Below are positions 1-64,000 of a stretch of 64,000 nt of DNA, piece after piece. The notes beneath the pieces are model-generated. The model had not been told where the DNA came from. It saw nothing but the letters and a program-made list of their open reading frames with translations, and did no database searches. Numbering within the stretch: position 1 is the first letter of the stretch; each line of letters starts with the position of its first letter. Source of the DNA: Neophaeotheca triangularis (lineage: Eukaryota); assembly GCA_054600435.1 (NCBI GenBank), contig BAAIJX010000002.1, positions 434,001 through 498,000 on the forward strand. Direction: 5' to 3'. The translations under genes and the position numbers were made by a program.

Positions 1-245
1 TCGCCAAGGCGCTCCACAAACTGCGCGTGCAAGTTCTTAATGGCGGCCGGTACTTCGCGCGCGGGCGTGGGGAAACAATTGGCGAAGTTGTTGTAGTTGC
101 AGCGCGCGAGGATGTGTGTGACGGCTTCGTTGTAGAGGGTTATGAGGGTGTGGGCGCGCGGGCCGGGGGCGGAGGCTGTGGGGGGTGGGGGTGAGGGAGA
201 GGCGGCGCCGTTGGTGGGGTCTGTTGCCATGGTGTCTGTTGCCAT
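1..245 (-). CDS. NNF1: Kinetochore MIND/Mis12 complex subunit Nnf1 (5' part; runs off the window start)
   Basis: Not in the ORF track. Manual translation from ATG 245 gives MATDTMATDPTNGAASPSPPPPTASAPGPRAHTLITLYNEAVTHILARCNYNNFANCFPTPAREVPAAIKNLHAQFVERLG, open to position 1. The PGPRA...NF..CFPTPA pattern matches my recollection of filamentous-fungal Nnf1. Confidence 0.75.
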   Translation of the reverse strand, partial: MATDTMATDPTNGAASPSPPPPTASAPGPRAHTLITLYNEAVTHILARCNYNNFANCFPTPAREVPAAIKNLHAQFVERLG

Positions 246-617
246 TGTGGTTGATAGGAGTGGTGGTTTTCCGTTTTGGCAAATAAGTGAGTGACGGCGG
301 TGGTTGTTGATGGGAAGCGCGCATGTTGTGTTGTTACCTGATTGGGACGGGTGCCGAGGTGGGCTTAGTGAGATAAGATTAGGGTTGGTGTTTGTGTTGA
401 AATCAATCTTCGCGGGTACTTCTAAGAGGGTTGAACGTCTACAATGGGATGTGATGAAACTCATCTGGGTATTGATTCAATGGCTATTAAATAAAAAGGT
501 CCAAGGTCGTGCCAAGTACTAAACTCCAAGTAGCGCCCTTTGCTTGCCCGCGTTAAAACACAACCCAGCATCTTTACTCCGTACTTAATCAACGACATAC
601 GAAACCTTCTCCACCAC

Positions 618-3600
618 CTACAATGAAGTGCCATTGTTGATGTAGACCAAGATCTTGCCAGAGCCACCGCAAGCCTCAGTCTTGTTACCATTGCAAGGGA
701 AACTGCAGCCCGCATCGAGAGGGTTGGGGCCATCAGCAATGGACTTGGTAGGAGCAGAGTTGGAACCCCAGCATTCAGAGTAGTACTCAGTCCCGCAGTA
801 GGTGAGACCCCTAGCCCTGCAGGCATCCATGCAGTTGGCGGTGGTGGCGTTGGCCGAGCCGCCAAAAGCCTCCAAGGAGACCAAGCTGCCAAGAGCGCGA
901 GGCCCGCCGTTGTCCATGTAGCAAGCCATCATGTTCCAGGTGTCGTACTTGTCGCGAGCAACGAAGCTGTTCGTGAAGGCGTCGTTCACCACAACCGAGA
1001 GGCGGTTGCCTGCTCCGCACTTTTGGGTGTTGTCGCCGGGGCAGCGCATGGAGCAGTCGCTTGCGGTGACTTTCTCTGTCGAAGGAGCGTTCTTGCCACA
1101 CCAGCATTCTTGGCCGTACTCCGTTCCGCTGTACTTGTAGCCTCTCTCCTGGCATGTCTTTGCGCATTCGCTGGGGGTCTGAGACGATGTCGAGCCGGCG
1201 CCAAATGGAAGCGCGCGAGATCCGGCGGCTTCTTTGTAGCAGCCCACCGAAGAGTAACCCGTGGGGAGGGTGGGAGCTGTGGTAGTGCTGGTGGTGGATG
1301 AAGAGCTGCTGGTAGAGAGGGAGCTCGCTGTGGAGGTGGTGATCGTCAGGGCGCTGCTGGTCATGCCGCTCGTGGTCGAGGAAGATGATGCCACGGAAGA
1401 GGTGCTTGAGGAGCTTGCTGTCGAGCTGGCAGGCGTAGTAGCTGCCTCCGACGATGAACTGCTCGAGGGGATAATTGGAACAGCGGTGGAAGACGACAGG
1501 GACTCGCTAGTAGACGAGCTAGAAGAACTCTGTGTCGACAAGGTGGTCACTGAGCTGACACTTGTGGCTGCCACCGAACTGCTGGAAATGGCAACCGTGG
1601 AAGAAGGCGATGACGCTGTCGCGGATGAGCTTGACGAGGTCTGAATTGACGAGGTGGTAGACGTAGTAGCGGCGGCCGACGACGAGCTGGAAGTGCCAGT
1701 CGAGAGGGTGGTAGAAGAAGAGGACCCGCTGGTGGACGAAGGGGTAGAAGTTTCCAACTTGGCGCCCCAGATTCCTGGAGCATTCAAAGCAGGTCCAAGG
1801 ACTGACTTCATGTAGCATGCATTTCCGGAAAGACTGACGTCGACACAACCGGAGCGGGAAGCGCACTCGTCGATGCATTGTTTGAGGGAAGAAACTCCCA
1901 CGGATGCCATGTCGCCTCCTTGGTGGTCGGTGTCGCATTCGATGCGGAATTTCTGGCCGTCGGGGGCGGTGTAGATCGATTTGTCAGAGTTGGGACAGGT
2001 GAGTGCTGTAGAGGTCGGCGAGCTCTCGGTAGTCGAAGACCTTGTTGTCGTTGTTCCGGTTGTAGCGGCTGTCGAATCGCCAGCCTTCGAAGAGCCTTGC
2101 GTCGTCCTCGTGGATGTCGCGGACGGAGCCGCGGAGGCGCTCACAACTACGTCTGGGTTCATGTACAGCGAGTATCGGTTGCCGGCACCACAGAACTGGG
2201 ACTGGTCGGCGGCACAAGTCTTCGAGCACTGCGAGTTGCTGACTTCCGAAGCCCCGGATGCGATAGAATTGCCACAGTAACACTCTGATCCATACGAGGT
2301 GGCGAAATACTTGGATCCGACACAAAATTTGGCGCATACTTCCAGTGTCATGCTGTTGCCCGAGGTAGACATGCCTGTCAAGGCGCGCGAGCTCGTGCCC
2401 TCTGTGACACAGCGCTGGTAGTAGAAGTCGTCAACTTGCTCTCGGTTGCTAGGAGCGGGCAGAATCTCAGGCTTTCCGTTAGAGTATAGGCTCAGGCGGT
2501 TGTTACCACCGCATGTCTGCGTGCTGTTGCCTGGGCATGGCATCTGGCAACTGGACTGGATGACCTGAGTGGCCTGGCTCGTGAGCTTGTTGCCACAGAA
2601 ACATTGACTGCCGTACTGCAAGCCGGAGATAGAGTACCCGGCGTCGGCACAAGCGGACGTGCACTTTTGAACGTTGTTGTCGCTGTTATCGTAGATCATG
2701 TACGAAAGCGAGCGCGTCGACTGGTCGCTCCAACAGCCAGAATAGGTCTGGTTGCCTGCGTAAACAGTGTCGTCCTTTGACGTTGGATCGTCGAGAATAT
2801 CAGGGTTGGGGTAGGGGTTGTCACCACTCTGCTGACGAGTACCAAAGTCGTAAGCACGGCTACCGTTGCCGTTCCAGTTATCGATGAAGAGACGAGCTTG
2901 ACCGGCCTTGCTGGCAAACATGGCACCCCCGTCATGGCCCGTGTTGACGTAATCTACCGTGTCACAGTTGCGGCCATTCGGATCATCGCACGAAGGAGGG
3001 AAGGCATTGATGAAGTTGAAAAAGCGCTCGTTGCGGTTGCTTCCAGTCGTGCCAGCAGCGCAGCTAGAGGAGGCATCGCCCAAGTCTTGGGTAGCCCTGC
3101 CGTAAGCAATCTGCTTGCTGTGGTAGTTTGCCTGGATGGCTTCACGGCCCGAAGCGACGAGGTCTAGACCGTAGGTCATAGGGTACGACTTGAAGTTACT
3201 GTAACCCTCGCGGTAATCATCGTAGATGTCGCAGCCCCCTGTGGAGAGTGGCCTGTCCTGCGAAAGCCAGACGTAGCTGTTGGGGTTACCGATGTAATGA
3301 GTGACTGGCACACGGGTGTTCAGTTGCTTGCCAAGGGCAGCGTATCGCTGGACCATCTGAGCACCTGTGTACATGTTAGCATGAGCGGGAAGCTTGAGAC
3401 AGCAAAGATGTGGGCATACCGAGAGAGTGTCCGGAAACAACGATCTGCTTCATGTTGGGGAACTGGCTTGCGTTGTCGAAGTACTGGACAAGCTCGTCGA
3501 GCACATAGTATGACGAGATGGTGTTCTCGCTGGCCTTGGGGTACTGAGCATCGCCGCCTGCGGACCACTGAGAGCCTTTCCAGACCAGACAGTTGGAAAC

Positions 3601-4041
3601 AGAGCCCAAGCCCGCTTTCTTCCCGTCCACCCATGGGTACGCGTACTGGTCTGTGTTGCCCTGCTTGTCGTTGCCACTGGCGAACATAGGGGCCATAATG
3701 GCTACATTGTCCTTGTTGATACCGAGGCTAGGATCGAGCTGGGACATGGCACTCAGCATGTTCACTTCATACGTGCCCGGATCTCTGTTCAAGCCATGTA
3801 TGACGATGATGGCACGCTGCAGTTCGGAGTCCACAAGCCGGTTACCTTGGCGGTTGTGATTGATGTAGTTGATAAGAGTCAGGTTATTGTTCTTGCCGGC
3901 TGGGTCTTTGATCCGGAAGTACGCGATCTCTCCATCACTGAGTCCCGGGAGGCTATTGGGAATGACATCTCCGGCGTATTGCTGGGCGGACGAAAGAACC
4001 GCAAGAGTAGCAGTGATTGCGGTGGACAGGGTGAAGCGCAT
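618..4041 (-). CDS. Secreted alpha/beta-hydrolase-domain protein with 4 WSC domains, a PAN/apple-like module and a Ser/Thr-rich linker (~1122 aa)
   Basis: Exons 4041-3420 and 3364-618. Intron 3365-3419 (GTATGC..GCTAAC..CAG) joins GHSLG|AQMVQRY. Signal peptide MRFTLSTAITATLAVLSSA. Four repeats of the WSC pattern (GC..D/E..R.L...C...C.....G.(Q/E)YG.(Q/E)C.CG...C...C.G.....CG..NR). Confidence 0.85.
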
Positions 4042-6049
4042 GTTGACTGAAGTGCTTAGCGAGTGTGGATTGGCAAAGCCAATAATGTAAAAGAGAGCTC
4101 ACAGGGTCGAATGCCCAAACGAGAGAAGGCAACAGAGGCGGGTACGATCTATCAGTGTCCAGTGATCAGGCGGGATGGCGAGGGAAAGATGGATGGCAGG
4201 AAGACGCGGATCAGTCGAGATATACTTCCCACTACCCTCTACTTACTGGGTTTGCGGAATGGACAGGAGGAATCAATATTTCCCCGATTGTAGAAGCATT
4301 ATTGCTTTTCGACGTGTGCTGGAACCCCTGTTGGCGGCCGTTGTACCTGCAGCAATAATTCCAGCGGCGTACATTTTATTCTCGAAGGGAAACGCCCAAA
4401 CGCCCAACTCTATTGGCAAGGTTTCTGCACGGAAAGGGGCGTCCCACGTGAGTGTGGCGCACAATGTATGGGATCGCGAAGTCTATATCGAAGCTACCAC
4501 TCCAGACCCAAGTAGTAGGGACATGGCGCGGCTGTTGTGAGTGCGGACTCCTGGAGAGAAAGCGACGAAGCGTGTCACGCGTATGCAGGCCCGATGCAAC
4601 AATCTAGCACCAGATTGTAGAGTGCTCCCGCTTTAGGACTGCCCTTCTCCACAAGAAGCACTAGAGTTTGACATGGTCAGGCTAGTGCAGCTGCTTAGGT
4701 TTTGGAAGACAAGGACAAATCTGGAACGACATCCGCACGGCGGACTCACGACAGAAGGTAGGTAGGGCCTGTCCGGGCCGTAGCCTGTAGGGCAGCTATC
4801 AGTGATCAGTATCGGCCAAATTGTGCGGCAAGCCAGCACTCAGCTCGCCGTTTTCTCTGAAGGCGTGGGTGTCGAGATTTCCTTGTCGCCGTCACGGAGC
4901 GCTGCAGCCGGAGTAGGTAGTGCCCTGTGGTAGAAGCAGACGACGTAAAAAGTCTCCAGTTGTGAAGAACCGAGGCGGTAAAATCTAACGGCGGATGTAG
5001 CTGTGGGAGTGCAGATGCTAGTACGTGCAGCTACTACCTACTAAACTAGTCTCATCAGATGGAATCGCCCCGAGTCAGAGGAGTCCGCTTCTTCCGTGAA
5101 GATCGGGAAGCTTTCCCAGTTGGCCGACGCCAGATTTAGCACGAACGCCGGTAAACCGCACAGTCACTACCTCTGCACGAGCAACAAGACGAGCCGGCAG
5201 TCGTAGACTTGCATCTTCTGCCATTTATATGTATTAATCAATATTTTAACCAGCTGGAGGCTTCACAGCAACAATATTTACCTGAAAGAATGGTAGTCCT
5301 GGTACCTCCCGGTCTCCCGGGATCATCAAACGAAAAGAAAGTCAACCTGGGAAGAAACCTCACGCCCCTGACCACGCCCTGAACGAGACGGGTGATAGCT
5401 CAAAGTCTATGTCAGCTGCACCGAAAGAAAAGCCTACCCGTACCTGAATAATAATAACCGCAACCGCGGCAAGTTGGCAGCACATCTCATTATTATTTTA
5501 TTCTCGAATAGTAAATCGGATGTCCGGAGGGTGATGTCAAGCAGATGCCACGGCCAGCTGCCTGAACACCCACCTAAACATCTAGCATCTCCTCCTTATT
5601 GCTGCATCTCGGTTTCCCAAGCTGCAATCGCTCAGAAAAGTGACTTTGTTCAAAAGCCTACGAGCTACCACCGTCTGGTCAGCCTGAGCGGTACTTGATA
5701 GAGACAGATCACGAGCATCAGTGCTGAATTGCATCAGACCATCATCAATGCCTCAAATCCCTCATCTCTTGATCCCTACCGCCGCACTGCACTGCACAAA
5801 TACTTATGGACATTTATTGGTTTAGATATAGCAGCGGGCATTGGCACTAGCGCCTTTCGCGGTATGCAATGCAAAAGATACACTAGAGCTGGGAGACAGC
5901 AGATAGAGTGAAAACCTGATGAGTAGATAGACAATGTCCGTCTGCCCTCGGGCGGCTGTGGTGACTGGAACAAGGCCACGCCTCCTAATCGTACAAGCTA
6001 TGCCACAACCTGAACGTCACGATCGTGCCTGGGATCACGGGACCCAACC

Positions 6050-8034
6050 TCATGCATTCTGCAAAGACTTCCTGATAGCATCCCGCTCCTCCTTGACAAG
6101 CACGCTCCTTCTGCGAATCTTCTCGCCATCGCCAAAAACCCTAACCACCAATTCCTTCTTGTTGATTTTACCCATGGCATTCCGTGGAATCTCGTCCACT
6201 ACAATACAATCTTGCGGTATTTTGTAAGCAACCAGCTTGTCCTTGAGAGCTCTTCGAACGTCCATTGCGCTCCACTCTTTGCCTCCTTTTCCAGCTGTCT
6301 TGCCTTGTTCCGTGAGGACCAGCACAGCTGCCACTTTCTGACCCCATGTCTCCGATGGAAGACCAACAATAGCGCATTCGGAAACCTCGGGGCACGAGAG
6401 GAGTTCGCGTTCAATCTCGAGGGCTGAAACCTTCTCGCCACCGGTCTTGATGATATCGGCCGACTGGCGGCCGTGGATGAAGTACGCTGGGCCTTGTGCC
6501 CATTTTCCACTTGCGCCAGCACCTGCACCAGGCACAGGCTTTCGCACCGCCACGTCACCCGTCTTGAACCAGCCGTCGGACGTGAATTCCTTCTTCGTAG
6601 CCTCTGGGTTGCGCCAGTATTCCTGGAAAATTGTGGGGCCGCGCAACTGTATCTCTCCTGGTCTTTCCTTGCCTTTCGAATCGGTCTCCTCGCCGTCTTC
6701 AATCACTGCACCCGTGTCGCTGTCCACCAGTCGCGCCTCTACTGATGGCAATGGCCATCCAACCGAGCCGTCGATGCGGTCCTCATCTGCAAGTCCACAC
6801 GACAGCGCCATACCAACTTCCGTCATGCCGAATCTTTCGAGAAGAACGTTGCCCTCGCTCAAATCAGTCCAGGCCTTTTTCGTGGGCGTGGGTAAAGCCG
6901 CTGACCCAGAGATGTTTAGCCGGAGGTTTGTACGTTGAATAGCTTCTTTTGTTGCTGCTTGCATATCTGCGGGCAGACTAGGGAAAGACTGCTGCATTCT
7001 TGCCCATACAGTCGGCACTGCCGTGAAAAAGGTGATCGGGTTGGCTTCGTGTGGCAACCTGACTCCATCCGAAATGAAAGGGGACGCGAATCGCTTCCAG
7101 ACGAGGTCCACATTGAAAGGGAACATGAACTCAATGGTAGACCCAGCCAGCAAAGGCGTAAGCAGCGCATTGACCGTACCGTGGATGTGATGGAGCGGCA
7201 GGACATGGAGAAGGTAGTCCTGCGGCGAGTACTCCCAGGCCTCAAGCAGTGACCGGGCTTGTGCAGTGAGAGTCTGCGTTGGAAGCAAGACACCTTTTGG
7301 TCGTGATGTGGTACCCGAAGTATACAGCATAATGCCCCCACGCGCGTCGTCAGGTTGTCCAGTGAGTTCGACCTTTTCGGGTGTAGTTGCACCTTCGAGC
7401 GTCTTTTCAATCAAGGCCAGCCCCGGCGCTTTCTCCAAACCCTCTTTGACCGCTTCCTGCGCCTTTTGCATGAACTTCTCGGTGGAGAGAAGCATGATGG
7501 CCTCGCTGTGATCCAGCACATATCTAAGTTCTGACAGAGGGAACGATGGTGCAAGAGGCACAGCTATAGCATTGGAAGAAAGGATGGCGAGGAGAGTAGC
7601 TGAGATCCAACATCAGCGATTGACCTACCGCGAGCAGAACGTGGCATCTAGAGCGTCGCACCTACGTAGTCGTAGCCGTTCTCTGCCAAGAAAGCTACCC
7701 TCTCGCCCGCAATGCCCTCGTTTTCTCTACCGGCATCTTTGAGGAGCTTCTGCCGCTTGAGCGACACATCGCGGAGAAGGGAGCTGTACTTGAATGAGCG
7801 GCCTGAGAGGGAATGGACGACAGCTGTGCGGCTGGGGTCGTGGCTCTCAATGGCATCGATAAATGCTGAACGATGGAGGGCCGCCATTGTTTTCGGAATT
7901 GGAGAGGCGAAGGCTCGATATTGAGTAGCAGTCGAGGTGAACTTAGGTGTGCAGGTAGGTCTGAGATACAGGCGAAGGGCAGGCGGGAGGGAGAGCAGTG
8001 TAGAAGCGGTGCCCAGGTGGAATCGCGGAGGCAT
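6050..8034 (-). CDS. Acyl-CoA synthetase, ACSF3/MatB malonyl-CoA synthetase-like (~640 aa)
   Basis: Exons 8034-7662 and 7599-6050 (intron 7600-7661). AMP-binding loop YTSGTTSRPKG, ERFGMTE (MatB/ACSF3 ERYGMTE-like), GWFKTGD, PRNAMGK. Arg/Ser/Thr-rich N-terminus resembles a mitochondrial presequence. Confidence 0.88.
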
Positions 8035-9234
8035 GATGGGGAGGAAACACCCCCCAGTGTGGAGATGTGTTGGGATGGTGAGGTGCCGGTGAGGTTAGCC
8101 CGAGTTCCATTGTATCACCCCGTCATGGCCGCCGATTAATGTCGGGTTTGTGTGTAGAGATCCGGAAGTAAATATCGGCCGTCTTTCAAAAGCCGATGAC
8201 CGATGTCGGCTTTCAAGGAACCGCCCCGCCATCCGGTATCCTAGGAAGGCATCTCGGTATGGCAACACTTCACCTTTTAGTTCTAATAAGTACAGTAGTA
8301 GGCAGCTCAGCTCAGCCCCTAGGTCATCTTCACAAGCACTTGTGTGAAGAAAGATACAGTACCAACCCGAACATCTACGTCATCCCCAGCCTTGGAAATG
8401 CGCGCGGCGCCCATGCCGCCGGGAAAAAGCCCAGCACCAAATGAAAGGCATGACCTGCTGACCCTCGGGCGGGCGCCCTTCACTCACAAAACGAGGCCAG
8501 CGTCGACAACATAATCCAAGACGCGACGTTCTAGGCGTCTTCGCCTTGCCCTGGACCCTTGCATCGTTGCCCGGACGAGAGTTGCCGGCCTGCGGTGCTT
8601 ACACAGCCCTCTGCAGTCTGCCAGGCACCCGCTGCAATTACCTGCAAGCCCCAACAATGCTTTGCAGCGGTCCGTTGATCATTCATGGTCTCCATTGAAA
8701 GAACGAGTTTCTTCCATGTCCAAGACAAAGTTCGATGACTCACAAGTTCTACACTGTGATTCAAGTGTCTGTGTAGTAGTAATTCTGCCTGCTGCAAGCT
8801 AGGCACCTGCCTCGCCCCAGTAAGTCATACCTGAGGGGGCCGCCCACGCCGCCCAGAGGCAGCGTTCGGCGCCCATTTCTTCAATACCACCTGCTATGCC
8901 TGCTCGCTGCCTAGTTTTCGCCAGCAACGCTTTCATTTAAAATCAATCATCGTTGTTCCGGCTGCGCTCTCTTCTCTTCCACAAAAACGAAACATCTTAT
9001 CCACACACATCGATTCCCCCGTCCGTACATTCGATACACATAACCGAGTCACCAATACAATTTCTGCGGTCTACTTCACACCGACTACACATTATCGTCC
9101 TGGCGAGTGAAACAGACCGAGGTTCGGGCATCGAAGACAATTCGAGCGTGACCGAGATCGATAACTTGAGCACTAAGAACGATCGAATACTTGAGCAAGA
9201 CAATCACACAACTATCATCGAAACAGATACCAAC

Positions 9235-9491
9235 ATGGGCGGCAAAAGCGCACTCCAAAAGGGTCAACTTGGTCACGGTAAGGGAGCCACGAGCTGTCGT
9301 TGAGTGCTACAGATGCCAGAGATGGTACTGACTTTTCTCAAGGAGAACCAAAAACTAGTAAAGACCAGTCGACCAGAGGGACAGCTAGCAAGAAGCCTGT
9401 CATTCACCAAGGCTCGACAAAAGGTACCACGACGAAGGGGAGCCCGGAGCCATCGTCGAGAGACGCGATTCATGGTGGATACTGGGACTGA
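9235..9491 (+). CDS. Putative spliced 63-aa basic, low-complexity microprotein
   Basis: ATG in caacATGG context at 9235. Exon 9235-9277, intron 9278-9342 (GTAAGG..TACTGAC-TTTTCTC-AAG), exon 9343-9491 in frame. Product MGGKSALQKGQLGHGEPKTSKDQSTRGTASKKPVIHQGSTKGTTTKGSPEPSSRDAIHGGYWD. Confidence 0.55.
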
Positions 9492-9961
9492 GACACGCGG
9501 CCTTGCTGCTTGTGGCGTTATGGAATCGGTTGGTTTGACTTGGGTAGGACCAGGCTTTTTGAAAAGTGAGAGCGTAGAGGATACCCAGCTTGCCTAGGAG
9601 TTTACTTGGGGAGGTCGTCGAACAGAAAAAGACAAGGAAGAGAAAATGTGGGCGACCACTGGGCGATTACGAGGGAATTTCTCGCACCTGTATTGTGTTA
9701 GACAAATATTATATTGCTTCGCCTGTTACAACGTCTTTTTTTGCATTATCGTAAGTCATATGAAATTGCCGGTCAGAGTTATGAGGTGAGGTTGCCGATC
9801 GGACATGCATGTTGTGGAGCAACGCATCCAACTGCCCCGCAATGGCCCGCAGTAGTGATCACCAACAGCGCCCCGTGGAGCTCCTCAGAACCGAGGAAGA
9901 ACATTGCCAATTGCTCACCACCTACCTACCTACTCTCCCTCTATCTCGTCATCCATTTGCC

Positions 9962-11777
9962 ATGAAAGCCGTCCTATCCTCCATCTCCAATAAACCCGCG
10001 ATCCGGTCACAGATTCGTCGTTTCAATCACCCTAGAATAATACCTTCCCCAAGAACCTACGGCATGTCGCACTCAGTACCACCTCTCAACGATAAGAGCC
10101 TGCTCAAGTCGCAAGCCTATGTCAATGGAAAATGGATCGATGCAAAGTCCGGGCAGACTTTTGAGGTCACCGACCCTGCGACTGGAAAGGTCATTGGAAC
10201 AATGCCAGAGATGAATGCCGAGGACACCACAGCTGCCATTAAAGCTGCCGAAGAGGCCCTCGCTTCCTTCAGAAAGACTACCGGAAGAGAGAGGGCGAGG
10301 CTTTTGCGGAAATGGTACCAGCTGTTGGTCGACAACTCGGAAGATCTTGCGAAGCTGATCACCTGGGAGAACGGGAAGCCTATTGCCGATGCCAGAGGAG
10401 AAGCGACGTATGGATCCAACTTCTTCGAGTGGTTCAGTGAGGAGGCACCTAGGACATACGGCGATACAATCCCGGCGACGGTCCCTGGCAACCGAGTGTT
10501 CACCATCAAGGAGCCAGTGGGTGTCTGCGGGCTCATTACACCGTAAGACAGGCATCGTTCCCAACATTGCGAATGACAAACCTGACTGACGCTTCCCAGA
10601 TGGAATTTCCCTCTTGCAATGGTAAATAAAGACAGTATGGCAGTGAAATTGCGATGATGCTAACTCCCTACCAGATTACCCGCAAGGTTGGTCCTGCCCT
10701 TGCAGCTGGCTGCACGGTAGTTGCGAAATCACCAGGAGAGACACCTTTCACAGCTGCAGCAATGGCAGAACTTGCACACCGTGCGGGCGTTCCTCCAGGT
10801 GTTGTCAACTTTGTTACTGCGTTGAAAAACACCGCCGAGGTTGGTGAGACGATAACGGCATCGCCCACCGTCAGGAAGGTCTCCTTCACCGGATCTACTG
10901 GCGTTGGAAAACTTCTCATGAAGCAATCCGCGGACACATTGAAGAAGCTGTCTTTTGAGCTAGGAGGAAACGCCCCATTTGTAGGTCTTTCGTGCTGGTG
11001 ATGCCAGGTTCCGTCCTAACGTTGAGCAGATCGTTTTCGATGATGCCGACCTCGACACCGCCGTAAACGGAGCGATAGCTTGCAAGTTCCGATCATCTGG
11101 CCAGACTTGCGTTTGCGCCAACCGCATCTACGTCCAGAAGGGCATCTACGACAAGTTCGCCGAAGCCTTCACAGCCAAGGTCAACAGCTTCAAGGTCGGT
11201 GGAGGCTACAGCGATGGCGTGACCCATGGCCCTCTCATCCATGACCGCGCCGTTTCCAAAGTCCAAGCCCACGTCGATGATGCCGTGAAGCAGGGTGGCA
11301 AAGTCATGACAGGAGGCCAGAAGCTGCCCGATCTTGGTGACAATTTCTACCAGCCGACAGTTATCCGTGATATGAAGAGCAACATGCAACTTGCCAACGA
11401 AGAAACCTTTGGCCCTGTCGCCGGTCTTTTCTCCTTTGAGACTGAGGCCGAAGTTGTCAAGCTTGCAAACAACACTGACGTTGGGCTTGCTGGATACTTC
11501 TTCTCGAAAGACCTTCAGCGATGCTACCGTATGGCCGAAGCGTTGGAGGTTGGCATGGTTGGTATCAACACCGGTTTGGTCTCGGATCCAGCGGCTCCTT
11601 TCGGTGGTGTCAAGAATTCTGGCTTCGGTCGCGAGGGCAGCAGCCTTGGTATCCAAGAATACGAGATAACGAAAATGGTTTGTGACCTTACTTGCTGTTC
11701 GAACGAGTACTTGAAGCTGACATTGAAAAAACTAGGTCACGATGGGCGGCATGGGACAGCCTCTGCAAGGGTCTTGA
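9962..11777 (+). CDS. UGA2: Succinate-semialdehyde dehydrogenase, ALDH5/GabD type (~532 aa)
   Basis: Exons 9962-10542, 10600-10621, 10675-10980, 11030-11677, 11736-11777. Motifs ITPWNFP, SFTGSTGVG, ELGGNAP, SGQTCVC (catalytic Cys), EETFGP, PFGGVKNSGFGREG. Confidence 0.92.
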
Positions 11778-12655
11778 GCAAGAAACTGTACGGGTAATAC
11801 GTGATACCATGATATGAGTAGCTCTTGTTGAGACCGTTTAGCACGTTTTCACTTGATTGACCGAATCGCCGTTTTCTTGCACATTGCTGCCTACTTGATT
11901 CAGGCCCCATGCAGGATAGCAGGCTACCGAGCCATTTTGCGTCGTTGAATCTGCAGCTTGTGCCACCGACGTGCATACAGCTGCCTGGTGAAGCGCCTGA
12001 TACGTCAGAAGAGAAGAGGTCGTTCTCGTTGACGCTTTGCTCTGATATCTCACATGCACAGCAAATCTGCAGTTAACATGGCAAAGGTTTAGCTTCATCC
12101 CGAGCCGAGAACCATCGTGTCAAGGCGCATCCCAGCTGAAAAGGACGGCCATTACGATATTCATGGGGGGGAACCCACCGGGTTCAGCCTCGACAAATTG
12201 CCAGCACGATACTTGAGCCTGAGATCCACAAAAGCGCGTGACCAAAGTGCCTGTCCCGGGTGTCAAATTCCTTACCGAGACGCTTTCTATCAAGCGACGA
12301 AAATGCTGAACATGGAACTCGACGGCTTGGTGGCCCTGCCGCCTCACCTCCTCAAAGCCGCAATCCAGGCCCTACGCTCCGGAGCGCGAGATCATGTCAA
12401 TAGCATCAAATTTCTCCACTTAAGTAGAAAAACTCCGTTCTATCTTCGTGCGATGAAGGTTGTTCCGTGCACCCAGAAAGACCGGACAAGGTCAGATTTT
12501 TCAAGCGTAGATGCTTTGCAATCAATAGAATACTATTCACATCCTAGATAATATGCGAGCAATTGTCCTATCCAACAACTACCAATCGCTAGCCTCTTTG
12601 CCAACCAACTCCGGGTATTAAAATGTAATTGTATCTTCATCAAAAACACACCTCC

Positions 12656-13740
12656 TTAGACACTCTCAGCGGCACGAGCCTCGCTGTTGTCAACCTTCTG
12701 CCTCTTCTCACGGCCCTTCTCGCTCCAGGGGAAGTGTGCAACGGGGATGAGGAAGAAGGAGTTGCTGGAATCGGCGATACCGGCGAGGGCATTGTACCAA
12801 GCCTGTTGCATTGTTAGCGGGCTGATCGGGAGAGAGCGAGGCTGGAGGTGGGAGGGGCTTACAGTGAATGCTGCTAGGATGCCGAAAGCACCGCCAGCCT
12901 GGATGAGACCTTCGTGCGGAGAGCCGTTGGAGTTGAGCAGGTAGCCGATGCCGAGCATCAGGAATGCCATGTCCAGGGTGAAGAAGAGGAGGAAGAAGGC
13001 AACGGTTGATCGCAGCGTGCACAGCAAGAGGAGGAAAGTGAAAATGAACCAGCCCTAGATGCGCGTTAGCCGAGCTCGCTATAGTTTCTTTTATGTTGTG
13101 GAAGCTGATGGATGCATACCATGAGGAAAAGGCCGAAAGAGTCGAGGAAGGGGATTTCAGAACCATCGACAGTCAAGTGTTCTTCGATCTCAAAGCCGCC
13201 AGGGGTCAAGATGATACCGACAGCGATCCAGAAACCACCGTAAGAAGAGAGTGCGGTTGCACCGAAAGTGTTGCCCACGGCCATTTCCCTGTGCGCCGTG
13301 CTGTTTAGCTTCGATTTCTTTTTGCGCGAAGATGCTTTTGTTTCTACTCACCACATGCCCGCGAGCAACTGCACGAGTCCACCATATCCGAGCGCCGGGC
13401 CAATAACCAAGCTGGGCCCAGTGATGCCTCGGGTTCCCAAGTTGATGAGGGAGAGAACGAAAGTGGTCAAGGCGAAAGCGCTCAGGCCGAGAGGAGCCGG
13501 GTTTGCGAACTTGCGGTGGTCGACGGGCCTGTAGAGACCGGGCTGGAATTCACCACCGAAAGCTGGCAAGCGTGCAGACTCGCCCGTGTTGACGTGGGCC
13601 AGCGGGTTGCCGCCATAGTCGTAGGGCTTGCGCTGCCTGTAGCCGTTCACGGCATCGGCATGGTCGTAGGTCGAGGTGCCGTTGTTGACCTTCTCGTGCG
13701 CGTTGTTGTTGACCTCGTTCTGCTCTTGTGCGGTCGACAT
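12656..13740 (-). CDS. GPR1/FUN34/YaaH (AceTr) family acetate/carboxylate transporter, Ady2/AcpA-like (~298 aa)
   Basis: Exons 13740-13352, 13288-13120, 13054-12863, 12802-12656. Family signature KFANPAPLGL, plus GNTFGATALSSYGGFW and AWYNA. About six hydrophobic segments. Confidence 0.93.
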
Positions 13741-14562
13741 GATGGCTGATCAGATTGATGTCCGAGGGCCGAAAGCTGCTGTAATCGTAGGCCAGATGAT
13801 TGGACAGTACAGATGGCACGGGGTTCAGAAAGAAATGTTGGGCTTGAGAGGAACAGAAACACGACGGCAAGGCGGAGAGGGGGAAGAGGGGCGAGAGGGA
13901 GGGGACAGGGCATCCGAGGACTATTTGAATCGCATCATGATCATCGCCCGGAGAGCTTGAGCTTTTGCTCTTGTTGTGTGTGTGTGCTTGCTGTGTGTGG
14001 GGGGGGGGGGAGTGCTTCAGACCATGACAACCTAGTCTCCAGCACGGGGTTCGGTGGAGACGGCACCACGGACTAAGGGAAACAGAGATTGGCACCGACG
14101 GTCATCTATGTACCATCCGTCCATCACCACTCATCATCATCATCTTGATCGCCCTCCGAACAGACTGTTTTCCGTGAAGAAGCTATGGAATTCGTCTTTT
14201 CAGGCGTCTTTTTTTTTCTCTTTTGGCTACGCGTCATGCTGTCTATATAGCTGCCTTGCCTGCACAATGCGCCAGGGCCGCCGCCTTGGAAAAGTCTTGA
14301 TTTTGACGAGAGCAAAGATTCGCCAAGTGGAGTCCTTGGTCGCGCATATTGGTGGTGACGGCCCTACGGGAGGTTGGCTCGAGTGTGCATGGGGCCCCTC
14401 AGTAGTAGTACCTAGGTAGTGCCCCTTGCCCTTGGTCATTAATCATTAATCATTATTATTGGCGATGGGCGAAGGGAGCTTTCGGTACTTTGCGAAACCG
14501 GCATCGGACGAATAAGATGCCTTGCTAACGACGAGCCAACGTCGAGCCAGACTATCATTTCG

Positions 14563-14563
<1 letters not shown>

Positions 14564-14623
<60 letters not shown>
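14564..14623. repeat. (ATT)20 perfect microsatellite
   Basis: 60 nt of uninterrupted ATT, read directly. Confidence 0.95.
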
Positions 14624-14790
14624 GTTACTATGTTTTCGGAGTCGGAGAAAGAGTATGCTCGCTTGGCCGATGCTCAAGGCGAGCGGCTCGAGCTTGATGA
14701 AATGAGACGCTCTGCACCGCTCTGGGTGGACGTATGGGTGGCGCCGCTGTTGGCCTTAGACTAGGAGGTAGTACCTACCTAGCCCGTACA

Positions 14791-14810
14791 CATACATACA
14801 TACATACATA
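14791..14810. repeat. (CATA)5 microsatellite
   Basis: catacatacatacatacata, read directly. Confidence 0.85.
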
Positions 14811-15221
14811 GTACCTCTACATACATAGTCCCTACAGTAGGTAACCATTAAATTGCAGCGAGTCGATTGATACGAGTGACGACGACCTTTGCGAAGTGTG
14901 TACTGTACAGGTTGTGATCATTTGCCCACGCTTGCAATGGATACCTTACCTTAGGTAGGTGGTCGGTGGTCGGTTAACGATTAATAACAAGTGGGGGACT
15001 ATACCTTGTCGAAACCATCGTTCGGCACGCTCGACTGGAGCTCCGCAGCCGAATCCACATTTGGTGCGTTCAAGCCCGGTTGAGCATTTGTAATAACAAC
15101 ACATGTGACATGTGACATGTTGCAACAACCAACTTGCGCAGATCCATTACCATCCATCCATCATCCCCGGAGCCCTCCAGAGTTTGTTTGTCTACAGTCT
15201 GGCGCACGAGTGACCCGACTT

Positions 15222-15251
15222 CCGCTCTACCGCTCTACCGCTCTACCGCTC
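15222..15251. repeat. (CCGCTCTA)3.75 tandem repeat
   Basis: ccgctcta x3 plus ccgctc. Confidence 0.85.
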
Positions 15252-15989
15252 AACTTGCTACTGGCTATTGACTTTGTGAGCTGATTTGCGTTGTTGTCAT
15301 TATTATTATTGATCGCTCGTGGGCGCCATCGAGGCTCGAGTCTAGCGGATCACTCTGTCGGCTCTTGTACTAGGAGAGGTCCAAGTGTTGCAGAATGCTC
15401 CCAGGACTACCTATAGAGTAAGTACCTAATGAGTAATCAATCGCCTGACTTCGGAGTTACGAGATACCTTATGCCTTTAGGCTTCGGCCACAAATGGGAA
15501 ATGAAAGAAGCCCTTGTCGCGTTGCAATTCCTCAAAATAGTCCTGCCGCGCCATCTAATGACAGTAGGTAACGGTATTTCCGCATCCGCTATGGCAAAGT
15601 GATGGTATCGACTTCCCTTTCATATCATCACTCCGGCAGGTTACAGGTATCATCAACAAGACATATGCCAAACTTCTCGGGGAAGGGCTTGTAATGGAAA
15701 CGCATATTGAAAGCTTCACGCTGTCGAGCCGAGCCTTTCCTTCCTGGTTTTTCGCAATTTCCCTCGGGCCTCAGGCACTAGGCATGCCACGGCCACGCTA
15801 TCTAAGTGCCTTGTCGCTCTACTCGCTTGATAGGTGAGCACTCAGCAACAGGGTAAACTTGGTTTATGCAGGGTGGTGCCTTGGCAAGTTGTCGCGGTAT
15901 GCTGACCTCCCGCAGCGGACATGATAAATGATAATGGTACCCTTTTCGGTGCCTTCAGCGTGCTAGGTAAACTCATCCCCAATGCATCC

Positions 15990-16945
15990 TTAGTTGGACG
16001 TAATACCTCCGTCTGCCGTCCAGATGGCGCCGTTAACAATAGACGAAGCTGGCGAGCAGAGGTAGGTTACCAGCCCGGCGACTTTCTCCACTTCACAAAC
16101 GCTTTTCTTATGGGCCTCGTACGGGAACTTCTCATACATCTTCTCAATAGCTTCCAGTTCGTCAGTGTCTTCCGTTCGAACGTACAGGCTCCATGGCTTG
16201 CCTTACCTGGCATGTTCACGCCTTTCGAGAAAGCAGAGGTAATGTTGGTGTCCATGCCTCCGGCACAGATGGCATTACACCTTATGCCATTGCTCTGGTA
16301 GTAGGTGGCAGTGCTCTTGGTGAGACCGAGCAAGCCATGCTTCGACGCTGTGTAGGCAGTGCCTAGAGATACGAGTCAGCGAGCGAACAGGACGAAATAG
16401 CATAAATACCGACGAACCCGCGCAGAACCTAGAATACGAGTTAGCGGTTGAGTCGTACGGTGAGGCTAGGATCGAACAAACCCTTTGAAGCCAGCTATAC
16501 TGGAAATGTTCACAATGGCTCCGCCTGTGCTGTTCGAAGTCCAATGGTTAACAGCCCGCTTGGTGATCATGGTGGGCGCCGTCAAGTTCACAGCAATCAC
16601 CCGGTTCCAGAGTTCAAGATCCAGGTCCCCGGCAGGATCAAAGCGGTCCATGATCGCAGCATTGTTCACGACATAGTCGATTTGCTTGAACCTGTCGGCT
16701 GCCTCCTGGAACAGACTGTCCAGGTCTGTCTCGACCGTCACGTCCTTTTTGAGCACGAGAACGCGATCGCCATGGGCTGAAGCCACTTCGGAGTTGAATT
16801 TGCTGATCATATCATCGCTGATGTCGATGGCAACGACGTTGGTCCCCTGGCTGAGAAATGCTTCCGATATGGCTCTGCCCAGGCCGCCACAACCTCCGGT
16901 CACAAGGGCCGTCGCTGTTTTCCCCGAGTCGGTGTTGTTGGCCAT
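15990..16945 (-). CDS. Classical short-chain dehydrogenase/reductase (~263 aa)
   Basis: Exons 16945-16482, 16428-16418 (11 nt), 16362-16207, 16150-15990. Motifs TGGCGGLG, NNAA, ISSIAG, catalytic YTASK, C-terminal VNGAIWTADGG. Confidence 0.88.
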
Positions 16946-17658
16946 GATGAAGGGATATGTGGGAGGCTATGGGTGCAAAGAAGCAGCTCTGATTTGTATC
17001 TGAGCTAGGGACCAGCTGATATTATATAGATATCAGTACGCCCCAACATCAGGCCATTTCTTAGATGCGACGAATGCACGCGCAGCAGTGGGCACCGGGG
17101 GGAGCTTGTACCGAGCACCCACTTTTGTGCTGACCTCGCTTCCATATTTCTTACGACCGCGCTCATTTTGCTCGAGAACGGTGCTCGATGTGAGTAGCTC
17201 AACTCAGCTCACCTCAGCTCGCCTCAGCTCAGCATTGTTACTCGGACTTTCAGTTTCTGAACGCACTGGCAAGGCGAGATCAATAATTACCTTAGGTAGG
17301 TACCTTATTATTCACGCTTATTGTTGCCGTTCACTACTACCTCCCCACCGCTGTGGTTTGCATGTAAAATGCAAAACGCACGGCCCTGCATTGTTCTCCG
17401 CATCTCCTCATCTGGTTCGGTCCGAATGCGAGACACGACGACCTCGAACGACTTCTGTATCTAGCAACTTGAAGGTAATCGACCTTCGTGCCTATGTAGG
17501 CAATACCTGCGATTGTGTACAATCTGCCCAGGACAACCAGTATCAACCACAGCTTACGCTGAATACGTCGCCTTACACCCGAAAAGCTCCTCGAGTCAAA
17601 TATTGCCTGTGTCTGATAATTCGTGCTCTCAACGCGGTATCGGTGAACCATTGCCACT

Positions 17659-19290
17659 ATGACGGCTGGCGACATCTCGCGTCCACGGGAGCCTGCTCGA
17701 AATGAAGTAGCAAACACCTTCTTTGAGCATACTTCTGCGAAGCGGATCAACACCAATGCTGTGATGGTTGAGGCCATCAGAAAGGAATACCCACAGCTCG
17801 TGAGTCGGACTTGCGCCGCCGACCTTCAAGTCGTACACAGCTGACGGTCTATGGGGCCAAAAGCATCTCACTGTCGTGCCCCAAGGGAACTGCGATCTGG
17901 TAGCATACGCTTCAGCAGGGTACGCTGGTCTTGCGAAAATAGATGGCCCGAAGGAGAGACTGTCCGAAAAACGCTTCATTCCGCCCTATAACCGTAGCAT
18001 TGGGTCTGGTTTGCTTGCGGAGAAGGATAGCTTGGCGAAGTATCTCCTAGATTGGGAGAACAAGGAGTTTGTTGTCTACGTGGCCGACGGCCGTGACGAC
18101 ACCGAGCCGTTCCCCATTGTCAACCTCTACGTACTCTCTCCGAGCGTCGAAGCCACCAACCGTCTTTTACTCGCTGCTGGAAAGTGGAACAGCCAACTTC
18201 ACAATGAAGTGTGGGTGTTTGATCAGGGCTACTGGCAGAAGAGCGCAGGACTTTGGGAGTCCGTTCAACGGGCTCACTGGGCAGATGTCATTCTGGAGAA
18301 AAAGATGAAGGATGCTATCATCAACGATGTTGAGAATTTCTTTGACGCCAAGCAGACTTACGACAACTTGCACGTTGCGTGGAAGCGCGGAATCATTTAC
18401 CATGGCCCAGTGAGTAGCCTGATCCACATCGCTTCTACATGAACTAACCATACGGCAGCCTGGGAACGGTAAAACAATCAGTTTGAAGGTTGAAACCCCC
18501 AATAACATTTCATCTCTTGTAGAAGTGTCCTGACATCAATTCCCAGGCAATGATGCATTCCCTTTACGACAGGAAACCTGAACCCATACCAACGCTCTAC
18601 GTTCGAAGTCTTTCAAGCTTCGGCGGTCCCGAGTACAGTCTCAACCAAATCTTCAGCTTGGCCAGGCGTTTTGCGCCCTGTTTCCTCATCTTCGAGGATT
18701 TGGACTCCATCGTCACTGATAACGTCCGCTCCTACTTCTTGAACGAAGTTGACGGAATCAAACCGAACGATGGTATCCTGATGGTTGGCTCCACCAACCA
18801 TCTCGATCGATTGGATCCTGGAATCTCAAAGCGTCCTTCACGCTTCGATAGGAAGTATTACTTTCCCAATCCCAACGAATCCGAGCGTGTGCAGTACATG
18901 CACTACTGGCAGAAGAAGCTTTCGGACAATGAGGACCTCGAGTTTCCCGACAAGCTCTGTCCCGCGGTAGCTAAAATCACTGACGGCTTCTCGTTTGCTT
19001 ACATGCAGGAAGCCATGGTTGCGTCTCTGTTGGCTGTCGCTAGAGATGGTGATTATTCAGCCGAGAAGCTGTGTCTGGAGTGCATGGAGTGTCATTCACT
19101 TGGGCAAGGAGGCGTTCGCTGCGATCGAGATGTGCATAGGGCGTTCAAGGGGCTTTACGATTGGGTGTGGGAGGTGCGAAGGCTGGATGATGAAGACAGA
19201 GACTTGGATAGTTACGTGCTTTGGCGAGAGATCAAGAAGCAAGTCAGGATCTTGCGGGAGGAGATGGGAGGTGACAAGGATGAGCGTTGA
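17659..19290 (+). CDS. AAA+ ATPase (~486 aa)
   Basis: Exons 17659-17799, 17864-18409, 18459-18488, 18547-19290. Walker A GP|PGNGKT, Walker B LIFEDLD, SRH region STNHLDRLDPGISKRPSRFD. Confidence 0.87.
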
Positions 19291-19814
19291 TGGCTGCAAT
19301 TTGGATCGTAACTGTTTTGTAACTGCGTTTTGGGAGTTCGTTGATGAGAGCATCTCGCCGAGATCTGTAGACTGGGCGATGAGGCGAGCAAATCCATACG
19401 ACAAGATGAACCTTCACTCGATCGTTGCCTTCGCAAGCGAATACGCTAATCGAAAGAGACTAGAGTCCATGGCTTGAAGGTGAACTTCAACTGCACTGCA
19501 CTTTTCCGGGATCCCTATAGACATTGCTATCGATCTTTGCCCTCGTCCTTCTTGAAGATGTTATGTATTGTTGCGAGACTGCGCGGTATGTGGTTAGCAA
19601 ACTTTTCATAAATTCCAGTTTCGAACAGTGCGCTGCTTACCTGTAGCAAGTTGTCCCGCCTCTCTCTTCAAGCTTCGTGGACAGGGAAATTGGAGCCATT
19701 CTCGATAAGGAAGAATCTGTAGCGTCTTAGCGAGCTTCCCCTAACTGGTCTGGGATCGTGACTGACCTTGAGCCGTTGTCTGGTGGTCTGCATCAGCGAC
19801 TTGTCGTCTCAAAA

Positions 19815-20690
19815 CTAGTCGGCATCGTACCTCAAGTCCAGCACTTTTCGCTTTCTGCAGCCTTTTTCCCACCGAACAAGGTAGCGATCTTCGGGCTCAT
19901 GGTGCTCCTTCAAGCTAGCCACATCGCTATTAAACAGACTCAGCTCAGCAGTGAGAGTGGCAACACGCTGCTTTATCTCAGAGATGCGGGCATCTCTGGA
20001 GGTAATAAGGTCCCTCATTTCTTTTGTGCAGGCAGTGGGTACTGGCGGTCTAGCCAGCTTCTCTTCCTTCTTGTCGTGCTTGACCTCCTCACCCTCATAC
20101 GCACGCTTCGGATACGAGGGCAGAGCCTCCGTCTCCTGCTCAATCTGGCCCGACGATACTGCGTTTCGACGCGCCAACTACGCCAACGTCGCTCTTGGCC
20201 TCCACGTATCTCGCGCTTGGGATCACTCGAGGCCGGGAAACCGTTCGTCTCTTCCTTGTCCTTTTTCGCGCTGGCGGTCTCGCGGGTCTTCTCCGCGCCA
20301 TCCTGCCCTGGTGTTGTAGAATTTCGTTCACCTGCTCCGACAGCGTCGCCCCTGAGCTCTATTCCTTCACTTCAGACCCCCGTCCCGTATCTCTTGGACC
20401 TCCTCCCAAGAATCTGTGGACTCGTCTGACTCGTAGGTCTCGGCCGCGACCTCCATCTCGATGTTCTTGTATAGCAGGTACAAAAATCTTTGGAGCTCAA
20501 CGAGGCCCGTTTGCACGGCGGGCCTTCGTCACAAGCCAGAGACTCTTTGGTAAAAGGGGCTGAGATCGCCGGCGAGGTCGCGCCTTCAGGGCATGCCTGC
20601 CTAGCGTACTGGCTTGGAGCTCGCTCTCTTCTTCGGAGAGAGGCCGCTATTCTGGAAGGCTACGAACATGCTTCATAATGCGCATGGTAG
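19815..20690 (-). pseudogene. Possible decayed or lineage-specific coiled-coil gene
   Basis: 19815-20177 encodes a heptad-like stretch (EMRDLITSRDARISEIKQRVATLTAELSLFNSDVASLKE). Upstream, charged protein-like segments occur in different frames broken by stops, and I found no ATG-plus-splice model. Confidence 0.25.
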
Positions 20691-20931
20691 TTATATCTTG
20701 TGCGTCAGCAATAGGATCAAGGAGCTGGCGAGTGGAAGATGGCGAAGACGCTGCCTTGGGAGGATTTCTTTCTCGATTTGAAAAGACTTCTTGAAGAACT
20801 TGATACGAGATAGAGTGCAAACGAATAAGCATGAAGGATGAGCCGCATGTTCAGCCGGGTATCATCATATCTATGTTGATGGAAGCAGAGATCTACATCA
20901 TGGCGCAACCACCCTTCTCGCGCACTGCCCT

Positions 20932-22487
20932 TTAGCTCGCCGTCTTCTCGTCCGTCTTTGCGTGGTGGTGGTGAAAGTGGTGCTTCTTCTCCTTCTCTTT
21001 CTTGTCGTCCTTCTTCTCTTTCTTCGCATTTGCCTCGGCCATGAGTTGCTCAAAGACAAGGTAGTCGCCCTCTTCATCGGGGTCACGCATAGCCTGGCAG
21101 TAGTTAGTATTCTGTTTGATGCCCAACAATTTTAGCAAGCTAAACATACCTTGGCGAACATCTCTCCGATTATCACGAGCGCCTGTGCCCTCTCGAGCCT
21201 CTTGTCCATCTTAACCTTTTTATCGTTGAGGACCTTGTCGCAGACGTCTCGCAGAACACTCTGGATTTCGAACCTGCTCCCTCGCCATGCAGCAGCCAGA
21301 ATCTTGCCTGTGACCCTCTTCTCGTACTCGGCCTTCCTTTCGTCCGTCCACTCTTGGCCACCCTTCTCCTCCATACGAGCCATTTCCTCAATCTCCATCT
21401 GCGCTGAGATGGCGGTCGAGACAGTGCCCCATGTGTCCTTGATCATGGTTCCCTTGTCCTTTACACGCGAGAAGAATCCGGAAACACCACCAATGATTGG
21501 CTTCTGAGACTTGATGAAGGTCGTTGCCTTTTGAAGGTAGGTCTGCCCAATCGCGTGGAGGATCTCGATACCGAAGGACTCCATCTTCAAATTCTCGAGC
21601 TCGAGGCGCATCTTCTCCTTGAAAGCGTCCGTGACGTCCTTGCTCTTGTCCGTCTCGGTCCACACAGAGATGCGGTCTGTGAGCTTTCTCGCCAGGTTCT
21701 CTACACGCTCATCCCTCGCCTTTTGTCGCTCTTGTTCGAACGCCGCAAGCTCTTCCCGCTGCTCCTTGGTCAAGCCGCCCTTCTTCTTCTCCTTCTCCCT
21801 CAAGTTCTTCTCTTCCTCAGTCATGCCCGCTGCAGTTGCTGCTGCATCCTCCTCGGCACGATCGGTGATTGCGAGGCGAGTAGGCACGCCCTGTGGCCTT
21901 TCGGCTGTCGTGCCGGCGGTGGTGGCTGGTTGGGGCTGAGAGTCGCGAATGGGGATCTCCTGAGCCGCACCCGCAGTAGCAGCTTGGGCCTCTGGTGTTG
22001 TCTCTTCGGTAGCAGAAGCGTCGGGAGTGGGAGCTGTGGCAGTCTCCTCGGTCTTTTCCTTCTCAGCTTTGTCCTTTGCAGCTTGGGCCTCTGCAACTTC
22101 CGCCTCTGCAGCTTCTTGCTCTTCGGCGTCCTTCATGGAGATCTCCATACTCTTGGTCAGGTCCTTCATCATGCTGATCTCGCCGATCCAGTCTGTGAAG
22201 GCCTCACCACCAAAGATCATGGTGAAAAACTCAGACGGGTCTTCAAACCCAGAATCGGGCTTCGCGCCCTCTTTGCCGTGCTTGTCATACTGACTGCGGA
22301 GGCCTTTGTCGCTGAGAATCTGGTATGCTTCACCAACTTCTTGAAATTTTGCGCCAGCCTCAGGGTCGTCAGGGTTCTTGTCTGGGTGGAGTCTGATGGC
22401 CTGTTTCCTGTAGGCCTTCTTGATTTCGATCTCGGTCGCATCAGGCTTGACGCCCAGGAGGTCGTAATACTGGGTCTCGACGACCAT
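20932..22487 (-). CDS. J-domain (DnaJ) protein with DnaJ-X domain, Djp1/Caj1-like (~499 aa)
   Basis: Exons 22487-21150 and 21093-20932 (intron 21094-21149). MVVETQYYDLLGV, HPD motif, LKMESFGIEILHAIG, ILAAAWRGSRFEIQSVLRDVCD. Confidence 0.9.
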
Positions 22488-23058
22488 GGTTGCGTGGGAT
22501 TTTCCTGTTCTTCAGATGGCGTGAGAGATCTCGAGGGGCTCGCGGTGTATGTTTTGGTGCAAAGAGTTGGAAAAGTAAAAGAGCAACACAGCGCTTGACA
22601 ACGACACCGAGTTCTTTGTAAGAGGTCTTGGGCATGGGTTTTCCAAAATACTCACAGCCCAACAACTCCAGTCACCTGGGCGTGACGTCGGCCAGGGAGC
22701 CCCGTGCGGCTGATAGGGCTGAGCCTCACATGCCAAGCCATTCCCCTAACTTCACCACCACGAACCATTTGTTTGCTGCTTCAGCTTGAGCGATCCAAGA
22801 ACAAACGAAGAACGACAAGATAGGAATTGCTGAGATTTTGCTAGATGCTTTCCATTGCAGCATCATCGGCCGCATTGATGCTACCGACTTAGAGACAGAA
22901 GAAAAAAGAGCCTCCAGGGCCCCCTCACACAACTACTATTATCCCTGGATTTGATGAGTCCGAGCATGTCTCTCAGAGCAGAGCAGACCGCATGAGATAC
23001 TCGCAGACCGCTTGTACTATCCGTCTACTCCCTAGTTCGGATCCCGAGACTAGACATT

Positions 23059-24477
23059 CTAGCATACATCCAAAGCCGCATTGCCAGTGATCTCCCAGTT
23101 GATGTTGATACCGCATGGGCTTTCCCTCACGGTGTTGTCGTTGACTTCGGCAACAACTGTTACGCCGTCGGTATTGTGGAACTCACTACGTGCAGACACG
23201 CGGACCTCGCCGCCGCCTTGAATTTGAAATATCATGGTCAGCTTCGGACTTCAACGGCAATATTTGGTCAAAAGGGGACTTCAGGGGGACTTACCGTTGA
23301 TGATTCCTCCCCAGATGTTGAGGTTGTAGCAGTTTTCGATGAGGACTATGGCCATCGTTAGTGTACGCCCCATGGAATATCACTCAGCATGGGGATTTCA
23401 CTTACTGGCGTTGCCTCCATTGTCCGCAAGGTCAATCTCAAGGATCTCAGCGCCTCCGGATTCAGACACACAGAAGATACCGCGACCACCGCCTCGGGAG
23501 ACGACACGATCAATGGTGATGGAGGTAGGGTACGTGCCATCGGCCTGCCTACCATTGCGGTTGGCGAAACGCAGGGTCGCGTACCCTGTGCCAGTCGCTA
23601 CGTTCTCGCCATCAACGAGACCGACGTGAGCTACGCTCAACATTAGTTGTTTGTCGCAGACAACGAGGTACCATCAACGTACCGTCAATTGTGTTTTGGA
23701 TCAGAAGACCCGAATTGCCTACATCACGGGCAATAACTTCGCCGATTTCGAGGTCTACGACGTTCCACACCTCCACGCCGTGGCCGGGGCAAGTGACGGT
23801 GACACTGTCCATGGTAACGCCTGTGCTTCCGGCCTCGTCTCGTTCGAAGCGAATTCCGATACCGCCAGTCAAATCCAAGTTCTAGGACGTTGTTAGCAGA
23901 TTTTCCCTGCGTTTCTGCAGAGGTGGCAGTTACAATTTGTCCGAGATGAAGGTTGGTGACGCCGTAAAACCACAGACCGAAGTACGGGTCGCCTAAGGTT
24001 TTGTCAGCGGACATTGAACTTTTGCAAGAATAATATTGACCAACGTACCAGTCAGGCGAAGAGCAGGGATCGAAACGTCGCTCTGGCCGAGCACTTCGAT
24101 GGCACCGTGGCCGGCGCTGTTGCCGGCATCAATCACACCACATCCCTCGAAGGTTTTGCCAGAAGAGATGCTATATCAGTGAAGTCAGCAACGATGACAT
24201 CCCTTGAACTATCCAATAAAAAAATTTACCTGATGTGGCCCTCGCCAATAGAACCATCGGCGAGAACGGCAACGCGTTCGCCGGGAGCAATAGAGTCGAC
24301 AGCCGTCTGGATGGCTTCGAGGTAGTTCGAACCAGCGTACACCTCGCCACCGTTAACGACGGCCGTGAAAGAGTTCCCTGAGCCGTCAACGATGCCTTCG
24401 GCACCGGAACCACATTGGGCAAAAGCGGTCGAAGCCAGCCCAAGGCAAGCCGACGCAAGGGTAAGAAGACGAGTCAT
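23059..24477 (-). CDS. Secreted acidic protein with a probable pectin-lyase-like right-handed beta-helix (~353 aa, 7 exons)
   Basis: Exons 24477-24230, 24170-24049, 23992-23934, 23881-23683, 23630-23406, 23345-23295, 23216-23059 sum to 1062 nt in one frame. Signal peptide MTRLLTLASACLGLASTAFA. Gly-turn/beta-strand repeats (GHGVEVWNV, GNSGLLIQNT, GTGYATLRFAN, GGGRGIFCVSESGG, GGGEVRVSAR). Confidence 0.78.
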
Positions 24478-26217
24478 GTTTTGGAGAATTCGAGAAGGTT
24501 GGAAAGAAGGTAAGAATTTGGAGGTATCTGAATTGCTACATTGTGGTGCTGCGCAGACCCGACCACCCTTTTATGTTTACCCAGTGGTGACTGCAACCCC
24601 TCCCACCGCCAAGTTGACCTACTATGTTCGCTACAAATCCACCGAGTGACAAGCAGACAAGAACGGCGAGACGTCAAAGCGTAAATTGCAAAAGACGTAG
24701 CTGTGCGACTGCAGGTGCATGTAGTTGCGCCCGAGTACGCGCTGGCATGGAAATGTTTCAGCTACACGCTCGCTTGCATATTACCCCGTCGGCCAAGTCT
24801 GGGGGACATATTAAAGCGCCATGCCTTTAGAAATGTAGTTAGAGTTTTTTTCGACACCTACCAACCCTACACTCCGGTACACAAACTGGCTGATGCAGTA
24901 CTGGTTGGAAGCTGGCTACCAGTATATCGGCCTATGTGGTGGAAATATATTGGTTCACGGTCGACTTCTCGGTAGTCCTGAATGCGATGCTCGGCGAAGT
25001 GGCCAATGAACTACCTTGGCTTCTTGTCTTGACCGGGAAGCTTTTCGACAGCATTAAAGCAGACTTTTTGAGTGAGGCTGACGTTTGACTCTCTTGGCCC
25101 AACGTCGTTTGTTGCCCCTGAACCGGACGTCTTTCCAAAGAGGAGACAATGCTGCCAGACTGCATTTTAACAGAGCATCATCTGACTACACAGGGTGTGG
25201 AGGGAGTCTTTGCGATTTGCGCGTTGCTTTTTCCCCGTCTGCAGGTAACCTTTGGGAGTTCACGCTATTCGGCATAATAGTGACCGATATGAAGTCAGCG
25301 AGGCCTATTCATTAAGAAGCTGCATATGATATAGTATGTACAATAGAACTAGCAATGTCACGAGGCCCTCACTGGGTGTAACAAGTAGTACTACTAGGAG
25401 AGAGGTTGCAACAACCATGGAAGTTTGATCGACCTTCTCCACCGGGAACCAGCTTGGCGTCTCGCAGATCGATGCTAAAAGGCGACCTTGGAGCCGATGT
25501 CATCAACGATGGGGATTATTGCCTTCCATTGCTCTTTGTTCTCCGAGGCGTCACACTCGAAAGAATCAATCTTGAGCGCTACCTGAGTCGAACTAGCAAG
25601 CCTTCACGTCTCCTGTCTTAAAGCCAAAGCCAAAGCCACCTACCTCAGCACGCCCAGCTACGTACAATCACGTGATCCATCTACCATCTACTCGCTGAGG
25701 TGCCCTGCCCTGGTTTCACAGCGCTTGATGTTTGAGACATGGAAAGGGAAAGCCGCCAGGCTGGCTCCCCCTGAACCTGTCAAACGACACGGCAAGCCAT
25801 CATCACATTCATCATGTTACTTTCCCCTCTGAACGACGACGTTCGCGCTCATCCATGGATACTGGAAGCACTGGAAGCATTGGAGTAGAATGATTGTAAT
25901 TACCCCGTCATGAGATCAAACGCTCGAGTTCGGACGAGGTCGTGAACGCCCCACCTGACGTCCGTTAGTGTTAGAGAGGCGACGAGAATATAATGGTGAA
26001 GACTCGTGCGTCATGTCTTGAGCAGAGCGGCTTCCTGCAGCGCGCACGAGCTTTACCTCCTTCCTTCTAGAAACGGCAGGAACCACGACACATTTCCAAC
26101 AAACGGACTTTGGAGCCTTGGACGCCTTTTTAAAAGGCAACTCTTCTACCAAACCCGCGCCTCTGCTCCCCTTCAAACTACCACTCAACCTCCTCCAACA
26201 CCAAAACTACCACCACC

Positions 26218-26946
26218 ATGGCCAAACCAAAGAACACGAAGCCAACCGCGAAGCCCGACGAAAAGTTCGACGTCATGATACGAGCTCGTAAGAACACCGA
26301 AGCTCACGGGAAGCACTTGGACAGTGAAGGCAACATCATTCTGGCCGAGAACATCCCACGCGCGACCCTCAGCCGCTTCATCTACGAGCTCGACACCCGC
26401 ACCAACAGCCAACCTCCTTTTGATAGACCACCCGAAACCGACTCCACCGGCAGCTCCAACAAAGAGCGACGCGTCGTCTGGCTCTCCACCTGGATCGACG
26501 AGGAAGCCGCCCGCTTCATCATGGCCTGGATCCTACGCGAAGCCGACTCGCTACAGCCCTCACCACTGCCGTGCCCCGACGACTTCAACCTGGCCGTCAG
26601 CGTCCACCGCGCCGCGAAAGTCTTCAACCTCGTGCGTGAAGTCCGCGGCGAGCTGGTCAGGGAGAATTTGATGTGGTACATCAGGAACATGCCGCTCACT
26701 TACTCGGAGTTTGCTATGCTTATGGAGCACACGGATTGGGATGGTGGGTTGACCATGACGGCGAAGAGGTCTATTGTCAGCTTGGGTAGGGGTAGGGTTC
26801 CGGAGTTTGATAGCATCTTGGAGTATTGTGCCGAAACTGGCTTGATGGTTTCGATGGTGGAGCTCGGCTTGCAGAGCATAAGGTTGGGTAACGCCAACGG
26901 GAACGGGAACGGTGGTCATGGAAGGAAGAGGGTCAACGCTGTCTGA
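26218..26946 (+). CDS. Hypothetical protein (242 aa), possibly remote BTB/POZ-like
   Basis: Single ORF with caccATGG context and strong codon bias. The helical pattern AARFIMAWI...AVSVHRAAKVFNL is reminiscent of fungal BTB-like proteins, but this is weak. Confidence 0.6.
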   Translation: MAKPKNTKPTAKPDEKFDVMIRARKNTEAHGKHLDSEGNIILAENIPRATLSRFIYELDTRTNSQPPFDRPPETDSTGSSNKERRVVWLSTWIDEEAARFIMAWILREADSLQPSPLPCPDDFNLAVSVHRAAKVFNLVREVRGELVRENLMWYIRNMPLTYSEFAMLMEHTDWDGGLTMTAKRSIVSLGRGRVPEFDSILEYCAETGLMVSMVELGLQSIRLGNANGNGNGGHGRKRVNAV

Positions 26947-27263
26947 GGAAGTGCCAAAATCTTGAGAGTGGGAAGGGAATGTCAAAGTCTTGGGCGAAGA
27001 AGGAGTTGAGCGGAAAGGAGAAGCGGGAGCATAGGAGCGTAATGAGAGTGGGAAGCTCATGAGCTGGGGAATCGCTCCTTCTACAAGCACCTGCGAGAGA
27101 CGATCAGCCAGTGGCACGTGAGAGACGTCAGGCATGAATACCATACCAATGTTCCAAAACCACGCAGCACTATGAGAACCTACAGACTCTGCGTATCCCA
27201 TAGCTTGCATAGAAACTGTAGAAAACATCAAATAACCCCCAAACCCCTCTATGCACCCCACAA

Positions 27264-27905
27264 TCAATTCATCTTCGCGTTCGAAAAGTCCATGTCAGGA
27301 TGCTGCGCCTGAAACTTCTTCAACATGTCCGCCTTCTTGCTCTCATCGCTCGTCGGCTGCCCCATCTCCTTCTGCCTCTGATCAAACATCATCTTCTCCA
27401 CCATGCTCCTCGTCTCGCCGTCCAAATCGCTCAACTTGCTGTTCTCGGGCGATATCTTGCTGGTATCGATTTTGGGCGCCGAAGTCACGACGTGCGCCCA
27501 CCACTCCATCTTGTTGGCTTTGTCGAGGTGGATGTTGAGCTCTTTGCCATCTTTGGTCGACTCTAGCGTCCAGGCGGAGTCGTCGGGGCGGATGGGGTGG
27601 GGGAAGGTCCCCTGTGCACGGCTGGTTAGTTGCCGTTTGGGGTTGCAGGATATTGCCAGATTGCTCCCCACCTCTATAATAGGGTCCTGGCCTTTGATGC
27701 CGGCCTTGATGCCCGTTCTGGTAATGTCCACATTGAGATCTCTGCCTTTGATGTTGCCGGGGATCGGGGCGATGAGGTCAAGGTCGCCGATTTGCTGGGT
27801 CCATTTGTAAGGGAGTTTGCTCTGCTCTTCTAGTTCGCGTAGCTTTGCATCTTTGTCGAGCTTCTCGCGCTCCTCTGGCGGCGGTGATGCTGGACGGTCT
27901 GCCAT
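27264..27905 (-). CDS. nudC: Nuclear distribution protein NudC, CS/p23 domain (~193 aa)
   Basis: Exons 27905-27672 and 27611-27264. [61 protein letters not shown]. Confidence 0.93.
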
Positions 27906-28063
27906 TGGGAAGATAGCTGAAGTCTGGAACGTTTGCAAAGCTCAATGTGGGGAAGTAGGTATGTGGTCTGTCAAGACTTCCGTCACGAGCGTCGCGCGCG
28001 GTCACGAGTTACGATTTCACTCGGTGCTTCTAAAGACTGGGCAGTACAAGTACAGTTTCACAT

Positions 28064-29265
<1,202 letters not shown>

Positions 29266-29545
29266 TGGAAATTGTTGCGCAATACAGCTCGCTGGTCAAA
29301 AAGTTCAAGGGACTTGGGGAGCTTGCTCGGCCGGTATCGGGTCGACTGAAACTCCAAACCCGAGGGTCAGAGTTGGAGCAAACTTCAGTCAATGGTCGAC
29401 AGAAGGGGACATTATTCGTCAAAGATGTTCAGATGGTTCGGTTAATGCTCTACTATTCATTCGATCTTATCTAGTATCTACAAGTACACTAGGCCATCGA
29501 AACACCTCTACATCTTTCCCCAATCACGACCAGGCCTCCGAGAGC

Positions 29546-31345
29546 TTATAACTTCATTCCCAACGCTTTGTGCACCCTCAGAGATTGCCGAATGCTCAGA
29601 TCAAGCATAATCTCCTCACTACCACCCGGAATGGCGTACGCGCGCACATCGCGGTACAGGCGCTCAACCTTGGCACCCTGTCCGCCACGGCTGTACGAAA
29701 GGCCACCAAAGATCTGACTTGCTTCTCGGGCACAAAACTCGAACGTGGTGGTGGCCTGGGCCTTGAGACCCGCAATCGCTCCTCCCAACTTTAACATGGC
29801 TTCCGTCTCGTTCATCATCTGGCACTGGTAAATCAGGCTTTCGAGCCAAGCGTACGAGGCTTCGATCTGTCTTGCCATGTGCGCGAGCTTCAAGCGGATG
29901 ACGGGGTGCTCGATGAGCTTTTGGCCAAAGGTTCTGCGCTTGTGGGCGTATTTGATGGATTCTTCGTAGCAGACGCGGGAGAAGCGTAGGCACTGAATGA
30001 TGATGCCAATGCGTTCGTGGTTGAAGTTGGCTAGAAGGCGCGAGGTCAGTATTGTTTTGCATGTTTCGGTCATTGCCTGCTGGACACTCACTCATGATGA
30101 CCTTGAAGCCTTGGTTTTCCTTGCCGATCAGGTTCTCAACCGGTACCTTGACGTCCTCGAATGTAACGTAGGTTGTGCCGGAAGACCAGACACCCTGGCA
30201 CTCCATCTTGCGCGTGCTCACGCCACCGTGCTCGCGCTCGATCAGCAGAACAGACACACCGTTCATGCCCTCACCCCCAGTTCGGACGGCAGTTGTAAAG
30301 TAATCACAGTAGATACCGTTGGTGATCCACTTCTTCTCGCCATTGACAATGTAGTGCTTGCCATCCTCCGTGAGCTTGGCCTCGCAGGTCAAGTTGGCTA
30401 CATCACTGCCAGCATCAGGCTCCGTAATGGCCAAGCAGATGCGCTTCTCGCCGTTGAGGATCTGAGGCATGGTCCGTTGGACGAGCTCTTTCTTGCCAAA
30501 CTTGGCCAAAGGTGGGCAGCCAATACCAAAACCTCCAAGCATGCTCCAGACGAAGCCACCGGAACCAGTACGGGACAGCTCATCGGTGATGATGAGCTCG
30601 TGGAACAAGTCCCACTTCTCAGCGGGCACGCTCTTGACTCTGTTGTCGGTCAGGTGCGTCGGGTAGTGCATTCCCATAAGACCAGCGAGGTATCCCTTCT
30701 CCGCAAGCTTCTTGTAAATTTCCTCGGGCACCTTCTTGGCCTCATCCCATTCGGTAATGTTTGGCTGAAGCTCTTCCTCGACCCATTCGCGCACTTCTTG
30801 ACGTAGATCGGCGTGTGTCTGGTTGAAGTAGGGAGTGTGGTAGGTTTGGTACCATGACGGGTCTGCAAACGGAACCATGTCGCCATATTGGTCCATGGCT
30901 TCGGCCTCTTCCTGAGCAGCGGAGCTGGGCATAGGTGCGACATGGCCGGATTCGGCCTGCGGCTTGACCAAGTCTTTCTTCTCGCTCGCTTTCTTTTCGC
31001 TCGTTGGCGGAGGCGTGGCGGATGGTGTTGGCGGTGTCTCTTGAGCGGGCTTAGGCTTGGAATCTAGGGAGCCGATTTGCAAGGTCTTGGAGTATTTTTT
31101 CAGGATGCTCTCGTTGTGGTATTTCCAGAATTGCTTGCTGGCGTCTTTTCCTGCTACTCTCTGGAGGACTAGGCATGGTCAGTCAACGTTGACACGACGG
31201 AGAGTGAAGACAGCTTACTCTTCTTGCCTCCGGGGTGTTCCTCCTGGAACTTGCTGAGATCGTAGACATCCTGGTCGACGATAATCCAGAGGCTGTCGGG
31301 CTTGTTGTGTGAGGCCACATCGGCGGGAGAGAAGGTCTTTGACAT
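29546..31345 (-). CDS. Acyl-CoA dehydrogenase with N-terminal cytochrome b5-like domain (~562 aa)
   Basis: Exons 31345-31219, 31168-30092, 30030-29546. b5 motifs LWIIV..VYDL..F..EHPGG and FWKYH. ACAD motifs CLAITEPDAGSD, NGEKKWITNG, QIFGGLSY, AIPGGSEEI. Ends in -MKL. Confidence 0.92.
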
Positions 31346-31889
31346 GATGGAGAGTGATAGGGTATGTAAATGTGGAAGGTCGAGTTTGGTGGGAAGAAAC
31401 AGAACAAGCGAGCGAGGACAACAAGGAGTATAGAAACGTCTTCGGGCGATCTACTACGTGTGTATCCTCGGATCCAGAGGTCACACGCCTACTATTTGGT
31501 TCACGGCCATGTGAAAGATGATGTCCATGGCACGCGCTGTTTGCGAACTAAGCATTCCATTATTGCGTTCTTCATTGGTCCAAAGTGATCGGGCCTCGGT
31601 TCGGTCATCTCTTTCACATGCTTTGCTACACATCTCTAGCACGTGAAAAAAGGCCTTCCCCGGTAAATACCCCCCGGGGTCTTCTCATGATGTCTTGACT
31701 CGCGCCCCAAGCGTCCGCCATGGGGTAACGCTATAACGAAGGAGCGGAGATTGCTCGTAAACCCCCCGTCTCTGCTACCTCATGTCAGCCCAGGGGCCTC
31801 AATGAGCTCGCCAAGTGCTCACAGGGCCTCTGCCCACCACCACCCCAAGCCCAAGTCCCGGGCCAAAGCACACGGCCCCGCCCTCCCTC

Positions 31890-32285
31890 TCAAACCTCCC
31901 GCCCACTCCACTCGGCCAAATTAACCACCACCGGACATGCCCCACTCCTAACAACAACCCACACAACCTCGCCCTCCCCCTCGTTAACCTCCTGATGCTC
32001 AACACCCGCAGGGATGAGGGCAAAATCCCCCTCCCCCAAAACCTGCCTTCTCGCCCCGCCCTCACTAACGATAGCGCCGCGCCCGGAGACAGCGTAGACG
32101 ACAGTATCCTGATCGCCATGGTGGTGGACAGCGGAAGAAGAGTGGGGCGGTGCGATCATGCGGGTCGCGCAGATGGCGGGCGCGAGGTTGACGAGGGCGT
32201 TTTGGCGCTGCATGCCTGTTGTTTGGTCGCCGGAGGTTGTGAGAGTAGCCGCGCGGGTTACGGTGACGGGGGTTTGTGTGGACAT
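31890..32285 (-). CDS. Small cupin (RmlC-like) protein (131 aa)
   Basis: Cupin motifs SAVHHHGDQDTVVYAVSGRG and GDFALIPAGVEHQE. Confidence 0.82.
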   Translation of the reverse strand: MSTQTPVTVTRAATLTTSGDQTTGMQRQNALVNLAPAICATRMIAPPHSSSAVHHHGDQDTVVYAVSGRGAIVSEGGARRQVLGEGDFALIPAGVEHQEVNEGEGEVVWVVVRSGACPVVVNLAEWSGREV

Positions 32286-33015
32286 TCTGGGTAGGTCTTG
32301 TTTTGATCGCTGGGGGCGGGTTGACTAGACTGAAGCCGCGGATTTGAGTCTGGGGGCTTGGTGAGTAAGTTGGATCGCTGAGGGGTGAGGGCTTCACTAA
32401 CGAGTTTTTAGGTGGTACTGAGCCAGAAGAATGTTGGAAAAGATCGAGATGATCGGTAGGTTGGACAATGTGTAGGTGGACGCATGGCGAAGGAACAAAC
32501 GCAACACCGCCAAGGCAGAAGGCAAGTACTGACGGTTGGGTACAGTCGGAAGGAGACATATGCATCCAGTCTACCATAGTTGAACACTTCACCTCCATGA
32601 GAAGCTAAGTGATGGTCCGGTAGCAAACTAACACACGATTAGCAAAGACTTGTATGGATGTTATCATTCATGTGACAAAGGCAAAGAGCCAGTCTGGCTC
32701 GCGACCGCTTCACATGCGAAGACTGACCTCGACGAAGGCAGGAGCAAAAAAACGAAGAAAAGGCTAGAAAACACACATTCCCATTCACTTCAACGACCGA
32801 CGCGAATCAATCAAAAAGGATCGACGTGGCCATAAGCCTAAGATTCAATTGCTACATAAATATGAATCCCAAGGCATCTCCAGGCCATTGTCCGCTCATT
32901 CCCAAAAGATAACCCAATTCCTCTTCGAAAAGCGAGTGAAGATGGGCGCGCCAAAGCGCCTTCGCTAAATAAACAATATGGCATAAAAATTCGTAATCAT
33001 AGCCCAAGCAAGCGA

Positions 33016-34674
33016 TCAGAAACAAACGACGGCACCGTGAACAGCAGTAGAATCTGCGTTGCGGGCCTCGAGGGCCTTGCTCTCTGCCATAGGACGAAGA
33101 GTCGTCGACATGGGCTTGTTGTTGTTCTCCTCTTTGAAGTTGGAGTTTGATTTGACCAGCTCGGCGCCTTGCTGGCTGACTTCGATGGTCGGAGTCTCCA
33201 AAGGTTGGATCTCGTCTGCGGGCTCGCTGGCTGGGGGTTGGTCCGTTGAGGCGGCAGCTGATGAGCTTTGCGAGGAAGAGCGCTCGAGCGGGGTTGAAGG
33301 GGTGGCATCGACGTGGCTGGCGTAGCTGGGTGGTGATAGCTCCCAATTCTCCAACGACAGCATTCGCCAATTGATCTTGACGCGCCTCCCTTGATAGATC
33401 AACACGTCGCTGGCTCGAATGGCATCTGACTTGAGGAGAGGCAGACAGCGTCGAATGTAGCGCTGTGCTTGCGCTGCGGAACGATTGTGTGGAGGCGCCC
33501 ACTTGCCGTCGGCATCGACATTTGACGGCACGATCGACGCCTCACGAATCGGGTCTTCTACCACCGTTGAAGCCGTTGTGATTCGCGAGACAACAGGCCG
33601 AAGTTCGCTGCCAGAATACGGTCCTGGGGAAGCGCCATCTTCTGCCAGCAAGGACAAGTCCAGTTCTTCATCTTCTCGGGGCGTTGACTGACTCTGTGTT
33701 CTTCCCGTCGGTGACATCGCTGCTGCACCTCCAGTCTGCTCTGCGGTCACAGGTGTAGAATCAATCGCCGGCACCATTGAACCCTCCATCAGACCAGGGA
33801 AATGCTGCCGCATAATGCGCTCCTGTTCGGCCAAGAACGCTGGATCGTTGAAATCGTTCGTTGCTTCCTCGGGCTGCGGTCGTGGCCGGCGCCTTCTCCG
33901 AGGCATAGTGCATTGCTTTGCTTGACTTCTTTCGTCGATGGGATGTGAAATGTCAATGGCGGCGCTAAGCGCTTCGATGAAGTCGTGAACCATGTCCTCG
34001 GAAGAGTTTGCGAGGAGGAACTGATCCGACTCGACCCGTAATCGAACAATGTGTTGAGGTTCGGCTTTGTACATCTTCTTGTCCCTGCGCCATGCCTTCT
34101 CACGTGAAAAGGGTGGTACGAGATGTGCCAGCCTTGTTTGTGGGATGAGAACAGTGTGCTCGCTATCGGGAGCCAGACCAATCTCGGCATGCTGCAGAGT
34201 GTACGAGCGTAGCACTCTCCCCCGTTGCTTGTCTTTGAGCCGGTAGAGGACGAGCAAGGTTCCGCGGACCTCAGCGTACACCTCTTTCCAGTAGCCTTCA
34301 CCGATGTCGTGAAGTGGATTTACAGACTCGAGCATCGTCAACATGATTCCCTCGGCATTGACTGTGCAATTGTACCCGGGCAATTGTTCGTCACCATTCC
34401 GATCGTGTCGTGTGATCTGGGATGCCTGGGCCTCTTTGCTCCGATACGGAGGTGGTGCATCGTTGGCGGTGCTGCAGACTGTTTGGAAAGAGTTGTGGTA
34501 GCTGGTTATACGGCGGTAAGAAGTGCGATTGGCGGATCGGAGGGCAATGAGTCGTGAAATGGGAGCACCCATATTATCACCCCCGCTCTCGATGACTTGT
34601 TGCCTTTGGCGTTGGACGGACATTTCTTGAGAATCCATACCGAGTACCGATCGCAGCAAGGGCGTCAAGGACAT
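33016..34674 (-). CDS. PH-domain protein with PY motifs (~552 aa)
   Basis: First in-frame ATG at 34674. PH-like core WKEVYAEVRGTLLVLY...RSYTLQHAEIGLA...VRLRVESDQFLL...AAIDISHPIDER. PPPY, LPGY and PPSY motifs. Confidence 0.8.
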   Translation of the reverse strand: MSLTPLLRSVLGMDSQEMSVQRQRQQVIESGGDNMGAPISRLIALRSANRTSYRRITSYHNSFQTVCSTANDAPPPYRSKEAQASQITRHDRNGDEQLPGYNCTVNAEGIMLTMLESVNPLHDIGEGYWKEVYAEVRGTLLVLYRLKDKQRGRVLRSYTLQHAEIGLAPDSEHTVLIPQTRLAHLVPPFSREKAWRRDKKMYKAEPQHIVRLRVESDQFLLANSSEDMVHDFIEALSAAIDISHPIDERSQAKQCTMPRRRRRPRPQPEEATNDFNDPAFLAEQERIMRQHFPGLMEGSMVPAIDSTPVTAEQTGGAAAMSPTGRTQSQSTPREDEELDLSLLAEDGASPGPYSGSELRPVVSRITTASTVVEDPIREASIVPSNVDADGKWAPPHNRSAAQAQRYIRRCLPLLKSDAIRASDVLIYQGRRVKINWRMLSLENWELSPPSYASHVDATPSTPLERSSSQSSSAAASTDQPPASEPADEIQPLETPTIEVSQQGAELVKSNSNFKEENNNKPMSTTLRPMAESKALEARNADSTAVHGAVVCF

Positions 34675-36801
34675 TTCAAAGGACGGGAGGAGCAGCGGCT
34701 CCAAGTGAGGTTATAGCAGCAGCAGCAGCAACGCTGAGGTCCCGTCCAACGAGACGCGGTGACTTGGCGAGCTGGCTCGGGAGGTATTGGCGGGCCTGGG
34801 TCGATGCAGGTGCCCAGCTAAGGTAGTGACCACAGTAGGTACCTGACCGTACTACCAGTGAGGTGGCTGCGCTTGCAATTCACGTGGCCGCGCGCCGTGA
34901 AAGCCGCGACTGAAAGAATAACAATGCAGCTTGGTGAGTGGTGACTGCCCGGTGAGCGAAGGGTTGCCGTGGCTTGCCTTTTGGGCCAAGCGGCCTGCGC
35001 AATCAAGTGGATTAAAAGAGATCTGGGCGAGGCGCAGCGAGGGGAAAGTAACAAGCTTGCCAAGGGTCCGTCCAAGGCACGCTCGTCTGACAAGACCACG
35101 CGAGTCTTGGGACATGGACGAGTTAAGAAGTCAAGATGACCGAACAGTGGAAGTCAAGAAACAAGACGAGACTGGCATGGCATGGCATTGTCGCCACCGA
35201 AGCAAAGCCGGTTTGTGTCAATCCACAAGAAACCTGAAGCTTCCGCGGTGAAGTGAGAAGTCGTCCAAGTTATTATTATTATTATCGTTAATAATTAGGA
35301 GCTGGACAAGGAAAGGTAAGGTACTTTACTGTAGGTACTACTGTAATGTAGGTAGTAGGTAGGTACCGCAACTGTAAGGCGTGACGCTAACAATGAATGC
35401 TCTGGCACCGCGGTCCGATGAGCGGGCCACGCGAACAGAAACGGGCGATTACTAGTAATAATAATAATAATATTGCGCCGCTGCTCTGTTTCATGCGGGG
35501 TAAGCGAGAGATAGTGACAGTACCGAGTACTGTCCCTACTACCTGCCTTATTTGTAAATTCTCTACGGCTCGAACGGGTCCGATGGATGCTACTAGACTA
35601 GGTACTTGTAGGTAGTCGAGACGGAAAAGCGTGGTGATACTACTATACCCAAGTAGTCTATAATAATGTCAAATGACCAGTGGTGTGACTACAGGTATTG
35701 TCTTTGTATCCATCATCCTCAAATTCACAAGGCAACTGAGGCGATTATTCGGACTCGGACTGGACCTTGGAAAGAGACATGACTGACTGATCTATGATGA
35801 AACCAGCACTGAGCACCACCGCTTTGACTTCCACCGCTATCCGAAATGCTAAGAAAAACTTCACAAGGTCGTCGACTCGTCACCATGAAGAAACGATGAG
35901 GTGTCGGGTTCCTGTTCTGGGTGAATAATAATGAACACAGAATCCTCCGCTGAAACCTGCCTCCAGATCCTCTCGGGTCTAGACCAGCCCTATGTCTTAT
36001 ACCTTATCATTGTATCATCACATCCCCCCTCCTTTGGACTGCAAGTTCCTATTCACACAAAAGTCCAGGCGCAGCCACACTTTTGCTCGCCTGGCTAGGT
36101 ACCTCTTGAAAGCCATTCGACCATCTCCTCCAATCGAATCACTTGGTCTGGAGTCCGGACACAGTCGTCTCCGGAGCGCTTCTGCTTTCGATGAACCGGC
36201 TGCCTCTTACAGCTGTACCAATGCAGGCACACACACACACACACCTCTAGGGAATAGCAAGCTGCAGGGTACAAGCTATCCTCGCCTGTGCTGTTTATTT
36301 ACTGTCCCCATGTTACACCGAGCTGTCATTCGTGGAAAGACGACACGGTAAATGCTACATTCGCTATTCATTCTCATTTCAATCCGTCCTCTTGGAGATC
36401 CCTCCTTCTCAACTAGTAATCTTCCTGCCTGACTTGATCTGATGCCGTGCGGCCAGAGATCCCTCGACCCTTCCACATACGATTCCGGCGCAACAAAGAC
36501 ACCAACCAAACGTGTCTACCAGCCGATCCGCATCTGGAGTGCGTGTATCTCTTCGGCTGAACTATCACGTAGCATGGCAGTCCCTGACCAATCCGAGCAC
36601 TATGCTTATTCCATCACACACGCTATGGGCTCCCTAGAAGTTGGTATGGCCCAGCCGCTCTCCTTGGCTTTGAATGCTTCGAGGTTCTGGCCGGATGGTA
36701 AGAGGGCATGCTGATCTTTCCGCGTTGGCTTCCTTCGCTCCAAAGATGAGCCGCATGTCGCCATCACACGGGTTGTTCACACCGCAAGGTATCGTATTTC
36801 G

Positions 36802-38237
36802 TCATGTAACGTTGCCTATCACATTGGTGCGCCTCCTGCGAGCTTTCCCACCGCCTTCTGCCCGTTGAGACAAGACTTCTCGCAAGGCTGGGTCGTCGCG
36901 GTCTTTGTCGATGTGGTGTACTCTTACGTGCCTGTTTGTCTCGTTAGCCAACTCATATATGCCAGCTAGAATAGGATACGCGCAACGTACCTCTGAAGAT
37001 TGTCGGGCCGGGGGTACTTGTGTTCCCTGTCAGAGCAAAATGGACATACGTAGCCTGGGCTGTCATGGACCAGACCATGACGGATCATCTCGTTCTTCCT
37101 CTTGAAGCCCTTGCCACCTTCGCTCCGGGGACAATCGCGGACTGGGCAGTAGTGAGGCCGATTGGAGCTATGTACGTTCTTGTGCGAGCTGAGCAGATAC
37201 TGTGTCTGAAAAGGCGGCGCCGTACATCCTTCGAAGTCGCAAGGAAAACTGCCAGGGAACATACTCGGATTCTGTAGACCTGGTATTGGTGGTAACATTG
37301 GCCGAGGAGCGCCGTCTGAGGTGGGTGGCTGGGCCATGTCGATGGGTGTTGTGTGAGATGTACTACACCCTTCAGGACTAGAGCCGGTTTGAGTGAAGCT
37401 CTCGGCGGAAGAGTTTGCCGTTGGAAGCGAAGGGGGTCCATTTTCCACTGCGGGCGAAGGCCGGCGATCAGAATATGGACCAGCGTAGCTGGAATACTTT
37501 GTCGGCGAGCCGTACTGTGGGGCCACATCTGCGACTGTACTCGTCGGCGACCGGATAGTGTAAGGATTTTGGCTTGATGGGGACGTTTGCGAGCTTGGAG
37601 GATAAGGGTGGTTGGACAGGGTCGGCGATGCAGCGGTAGTGAATGTATGGCCTGGTTGCGCAGGATACGGCATGGCATTTCCCTGCTGTATCGCCACTTC
37701 CGCGAGCTCTTTCAACTGGTTCTGCGCTTGGATGCTTCCAGTGAACTGCTTGAAAGAAGGCAGGCGATCCAGCGTGGGCGATGTCGGAGATGAAGGTTGA
37801 AGGGCTGGTAGCTTCTCGGCGCCCCCGTCTGGCACTGCGACCCGATGTTTAAGCAGGCTGGGTGATATAGGCACTTCATCACTGGTGCCATGTTGTGGCT
37901 GTTGACCTTGCGCAGAAATTTCGGTTTCGATTGTGAGCCGTGGCGATGTCTGCGGGTTCTGTCTATCGGGCACGTCCTGGGCCGCAGACTCGCTGCGTGC
38001 GGCATCTACACTGTCTCTGACCGCCAAGTTCCGAGCTGCGGCTGCTGCTATGGACTGTACGTTATCTGCGATGTGAACTGGCGTATTGTTCGTTTCTGAG
38101 CCATTAGCAGTCTGTACACCGGATGAAATGTCGCCATCAGGCTTCGAACATTTCATGTCTGTCGTCGTCGTCTGGTCCTCGGTCGCAGGAGCTGTGTTTT
38201 GGTCTCCTGCCTCAACACCATCTACGGCATCTGACAT
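36802..38237 (-). CDS. C2H2 zinc-finger transcription factor (~458 aa; start may lie further upstream)
   Basis: Exons 38237-36991 and 36931-36802 (intron 36932-36990). Three fingers: CDFEGC..HKNVH, CPVRDC..HGLVH, CPFC..HVRVHH. Long S/P/T-rich N-terminus. Confidence 0.85.
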
Positions 38238-39855
38238 GGCGATACTGCTCCTGCCACAGCTGTTTGCTGACGTGGGATCTTCGTACAGGTCGTGAGCATG
38301 CGGCAGCAAATTTGGTACGAGAATCTCTAAGCCTGGGGTGACTTGACGTCTGCACCGCTTCGAGCTTGGTCTTGGCTCCGGTGACGAAGATGGCACGAAT
38401 GAGTCTCCAAATGCGGCTCTAAGGTCAGGCTTTACTTCCTGAAGTTGTGAAGTTTCACGGCAACACTCTTCTTCGTCGTCGTTGTAATAGTGCATACAGA
38501 ATGGCCAATTCAGCCACTTTTCCTGCCACGAACAGCAGAAGCTTGCGAGCCTCCTGCCTTTGGCAGGCGACGAGGAATCAAATCGGCCCTCTGGTAGCTT
38601 GGAAGGGATTCCCGACGAGCAATAGGCAAGGAAGCGTTGGCTCGCGTAATCTTTTCGTCCACGTTTCTCAGCCCTACTGGGGCCTTTCAACTTCTCGAGG
38701 CAGATTTTGGAAGGCCTTTGTTCCGAATGAAAATCTATGGAGCGTGCTGTTAGCCAATTGAAAGTTTTTTCCTTTTCCAAAGCGGTCGAAGCCTCAGTAA
38801 GAATGTCCTCCCTTGGTCGGTTCCGTAAATGCAGGTTTGTCTAGAATGTAGCGCTACCATTGGGATATTCGAGGCGACGCTTCAAATGGCAACAGACGAC
38901 CGATAATCGCCCAAGGCTTGGTACAATGCAGGTAGCTTGCAATGACACGAGTTTAACGAATGCAGGCCCGAGAGGTAGACGTACTGCAACTTTGGATTTG
39001 GAGTCCTGGAGCGTGCTTCAGCTCCGTCTCGAGTCTTGCGGTTCGAAGAGGACGTCAGGAAAACCCGATACAGCGCCTCTGACTGATGATGGGTGTGACG
39101 GGGATGTGATGGCGCAGGTCGTGGATGAAGCGTTGGTTGCAGGGCGTAAAGTAGTGGTATGAAAGGTATTGTAGGTGGAGGGCTAGACTCTCAATTTGAG
39201 TTGCACGATTGACAACCCAAGGTAAGCTTGTTGACGCTGGGGGAGCAGCTGGAGACTGGACTACGCGAAGCTCGCCTGCATACCGAGCTGTTGCTAGGTA
39301 CAGTATAGTATTGCAAGCCAAGGATGGATGAGGCGACAAGTAGTGAATGGCCAGAATGCACGGCTGCCTATGTACGTAGGAGGTACTACAAGTCTTCCTT
39401 ACCAACTTACTGAGTGAGTTCTTCAAGAAGGTATCGTATCTTGAGGCTGAGCGGAGGTTCAAGCTTACCCGGTCGTGCTTTACTCGGCTAAACCCGAGCT
39501 CGTGGCCTAGGCCCCCGCTCTTCGACAGCTTACAGTAGGTAGGTGTGCATACCTCTCGTCATGTGATTCACTTGCTTTTCCGTCAACCTGCTAAGGTACT
39601 GACAATTGGCTCTGTTAAGGTAGCGTAATCGAACTTGCAAGAGCCTACAAGCAGAGGCGGACGCGTTTGCAGGAGGCCACGGTATGAGCTAGTCGAGTTC
39701 CTGGTTGGCTTAACCAGCCCAACGTTCATGACGCGATAGATGAGTCGCACGACGACGACTGATCAGCATCCATATCCGTACCTAATGCATTATTGAGGCC
39801 TTCTTGGTTTCTCCATCACCTATCGAACAATCTGATTTGGGTTCCTTGCCCCTGA

Positions 39856-41364
39856 ATGCTAATTGCCACCGCTGCGGGGCCTAGGAGTCGCCTCGCTCGA
39901 TCAGCACAACAGGCGTCTAAGGCGTCTTGCACTGTAGCTCACCGTCTGAGAACTGAATTTCGACATCATCCCCAGCTCAATACTATGAAACGAGTCAGCA
40001 CGTCGACAGCTCCATCGTCCCCCGCAAAGAAGGCCAAGGCTCAGGTTCCCGAGTATCACGCAACTCCTTCAATCAAGGAGGAGGATGGCAGCATACAATG
40101 GCCTGCGCCAGCGGCCAAAATGGAGCGTACCAGGCATTTCATCCGAGAGTGCGTCGGGGCCCAACAGAAGACGCTGATAGTGCCTGACAAAGATGCCGAT
40201 GGCTTGTCTTCTGGAGCCATCCTGCGACACACGCTGATACTGATGGGACTGCCTGACCAACTGATACAGGTCCATCTTCTCAGTAAAGGGAACACCGTGC
40301 ACAGCGCGGCCGAACGAGAACTGATGGAACGCCACAACCCGAAGTATATCTTCGTTCTCGATCAGGGGTCGCGAGCTTCAGAGCCTCTAGTTGAGTCTGA
40401 TCACAGGAGTATGATCATTGACCATCACTACGCTACATCAAACGATTTCCCAAAAGGCGCAGAATTCATAACAGCATGCAACTCACCACCGGTTGCCACC
40501 TCGGCCTTGTTGACGTATCTGCTTTGCGAACCATTGCATCCCCATGTCAGAGCCAAGTGTGCATGGCTATGCGTTGTCGGTACTCATGGAGATCTCGGCA
40601 ACACGTTGAAATGGGAGCCCCCCTTTCCCGACATGAAAGAACCGCTGAAGAAGTACACCAAAAAGGTCCTCAACGACGTCGTGTCACTCGTCAATGCGCC
40701 GAGACGAACCGCCACCTACAACGTCCGCTCAGCCTGGGATGCGCTATGCGAAACCGACGAGCCGGCTTCTGTACTAAAGAACCCCAAGCTACTAGAGGCT
40801 CGACGCGAAGTCAACGCGGAAGTGGAACGGTGCACTCACGCTGCGCCCAAGTTTTCCTCGGATGGCAAAATCGCCGTCTTCCGAATCAGAAGCGAGGCTC
40901 AGGTCCACCCTGTTATAGCGACGCGCTGGTCCGGCCACCTGCAAAGCAAAGCGCTCGAAATTGTGCTCGTAGCAAATGAGGGATACCTGCCGGACAAGGT
41001 CAACTTTTCGTGTAGAATCCCTCGATGTGCGAGGAACCGTGATCCCCCTGTTGACATCATCCAAAGCCTGCGGGCATACGCTAGTTTGCCCGATGTCAAG
41101 TCTGAAGATGGGAACACGGAAAAATCTGAGAAGCGGCCGCTCCTTGAGCGTATAGGCGAGGATTTTGCACGTGGTCACGTGCAGGCTAGTGGAGGCATTG
41201 TGGCTACTGATGAGTTCGAGGAACTGATGCGGATCATGCAGATTGGGGTCAAGGCTTCCAAGAAAGAGGGCGAGGATACGAGTCCCAAGAAGAAAAAGCA
41301 GGGGTTAGATGCTGGGCAGACAAATACCCTTACCGGCTACTTTAAGAAAGCGCCTAAAAGCTGA
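39856..41364 (+). CDS. DHH-family phosphoesterase, RecJ-like (502 aa from ATG 39856, or 459 aa from ATG 39985)
   Basis: Intronless ORF. Motif I PDKDADG, II VLDQG, III IIDHH, IV VGTHGD, and DHHA1 RGHVQASGG. Confidence 0.85.
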   Translation: MLIATAAGPRSRLARSAQQASKASCTVAHRLRTEFRHHPQLNTMKRVSTSTAPSSPAKKAKAQVPEYHATPSIKEEDGSIQWPAPAAKMERTRHFIRECVGAQQKTLIVPDKDADGLSSGAILRHTLILMGLPDQLIQVHLLSKGNTVHSAAERELMERHNPKYIFVLDQGSRASEPLVESDHRSMIIDHHYATSNDFPKGAEFITACNSPPVATSALLTYLLCEPLHPHVRAKCAWLCVVGTHGDLGNTLKWEPPFPDMKEPLKKYTKKVLNDVVSLVNAPRRTATYNVRSAWDALCETDEPASVLKNPKLLEARREVNAEVERCTHAAPKFSSDGKIAVFRIRSEAQVHPVIATRWSGHLQSKALEIVLVANEGYLPDKVNFSCRIPRCARNRDPPVDIIQSLRAYASLPDVKSEDGNTEKSEKRPLLERIGEDFARGHVQASGGIVATDEFEELMRIMQIGVKASKKEGEDTSPKKKKQGLDAGQTNTLTGYFKKAPKS

Positions 41365-42034
41365 GTAGGCCTAGAGAACCCCAGTGAATCGACAAAAATC
41401 TTTCAACAATAAGCAAATCGAGACGATGATCGTAATATCGGTTGGCTTGATCGAATTGACCGTCTGCCTGATCTGGTATTCTGCATTCAGTGCTCGCCGC
41501 TCCGGGTGCAACTCCGCACCCAGCTGCTTTGAATACCCGCACCTTCCGTCATGTAGCGCAGCTCAGTATGCTACTCTCCTCCAAAACTAATCTGTTCTTG
41601 ATCGGTGCGTTGTTACCCTTTTCGTCCAGTACGGGCAGAGTGTCCGCGAAATCTCCTTCTCCTTGACAGTAAACCTTAAGGTAGGTTGCGTCGCTGGCGC
41701 CACGTGGAGATGACGTGAATGCCTGGGCAGCAATGCAGCCCCAGCACTCGCGGCATATACGACACCCGGCAGCATGCTCCTTCATGTCCATTGATGGCTC
41801 TCCGTGATTTCGCGGCTTCAATAAAGTCTGGAATGACTGGGTGAGCGCCCAAGTGACGTGCCAACCCGCGCCACAGGATCATCAACATGCAGCTGTAACC
41901 AGGGCCAGGGCCAAGCTGGATTTGTTGGCATGCAATTTCAGGCGGACGAGATTGTTGGCGATAGCAGTCTTGAAGGACAGCGTTGCGACATCGTGTCTCT
42001 GTCAGGACGCAATCCACTGCAAAATAGCAAATGC

Positions 42035-43699
42035 TCACCGCTCGCTGTGCTCCGGACACCTTCTGACTACCCACTTCTCCCAAGCCTTGCGCTTAGAGTT
42101 ACTGACCAAGTAGCCGTCGTCCCCCAAATCTTCTGCAGTATCGGGGTAGCTGCGTCCGTCACAATTACACCACGGCGCCGAGGCAGGTGTGCCAGGAGAA
42201 AGCGGCGGGAAGTCCATCTCGTGCGCGTCAGGCCCATGCTCGGAATCGGAAAACTCACTACCAATGTCAGAATCGGTACTGTGGTGAAAGCTGCCGTTTG
42301 TGGAGTCCGGGTAGGAGCCATTTGTCTGGTGTTGGTAGTTGCTCGGTCCGGCATAGGGGTATTCGTTATCAACATCATCACTTTGCTCGATATCATCGTC
42401 GCTGTCGCTGTCGCTCTCGCTTTCTCCTGGAGGTAGATCATCTGGCACTTCCGCGCCTGCAACCAGCCACTCTTCGTCGAAGTGGGCCGCGTACCCTATT
42501 CGACGCAGACTAACCCAGTCCAGCCTGTACATAGAGTCCCTCAAGGCTCCCAATACATCCTTCCATTTACTGCCCTCTTTCAGCAACACATCTCTGAGGC
42601 GAAGCCCTTTTAGTCTCTCGCGATGTCTCAAAGCCAAGTTAATGATCTCCTCTGCGTCCAATCGCCACCCTTGGACGCCAAAAGCAACCAGTTTCGGCCA
42701 AGTCACGCCGTGGAAGACATCTTCGAGCGGTAGACTTAACGGCCTGTGCATAGGGAAGCCCACATGCACCATTTGCATGTTAATGGCGGCGGAAAACACG
42801 GTACGGAACAAGGGTGACAATTCTTTCATCTTCTGATTGAGATCGCTGCCATCGTCGAAATGGAGCACCAAGCAAGTCAGTCTTTCCGCCAAGGTAGGCA
42901 GTGATCGAGGTTTGTGCAAAGCTAGAAACTCGGCGCTCTGTGGACTCAGCATGGGCGATGAAAAGCGCGTCCAAGGAACGTCGGCTGCGAGTAGAGCAGC
43001 GCCTATCGTCTGCGATCCATGAGAGCAAGCGGGCGCCCATTCAAGATGCCAGAGGGCACTCGCATCGTCGTGCTGGCGGATCCACGAGAGAAGGGCATTG
43101 TCCTCTTCGTCCTGAACACGCAGGATTTGGACATGTTGGAGACTCGTGAAGCCTGCAACTGCCTTTTTCAGGACCCGAACATCTTCCTTGGATTCCACAA
43201 TCTGCCGCTGCTCCAGCGCCTTTCGCGTGACGCTGCCGAGGTCGAAGCCCGGTACGCCGTTTTCCAATTGAGGTAGCAAGAATCGTGTTTGTTGCCCCGC
43301 TGCTTGAAGTTAGTACGCGCTTTTGCATCTGATCCATGCCACCCACTCACCATGGCCGTAGAAATACGGGACCAAGTAGCTGAACTTTTTGACTTGCTGG
43401 GCAAGGTGCGGCCAGTCGGCTAGCTGCTCAAGCTTCTCCAATCCGCGTTTGGAGAACCTCGCCGCCACTCGCGCGTACTGCAACGGGGCTCCTACGGCGG
43501 AGAAACGCTTGCAGCTTGCTCGAAAACTACCGACATCTTTGATGGAGCCGCGAGTGGATGGCTGTGGGTATTCGAAGCTTTCCACCGAAAGAAAACGTCT
43601 GCGGTCCACAGGAACTGTTTTGTCGGGGTCCGGCTCGATCTGGTCAAGGATGAGTCGGAGAAGCTCGTTGGATAGCTTCAATATTGGTACTGAGGTCAT
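42035..43699 (-). CDS. F-box-like fungal protein (~537 aa)
   Basis: Exons 43699-43351 and 43299-42035 (intron 43300-43350). N-terminal ILKLSNELLRLILDQI...FRASCKRF F-box-like pattern, LRR-like middle, acidic tail, terminal WCNC...RCPEH. The 3' end is slightly uncertain because a GTGAGC overlaps the stop. Confidence 0.7.
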
Positions 43700-44754
43700 G
43701 GTCACGGTGGAAGGTGTGGGTAGATGGAAAAGGTCAGGAGAGGCGACAAGAAAGGGGAAGCAGCAAAGGCTTCATGTTCAGTCTCGGGACGTCATTCAGC
43801 AGCAGATGGAATTGCTGTCGAGTAGCAGGCTGTGTGACGGGCAGGGAAATGGGTTTGGGAAAGGAGCAATAATATTAATGGAATTGCCGAAGCGGCGCAC
43901 AGGTAGGTTCCTGGTGAAAAGAGAAGCCGAAAGTAGCAGACTGCATGACCTACATACATGCTACTACTACTGTACACCTCATGTCTTCCACAAGGCGGGA
44001 CCTTTCCATGTCAGCTGGGCGTCATGGCGAAAAACGTGACGGGAGCTAAGGTAAGGTAAGGTATCCATCGCTGCTGCCAAAGACTGCAGAGACAGGACAG
44101 CCAGCAGAGAACAGCAGGCAGACGTAGGTGTGAGCCAATAAGCATGCGGCACGAGTCTCGCTAAGCTCTCACGTGAGCGAAATCAAATGCGGCCTTTCTC
44201 CAGGCAGCTTTGCCTTTGTTTTATGGGAAGGGACGACCATGGGACGGCACGCATGTAGGAGGTACCTACCTTAGGCAAGGTAGGCCACGAATAATGCAAG
44301 TACCCCGAGCCAGCAACGTCGGGTAGTACTAGTAGGTAGTGAGGTTTGTTTCATCTGGCGACGAGTGCCGTGGAGGGCATTCTGGACGTACCGTACCGTC
44401 CCTTACGTGGTCAAGGATGTGCTGGCATGCAGCTGCCCGGACGCAGACGAATCAGAACAAGAGGCAGCCGCGTGTGGGCCAACTGCATAACAATGCATAC
44501 ATATATATGTATATGTGAAACCAGTGCATCGAATACCTCACAAGGAAGGAGTGAGGTATCTACTCATCAGGTACTGTACCTTACCTACCTGTACTGTACC
44601 TACCCAAGATATAGACCGGGCAGCGATGAAGGCTTGGCAGGTCCGGTGGCTTGGGACTGACGACTAGGTAGGTATCGGATAGGTAAGATATTTGTATGTG
44701 CTCACACCCGACGAGATGATCGTAGGCTCACTTGTATATACTTGCTACCTAACG

Positions 44755-45960
44755 CTACAGACTCCCCCTTGATTTTCTCGCAATCTTCTCTCTAATCGCT
44801 GTGCTGCTGAGCTTACTCTCAAAGCCTTCCTTGACAGCCTCGTCTCCCTCTACAGGATCCAAAACCTGAACCTCAAACACATCGAGTTCCGGCCAGCCCT
44901 GTTCCTTACGCTTGTCGTTGACAGCTTGCCCACCACCCCGGGTCTCTCCTGACAAAACGAGAGCAGAAATTGCTTCTTCGGTGATTGTTGGACCGAAAGC
45001 GTCTTGAATCTCTGTATACTTGACCGTCATTCCATTGCCGTAGCGAACATCGATAGACTTGCCATTTGTACCAGGATCGTTGCGCGTCGTCACTTGGGGC
45101 TCGCTTGGAGTAAAGTTGACGAGAGAGTTGAGGAAGTTCGAAGTCACTGTTTGGCGATCTCGCCAACTCTCCAGTACCTCTGCATGCTTTTTGTTTTTGA
45201 GCATTTCGTCTCCAGTGATGCCGATCGTGCAACTCCGCTCCCCAATGCCTTCATCAACCGCGAAGATGGTCATGGTGAGCAGGAGTTTATGGCCAATATG
45301 GATGTGATCGAACGTGCCGCCGACCGCGACATGTTGGTGTGTATTGTAGTTTGCAGAGGAACGGGGACCTTGCCGAGTGGTAGTCAAGTTCGGATCCTGG
45401 TCGCCAGTATTTGATTGCCTCGCCTGGCCGTCGTTCATGGACGAGACTCGCATACCACCGCCTTTTGCCATGACAAACGCCTTGACCATCGCCTCGCCAC
45501 CTTTCGACTCGACACCAAACGCAAATTGCCACTGCCTCCCAGACTGCGCGAGGCTTTGCAAAGTCACGATAGGACCGTAGGTGCTCTGAGGCTGCGACTC
45601 CGATTGATCCTCACCGTTCCAAGCAACTAACAACACGCGGACATCCACACCGTCTGCGTCTTCAATATTGACATCGAACTTTGCAGCGGTCGTGCAGATA
45701 AGCTTGTAGACAGCGGCAAGCAATGACTGGGTCTCTTGGTACAGCGAGCTTCTCGGGGCGCTGACTTGTCCGACAAGGTGTGGACAAGCGAGCGCGACAT
45801 CCAGAATAGCGGCCGTTCGAGAGTCTTTGGAGTGAGAGTCGGCTTCTTTCAGAACTTGCGATACAGTGTCTCCATATAGCTTCTTTACATTCTCGCCGGA
45901 AAGAGTCGAAGTAAGTGGAGGGAGGAACAGGAGGAACCGGGGTGGCTCTTCCGACGCCAT
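44755..45960 (-). CDS. CAB4: Phosphopantetheine adenylyltransferase (CoA biosynthesis), cytidylyltransferase-like (401 aa)
   Basis: VGGTFDHIHIGHKLLL (HIGH motif), IQDAFGPTIT, LSGETRGGG..VNDKR, KLSSTAIR. Confidence 0.88.
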   Translation of the reverse strand: MASEEPPRFLLFLPPLTSTLSGENVKKLYGDTVSQVLKEADSHSKDSRTAAILDVALACPHLVGQVSAPRSSLYQETQSLLAAVYKLICTTAAKFDVNIEDADGVDVRVLLVAWNGEDQSESQPQSTYGPIVTLQSLAQSGRQWQFAFGVESKGGEAMVKAFVMAKGGGMRVSSMNDGQARQSNTGDQDPNLTTTRQGPRSSANYNTHQHVAVGGTFDHIHIGHKLLLTMTIFAVDEGIGERSCTIGITGDEMLKNKKHAEVLESWRDRQTVTSNFLNSLVNFTPSEPQVTTRNDPGTNGKSIDVRYGNGMTVKYTEIQDAFGPTITEEAISALVLSGETRGGGQAVNDKRKEQGWPELDVFEVQVLDPVEGDEAVKEGFESKLSSTAIREKIARKSRGSL

Positions 45961-46393
45961 TGCCGAGTTTACCAGTATTGATAGATGGTAGAGTCAACAC
46001 TTGGCCTATTTGGCGATTGAGTATCAGTGATGGAGCACGAGAGAAGAGTACTACGGAGGGAACAGAGGTGTTTTATATGGGTGGCCCAAGCGTCCAGCAC
46101 CCGCTGTTGTCTGGGAACAGTACATCCATACCTACAGCACTCGAGATTCTACAACTACATTACCTTACTTCTACCAAACAACTACCCTGCTACGACCAAT
46201 TCTTGCAGTAAGGAAGCTGGACCTGACGCGCGAACAGAGTGACTTCTCCCCTACGAGACTATATACACAAGCTCTCCCGTCCGGCATCGGTATTGCCTTT
46301 GTAGCCGCCGTTTCTGCTCCCCCCTGAGGTGGCCTCACTCTACTCTACTCTGTCCATCCCGCGCTGCAGCATGACAAAGGCGTGTCCATAGGT

Positions 46394-48400
46394 ATGGATC
46401 CGCCCGAACACTTTTCCGCCTCTTCTTCGACGTTTCCAACCAATGCCCAGCAATTCGACAGTCCACGAAGATCGCATGCCCAACGACCCTCTGCAGAACT
46501 GAACATCCCCCCCGACCCGCCCCATCAGCAACAACAATATAGCCCGCGTTACCAACAGCAAGCATATGAGGATCCTGCTACCTCTTTCGGAGACACTGGC
46601 CCCTCTCTGCGCTACCAGCAGGCTACCCCCCAAAACACACAGCCTTCCCGCGTAGGCCTCCAAGACGCGAACACAGCAAACGTCCCAGGCGCGCTACAAC
46701 CGGGTGGTACAGCTAGACCAGGGCTCTCGTCCACGGGCACAGCTCCGAGTACAGTACCGACCATGCAGTCCCAAGCAATACCCAACAATGCCCAGCAATA
46801 CGCGCAGGGCCAACCCCTTTCCCGATCCAATACCCACCACAGCCACTCGCGGAGCAGCCCGGCAGGCATGGATAGCAGCTCAATGGCTGGCCAAAAGTAC
46901 ATACCCTTTAACCAAACACCAGCCCAGACACCGACATCTTCGAACCCCAAGGCCTTCAACCTCGGGGCACAAACACCGGGAGGCGGACCGGCAACCTCCC
47001 ACAGTCCGCTCAATCTTACGGACATTAGGTCAAGGACGGTTTCCGATGCCAATGAGGGCATGATGGGTATGGGGACCAACACGCTGTTTAGCTATTCAGA
47101 CACGGCCACAAACAGCAACTACCTGGCACCGTTCGCAACGTATGCATACGACTGGTGCAAGTGGCCTGTCATGGGCGGCAACAGCGCAGGAAAGATGGCG
47201 GTAGGCAGCTATCTGGAAGATCCACACAACTTCGTACAGATATTGGACACACAAATCACACCGCAGCAAACTACTACACCAGGGCAGCCGCAGTATGGGC
47301 TGGAGTACACCAAGGTTGCTGAGGCGACATGTGCCTACCCTGTGACGAGGATACTATGGGAGCCACCTAGTTCGCAGAAGCAAAGTACTGATCTTCTGGC
47401 AACCAGTGGAGACCATCTGAGACTCTGGAGCCTCCCTCAATCTTCCGGGCCGCAAGCATCGAGTAGCCTCAACCGGTCTTCAACAACAAACACCAGGGAG
47501 ACTGCCCCTCAGAAGCTACAGCCATTGGCTTTGCTCTCCAACAGCAAGACTCCGGAGCACACCGCGCCTCTGACGTCGCTCGACTGGAACACGCTATCGC
47601 CAAAGCTGATCATAACTTCATCGATCGACACAACCTGTACCATCTGGGACATTCCTACCTTGACGGCCAAGACGCAGCTGATTGCTCACGACAAGGAGGT
47701 CTTTGATGTACGATTTTGTGCTGGCAGCGTCGACGTCTTCGTGAGCTGCGGCGCAGATGGCAGCGTGAGAATGTTTGATCTGCGAAGCCTCGAGCACTCC
47801 ACCATCATCTACGAGCCTGCCGAAAAGAACGATCAAAAAGGTAAGCACTCAAAGACATGTCTTTCAATCAGGTTGCGCGTTCCTAACTGTAGTACAGGTG
47901 CCTCTCCGTCCGCCTCGTCGCCTTCAAAAGCCAGTCAGTCGATGCCACCCGCTCCGCCTCTGTTGCGACTGGCAGCCTCGCCTCACGACCCTCATCTGCT
48001 AGCGACATTTGCCTCTGACAGCAATATTATACGCATACTTGACGTGCGCCAGCCCGGTACAGCCCTGCTGGAACTGCGAGGCCATCAAGGAAACCTCAAC
48101 GCCATCGAATGGAACCCCAATCGACGAGGCATGCTCGCGTCCGGCGGGGATGACTCGATGGTACTCGTCTGGGACTTGCTGAACTCGCAGAACCAGACCG
48201 CTGCTATTCCTGCATTGAACGGAGGACCGCCATCCGGTGCTCAGCATGGCGAAGTCGCCAGCAAGGGACCTTCGGCGAGCTGGAGATGCGAATACGAGGT
48301 CGGAAATGTCAGCTGGGGCCCCCAAAGTGCGTTGACCAGCCAAGGCGGCGACTGGCTTGGTGTATCTGCTGGTCGCGGCGTATGGGGAGTCAAGCTATGA
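46394..48400 (+). CDS. WD40 protein, DCAF7/WDR68/AN11 (YPL247C-like) family (~649 aa)
   Basis: Exons 46394-47840 and 47898-48400. DLLATSGDHLRLW, APLTSLDWN, SSIDTTCTIWD, KTQLIAHDKEVFD, ADGSVRMFDLRSLEHSTIIYE. Confidence 0.9.
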   Translation: MDPPEHFSASSSTFPTNAQQFDSPRRSHAQRPSAELNIPPDPPHQQQQYSPRYQQQAYEDPATSFGDTGPSLRYQQATPQNTQPSRVGLQDANTANVPGALQPGGTARPGLSSTGTAPSTVPTMQSQAIPNNAQQYAQGQPLSRSNTHHSHSRSSPAGMDSSSMAGQKYIPFNQTPAQTPTSSNPKAFNLGAQTPGGGPATSHSPLNLTDIRSRTVSDANEGMMGMGTNTLFSYSDTATNSNYLAPFATYAYDWCKWPVMGGNSAGKMAVGSYLEDPHNFVQILDTQITPQQTTTPGQPQYGLEYTKVAEATCAYPVTRILWEPPSSQKQSTDLLATSGDHLRLWSLPQSSGPQASSSLNRSSTTNTRETAPQKLQPLALLSNSKTPEHTAPLTSLDWNTLSPKLIITSSIDTTCTIWDIPTLTAKTQLIAHDKEVFDVRFCAGSVDVFVSCGADGSVRMFDLRSLEHSTIIYEPAEKNDQKGKHSKTCLSIRLRVPNCSTGASPSASSPSKASQSMPPAPPLLRLAASPHDPHLLATFASDSNIIRILDVRQPGTALLELRGHQGNLNAIEWNPNRRGMLASGGDDSMVLVWDLLNSQNQTAAIPALNGGPPSGAQHGEVASKGPSASWRCEYEVGNVSWGPQSALTSQGGDWLGVSAGRGVWGVKL

Positions 48401-48868
48401 AGGAGTTTGTCATAGTGAAATGGCCCGATTGCATGGACTCCGCGATACATTCACGAAAATGCGAGCGAGGCGTTTGGGGCCTGGAGGCTGGATATGTAGT
48501 TGCTTCTATAGGCGGCGCGATGATACCAAAGTTTGAAACACAAGCCTTAGAGTTTTCATCGATTCTTCCATATGTCAACTTCGACCTTTCAGCCTAAGGA
48601 TTCCCACCTTCGATGCATATCACCCCTACTTATATGAATTTCGTGCTGTCATGTCTTGTGCTTTCTGGTCTTTTTTGGTGGGGCGATCTGTGAAGCTGCT
48701 GAAGCTTCCCAAGACGAATTTACTCTCTTATCTGCCACGTCAACCGTCGTCGTTCTGGCCGCTACCCATGCCAGAGCCCAAACTCACAGAAGTCTAGGAG
48801 CCTTTTCGGAATACCAGTGATCAAAGATGCCATGAACACGGCACAGGCCTGTGAAGTCTCCATCCACC

Positions 48869-50203
48869 ATGCCGGTTCCGGTCCCTTCACTCGCCTTCAC
48901 TATCCCTTCTATCGACGATGATACGCCTCTGGACTGTCGCTTATATCACCCAGGCCAACTAACCAGCGCTCCTGGACCGGTGCTGCAAGCCGATGACGCG
49001 CCCAAAGCTGCAATTATCGCCCATCCTTACGCTCCGCTGGGTGGCTCCTTCGACGATGCCGTCGTGCTATCCCTCGCCGACACCTTACTCAAAAACGGTC
49101 TTGTGGTAGTGACGTTCAACTTTCGAGGCGCGGCCGGTTCTCATGGACGAACGAGTTGGACTTCCAAAGCAGAGCAGGCGGATTACGCATCCGTTGTTGG
49201 CTTGACCGTCAACTACCTCTACGCACTTTCGCCGCCGCACACTGCCGACGAAGCTCACAGACTGAGTACTGTGCATTCTCTCAGCAATGCTTTGGGGGAG
49301 CTTCTCCCGCCAACGTCCGCCCCGTCTACCGAAGAAAGTGCTTTGGAAATGGTAGGCCCGCCGCGGCCTGTTCTCGTACTGGCAGGCTACTCTTACGGCT
49401 CCTTGGTTCTGTCGCGCCTGCCGACCATCGAGACGATTCTTCAGCGCTTCGACGATGCCGAAACAGGCACCGCTGCTGCCGAGATCTTACTCAGAGCCCG
49501 CAGTCTAGCGGAGCAGTCTAGACTTGCAATTGCAGAAGGCAGACATCATGCGGCGCCTCGCGGCCGACGGGAGAATGCAGAAAGCGATCCCAGCAGCGGC
49601 GGTGCCCGACAACCCCAGCTCTCGCCCGTGGTGATTGGGGGCGAGGAGACGGATCCATCGGAACGCCGAAGGAGCCGTGAAGGCCGCCGTAGCGGAGAGA
49701 TTGTTCGCAGGGGAGTGGAAGTGCCAAGGAGGATCAGGAACAAGATCCATCGTCACAGCAGCGGTGCCAGAAGCAGCGACGACGGCGTTCCGAGCACCAG
49801 TAGCCCCCATTCGTCTGAGCGAGAACGTGGCCGCGAGACTTGTTGTACGCATTCGGTTTCCGTGGCCTATCTACTCGTCTCGCCACTGCTGCCTCCTATC
49901 TCGCATGCGTTGGGGCTGTCGTTCAATCTCGGGGGGATGCTGCAGTCGCACAGAGAACATCGCTTGGTGCTGCAGAACCATCCGACTCTGGCTCTATTCG
50001 GTTCGGTTGACAGCTTTACCTCGAGCCGCAAGCTACAGGTTTGGTGCGAACGGCTCTCGAAGACGACTGACCCGCGCTTCGACTGGGCTGAGATTAGGGA
50101 AGCTGGTCACTTTTGGACTGAGCCAGGGGCATTGGACGCTCTCCTTTCTCACGTTGAAGCTTGGGTTACGGGGCTGCAGGCCCATGGCTTTGATCGGACG
50201 TGA
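48869..50203 (+). CDS. Alpha/beta hydrolase (444 aa)
   Basis: AHPYAPLGG, TFNFRGA, nucleophile elbow GYSYG, D in FGSVDSF, H in AGHFW. Confidence 0.85.
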   Translation: MPVPVPSLAFTIPSIDDDTPLDCRLYHPGQLTSAPGPVLQADDAPKAAIIAHPYAPLGGSFDDAVVLSLADTLLKNGLVVVTFNFRGAAGSHGRTSWTSKAEQADYASVVGLTVNYLYALSPPHTADEAHRLSTVHSLSNALGELLPPTSAPSTEESALEMVGPPRPVLVLAGYSYGSLVLSRLPTIETILQRFDDAETGTAAAEILLRARSLAEQSRLAIAEGRHHAAPRGRRENAESDPSSGGARQPQLSPVVIGGEETDPSERRRSREGRRSGEIVRRGVEVPRRIRNKIHRHSSGARSSDDGVPSTSSPHSSERERGRETCCTHSVSVAYLLVSPLLPPISHALGLSFNLGGMLQSHREHRLVLQNHPTLALFGSVDSFTSSRKLQVWCERLSKTTDPRFDWAEIREAGHFWTEPGALDALLSHVEAWVTGLQAHGFDRT

Positions 50204-50448
50204 GATCTCGGAGCAGGGTCTCAATCTATTTAGTTAAATGTCGCAACTGAATACGGATGATCAATTGCGAACGACAGACTGAAAACAACTTGCTTTTATA
50301 CAGCAAATACATACGGCTTCGTGGTATCATCAAGAGAGTCAGCCTTTTGCTACCCAGTCACATCGCGACCCAATAAGCAGCCCAACACCATCGCTATGAA
50401 AAACCAAGCAAAGAAGCCATGACTTAATGGGAACAGCCAACCCCTAAC

Positions 50449-51674
50449 TTAACCGTGCCGGAAAGGTTCATACGCATTGCCCGGCTGATGGTACGGCGCG
50501 TACCCTCCCTGCGGCTGGTATCCCGTCTGCGGCTGGGGGTACTGCGCAAGAGGCACGCGATCACCCTCAACACCTCCAATGTACGGGCTACCGACTCTCT
50601 CATATTCCCCACCGCCCGTCTTTCCGACCTTGAGGCCTCTGCCCCTGTTGCTACCCATACCGGAACCGGCATCGTGGCTGCCACCTTTGGGCGCCGCCTT
50701 CCAAAGTCCACCCCTTTGGCCCTTGTGGTGAGGATTGCTGCGGCCGCTGCAGCAGCAGATGCTGAAGAGCCAGAAGAAAGTCGCGCCGAGTGAGAAGACT
50801 GTGCTTAGCCAGCTAACGGCTAGAGCGCGGCTTCCGAGATGTACTTCCACATTGTAAGGGTCGAGGAGGCCTTTGAGAGCGCCGGTGAGGACTGAGAAGA
50901 GGATCGTGGCTGTGAGGGAGGCTGCGAAGGAGAAGAAGGAAGAGACCTGGCGGAGTCTTTGTTAGCAAAAGCTCTTCCACTCCACTGGGCGCTGGTACCG
51001 ATACTCACAAAACTCAAGATCCAGGTAATAAAGCTGCCCCAGCGGGAAAAGATGGCCAGTATGCCTGCGACAATCGTGCCCAAAGTAACCCACAAGCTGA
51101 CCTGGTAAGCGATAAACATCCACTTGGAGACGTGCTTGTAAGTGCTCAACGCGCCATCGGTACTCTCATCCAGCACCTTGTCGGCCAAATCTCCCACATT
51201 GTCCTTTAGATCCGCAACAGTCTGCTCGATAACGTTCTTGTCCTCCCCGGTAGCATCCGCCACGGCATCCACGGCATCACTCGCCGCGCCATCCGTACTC
51301 AGACCCCACACTTGGACGGGGTTGAACCAAAACTGCGCCTCGCGGTCCGAACAGTGATCGATTTCCCCGGCGGTGCCGTTGGCGAGGGTGGTGTTGGCGG
51401 AGCAGTAATTCCATAAGTGAATGTCATATCTAGCAGCCAAGAGGTCGCTGTCCTGGGCCAGCTGCAATGCCGTGGCGAGCTCGAGGGAGCCTGAGATGTC
51501 GCCGGCGGCGGTGACGTCGAGCGAGGAGAGGTCGATTTGGAAAAAGTAGAGGCCGTTGAGTGTGTCGCTGCTCGAGTTCCAGCCGGAGATTTCGACGAAG
51601 ATTTGCGTTATAAAGGAGGCGATGGTCAATAGCATCGGTGTTGAAATGCAGAAGATGCGTCCTAGTTTACCCAT
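50449..51674 (-). CDS. SUR7/PalI family four-TM membrane protein (~387 aa)
   Basis: Exons 51674-51009 and 50946-50449 (intron 50947-51008). YDIHLWNYC..C.....FWFNPVQVWGL claudin-like loop, four TM segments, ICCCSGRS, terminal AYEPFRH. Confidence 0.87.
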
Positions 51675-53482
51675 GTTGGGCAATGGTTTCGGCGGTGTTT
51701 GCTGCTATCGGAAGGGGGCTCGGTTTAGACGTGCTGTTTGGGTACGTGATGAATGTCCTGCGGAATTGATGTGTTGGTTTTAGCGAGCGTAAGTAAGTAG
51801 AGGCAAAGTGACAAAAACAGTACGTGTAACGATAAACTGAACGAAAGGGTTGCCGTTCGTTTAGGATGAGATATTAACAGGTAGTGTTAGAGTATATCTA
51901 TGTATCCGATGTACTTTACAGTAAGCTTACGTTGTCGGAGTTACGCTGTAGCTGTAAATAAGCATACGCCACACAGCCCTGGTTTGCATCGCCACACCAC
52001 ACACGTCTTGGTGTCGTCAGACAAGGTAGGCGGAGCAAACAAAGCACCCGACCATTTCAATACAACATGTTTATAATAACATTAAACCACACCGCTCCCA
52101 ACATACGATAAGTCAGTCAAAGCACTTGCTTGTTATAGACGTCCAAAAGGCAAGGGACTCGTAGCAATAATTAACTTAGCAAAAAGAGGCCGAGCGACGC
52201 CGAAATGCAAAGAGCGGCGACGACAGTAAAAGCAGTATTCAATAATAATAATCAACCAGTCCATCAATCAATTCATTATCAAACTCATCATTATTATTGT
52301 CCCCTAACTTATAATCATAAGCTACCATCTAAGTTATGAGTAACTACTGAATATGATCGCCGCCGACACGCAACCCAACGACGAGTCGAGAACAATTGCG
52401 AGCTAAGATAAAAGATCCAGCCCCCTTCCCTTCCCTTCCTCCCCACCCCACGCGTCCCCCCTCCCGCTGCGTAACATCTAAATTTAAACCCAACAACCTG
52501 CCTAACCCACCTCGACCAACCACTGTGGTGTGCGTGATTATTATTGCCTATTCCGGGCTGCGTCCTTGGTCGCTCACGTGCCGTTCAGACTTTCCGCCCC
52601 CCGGGCTGCTCCAGGCACGAGAGAGGGGCGAATGATGAGAATAACTTGATCTTGTGCCCGAGAATCTCGAGAACCGGGCACCTACCCATTGATGAATGCC
52701 ATCCAGGACTCGTCATCACCAAGGTAGCGAAGCTCAACCGTCACTTGACATGATACATTGAGAGCGAATGCACAGCGCAGTTTACTCGATGAAAGTGTGA
52801 ACGAGATTCAGATACTCGTCTCGCTCGAGCTACGAAACAATTCAAAGCGCATCCAAAAACCTCCCAGGCACAATCGACACCAGGGGTATTTTCCTTTCCT
52901 TTCCTTTCCTTGCCATTCCTCTTCTTTCAAACAAAGGTTTTTTAAACATTGTAGTTGACCCCGTAATGCATCCCACCGCATGAAGAAATCCAACATCATC
53001 CGCCCCAGCCCGTCCGCCCCCTCTCTCGTACGCAGCGAACCTGCGACCCCGCTCGCCTTTCGCCCCGCCCCAAATGCAAAGCCAATCCGCTCAACGACAT
53101 CGAGTTCCAGTGCATGTAGCGAAAGACGTCGGCCGGCGTTAAGTTCGTGAGAGCCTGTCGCAGAAACACGTTTCCCACCCTGGTTTAATCAAATAAACGC
53201 AAAGAAATTCTCTCCCAGTGCTCCGTTTCTCCTTCCCAAACATACGAAATGCCTCCTCGCAAGCGACGTGGTCAACTGTCCCAGCCAAGTATATATCAAA
53301 GTTAAAAATGTGTAGATGTAGAAGCGAAGGGTTCCCCCAAAGTAAACATCGGATCCAGAAGATGCGCCGGTGCTAGATCGCTTCAAATAACGCGCGATGC
53401 CAGTGAAGAGAGACAAGAACTCCAATATACGCCATGTCGATTAGAGTGAGGCGGTGAAGGACAGTAGACAGACAGTCATGGT

Positions 53483-54945
53483 TTACTGTTGTCTTTGATC
53501 TCTCTGGCCATGTGCTTCGTTGCGTGCACGAAGGCGATCGGTGCTTTGTCGAGCTTCTGCAGCCTTTTGCGCGTCTGCGATGGATGTCGACGTTCGTGCG
53601 CTCTCCGTGCCGAGACCGCCGGGTAGTATGCGGCTTATGTCTTTGGCGAGCGCCTCGATGATGTATTTGCGGAAGTCTGCGTCTTCTCGCAGATCCTCAC
53701 CTTCCAGACGGAACTTCTCCTTCTTGTCCATGTCGCGACGTCGGAGAGTCTTGATCTCAGCTATTATGTGCATGAGCACACTCTCGGGGCACTTTTGACG
53801 AGGACGGGCGCTGCTGGGGTTACGGACGTATCGCCGTGTTACATCGGCGCATGTGTCGGCGGAGAAGGCGATGCAGTAGGAGAGCTGTCTCTTCCAGCCT
53901 GTGCGAGGTGTTAGTTGATGCCTTCAGAAAAGGGTGCACGACAGCACGGCTTACCCTGTGTGTAAAGCAGAGGAGTATCCCACGCCTCCTCGCAGCAGTC
54001 CACGTGTACCCATCGCTTCCGGTGCACGCTGTAGACCTCAGTCCAGACGTGGTCCTCTGCATTCCACACCCAACGTACTCTGCTGCCCACAGCTCTGCAA
54101 AGCATGCTGAAGCAGTTGGCCCATTCGCCAACCCTGCCTCTCCGAGTCTGCAGAAGGACGAACGCATCGTTGTATCGGGGAAAGCGTTCGTAGGATTGAC
54201 AATATTGATTGCTGCACTGGTAGAGTTCGACGCGGTTCGCACCTCGTGCAGACTCATCAGGCAACGGGTGCGCCATGCCACGGCCAATCGTGGGTGCTCT
54301 GCATGCCGAGCATGGTGGATTGTTTATCCACTCGAAGAAGTCGCGCTTGAACCATCTCATCAAAGCGCGAACGACGCAATCTTGGTAGCCCCATGCCGGT
54401 TTGGTGTTGCCGCCGAGCGATGCAGCCTCTGCCATGTACAGATCCGACTCTTCCTGCGCCTCGTCGTATATCCTTTCCAATGGGACGGAATGAAGCGCTT
54501 CGTCTAACAGGCCTGGGTTTTCCCATTTGCAAGGTATGTTGGAGAGAGAAATGAGCATGTTTCGGAAGCGAAGATGCTTGTTCTCGGTCGGAGCTTCGGG
54601 GTGAATGGGGATGTTGCGCAAGGAAGAGTATGCGGGTGGTGGGGGTAGTTGGTCGACTGAATCTTGTTGTGCTCCTGGTACTGAAGGCGCTTCTCGGGTT
54701 GGATGGAAAGGAGTTGTTGGTTGTGGCGATGTTGGTAGCTGTTGTCGGCTCTGAACTACGATTTCTGGCGTGAGTCTCGAAGAGGAGCGACGGAGGGATC
54801 CTGAGCTACTGTGCAATTGGTTCATGCGCTTGGTGGAGAGTGTACGTCTGAACTGCTGGGTCAAGTCCTTTTCCCAGCCGGCTGGCAGAGCAGCTGGCGC
54901 AGGGACCGGCTTTCTGCGCGGCACGCCATTGTTGCGGTCCGCCAT
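53483..54945 (-). CDS. PNG1: Peptide:N-glycanase orthologue, transglutaminase-like, catalytic Cys replaced (~468 aa)
   Basis: Exons 54945-53955 and 53898-53483. [24 protein letters not shown]...C...[41 protein letters not shown]. Confidence 0.9.
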
Positions 54946-55120
54946 CTGTGGTGTTTTGAGTCGTGATCAACAAAGAGGTAGGCGGAATGATGGATAGAAG
55001 TCGAATGGGGTGGTTGAGATTGTTGTGAAAATGTTCCTGGTGTACTCGTCGGGCGACGAGTTGTATCCGGCTGACTGCGCCTTGTCGGGTTTCCTGTCTC
55101 TTGCACAGCCTGCAGACACT

Positions 55121-55600
55121 CACACACACACACACACTGCTCTCTCAACACAGTGAATGTGTGGGGAGGATAAGAGTCGACGACGTGGCGGAGCGGAGGG
55201 TGGTAGAGAGAGAAAGAGAGGCAGAGAGAGAGAGAGAGGTTGGTGGTGGTGGTGGTGGTGGTGTCGTTGGTGTCGTGTCAGTGTCGCTGCTGATGAGAGA
55301 GTCGGGTGTCTCTCTCTCTTCTCTCTCGCCCTCTCTCCCCCAGACTACTACGACTGGACGGTAGTGGACGGTGCAGGTGACTGACGCGGCCCTGTTCAAA
55401 TTCGGCCCAAAGCGGTTTAGCCGACACGACGCTCCCTCTACCAAACGCTGCACGCATGCGACTCGAACACAAGAGACGCAATCCTCTTTGTCCTCCCTTC
55501 CTATTCCATCCGCTTGGTCGTCGTCGTCGTCGTCGTCGTCGCAGTCGCTACTACTATCACCACTAACTACTACTATCACTAGATTCACTAAATTCACTAC
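55121..55600. repeat. Compound microsatellite cluster: (CA)n, (GA)n, (TGG)n, (CT)n, (GTC)8, (CTA)n
   Basis: Read directly, upstream of PNG1: CA 55121-55137, GA-rich 55205-55238, TGG 55241-55263, GTC 55517-55540. Confidence 0.85.
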
Positions 55601-56166
55601 TACCACCCACTTACCATACACGTCCTGTTATCACCGAACTCCTGCTCTGTCTTCAATTGCTTTGTGGCGATACACGTACGACACGCCTGACAGACTCCAC
55701 GCTGCCAAGCGTAGTTATTAGGCACACTGTAGCCGTACCCGCTATTAAGCGGACCGTCTACTGAATATCACAGCCCTACCTGGCGACGATTGGCATTGAT
55801 TGACATTATTATTACTCGCCTTCCATTCATTGCCACACGCCTATCACGCTGCCAAATTGTTCACCAATTCTTCACCTTGCCCTCCACCGCACCGCCTTGA
55901 TGAAAGAAGCAGCTTGCGACGTTGGACAACCGTGGACAGCCTATGAGTAACGGCGCCCACGAGCCCCGTGTACTTCCGCCCACACCACACGTCAGTTGTC
56001 CTCATCTCATCGCCGCTCCCCTCTCTCTGAGTCTCACAGTGCGTGTGCATGAGCGGGAGGCGCATCTCATGCATGCTGCTTCGTCAGCTCAAGCCTTTGA
56101 TGCTCGACATCTGTCAGTCTCGAACAGCCTTTTCGCTCAAACACACTTTCCGTATCTCGTCATCGG

Positions 56167-56210
56167 CACACACACATACACACACACACACACACACACT
56201 CACACACACA
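56167..56210. repeat. Imperfect (CA)22 microsatellite
   Basis: CA run with two interruptions. Confidence 0.9.
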
Positions 56211-57152
56211 TACGTGAGCTTTTGCAAGACAAGATGATACCGTATGGCGTATCACCAACCCAGGTCCAGGTACTGGTATGTCCTTGTAGGCGGCTGACTT
56301 TCGCATGTGCGCTATACATACCATCGTCAATAGTGCTTGCCTTAGCGCCACCGATTCCGAGGAAGGAGCACACTTGGTCGGCGAACAATAACTGGTCATG
56401 CGATATTTGAGTTTGCCATGGCAGTTTGTTAATTTAACATGAGAACCTTGTTAGAACCCTTCCCTTTACCCACCTGGCACCTGCCCTTCGACACACGTCT
56501 GACACGAATAGCCCCGCCCCGCCCCTGCGACGACGCGACCACTTTAACGCCTTGGCACCTTGCCCCGGAATCATTGAGACGTCTTTCTTGGGACATTGCG
56601 CAAGCAAGACGCTTGGACCTGCGCCTCCTGCCAGTGGCCGTGCGCTTTTGGACCGCCTAGATGCGACCGGCGACCGGAGACCGCATCAGGAAGGCATGTC
56701 GTTTGCTACAGAGTATACCTCCTACCTATACTTCAGTCTTTCTGTTACGTGGAGTTTTCGATATCTCGCAGTGTGCGCGCGTGTTGCGCCTGCACTACTG
56801 TCTTCGTAGCCTCCCATGCGGGCCGCCAACGCTATCTCAGCGGGTCATCGTGCGTCCTCGGAGCGCATTCTGAGAGGTACCGATTCTGCGTCTCCCCATA
56901 GCCGCTACCGCTGATAGCAAACGACTTACCACCACCATCCGCAGCGGTAAAGCACTAACTAGGTAGTGCTGCTTGCCCCGAAGAGAGGGGACAGATGCCC
57001 TCATCAAGAACTGCGTCACAGAACGGTGGCAGCTAGCAGTGCCTTGGTGGAAGGAAATTCCTCGGAAAGACAATTGATTCTACGAAGCCCCAAACGACAG
57101 TAGTGCCAACAGCCTATATGTAGCCTAGCAAGTTAGCAATGCCATCATACCT

Positions 57153-60100
57153 TTAGGTTCCCACAACATCCAGTGACAGCACCTCCATACCAACGCCACA
57201 AACCAGAACCCCCTTCCTGCCCCCGGCGAGCTCCATCAGATCGAGACTAGAGACGTCTGCCACCGGCGTCGGGCAGTCCTCCACGCACTCGACACTCAAC
57301 CCTTTCACGCCCACTTCCCTCACACGTCCCGCGTCGACGGCGATACGCCAAGCTTTGACGCGTTGGTCGATGCCAGCGGAGATCATGTGCATCACTGTCG
57401 AACTGGGGTTTGAGGGGACCAGGGAGATGGCGGTCACGGCTGCCGCGTGCGCGCTGGGGATTACCAGCGTGCGAGATCTGGCCGTCGACGTCGTGTCTTT
57501 CTCTCCAGCGTGAGCGTCAGCCTGCATCAATAACGTCAGGCCAATGGCGTTGTCGTCTCCGCCCGTCGCGACCAGGTCCACGTCTGCTGCTACGTTCTGC
57601 ATGGCCATACTTAGGATGGCGTTTTGGTGAACTTTGATCCGTCGCTGCCAACGAAGCGCAGACTCGTTGTTGACTGAATGCCAGAGAGCAAGATGCCCGT
57701 CTGTAGCTGTGCTCATGGACTCGTGGTGCGGTTTTCGTGGTGTAGTGACACCTGTTAGACAGGCCGTGAGGTAGTCGCCCGAAGCCAATAGCTTCCAGTC
57801 CTGCCCGGCATATAACCACCTCTTCAACGTGGAGTCAGAATACGCCATGGTAATCTCGCAGCCTTGCGTCTCAATCTGCACGCTGTCGAAGCCCATGATC
57901 CGTAGGTCTGACATGCCGCTCCGTGGGTGCTTGGACTCGCAGAAAAAGCCGATGTTGATACCGGGAATGTCAGCCTGGCCTCGCCACACATAGAACTCCT
58001 CGAATCCCCCGCTACTAAAAAGCAAAAGTCCCCCATCATCTTCGCCAGCCCATTGGAGATGTTGGATGCCTGTGTTGTGCCTGCGTAGCGTTTGCAGGCA
58101 ATGCAGCGCCGACTCTACGCCTGAGCTCTCAGTGTAATCAAACACCTTGATGTCAGTGTCTTCAGCGCCGGTCGCGATCAGCTGCTTGCCGTAAACTCTC
58201 GGGGAGGACACTGCCGCGGCTTTGATTTCTCTGCCGTGGCCGCCGCCCCCGATGAGACGATACGGAAGCTGGGTTTGGGTAGACGAGAAGAGCGCAGAAG
58301 CTTTGGTCCAGATGAAGGTGCCCCCCTCTGTCGATGGCTGGAACGCAAAATTGCGATGGGCGCCGCCGCACTCGACTGACATGACATCCCGTTGTAAGGT
58401 GATGTCATACGACACGAAATGCTTGCTCCTGAAGCCCCATACAAGGAGATGGCCGTTTTCCATGAATTTCAGACCTTCGATGTTCGGACCGAACGGAAGA
58501 GGGAGCTGGTGTATGAGCTTGGAGGAAAGCTTTTCACCTTTTGCTTGGATGGCGCGTGTTGCAAGGGTACCATCTCGGCCTGTGGAGAAAAGCAGGCCAG
58601 AGGTGTCTCTCTGCTCTTTCTGGGTTCCTGTGCTCCAGCAGAGACCTGTCACCGCCTCTTTGCCGTGGGCGGAGGGGAGTGTGATTACAGGCTCTTCACC
58701 GTCGGTGTAGGCAATTATTGAGCCGCCACGCAAGCCGAGGAACAAAATGGGACCCATTCCGACAGCGCAGCTCGCGATACCGAATGCGGTGATAGGGTCG
58801 CCACTCGGGAAAAGAAGTCGCCTGCTTCTGACCTGGTGTTCCGGGGAGCCTGGTCTATCATCCGACGGGTCTATGATCAGGAAGGCATAATTCGACCCAA
58901 CTGTTGTCACGAGAATGTAGTTGTTCCGTAGCCCTCTTCCAATGTTACCATCGTCTTCCGCAGTGAATATTCCAGCAGTTTTGCTATTGGTGGAGGCGAC
59001 CTCTGAAAGTCTCCCATTGCTGAAGCAGTGGATCTTCCCTGGTGTGCCGCTAATGAAGGCTGCCGAGTCAACACTCGCAATCACAGAATACCCTCTGAGA
59101 CTATCGAGGGGCCCATCCGTCTCTTCAGGTATCCAAGAGCCGCTACCATCCGACACAAGCAAAATGGCCTTGCCAGTGTTAGTCGTGGCCACGACTCTGC
59201 CTGGTTCTATAAATGTGTAGACGCGATACTTGTCTCCGTCAGGGTCAGGCATTTGCAATGCCCCGAGTTGCTCGTTTGCCAAGCTAGATTGCCGCGAGCC
59301 ATCTGCAATCGCAATGGCTCCATCCGCGCCGCCAGTTGCAAGATAGAGTAATTTGTTTCTAGCTGTAGACCAGATATGCTTTCCAGCGTGAGCTGCGGTA
59401 CGGCCAAGCTGCTCCAGTGCATAAGATGAAAGTCCTGTGGTCAGCGTCCGCCGCTTCAGGACCCAGTCAATGGTCGAAGCATCCTCGCCAAACGACTGCA
59501 AGGCGATGACAGTGTTGCTTGACCCTGATGGCGAGGGCTCAGAGACAGAGCCTTCGCGTTTCTGGAAACGTACACTCCAGATTCGAGACAGGTGGCCCAT
59601 GGCTTTAGCTAGACACAGAGGAGCGTGCAAGTCGTATTGCGCTTTATTGCCGAAGCCAGTATCCCGCCGAGCCTGAGTCAGAGTTGGGGCTGTTCGCTGA
59701 ATGTTTGTAACGTCCCATATCTTTATGGTACGGTCATCGCTACAACTAGCAAGTAACCGCATTTGGCCTCCCACGTGCGGTTGATCAAGAGGAGGCGATA
59801 GCTGCACTCCGAAGACCGATCCTTCATGTGCGGAGAAAGTGTAATGGACTTGAGTCTCCGCGGTCACGGTACTGCCTTGGAACTGGAGATTGCATGACCA
59901 GACGACAACGTCGCCGAAAGCAGTACCAGACGCAATGAGACATTGGGAAGCACTTAGCCATGTTACTTGCGCCGCATACAGTATGCAGTTTGAGCCTGGT
60001 GTAACGGTCACAATGTTTGACTCGACCGCTATACGGCCGTTGATTGGCGACAGAGGGGTTGTTGCAATCACTAGGGCATTGTGAGCAGTCACGAGTGCCG

Positions 60101-60486
60101 TGTGCTCGATGTCAGTATTGTCGGAAGGGCAAGGCTGATGAGCAGCGTCCAGTACCCAATCGTCTACCAACTTGGTCTTGAATTCGGTAGCCTGTGAGCC
60201 TCCTAGATCGCCGAGAATGCAAAAACTTCGACCTCCCCAAACTGTGGCTCTACCTTGTCGGCTCGAGGGGAGAATGCCATGGATGGGTTGACTGTCGAAG
60301 ACCTGAATTTGAAATAAAGGCTCAGAGGTAGTAATAGAGAAGGCTTGCAGAAGACCGCCGACTCCTGCAAGGACTACATTCCCATCAAGGAAGGCTAATG
60401 CGGTCACCGGAACGAGGGTGTGTTGACGCTGCTGTTGGTCAGCTCATGATGAGGAGCCTGTCACGAAGAGATCTCACTTGCAGCAT
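57153..60486 (-). CDS. WDR6: WD40 protein WDR6/Trm734 (Rtt10), tRNA 2'-O-methylation cofactor (~1094 aa)
   Basis: 9-nt first exon 60486-60478 (MLQ), intron to 60432 or 60429, then a long exon. IASGTAFG, AHEGSVFGV, ASCSDDRTIKIWD, GHLSRIW, SFGEDAS, VECGGAHR, GHGREIK, ATGGDDNA. Confidence 0.85.
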
Positions 60487-60952
60487 CAAGATCAGAGCCT
60501 CGATGGTCGTTCAAGCTATGATTACGAGGAACTCGAAAGATCAGCGTCGTTCTCGTTCGCTTCTTCCTTCTCAGGGAAGGCGGTAGGTACCTACAAGTAG
60601 GTCGGTAGCTTTGTGTATTGCGCTTTTACTTTTGATATCTTGAAGACCGTCTGTGCGCCAAACGAGGGAGCTGCCGCCGCTTTCCGTCGCCCAAGCTTCA
60701 CCTTTAATTGAACAGGGCTGCCTCCACTGCGGTAGTCGCTTACCGATACAAGCCATGAGGGACCTGTAGATCGTAGGAATGCTATGCTATCGGTCGCATG
60801 ATCACCCAGTCACTAGGCCATATTCAACAACATTCTGGTAGTCTTACTCCTATCAATCTGCAAACACCTTCATCGAGCTACCAGATGCGACAACACGATA
60901 GAAGGCCTCGAGACGCGCTCGCGTGACCCTCAAGCGAGCATTCCCCAACGCT

Positions 60953-62506
60953 ATGGACAGGTATGCTGTCTTTCGTCTTTCGTCGTGAGCGTCTTCAAAC
61001 CCATTCGTACCTTGTAGTAATATGTTCTCGTTCAGATCTCGGTCTGTTAGAGACACACGCGGCGGCACTGGTCGCTACACGAACGAGTCCTCGATCCTTC
61101 CGAGATGGAGAACACCTTCCCCTCAATCTGCCTCTATGATACCACCACCCATTGTCCAGAGCGTACGAAAGCCTTCTCCAGGACAGAGTGCGAGATCCAT
61201 CGTTTTCGAACAACCGGCAGCGCAGCTTGAACGAGAGGATGTCCTGCAAGCAGATCTACAGTTTCTGCTTGACGCGCAAGCAGAAGGGCTTCTCAAAGGA
61301 CTTGGAAAGGGCGTTAACAACGACGATGAATCGAATGGGAGTGTAACACCAACGACATCAAGTGTTGGCGGCTATTCAGCGCGAAAAGAGACAAAACCGA
61401 GGAAGCGCAGGCCGGGGCTGCGAAGCGCTCGGAACGGCATCTACAACAGCATCCTCGCCCTGTCAGAGATCAAGGACGAAGAGTTGCAAACGGCAGACAG
61501 CGAGGTTCTAGAAAAAGAGGAAACACTCGAGCGCATCAGCGAATGGGAGCAGAAGCGGCAAGGTCTATTGGAGGCCACCGACAGCATTCAAGAAGACGAG
61601 GAGACAATTCGGTCCCAGCGATTTGGGCAGGAAGCCAACGTACTACAAGAGGAGATCAATAACATGGAGATGCAGCTTTCAAACATGAAGGCCCGCCACA
61701 GAAAGCTCGTGAGGCAAGCTGCAGACGCAGAAAATTCCGTGCAAGCGAAATTGGCATCGTACACTTCAAGCTTGTCCCTGTTAGAGGCGGACGTACGGAA
61801 ATTCTTGTCGGCGGAGCCTGATCACGCTTCCAGTCCGCAATTGGGTAACATTACCTCGTCGATGTGGCAGCTACCTCCGAAGCGCAGAACTTTAGAGATG
61901 GCTCTGTCCGAATTCAATCACGAACGCGATGTGGCTCGGAGGAGGAGAGGAGTCGTGGAACAGGAGAAAGAGGCTCTAGACGAGGGCGCGAAGATATGGG
62001 GCCGGGTAGTAACACAGATATCCGAGTTCGAGAGACTTCTTCGTTCAAACGTGCCACACCAAGGCGGGCCTTCGTCGGAGTCCTCCACTCAAGCCTGGGA
62101 GGACCAGGAAGAGGACAAACCCGAAGATCCAACCAAAGGCTTGAAGGCTCTATTGGATACTTTGTCGGTACTCGTCGGGTCCCTGGAGAACGACTTGAAA
62201 CACGTTCATGAAAGGCGTTGGAATCTGCTCATCGCAGCGATAGGTGCGGAATTGGAGGCACTTCGTCAGGGGCAGAGCATCTTGGAAGGTTTGGTGGGCA
62301 ATGCAAGAACGCAACATATTTCACACGACGATCAGGGTGTAGGCGATGGCGGCGATAGGAAGGCCCAAGGCGAGGAGATCCATAGCATGGACCAGGGGTT
62401 TGCACCGTCGAAGAGACAACCTTCGAGCCAGGCGACATCTGACACAGACGAAGATGCCCCCCCTGAAGAGCTTCTGTTCTCGAAGCACGCAGTAGATACA
62501 GATTGA
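60953..62506 (+). CDS. ATG28: Coiled-coil protein, autophagy-related Atg28-like (~498 aa)
   Basis: Main ORF 61022-62506. A probable 8-nt first exon 60953-60960 and intron 60961-61017 are in frame. LQFLLDAQAEGL, ENSVQAKLASY, RRTLEMA and WNLLIAAIGAELEA match my recollection of filamentous-fungal proteins annotated Atg28. Confidence 0.68.
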
Positions 62507-62892
62507 GTATGTGATCCGCGTCGCTGCCAATTAGAGAGGATATGATGCCCTGTGAGCTCGTTTGCGGTTCAAAAGTTGTCTGGCGAGGCAACCAGGAGGC
62601 TGTTCTGTTCTGCGAAGTTGACCATGCGGCACAACACGGAATCGGCGACTTTGCCGTGACCCGCAGCCTGCATGTCATGTACAATATGATGTCGGGTGCT
62701 TTTACTTGCCGAGGATCCGTCGCGGAACATCAACAAGCCCTTAGCACGGACGCCTTGAATGTTGCCAAGCACGAGAAAGCTTCTTCGCGAACATGATTAT
62801 CTCCAACCTCCACTTCTTCTCAGTGCCTCTTCGCATCCATCCCTACAACCTAAAGAAGCCCAGCAGCAGCAGCAGCAGCAATAATAATAATA

Positions 62893-63582
62893 ATGCATTT
62901 CTTTACCATCCTCTCCGGCTTCGCAACTGCCGCGCTTGCCCAAAACATCAGCTTCGAGCCAGGCACCGGCACCAGGTCCCTATGGGTATGCGCTAAATGG
63001 AGGAGCATGACCAACCAAAACACCAGGCTTGTCTGACGAGCAATTTGTAGATCCCCTTCAAGACTGCCACGAACCTGGAGGCTTCCATCTTGAATAACGT
63101 GAGTCTCGGATGGACAGACACATCACATACTCGACCTATTACTAACTTTCCACGCAAAAGTCTGGGGACAAGAACAACCAAACAACCTATGTGGTGTCTT
63201 GCGCCACTCCAGCGCCGCAGTGCGACATTGGGCCCAACCTCACCCTTACCCAAGGCCCTACCACCGCCATGTACAGGACCGAGAACGCAGCCGGGTGAGT
63301 ATTACGGGCGCACTTCCAATATCACGCGCGATTGTGCCGACTAACACCGTCCTCAGCTGGGCCGACCTCAGATGTAGCATGAACGGCACCGAGTCTGCCG
63401 TCTGCAAGAACTTGGCGACCGATTCCTCCACAAACTTTTTCGAGCGCCGCACCACTACGCTGACGGAGAAGCAGCCCTATGTGGCTGTGCACGTGACTGC
63501 CACCATGGACGATGGAGACGACGAGACCCCTGCGACTGCGAGCGCGAGCGCGACTGCAGAGCCCACCGAGACCGACGACTAG
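62893..63582 (+). CDS. Small secreted 4-Cys, Thr-rich cell-wall-like protein (~166 aa)
   Basis: Exons 62893-62985, 63051-63098, 63161-63294, 63357-63582 (501 nt in frame). Signal peptide MHFFTILSGFATAALA. LEASI..TTYVVSC..C..LTLTQGPTT..C..NGTESAVC. Confidence 0.75.
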
Positions 63583-64000
63583 GACTTCCACTGATTCGAC
63601 TTGAGAAATGAGTGGAGCGAAGACCTGACCACTCGGTATCTGTTGGAGGTTGGAAGCTTGCACGACTTTCGCGTGGCAAAGTGTATGGAGGATTCCTGGC
63701 GTTTTAATGTAGCTCTCAATTACCCGAAAAGACGCAACCTTGGCTTTTCTGGCACATAAATACAAATACAACTTTTCGAATCTCCTATCATTGTCTTGTC
63801 TTGTCTCCTTGGATCACTTGCAAGTTGATCGCTGGGTATCTCGCTACTCTATACAGGCGTGTAGAATCACTACGAAGGCACCATACAAACCTATCCCAAC
63901 TCAGCAGCCACCTCAGCTATGACCTGCCGTGCTCAATCTCGGACGGCCGTTCCACCAAAACAACCTCTACCGGCCCCTTCTCATCATTTCGGCTCGCCAT

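What the first reader, a model, noticed from the sequence alone, without database searches (positions are those of the whole stretch)
39985..41364. Catalytically intact RecJ-type DHH nuclease in a fungus, with NLS-like patches and a C-terminal PIP-box-like motif
Seen: every DHH/DHHA1 motif is present (DKDADG at 40186-40203, LDQG, DHH at 40420-40428, GTHGD, RGHVQASGG) in an intronless ORF. The core is flanked by SPAKKAK and SPKKKKQ (CDK-site/NLS-like), and the protein ends in QTNTLTGYFKKAPKS (41317-41361). Established: DxDxDG motif I is RecJ-like rather than NrnA-like. The canonical eukaryotic RecJ relative, Cdc45, is nuclease-dead. Terminal Qxx[LIM]xx[FY][FY] motifs followed by basic residues bind PCNA; here the Q is offset by one, so the match is imperfect. 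Inference: a prokaryote-type ssDNA/oligonucleotide nuclease, possibly horizontally acquired, adapted to the nucleus and docked on the PCNA clamp. That would be a fungal replication/repair activity I do not know to be characterised.
Basis: partly seen in the sequence, partly recalled or inferred. Interest (0 to 1): 0.8.

Follow-up and report, generated by a model that had tools for sequence, protein, structure and literature searches.

The report
Fungal RecJ-like repair nuclease, PCNA-type tail
This fungal gene encodes an apparently active, uncharacterised relative of the bacterial DNA exonuclease RecJ that carries a conserved clamp-binding-type tail, and its bacterial cousins sit beside DNA excision-repair genes, so it is probably an overlooked DNA-repair nuclease of fungi and green algae.

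Summary
Window 39985-41364 (+) is an uninterrupted 459-codon ORF with all DHH/DHHA1 catalytic motifs, basic SPxKK patches and the tail QTNTLTGYFKKAPKS.

It is not a recent import. It belongs to a family found across fungi, an amoebozoan and green algae. The eukaryotic members form one clade, nested among ~350-residue bacterial proteins that have neither extension.

By profile and by fold the nearest solved proteins are bacterial RecJ cores. An archaeal pAp phosphatase ties on fold. RecJ's nucleotide-phosphate pocket residues are invariant, but the protein fails the curated RecJ models.

The tail is conserved: 119 of 120 close homologues carry Qxxx[LIVM]xx[FYW][FYW]. Basidiomycete, Saitoella and blastoclad members carry the canonical PIP box QxxLxxFF.

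New here: in 10 of 25 bacterial loci the gene adjoins UvdE. In 6 it ends an Fpg/Nei-DNA ligase-DHH gene string. One predicted protein fuses ligase to it.

Best reading: a nuclear, PCNA-tethered, RecJ-type end-processing exonuclease of nick-initiated excision repair. PCNA binding, polarity and substrate are untested.

No paper describing the family was found.

The parts
39985..41364 (+). Complete intronless gene (459 codons plus stop) for a RecJ-like DHH/DHHA1 phosphoesterase
   Evidence: AF2 model has mean pLDDT 90.4 and pTM 0.87.
39856..39984 (+). In-frame upstream extension to an earlier ATG. Probably 5' leader, not coding.
   Evidence: Open frame. Homologues start at the MKR(K) that corresponds to 39985. 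One 151-nt contig of a polyA metatranscriptome starts at 39889, which is weak support.
40018..40038 (+). N-terminal basic patch SPAKKAK (NLS-like, with an SPxK CDK-type site)
   Evidence: A basic cluster is present in 64 of the 66 homologues that have a full N-terminus, and [ST]Px[KR] in 30 of those 66. Function is inferred.
40048..40110 (+). Conserved N-terminal element PEYHATP ... WPAP that leads into the first helix of the DHH domain
   Evidence: Alignment (VPEYHLTP and WPAP are consensus; WPxx is also present in some bacterial members). Coordinates. Role unknown.
40186..40203 (+). DHH motif I, DKDADG (metal-binding aspartates D70, D72)
   Evidence: Invariant D70, D72, G73. Aligns with DyDADG of T. 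thermophilus RecJ.
40357..40371 (+). DHH motif II, LDQGS (D126)
   Evidence: D126 and G128 invariant
40420..40428 (+). DHH motif III, DHH (D146 H147 H148)
   Evidence: Invariant; coordinates
40579..40599 (+). DHH motif IV, GTHGDLG (D203)
   Evidence: D203 invariant
40693..40707 (+). NAPRR, counterpart of RecJ motif V (N237, R241)
   Evidence: N237 and R241 invariant. The profile alignment pairs NAprR with INAASR of T. thermophilus RecJ. The motif V Arg280 of D. radiodurans RecJ holds the nucleotide phosphate (PMC4846377, passage).
41005..41016 (+). FSCR, counterpart of RecJ motif VI, S-x-R (R344)
   Evidence: R344 invariant. Pairs with GSAR of P. furiosus RecJ in a low-scoring second segment. 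Ser371/Arg373 of DrRecJ bind the phosphate.
41170..41196 (+). DHHA1 motif RGHVQASGG (H398, A401, G403, G404)
   Evidence: Invariant. Pairs with GHKEAAG of T. thermophilus RecJ.
41197..41316 (+). Last helix of DHHA1, then a low-confidence basic linker that includes SPKKKKQ (41281-41301)
   Evidence: pLDDT falls to 82, 57 and 48 from residue 420 on. [ST]Px[KR] occurs in 108 of 120 homologue tails and a basic cluster in 105 of 120. The linker from the DHHA1 motif to the Q is 35-57 residues, median 40.
41317..41361 (+). C-terminal PIP-like motif QTNTLTGYF followed by KKAPKS
   Evidence: The Qxxx[LIVM]xx[FYW][FYW] motif is in 119 of 120 homologues. Canonical Qxx[LIVM]xx[FYW][FYWLM] occurs in 10 of 49 long-tailed distant representatives. 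Shuffled tails give 0.23%. The model has a short helix at residues 449-452. Binding is not tested.

Best explanation
**What it is.** The gene encodes a eukaryotic member of a distinct, uncharacterised branch of RecJ-like DHH/DHHA1 nucleases.
- The two-domain core (residues ~40-420) keeps the two-metal site and the RecJ-type pocket that holds the terminal nucleotide's phosphate.
- The likely chemistry is therefore Mn2+/Mg2+-dependent removal of nucleotides from a DNA end, most likely 5'-phosphorylated single-stranded DNA.

**Bacterial relatives.** They consist of this core alone and are genomically coupled to enzymes that start or finish excision repair:
- the UV-damage endonuclease UvdE;
- an Fpg/Nei glycosylase plus an ATP-dependent DNA ligase.

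**What eukaryotes added.**
- An N-terminal basic, NLS-like segment.
- A disordered basic C-terminal linker that ends in a PIP-type motif.

**Proposed mechanism.**
1. The protein is imported into the nucleus.
2. It is tethered to PCNA at a repair patch opened by a nick (made by UVDE, or by an AP endonuclease or lyase).
3. It trims the damaged or displaced 5' strand (lesion, dRP or flap) so that ligase can seal the nick.

**Shown versus inferred.**
- Shown: the gene, motif conservation, fold, family range, tail conservation and bacterial gene neighbourhoods.
- Inferred: activity, polarity, nuclear location, PCNA binding and the pathway.
For: **Intact enzyme under selection**
- The catalytic and pocket residues are invariant over 48 eukaryotic and bacterial members.
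- The window protein is 60-75% identical to proteins of many Dothideomycetes and Sordariomycetes.

**RecJ-type core**
- Family profile against PDB: bacterial RecJ 1.8e-15 to 6.5e-12, archaeal RecJ/GAN 2.1e-12 to 5e-9, DhhP/PAPP/NrnA-type 1.1e-6 to 4.3e-3.
- The alignment to T. thermophilus RecJ runs through the linker and the NAxxR motif.
- R241, S342-x-R344 and H398 correspond to the RecJ motif V, VI and VII residues. Their mutation impairs DrRecJ (PMC4846377, passages).

**Link to DNA repair in bacteria**
- UvdE lies beside the gene in 10 of 25 loci (L001, L002, L007, L009, L011, L015, L022, L026, L027, L029).
- The layouts differ. It is divergent in most. It is co-directional in L007. In L027 the two ORFs overlap by 4 nt.
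- These loci fall in several branches of the bacterial tree.
- In 301 sampled Acidobacteriota genomes, 3 have the family, 20 have UvdE and 2 have both. The hypergeometric p is 0.012.
- In G001 and G201 the single UvdE copy is the neighbour.
- Six of 25 loci carry overlapping Fpg/Nei, ATP-dependent ligase and DHH genes.
- P0221 is a predicted ligase-DHH fusion.
- RecJ itself has a documented role in long-patch BER (PMC7515722, abstract).

**Clamp tail**
- 119 of 120 close homologues keep the motif.
- Canonical PIP boxes occur in Cryptotrichosporon (QKGIQQFF), Pleurotus (QRKIKDFF), Saitoella (QKRLDQFF), Sorochytrium (QKRLESFF) and Chlamydomonas (QRKLTDFM).
- The motif is terminal, lies in a low-pLDDT basic linker, and is absent from all 29 short-tailed bacterial-type representatives.
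Against: - No biochemical, genetic or localisation data exist for any member that I could find.
- The window protein's own motif is not a canonical PIP box, because the Q sits one residue too far from the L. Some members have W-L, F-L, C-V or F-G-F in place of the aromatic pair. PIP-like motifs are known (recalled) to bind other partners as well.
- Fifteen of 25 bacterial loci have no UvdE beside the gene. L010, with 8 kb on each side, has no repair neighbour at all.
- 18 of the 20 UvdE-bearing Acidobacteriota genomes lack the family, so it is no obligate partner.
- Four of the six Fpg/Nei-ligase loci are near-identical, and all six form one clade.
- Whether UVDE is present in the window's genome, and whether it co-occurs with the family in eukaryotes, could not be tested. 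None lies in the window.
- UvdE leaves a dimer-bearing 5' end, whereas RecJ's site encloses a single nucleoside (passage). Direct removal of the lesion is therefore not obvious.
Confidence: 0.5

Rival explanations
1. It is a DNA 3'-end-cleaning enzyme, not a 5' exonuclease: a 3'-phosphatase, 3'-diesterase or 3'-5' exonuclease. It would prepare the 3' ends left by Fpg/Nei-type lyases or damaged nicks for polymerase and ligase, while still tethered to PCNA.
For: - The Fpg/Nei-ligase-DHH gene strings and the ligase fusion fit an enzyme that makes ends ligatable.
- Nei-type lyases leave 3'-phosphates (recalled).
Against: - UvdE is the commoner neighbour (10 of 25 loci against 6 of 25). It leaves a 3'-OH (PMC13451438, passage), so no 3' cleaning is needed there.
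- The conserved R241/S342/R344/H398 set matches the pocket that gives RecJ its 5'-3' polarity.
- By sequence profile, bacterial 5'-3' RecJ scores best.
Confidence: 0.2
2. It is a nucleotide or oligonucleotide phosphoesterase (nanoRNase, pAp phosphatase or cyclic-dinucleotide phosphodiesterase, like NrnA/DhhP) and has no direct role on DNA.
For: - Two-domain DHH/DHHA1 proteins of this size are often such enzymes.
- JGI's automatic name for two metagenome members is nanoRNase/pAp phosphatase.
Against: - The sequence profile favours RecJ by about nine orders of magnitude over DhhP/NrnA-type chains.
- The bacterial neighbours are DNA-repair enzymes, and one member is fused to a DNA ligase.
- Eukaryotic members have gained NLS-like patches and a PIP-type tail. 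A small-molecule enzyme has no evident use for these.
Confidence: 0.12
3. The conserved tail binds a partner other than PCNA (for example Rev1, Mlh1, the 9-1-1 clamp or an import or degradation factor), or it acts in replication (Okazaki primer removal) and not in repair.
For: - In Pezizomycotina the Q is offset by one. Chytrid and green-algal members have LxxFGF, and some basidiomycetes have LxGWL.
- PIP-like motifs are promiscuous (recalled).
- Archaeal RecJ/GAN proteins work at the replisome (PMC3307487, passages; PMC3675489, abstract in the listing).
Against: - Canonical Qxx[LIVM]xxFF followed by basic residues, at the extreme C-terminus, occurs in several lineages of the same orthologous tail. 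This is the textbook PCNA signature (recalled).
- The bacterial contexts point to repair, not to replication genes.
Confidence: 0.2
4. The gene is a recent horizontal acquisition by this fungus from a prokaryote.
For: - The closest non-eukaryotic relatives are bacterial: Myxococcaceae, Acidobacteriota and unnamed metagenome sequences at 29-33% identity to the window protein.
- The gene has no intron.
Against: - There are 1232 homologues, and every named hit among the 120 listed carries a fungal name except one labelled Quercus suber.
- Members occur in Basidiomycota, Taphrinomycotina, Pezizomycetes, chytrids, a blastoclad, Amoebozoa and Chlorophyta.
- The eukaryotes form one clade (SH-aLRT 99). 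The window groups with Zasmidium, Zymoseptoria and Hortaea, as its other similarities suggest.
- The flanking genes are ordinary fungal genes, and G+C is even across the window.
Confidence: 0.02

Closest known systems
Bacterial RecJ (5'-3' ssDNA exonuclease; T. thermophilus 1IR6/2ZXO, D. radiodurans 5F54-5F56)
   Same: - It is the best sequence-profile match.
- Motifs I-IV, the NAxxR motif V, the SxR motif VI and the GH motif VII are all present and invariant.
- RecJ also works in excision repair (long-patch BER; PMC7515722, abstract).
   Different: - It is not an orthologue: 35.9 bits against the TIGR00644 cut-off of 396.9.
- The same bacteria hold a canonical RecJ as well.
- It lacks everything beyond the core. 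The model aligns only to DrRecJ residues 50-419 of ~700.
- It carries eukaryote-specific N- and C-terminal extensions.
Archaeal RecJ/GAN and eukaryotic Cdc45
   Different: - NCBIfam RecJ_archaeal scores 37.2 bits against a cut-off of 360, and GAN 13.2 against 850.
- Unlike Cdc45 (nuclease-dead, recalled), all catalytic residues are kept.
- The nearest relatives are bacterial, not archaeal.
M. thermolithotrophicus PAP phosphatase (8A8K) and NrnA/DhhP-type nanoRNases
   Different: - Weak by sequence profile: 8.9e-5 for 8A8K and 1.1e-6 to 4.3e-3 for DhhP/TmPDE/NrnA.
- Those enzymes lie in sulfur or nucleotide metabolism contexts. This family's bacterial members lie beside UvdE, Fpg/Nei and DNA ligase.
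PCNA-tethered excision-repair nucleases with C-terminal PIP boxes (FEN1/Rad27/Rad2, Exo1, Apn2); the S. pombe/Neurospora UVDE alternative excision repair pathway
   Same: - A nuclease core followed by a disordered basic tail that ends in a Qxx(x)LxxYF-type motif.
- The proposed step matches the one described for Rad2/FEN1 after the UVDE nick (PMC13451438, passages).
   Different: - A different fold and catalytic family.
- The motif is offset by one residue in this protein.
- No member has been tied experimentally to PCNA or to UVDE. The 2026 review of fungal DNA repair contains neither 'RecJ' nor 'DHH'.

Membership tests
DHH/DHHA1 phosphoesterase superfamily | DHH-domain motifs I-IV (DxD, D, DHH, D) that bind two metal ions | tested here: met
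   - DKDADG, LDQGS, DHH and GTHGDLG are present.
- Pfam PF01368 scores 33.4 bits, above the 28.1 cut-off.
- D70, D72, D126, D146, H147, H148 and D203 are invariant in 48 sequences.
DHH/DHHA1 phosphoesterase superfamily | C-terminal DHHA1 domain with a GGGH-type motif | tested here: met
   - The Pfam DHHA1 model gave no hit at E<=1.
- The AF2 model nevertheless aligns through DHHA1 to residue ~420 with RecJ, PAPP and NrnA chains.
- GH398xxA401xG403G404 is invariant.
Bacterial RecJ (TIGR00644 equivalog) | Score over the curated whole-protein cut-off | tested here: not met
   - The window protein scores 35.9 bits against 396.9, matching the N-terminal part only.
- Bacterial family members score 20.6-32.2 bits in genomes that also hold a RecJ scoring 483-530 bits.
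Bacterial RecJ (TIGR00644 equivalog) | RecJ-specific motifs V (NAxxR), VI (SxR) and VII (GGH), which form the 5'-phosphate/mononucleotide pocket | tested here: met
   - NAPRR (R241), FSCR (R344) and RGH (H398) are invariant.
- They pair with the RecJ motifs in profile alignments. The motif VI pairing rests on a low-scoring segment.
- Residue roles come from PMC4846377.
Bacterial RecJ (TIGR00644 equivalog) | Domains beyond the catalytic core (OB fold and C-terminal domain of full-length RecJ) | tested here: not met
   - The folded part ends at ~420. The remaining 40 residues have low pLDDT.
- The model aligns only to DrRecJ residues 50-419 of chains ~700 long.
Bacterial RecJ (TIGR00644 equivalog) | 5'-3' exonuclease activity on ssDNA | not testable with these tools
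   Needs a biochemical assay.
Archaeal RecJ / GAN / Cdc45 | Score over the curated cut-offs (NF053576, NF040701, NF053575) | tested here: not met
   37.2 bits against 360, 19.6 against 550 and 13.2 against 850. GINS binding was not tested.
NrnA/DhhP-type nanoRNase or pAp phosphatase | Closest sequence and fold kinship to characterised NrnA, DhhP, Rv2837c or PAPP enzymes | tested here: inconclusive
   [not shown]
Prune / PPX1 / family II pyrophosphatase (DHHA2 branch) | Kinship to DHHA2-type enzymes | tested here: not met
   Only a family II pyrophosphatase N-terminal domain appears, at E 7.4e-3, the last of 16 matches. None is among the 50 VIA rows shown.
PIP-box PCNA-interacting proteins | Canonical motif Qxx[LIVM]xx[FY][FY] | tested here: not met
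   - The window protein has QTNTLTGYF, with three residues between Q and L.
- The same offset occurs in 119 of 120 close homologues.
- The canonical form is present in orthologous tails of Pleurotus, Cryptotrichosporon, Saitoella and Sorochytrium, and in 10 of 49 long-tailed representatives.
PIP-box PCNA-interacting proteins | Motif in a disordered terminal segment flanked by basic residues | tested here: met
   - It sits at the extreme C-terminus, with pLDDT of 48-57 and a short helix at 449-452.
- KK follows the motif and SPKKKK precedes it. Basic clusters occur in 105 of 120 tails.
PIP-box PCNA-interacting proteins | Physical binding to PCNA | not testable with these tools
   No fungal PCNA sequence was at hand, and no usable complex prediction was obtained.
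UvdE-initiated alternative excision repair module | Conserved gene neighbourhood with UvdE (PF03851) in prokaryotes | tested here: met
   - 10 of 25 bacterial loci show it, in divergent and co-directional layouts.
- Both genes occur together in 2 of 301 genomes, against 0.2 expected (p 0.012).
- The neighbourhood is not universal.
UvdE-initiated alternative excision repair module | Co-occurrence or functional dependence with UVDE in eukaryotes | not tested
   No eukaryotic genome is held. No UvdE lies within the 64-kb window.

The most novel reading that the evidence does not exclude
Fungi, some amoebozoans and green algae possess a dedicated, PCNA-tethered RecJ-type 5' exonuclease. It descends from a bacterial UvdE-DHH (and Nei-ligase-DHH) repair module. 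It would be a so far unrecognised nuclease of nick-initiated excision repair, covering UVDE alternative excision repair and long-patch BER/NIR, and would act beside or instead of FEN1/Rad2 and Exo1. On this reading eukaryotes kept one catalytically dead RecJ relative for replication (Cdc45) and, in many lineages, a second, live one for repair.
Probability: 0.3. Interest if true: 0.8.

Novelty: new variant of a known kind. Interest (0 to 1): 0.62.

Why it matters
- Eukaryotic RecJ relatives are generally discussed as the inactive replisome subunit Cdc45, plus the Prune/PPX enzymes.
- Here there is a widespread, strongly conserved and apparently active RecJ-type enzyme with nuclear-targeting and clamp-binding features. 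It is absent from a 2026 review of fungal DNA repair: 0 mentions of RecJ or DHH.
- The bacterial gene neighbourhoods give a concrete, testable pathway assignment. They place it next to UvdE, Fpg/Nei and an ATP-dependent ligase, and once fuse it to a ligase.
- If confirmed, it would add a nuclease to UVDE-initiated and long-patch excision repair in fungi, including many plant-associated and extremotolerant species, and in green algae.
- It would also define a function for a family of ~350-residue bacterial DHH proteins that is currently auto-annotated as 'single-stranded-DNA-specific exonuclease', 'DHH family phosphoesterase' or 'hypothetical protein'.

Tried and rejected
**PCNA docking.** No fungal PCNA was at hand. 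The window has none among the 21 larger ORFs scanned, and no genome is held. A complex job with an archaeal PCNA reference as stand-in was not folded by the tool and gives no information. I dropped the step.

**UVDE in the window.** tblastn with two bacterial UvdE proteins found nothing (best E 1.8). This says nothing about the rest of the genome.

**Expression.** One polyA metatranscriptome run held 9% of the sampled words. Two 151-nt contigs lie on 39889-40039 and 40126-40276 at 99-100% likeness. That is too little to show a transcript, its ends or the absence of an intron.

**Locus searches.**
- The search for related loci with the 18-sequence bacterial alignment A2 failed for lack of a conserved stretch.
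- A single Myxococcaceae protein found only two Acidobacteriota loci, so no Myxococcus context was seen.

**Model-organism orthologues.** A search from the Saitoella protein listed no Schizosaccharomyces, Neurospora or Aspergillus entry among its best 120 of 313 hits. This does not show absence.

**Literature.**
- Nine searches found no paper on a fungal RecJ-like or DHH nuclease, or on a UvdE-DHH link.
- Hits for 'DHH' were the DHH1 helicase or reference-list items.
- Searches were badly posed, because the key term was not required.
- Supplements were not opened.

**Other look-ups.**
- Earlier scan findings by sequence returned nothing, and by all the words returned nothing.
- The ESM Atlas returned only Ascomycota DHH clusters and one mostly archaeal DHH cluster at 0.93.

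**Readings considered and rejected.**
- A nuclease-dead scaffold like Cdc45: all catalytic residues are invariant.
- An artefactual ORF: there are hundreds of conserved homologues.
Full report
**1. The observation**

Window 39985-41364 (+) translates without interruption into 459 residues.

| Feature | Residues | Window nt |
|---|---|---|
| SPAKKAK | 12-18 | 40018-40038 |
| DKDADG | 68-73 | 40186-40203 |
| LDQGS | 125-129 | 40357-40371 |
| DHH | 146-148 | 40420-40428 |
| GTHGDLG | 199-205 | 40579-40599 |
| RGHVQASGG | 396-404 | 41170-41196 |
| SPKKKKQ | 433-439 | 41281-41301 |
| QTNTLTGYFKKAPKS | 445-459 | 41317-41361 |

- Pfam's DHH model matches above its cut-off (33.4 against 28.1 bits). 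The DHHA1 model does not match at E<=1.
- The frame stays open upstream to an ATG at 39856. Homologues start MKRK...KKxR..VPEYHLTP, as the 39985 start does, so 39985 is the likely start.
- The surroundings are ordinary fungal genes: WSC, AMP-binding, aldehyde dehydrogenase, DnaJ, isocitrate dehydrogenase, acyl-CoA dehydrogenase, WD40 and SUR7. G+C is even across the window.
- The closest named homologue is from Zasmidium cellare, at 75% identity. The tree groups the window protein with Zasmidium, Zymoseptoria and Hortaea. The source is therefore probably a Mycosphaerellales-like ascomycete. No genome is held for it.

**2. The family**

- The word-index search gave 1232 proteins at E<=1e-3 among 7999 scored candidates. 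The exhaustive search of 50%-identity representatives gave 723, of which 125 reach 1e-30 or better.
- Named members come from:
  - many Dothideomycetes, Sordariomycetes, Leotiomycetes, lichen-forming Lecanoromycetes and Chaetothyriales;
  - Pezizomycetes, Orbiliomycetes and Saitoella;
  - Agaricomycetes, Dacrymycetes and Tremellomycetes;
  - chytrids (Spizellomyces, Phlyctochytrium, Fimicolochytrium) and the blastoclad Sorochytrium;
  - the amoebozoan Planoprotostelium;
  - the green algae Chlamydomonas schloesseri and Myrmecia bisecta.
- Their database names are 'DHH phosphoesterase', 'DDH domain-containing protein', 'hypothetical protein' and, rarely, 'single-stranded-DNA-specific exonuclease'.
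- A second group of about 350 residues is 29-33% identical to the window protein and lacks both terminal extensions. It comes from Myxococcaceae, Acidobacteriota (Vicinamibacteraceae) and unnamed metagenome contigs.

*Tree*
- It has 67 rows: 29 named eukaryotic sequences chosen from the several hundred available, 35 bacterial rows and 3 canonical RecJ as outgroup. It uses 361 of 1211 columns, the quick method and SH-aLRT support only.
- The eukaryotes form one clade (99), set in an unresolved comb of bacterial lineages. The whole family is split from RecJ (100).
- Deep branching inside the eukaryotic clade is poorly resolved. The shallow groups match taxonomy.
- This excludes a transfer peculiar to this fungus. 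It leaves open an ancient bacterial origin of the eukaryotic clade.

**3. What kind of DHH protein**

*Conserved residues.* In a 48-sequence alignment of eukaryotic and bacterial members the invariant residues are D70, D72, G73, D126, G128, D146, H147, H148, P156, P169, D203, N237, R241, P288, W315, L319, N331, R344, H398, A401, G403 and G404. These include the full metal site.

*Sequence profile against PDB (16 distinct sequences at E<=0.01)*

| Target | E-value |
|---|---|
| T. thermophilus RecJ (best) | 1.8e-15 |
| S. aureus RecJ | 3.4e-14 |
| P. furiosus RecJ | 2.1e-12 |
| GAN | 2.6e-12 |
| D. radiodurans RecJ | 6.5e-12 |
| DhhP | 1.1e-6 |
| M. thermolithotrophicus PAP phosphatase | 8.9e-5 |
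| TmPDE | 7.2e-4 |
| Mycobacterial NrnA homologue | 4.3e-3 |
| Family II pyrophosphatase | 7.4e-3 |

- The alignment to T. thermophilus RecJ runs from motif I (DkDaDGlss against DYDADGLTG) through the linker. There it pairs the family's NAPRR with RecJ's INAASR.
- A low-scoring second segment pairs GHkeAsGG with GHKEAAG.
- In P. furiosus RecJ, a low-scoring second segment pairs FscR with GSAR.
- In D. radiodurans RecJ the nucleotide phosphate is held by Arg109, Arg280 (motif V), Ser371 and Arg373 (motif VI). R109A, R373A and H397A lower kcat/Km roughly 9- to 13-fold and S371A about 2-fold. This 5'-phosphate pocket is given as the reason for 5'-3' polarity (PMC4846377, passages).
- The family therefore keeps the RecJ pocket (R241, S342-x-R344, H398).

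*Model and fold*
- The AlphaFold2 model built on that alignment is confident: mean pLDDT 90.4, pTM 0.87. Residues 1-7 and 440-448 fall below 50.
- Foldseek ranks archaeal and bacterial RecJ and the PAP phosphatase first.
- Fold alone therefore cannot tell an exonuclease from a pAp phosphatase. That phosphatase is an 'exonuclease-derived' enzyme (PMC10322725, passages).

*Not a RecJ orthologue*
- It scores 35.9 bits against a cut-off of 396.9 for TIGR00644, and 37.2 against 360 for archaeal RecJ.
- It has only the core.
- All 3 of the 3 family-bearing bacterial genomes examined also hold a canonical RecJ of 483-530 bits.

**4. The extensions**

*C-terminal motif*
- Among the 120 listed close homologues, 119 have Qxxx[LIVM]xx[FYW][FYW] within the last 45 residues. 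The exception reads ...QKNTLASCFGK.
- Of the 150 listed representatives, 72 lack the DHHA1 motif pattern and were not classed. Many of them are much shorter than the full-length protein.
- Of the other 78, 29 have tails under 40 residues and no motif. These are the bacterial type.
- The remaining 49 have long tails:
  - 23 offset motif;
  - 10 canonical Qxx[LIVM]xx[FYW][FYWLM];
  - 4 LxxFGF;
  - 2 LxxFF only;
  - 10 with none of these patterns, several of which still read QKNTLEGWL, QKNTLDGWL or QRNTLDGFL.
- Canonical boxes occur in Cryptotrichosporon (QKGIQQFF), Pleurotus (QRKIKDFF), Saitoella (QKRLDQFF), Sorochytrium (QKRLESFF) and Chlamydomonas (QRKLTDFM).
- Shuffled tails show a canonical or offset motif in 91 of 39,600 trials.

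*Basic patches*
- The motif follows a basic linker of 35-57 residues.
- In the 120 homologues, [ST]Px[KR] occurs in 108 tails and a basic cluster in 105.
- Of the 66 homologues with a complete N-terminus, 64 have a basic cluster and 30 a [ST]Px[KR] site.
- The other 54 begin at or after the DHH domain. Most come from metagenome-type sources, so they may be truncated gene calls.

*Reading*
- The module of a disordered basic linker, a terminal Qxx(x)LxxYF and following lysines is typical of PCNA clients. That resemblance is recalled knowledge.
- The comparative pattern is what a functional motif would show.
- Binding itself was not tested, and the offset Q leaves room for another partner.

**5. 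Functional context from bacteria (new here)**

I examined 25 bacterial loci: 4 from genomes (L001/G001, L002/G002, L005/G042, L007/G201) and 21 metagenome contigs (L009-L029).

*UvdE neighbours (PF03851), 10 of 25 loci*
- L001, L009, L011, L015, L022, L026 and L029: divergent, about 40-120 nt away. L011, L015 and L029 are cut by the contig end.
- L007: co-directional, about 225 nt downstream.
- L027: co-directional, with the two ORFs overlapping by 4 nt.
- L002: 2.7 kb away.
- Sources.
- In G001, G002 and G201 it is the only UvdE copy in a 4-6 Mb genome.
- In 301 sampled Acidobacteriota genomes, 3 hold the family, 20 hold UvdE and 2 hold both. Independence would give 0.2, and the hypergeometric p is 0.012.
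- The UvdE-linked members lie in several branches of the bacterial tree.

*Fpg/Nei and ligase gene strings, 6 of 25 loci*
- L016-L019, L021 and L024 carry Fpg/Nei glycosylase, ATP-dependent DNA ligase and DHH as consecutive genes on one strand. In L016 and L024, the two scanned, their reading frames overlap.
- Four of the six are near-identical, and the three that were placed in the tree (L016, L017, L024) form one clade.
- One predicted 919-residue protein (P0221) in the sister position fuses a complete ATP-dependent ligase to the DHH core. Its DNA was not inspected.

*No repair neighbour, 9 of 25 loci*
- Only L010 has long flanks on both sides (8 kb each). The others are short or cut at a contig end.
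- No UvdE was found anywhere in G042.

*Caveat.* 18 of the 20 UvdE-bearing genomes lack the family. It is an optional partner, not a fixed one.

**6. Mechanism proposed**

*What is known of the pathway*
- UvdE nicks 5' of the lesion and leaves a 3'-OH.
- Strand-displacement synthesis then produces a damage-bearing 5' flap, which Rad2/FEN1 removes before ligation (PMC13451438, passages).
- RecJ takes part in long-patch BER in D. radiodurans (PMC7515722, abstract).

*Proposal*
- A core-only RecJ-type enzyme next to UvdE, or next to Fpg/Nei plus ligase, is best explained as the end-processing nuclease of such nick-initiated repair.
- In eukaryotes the added NLS-like patches and the PIP-type tail would bring the same activity to PCNA at the repair patch.

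*Confidence by step*

| Step | My confidence |
|---|---|
| Real gene for an active DHH enzyme | ~0.95 |
| Acts on DNA in repair | ~0.7 |
| Tail binds PCNA | ~0.6 |
| 5'-3' polarity | ~0.5 |

*Main rivals*
- A 3'-end-cleaning activity, which fits Nei-ligase better than UvdE.
- A nanoRNase or pAp phosphatase, which fits the fold tie but neither the context nor the tail.
- A non-PCNA partner for the tail.

**7. Novelty**

- Nine literature searches found no paper on a fungal or algal RecJ-like/DHH nuclease, or on a UvdE-DHH association. Two of the nine were badly posed.
- The phylogenomic study of RecJ/Cdc45 used only Cdc45 and Prune as eukaryotic DHH proteins, and the word 'fung' does not occur in it (PMC3307487, passages).
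- A 2026 review of fungal DNA repair contains neither 'RecJ' nor 'DHH'.
- Subscription journals and supplements were not covered.
It is an independent case of UvdE paired with a 5' nuclease.
- I file the finding as a new variant of a known kind: a RecJ-like nuclease family with a eukaryotic, clamp-tailed branch.

**8. What remains open**

- PCNA binding. The one complex job was not folded.
- Transcription and transcript structure. Only two short metatranscriptome contigs lie on the gene.
- Presence of UVDE in this fungus.
- Presence of the family in standard model fungi. None appears among the best 120 of 313 hits.
- Substrate and polarity.

Noticed in passing
P0221 (919 aa, unnamed Logan contig of 5.6 kb): A predicted single protein joins a complete ATP-dependent DNA ligase (N-terminal, adenylation and OB domains) to the DHH core. 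In the tree it sits beside the clade whose members have overlapping ligase and DHH genes. It may be a true fusion or a frameshifted gene call; the DNA was not seen.
   Followed up: partly
P0132/P0302 (Hypoxylon, Nemania), P0170 (Sphaerosporella), P0267/P0315 (Sistotremastrum), P0192 (Tirmania): Some fungal members lack the DxDxDG and/or DHH strings and the tail motif. P0132 branches next to an intact Xylaria protein on a longer branch, and P0267 has a very long branch. They may be catalytically dead paralogues, or badly modelled genes.
   Followed up: no
P0143, P0164, P0152, P0197, P0235 (chytrids, the green alga Myrmecia, unnamed): The tail ends in LxxFGF instead of LxxYF/FF, that is, with a glycine between the two aromatic residues. 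Planoprotostelium has TLDKLGFF. This is a lineage-specific variant of the tail with unknown consequence for partner binding.
   Followed up: no
L027:7863-10051; L016:5232-8981: In L027 the DHH and UvdE ORFs overlap by 4 nt. In L016 the Fpg/Nei, ligase and DHH ORFs overlap at both junctions. This suggests translational coupling.
   Followed up: partly
window 36966-38780 (-) and 42035-43279 (-): The two long ORFs that flank the DHH gene (604 and 414 codons) have no Pfam match at E<=1e-3. They were not studied further.
   Followed up: no
G001, G042, G201 (Acidobacteriota genomes): Each genome that holds the ~350-residue DHH protein also holds a canonical full-length RecJ (483-530 bits), so the two are paralogous functions, not substitutes. 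The family is rare in the phylum: 3 of 301 sampled genomes.
   Followed up: yes
window 39889-40276: Two 151-nt contigs of a polyA aquatic metatranscriptome (coded run X1) match at 99-100%. One starts 96 nt upstream of the proposed ATG and has A>G at 39980.
   Followed up: partly
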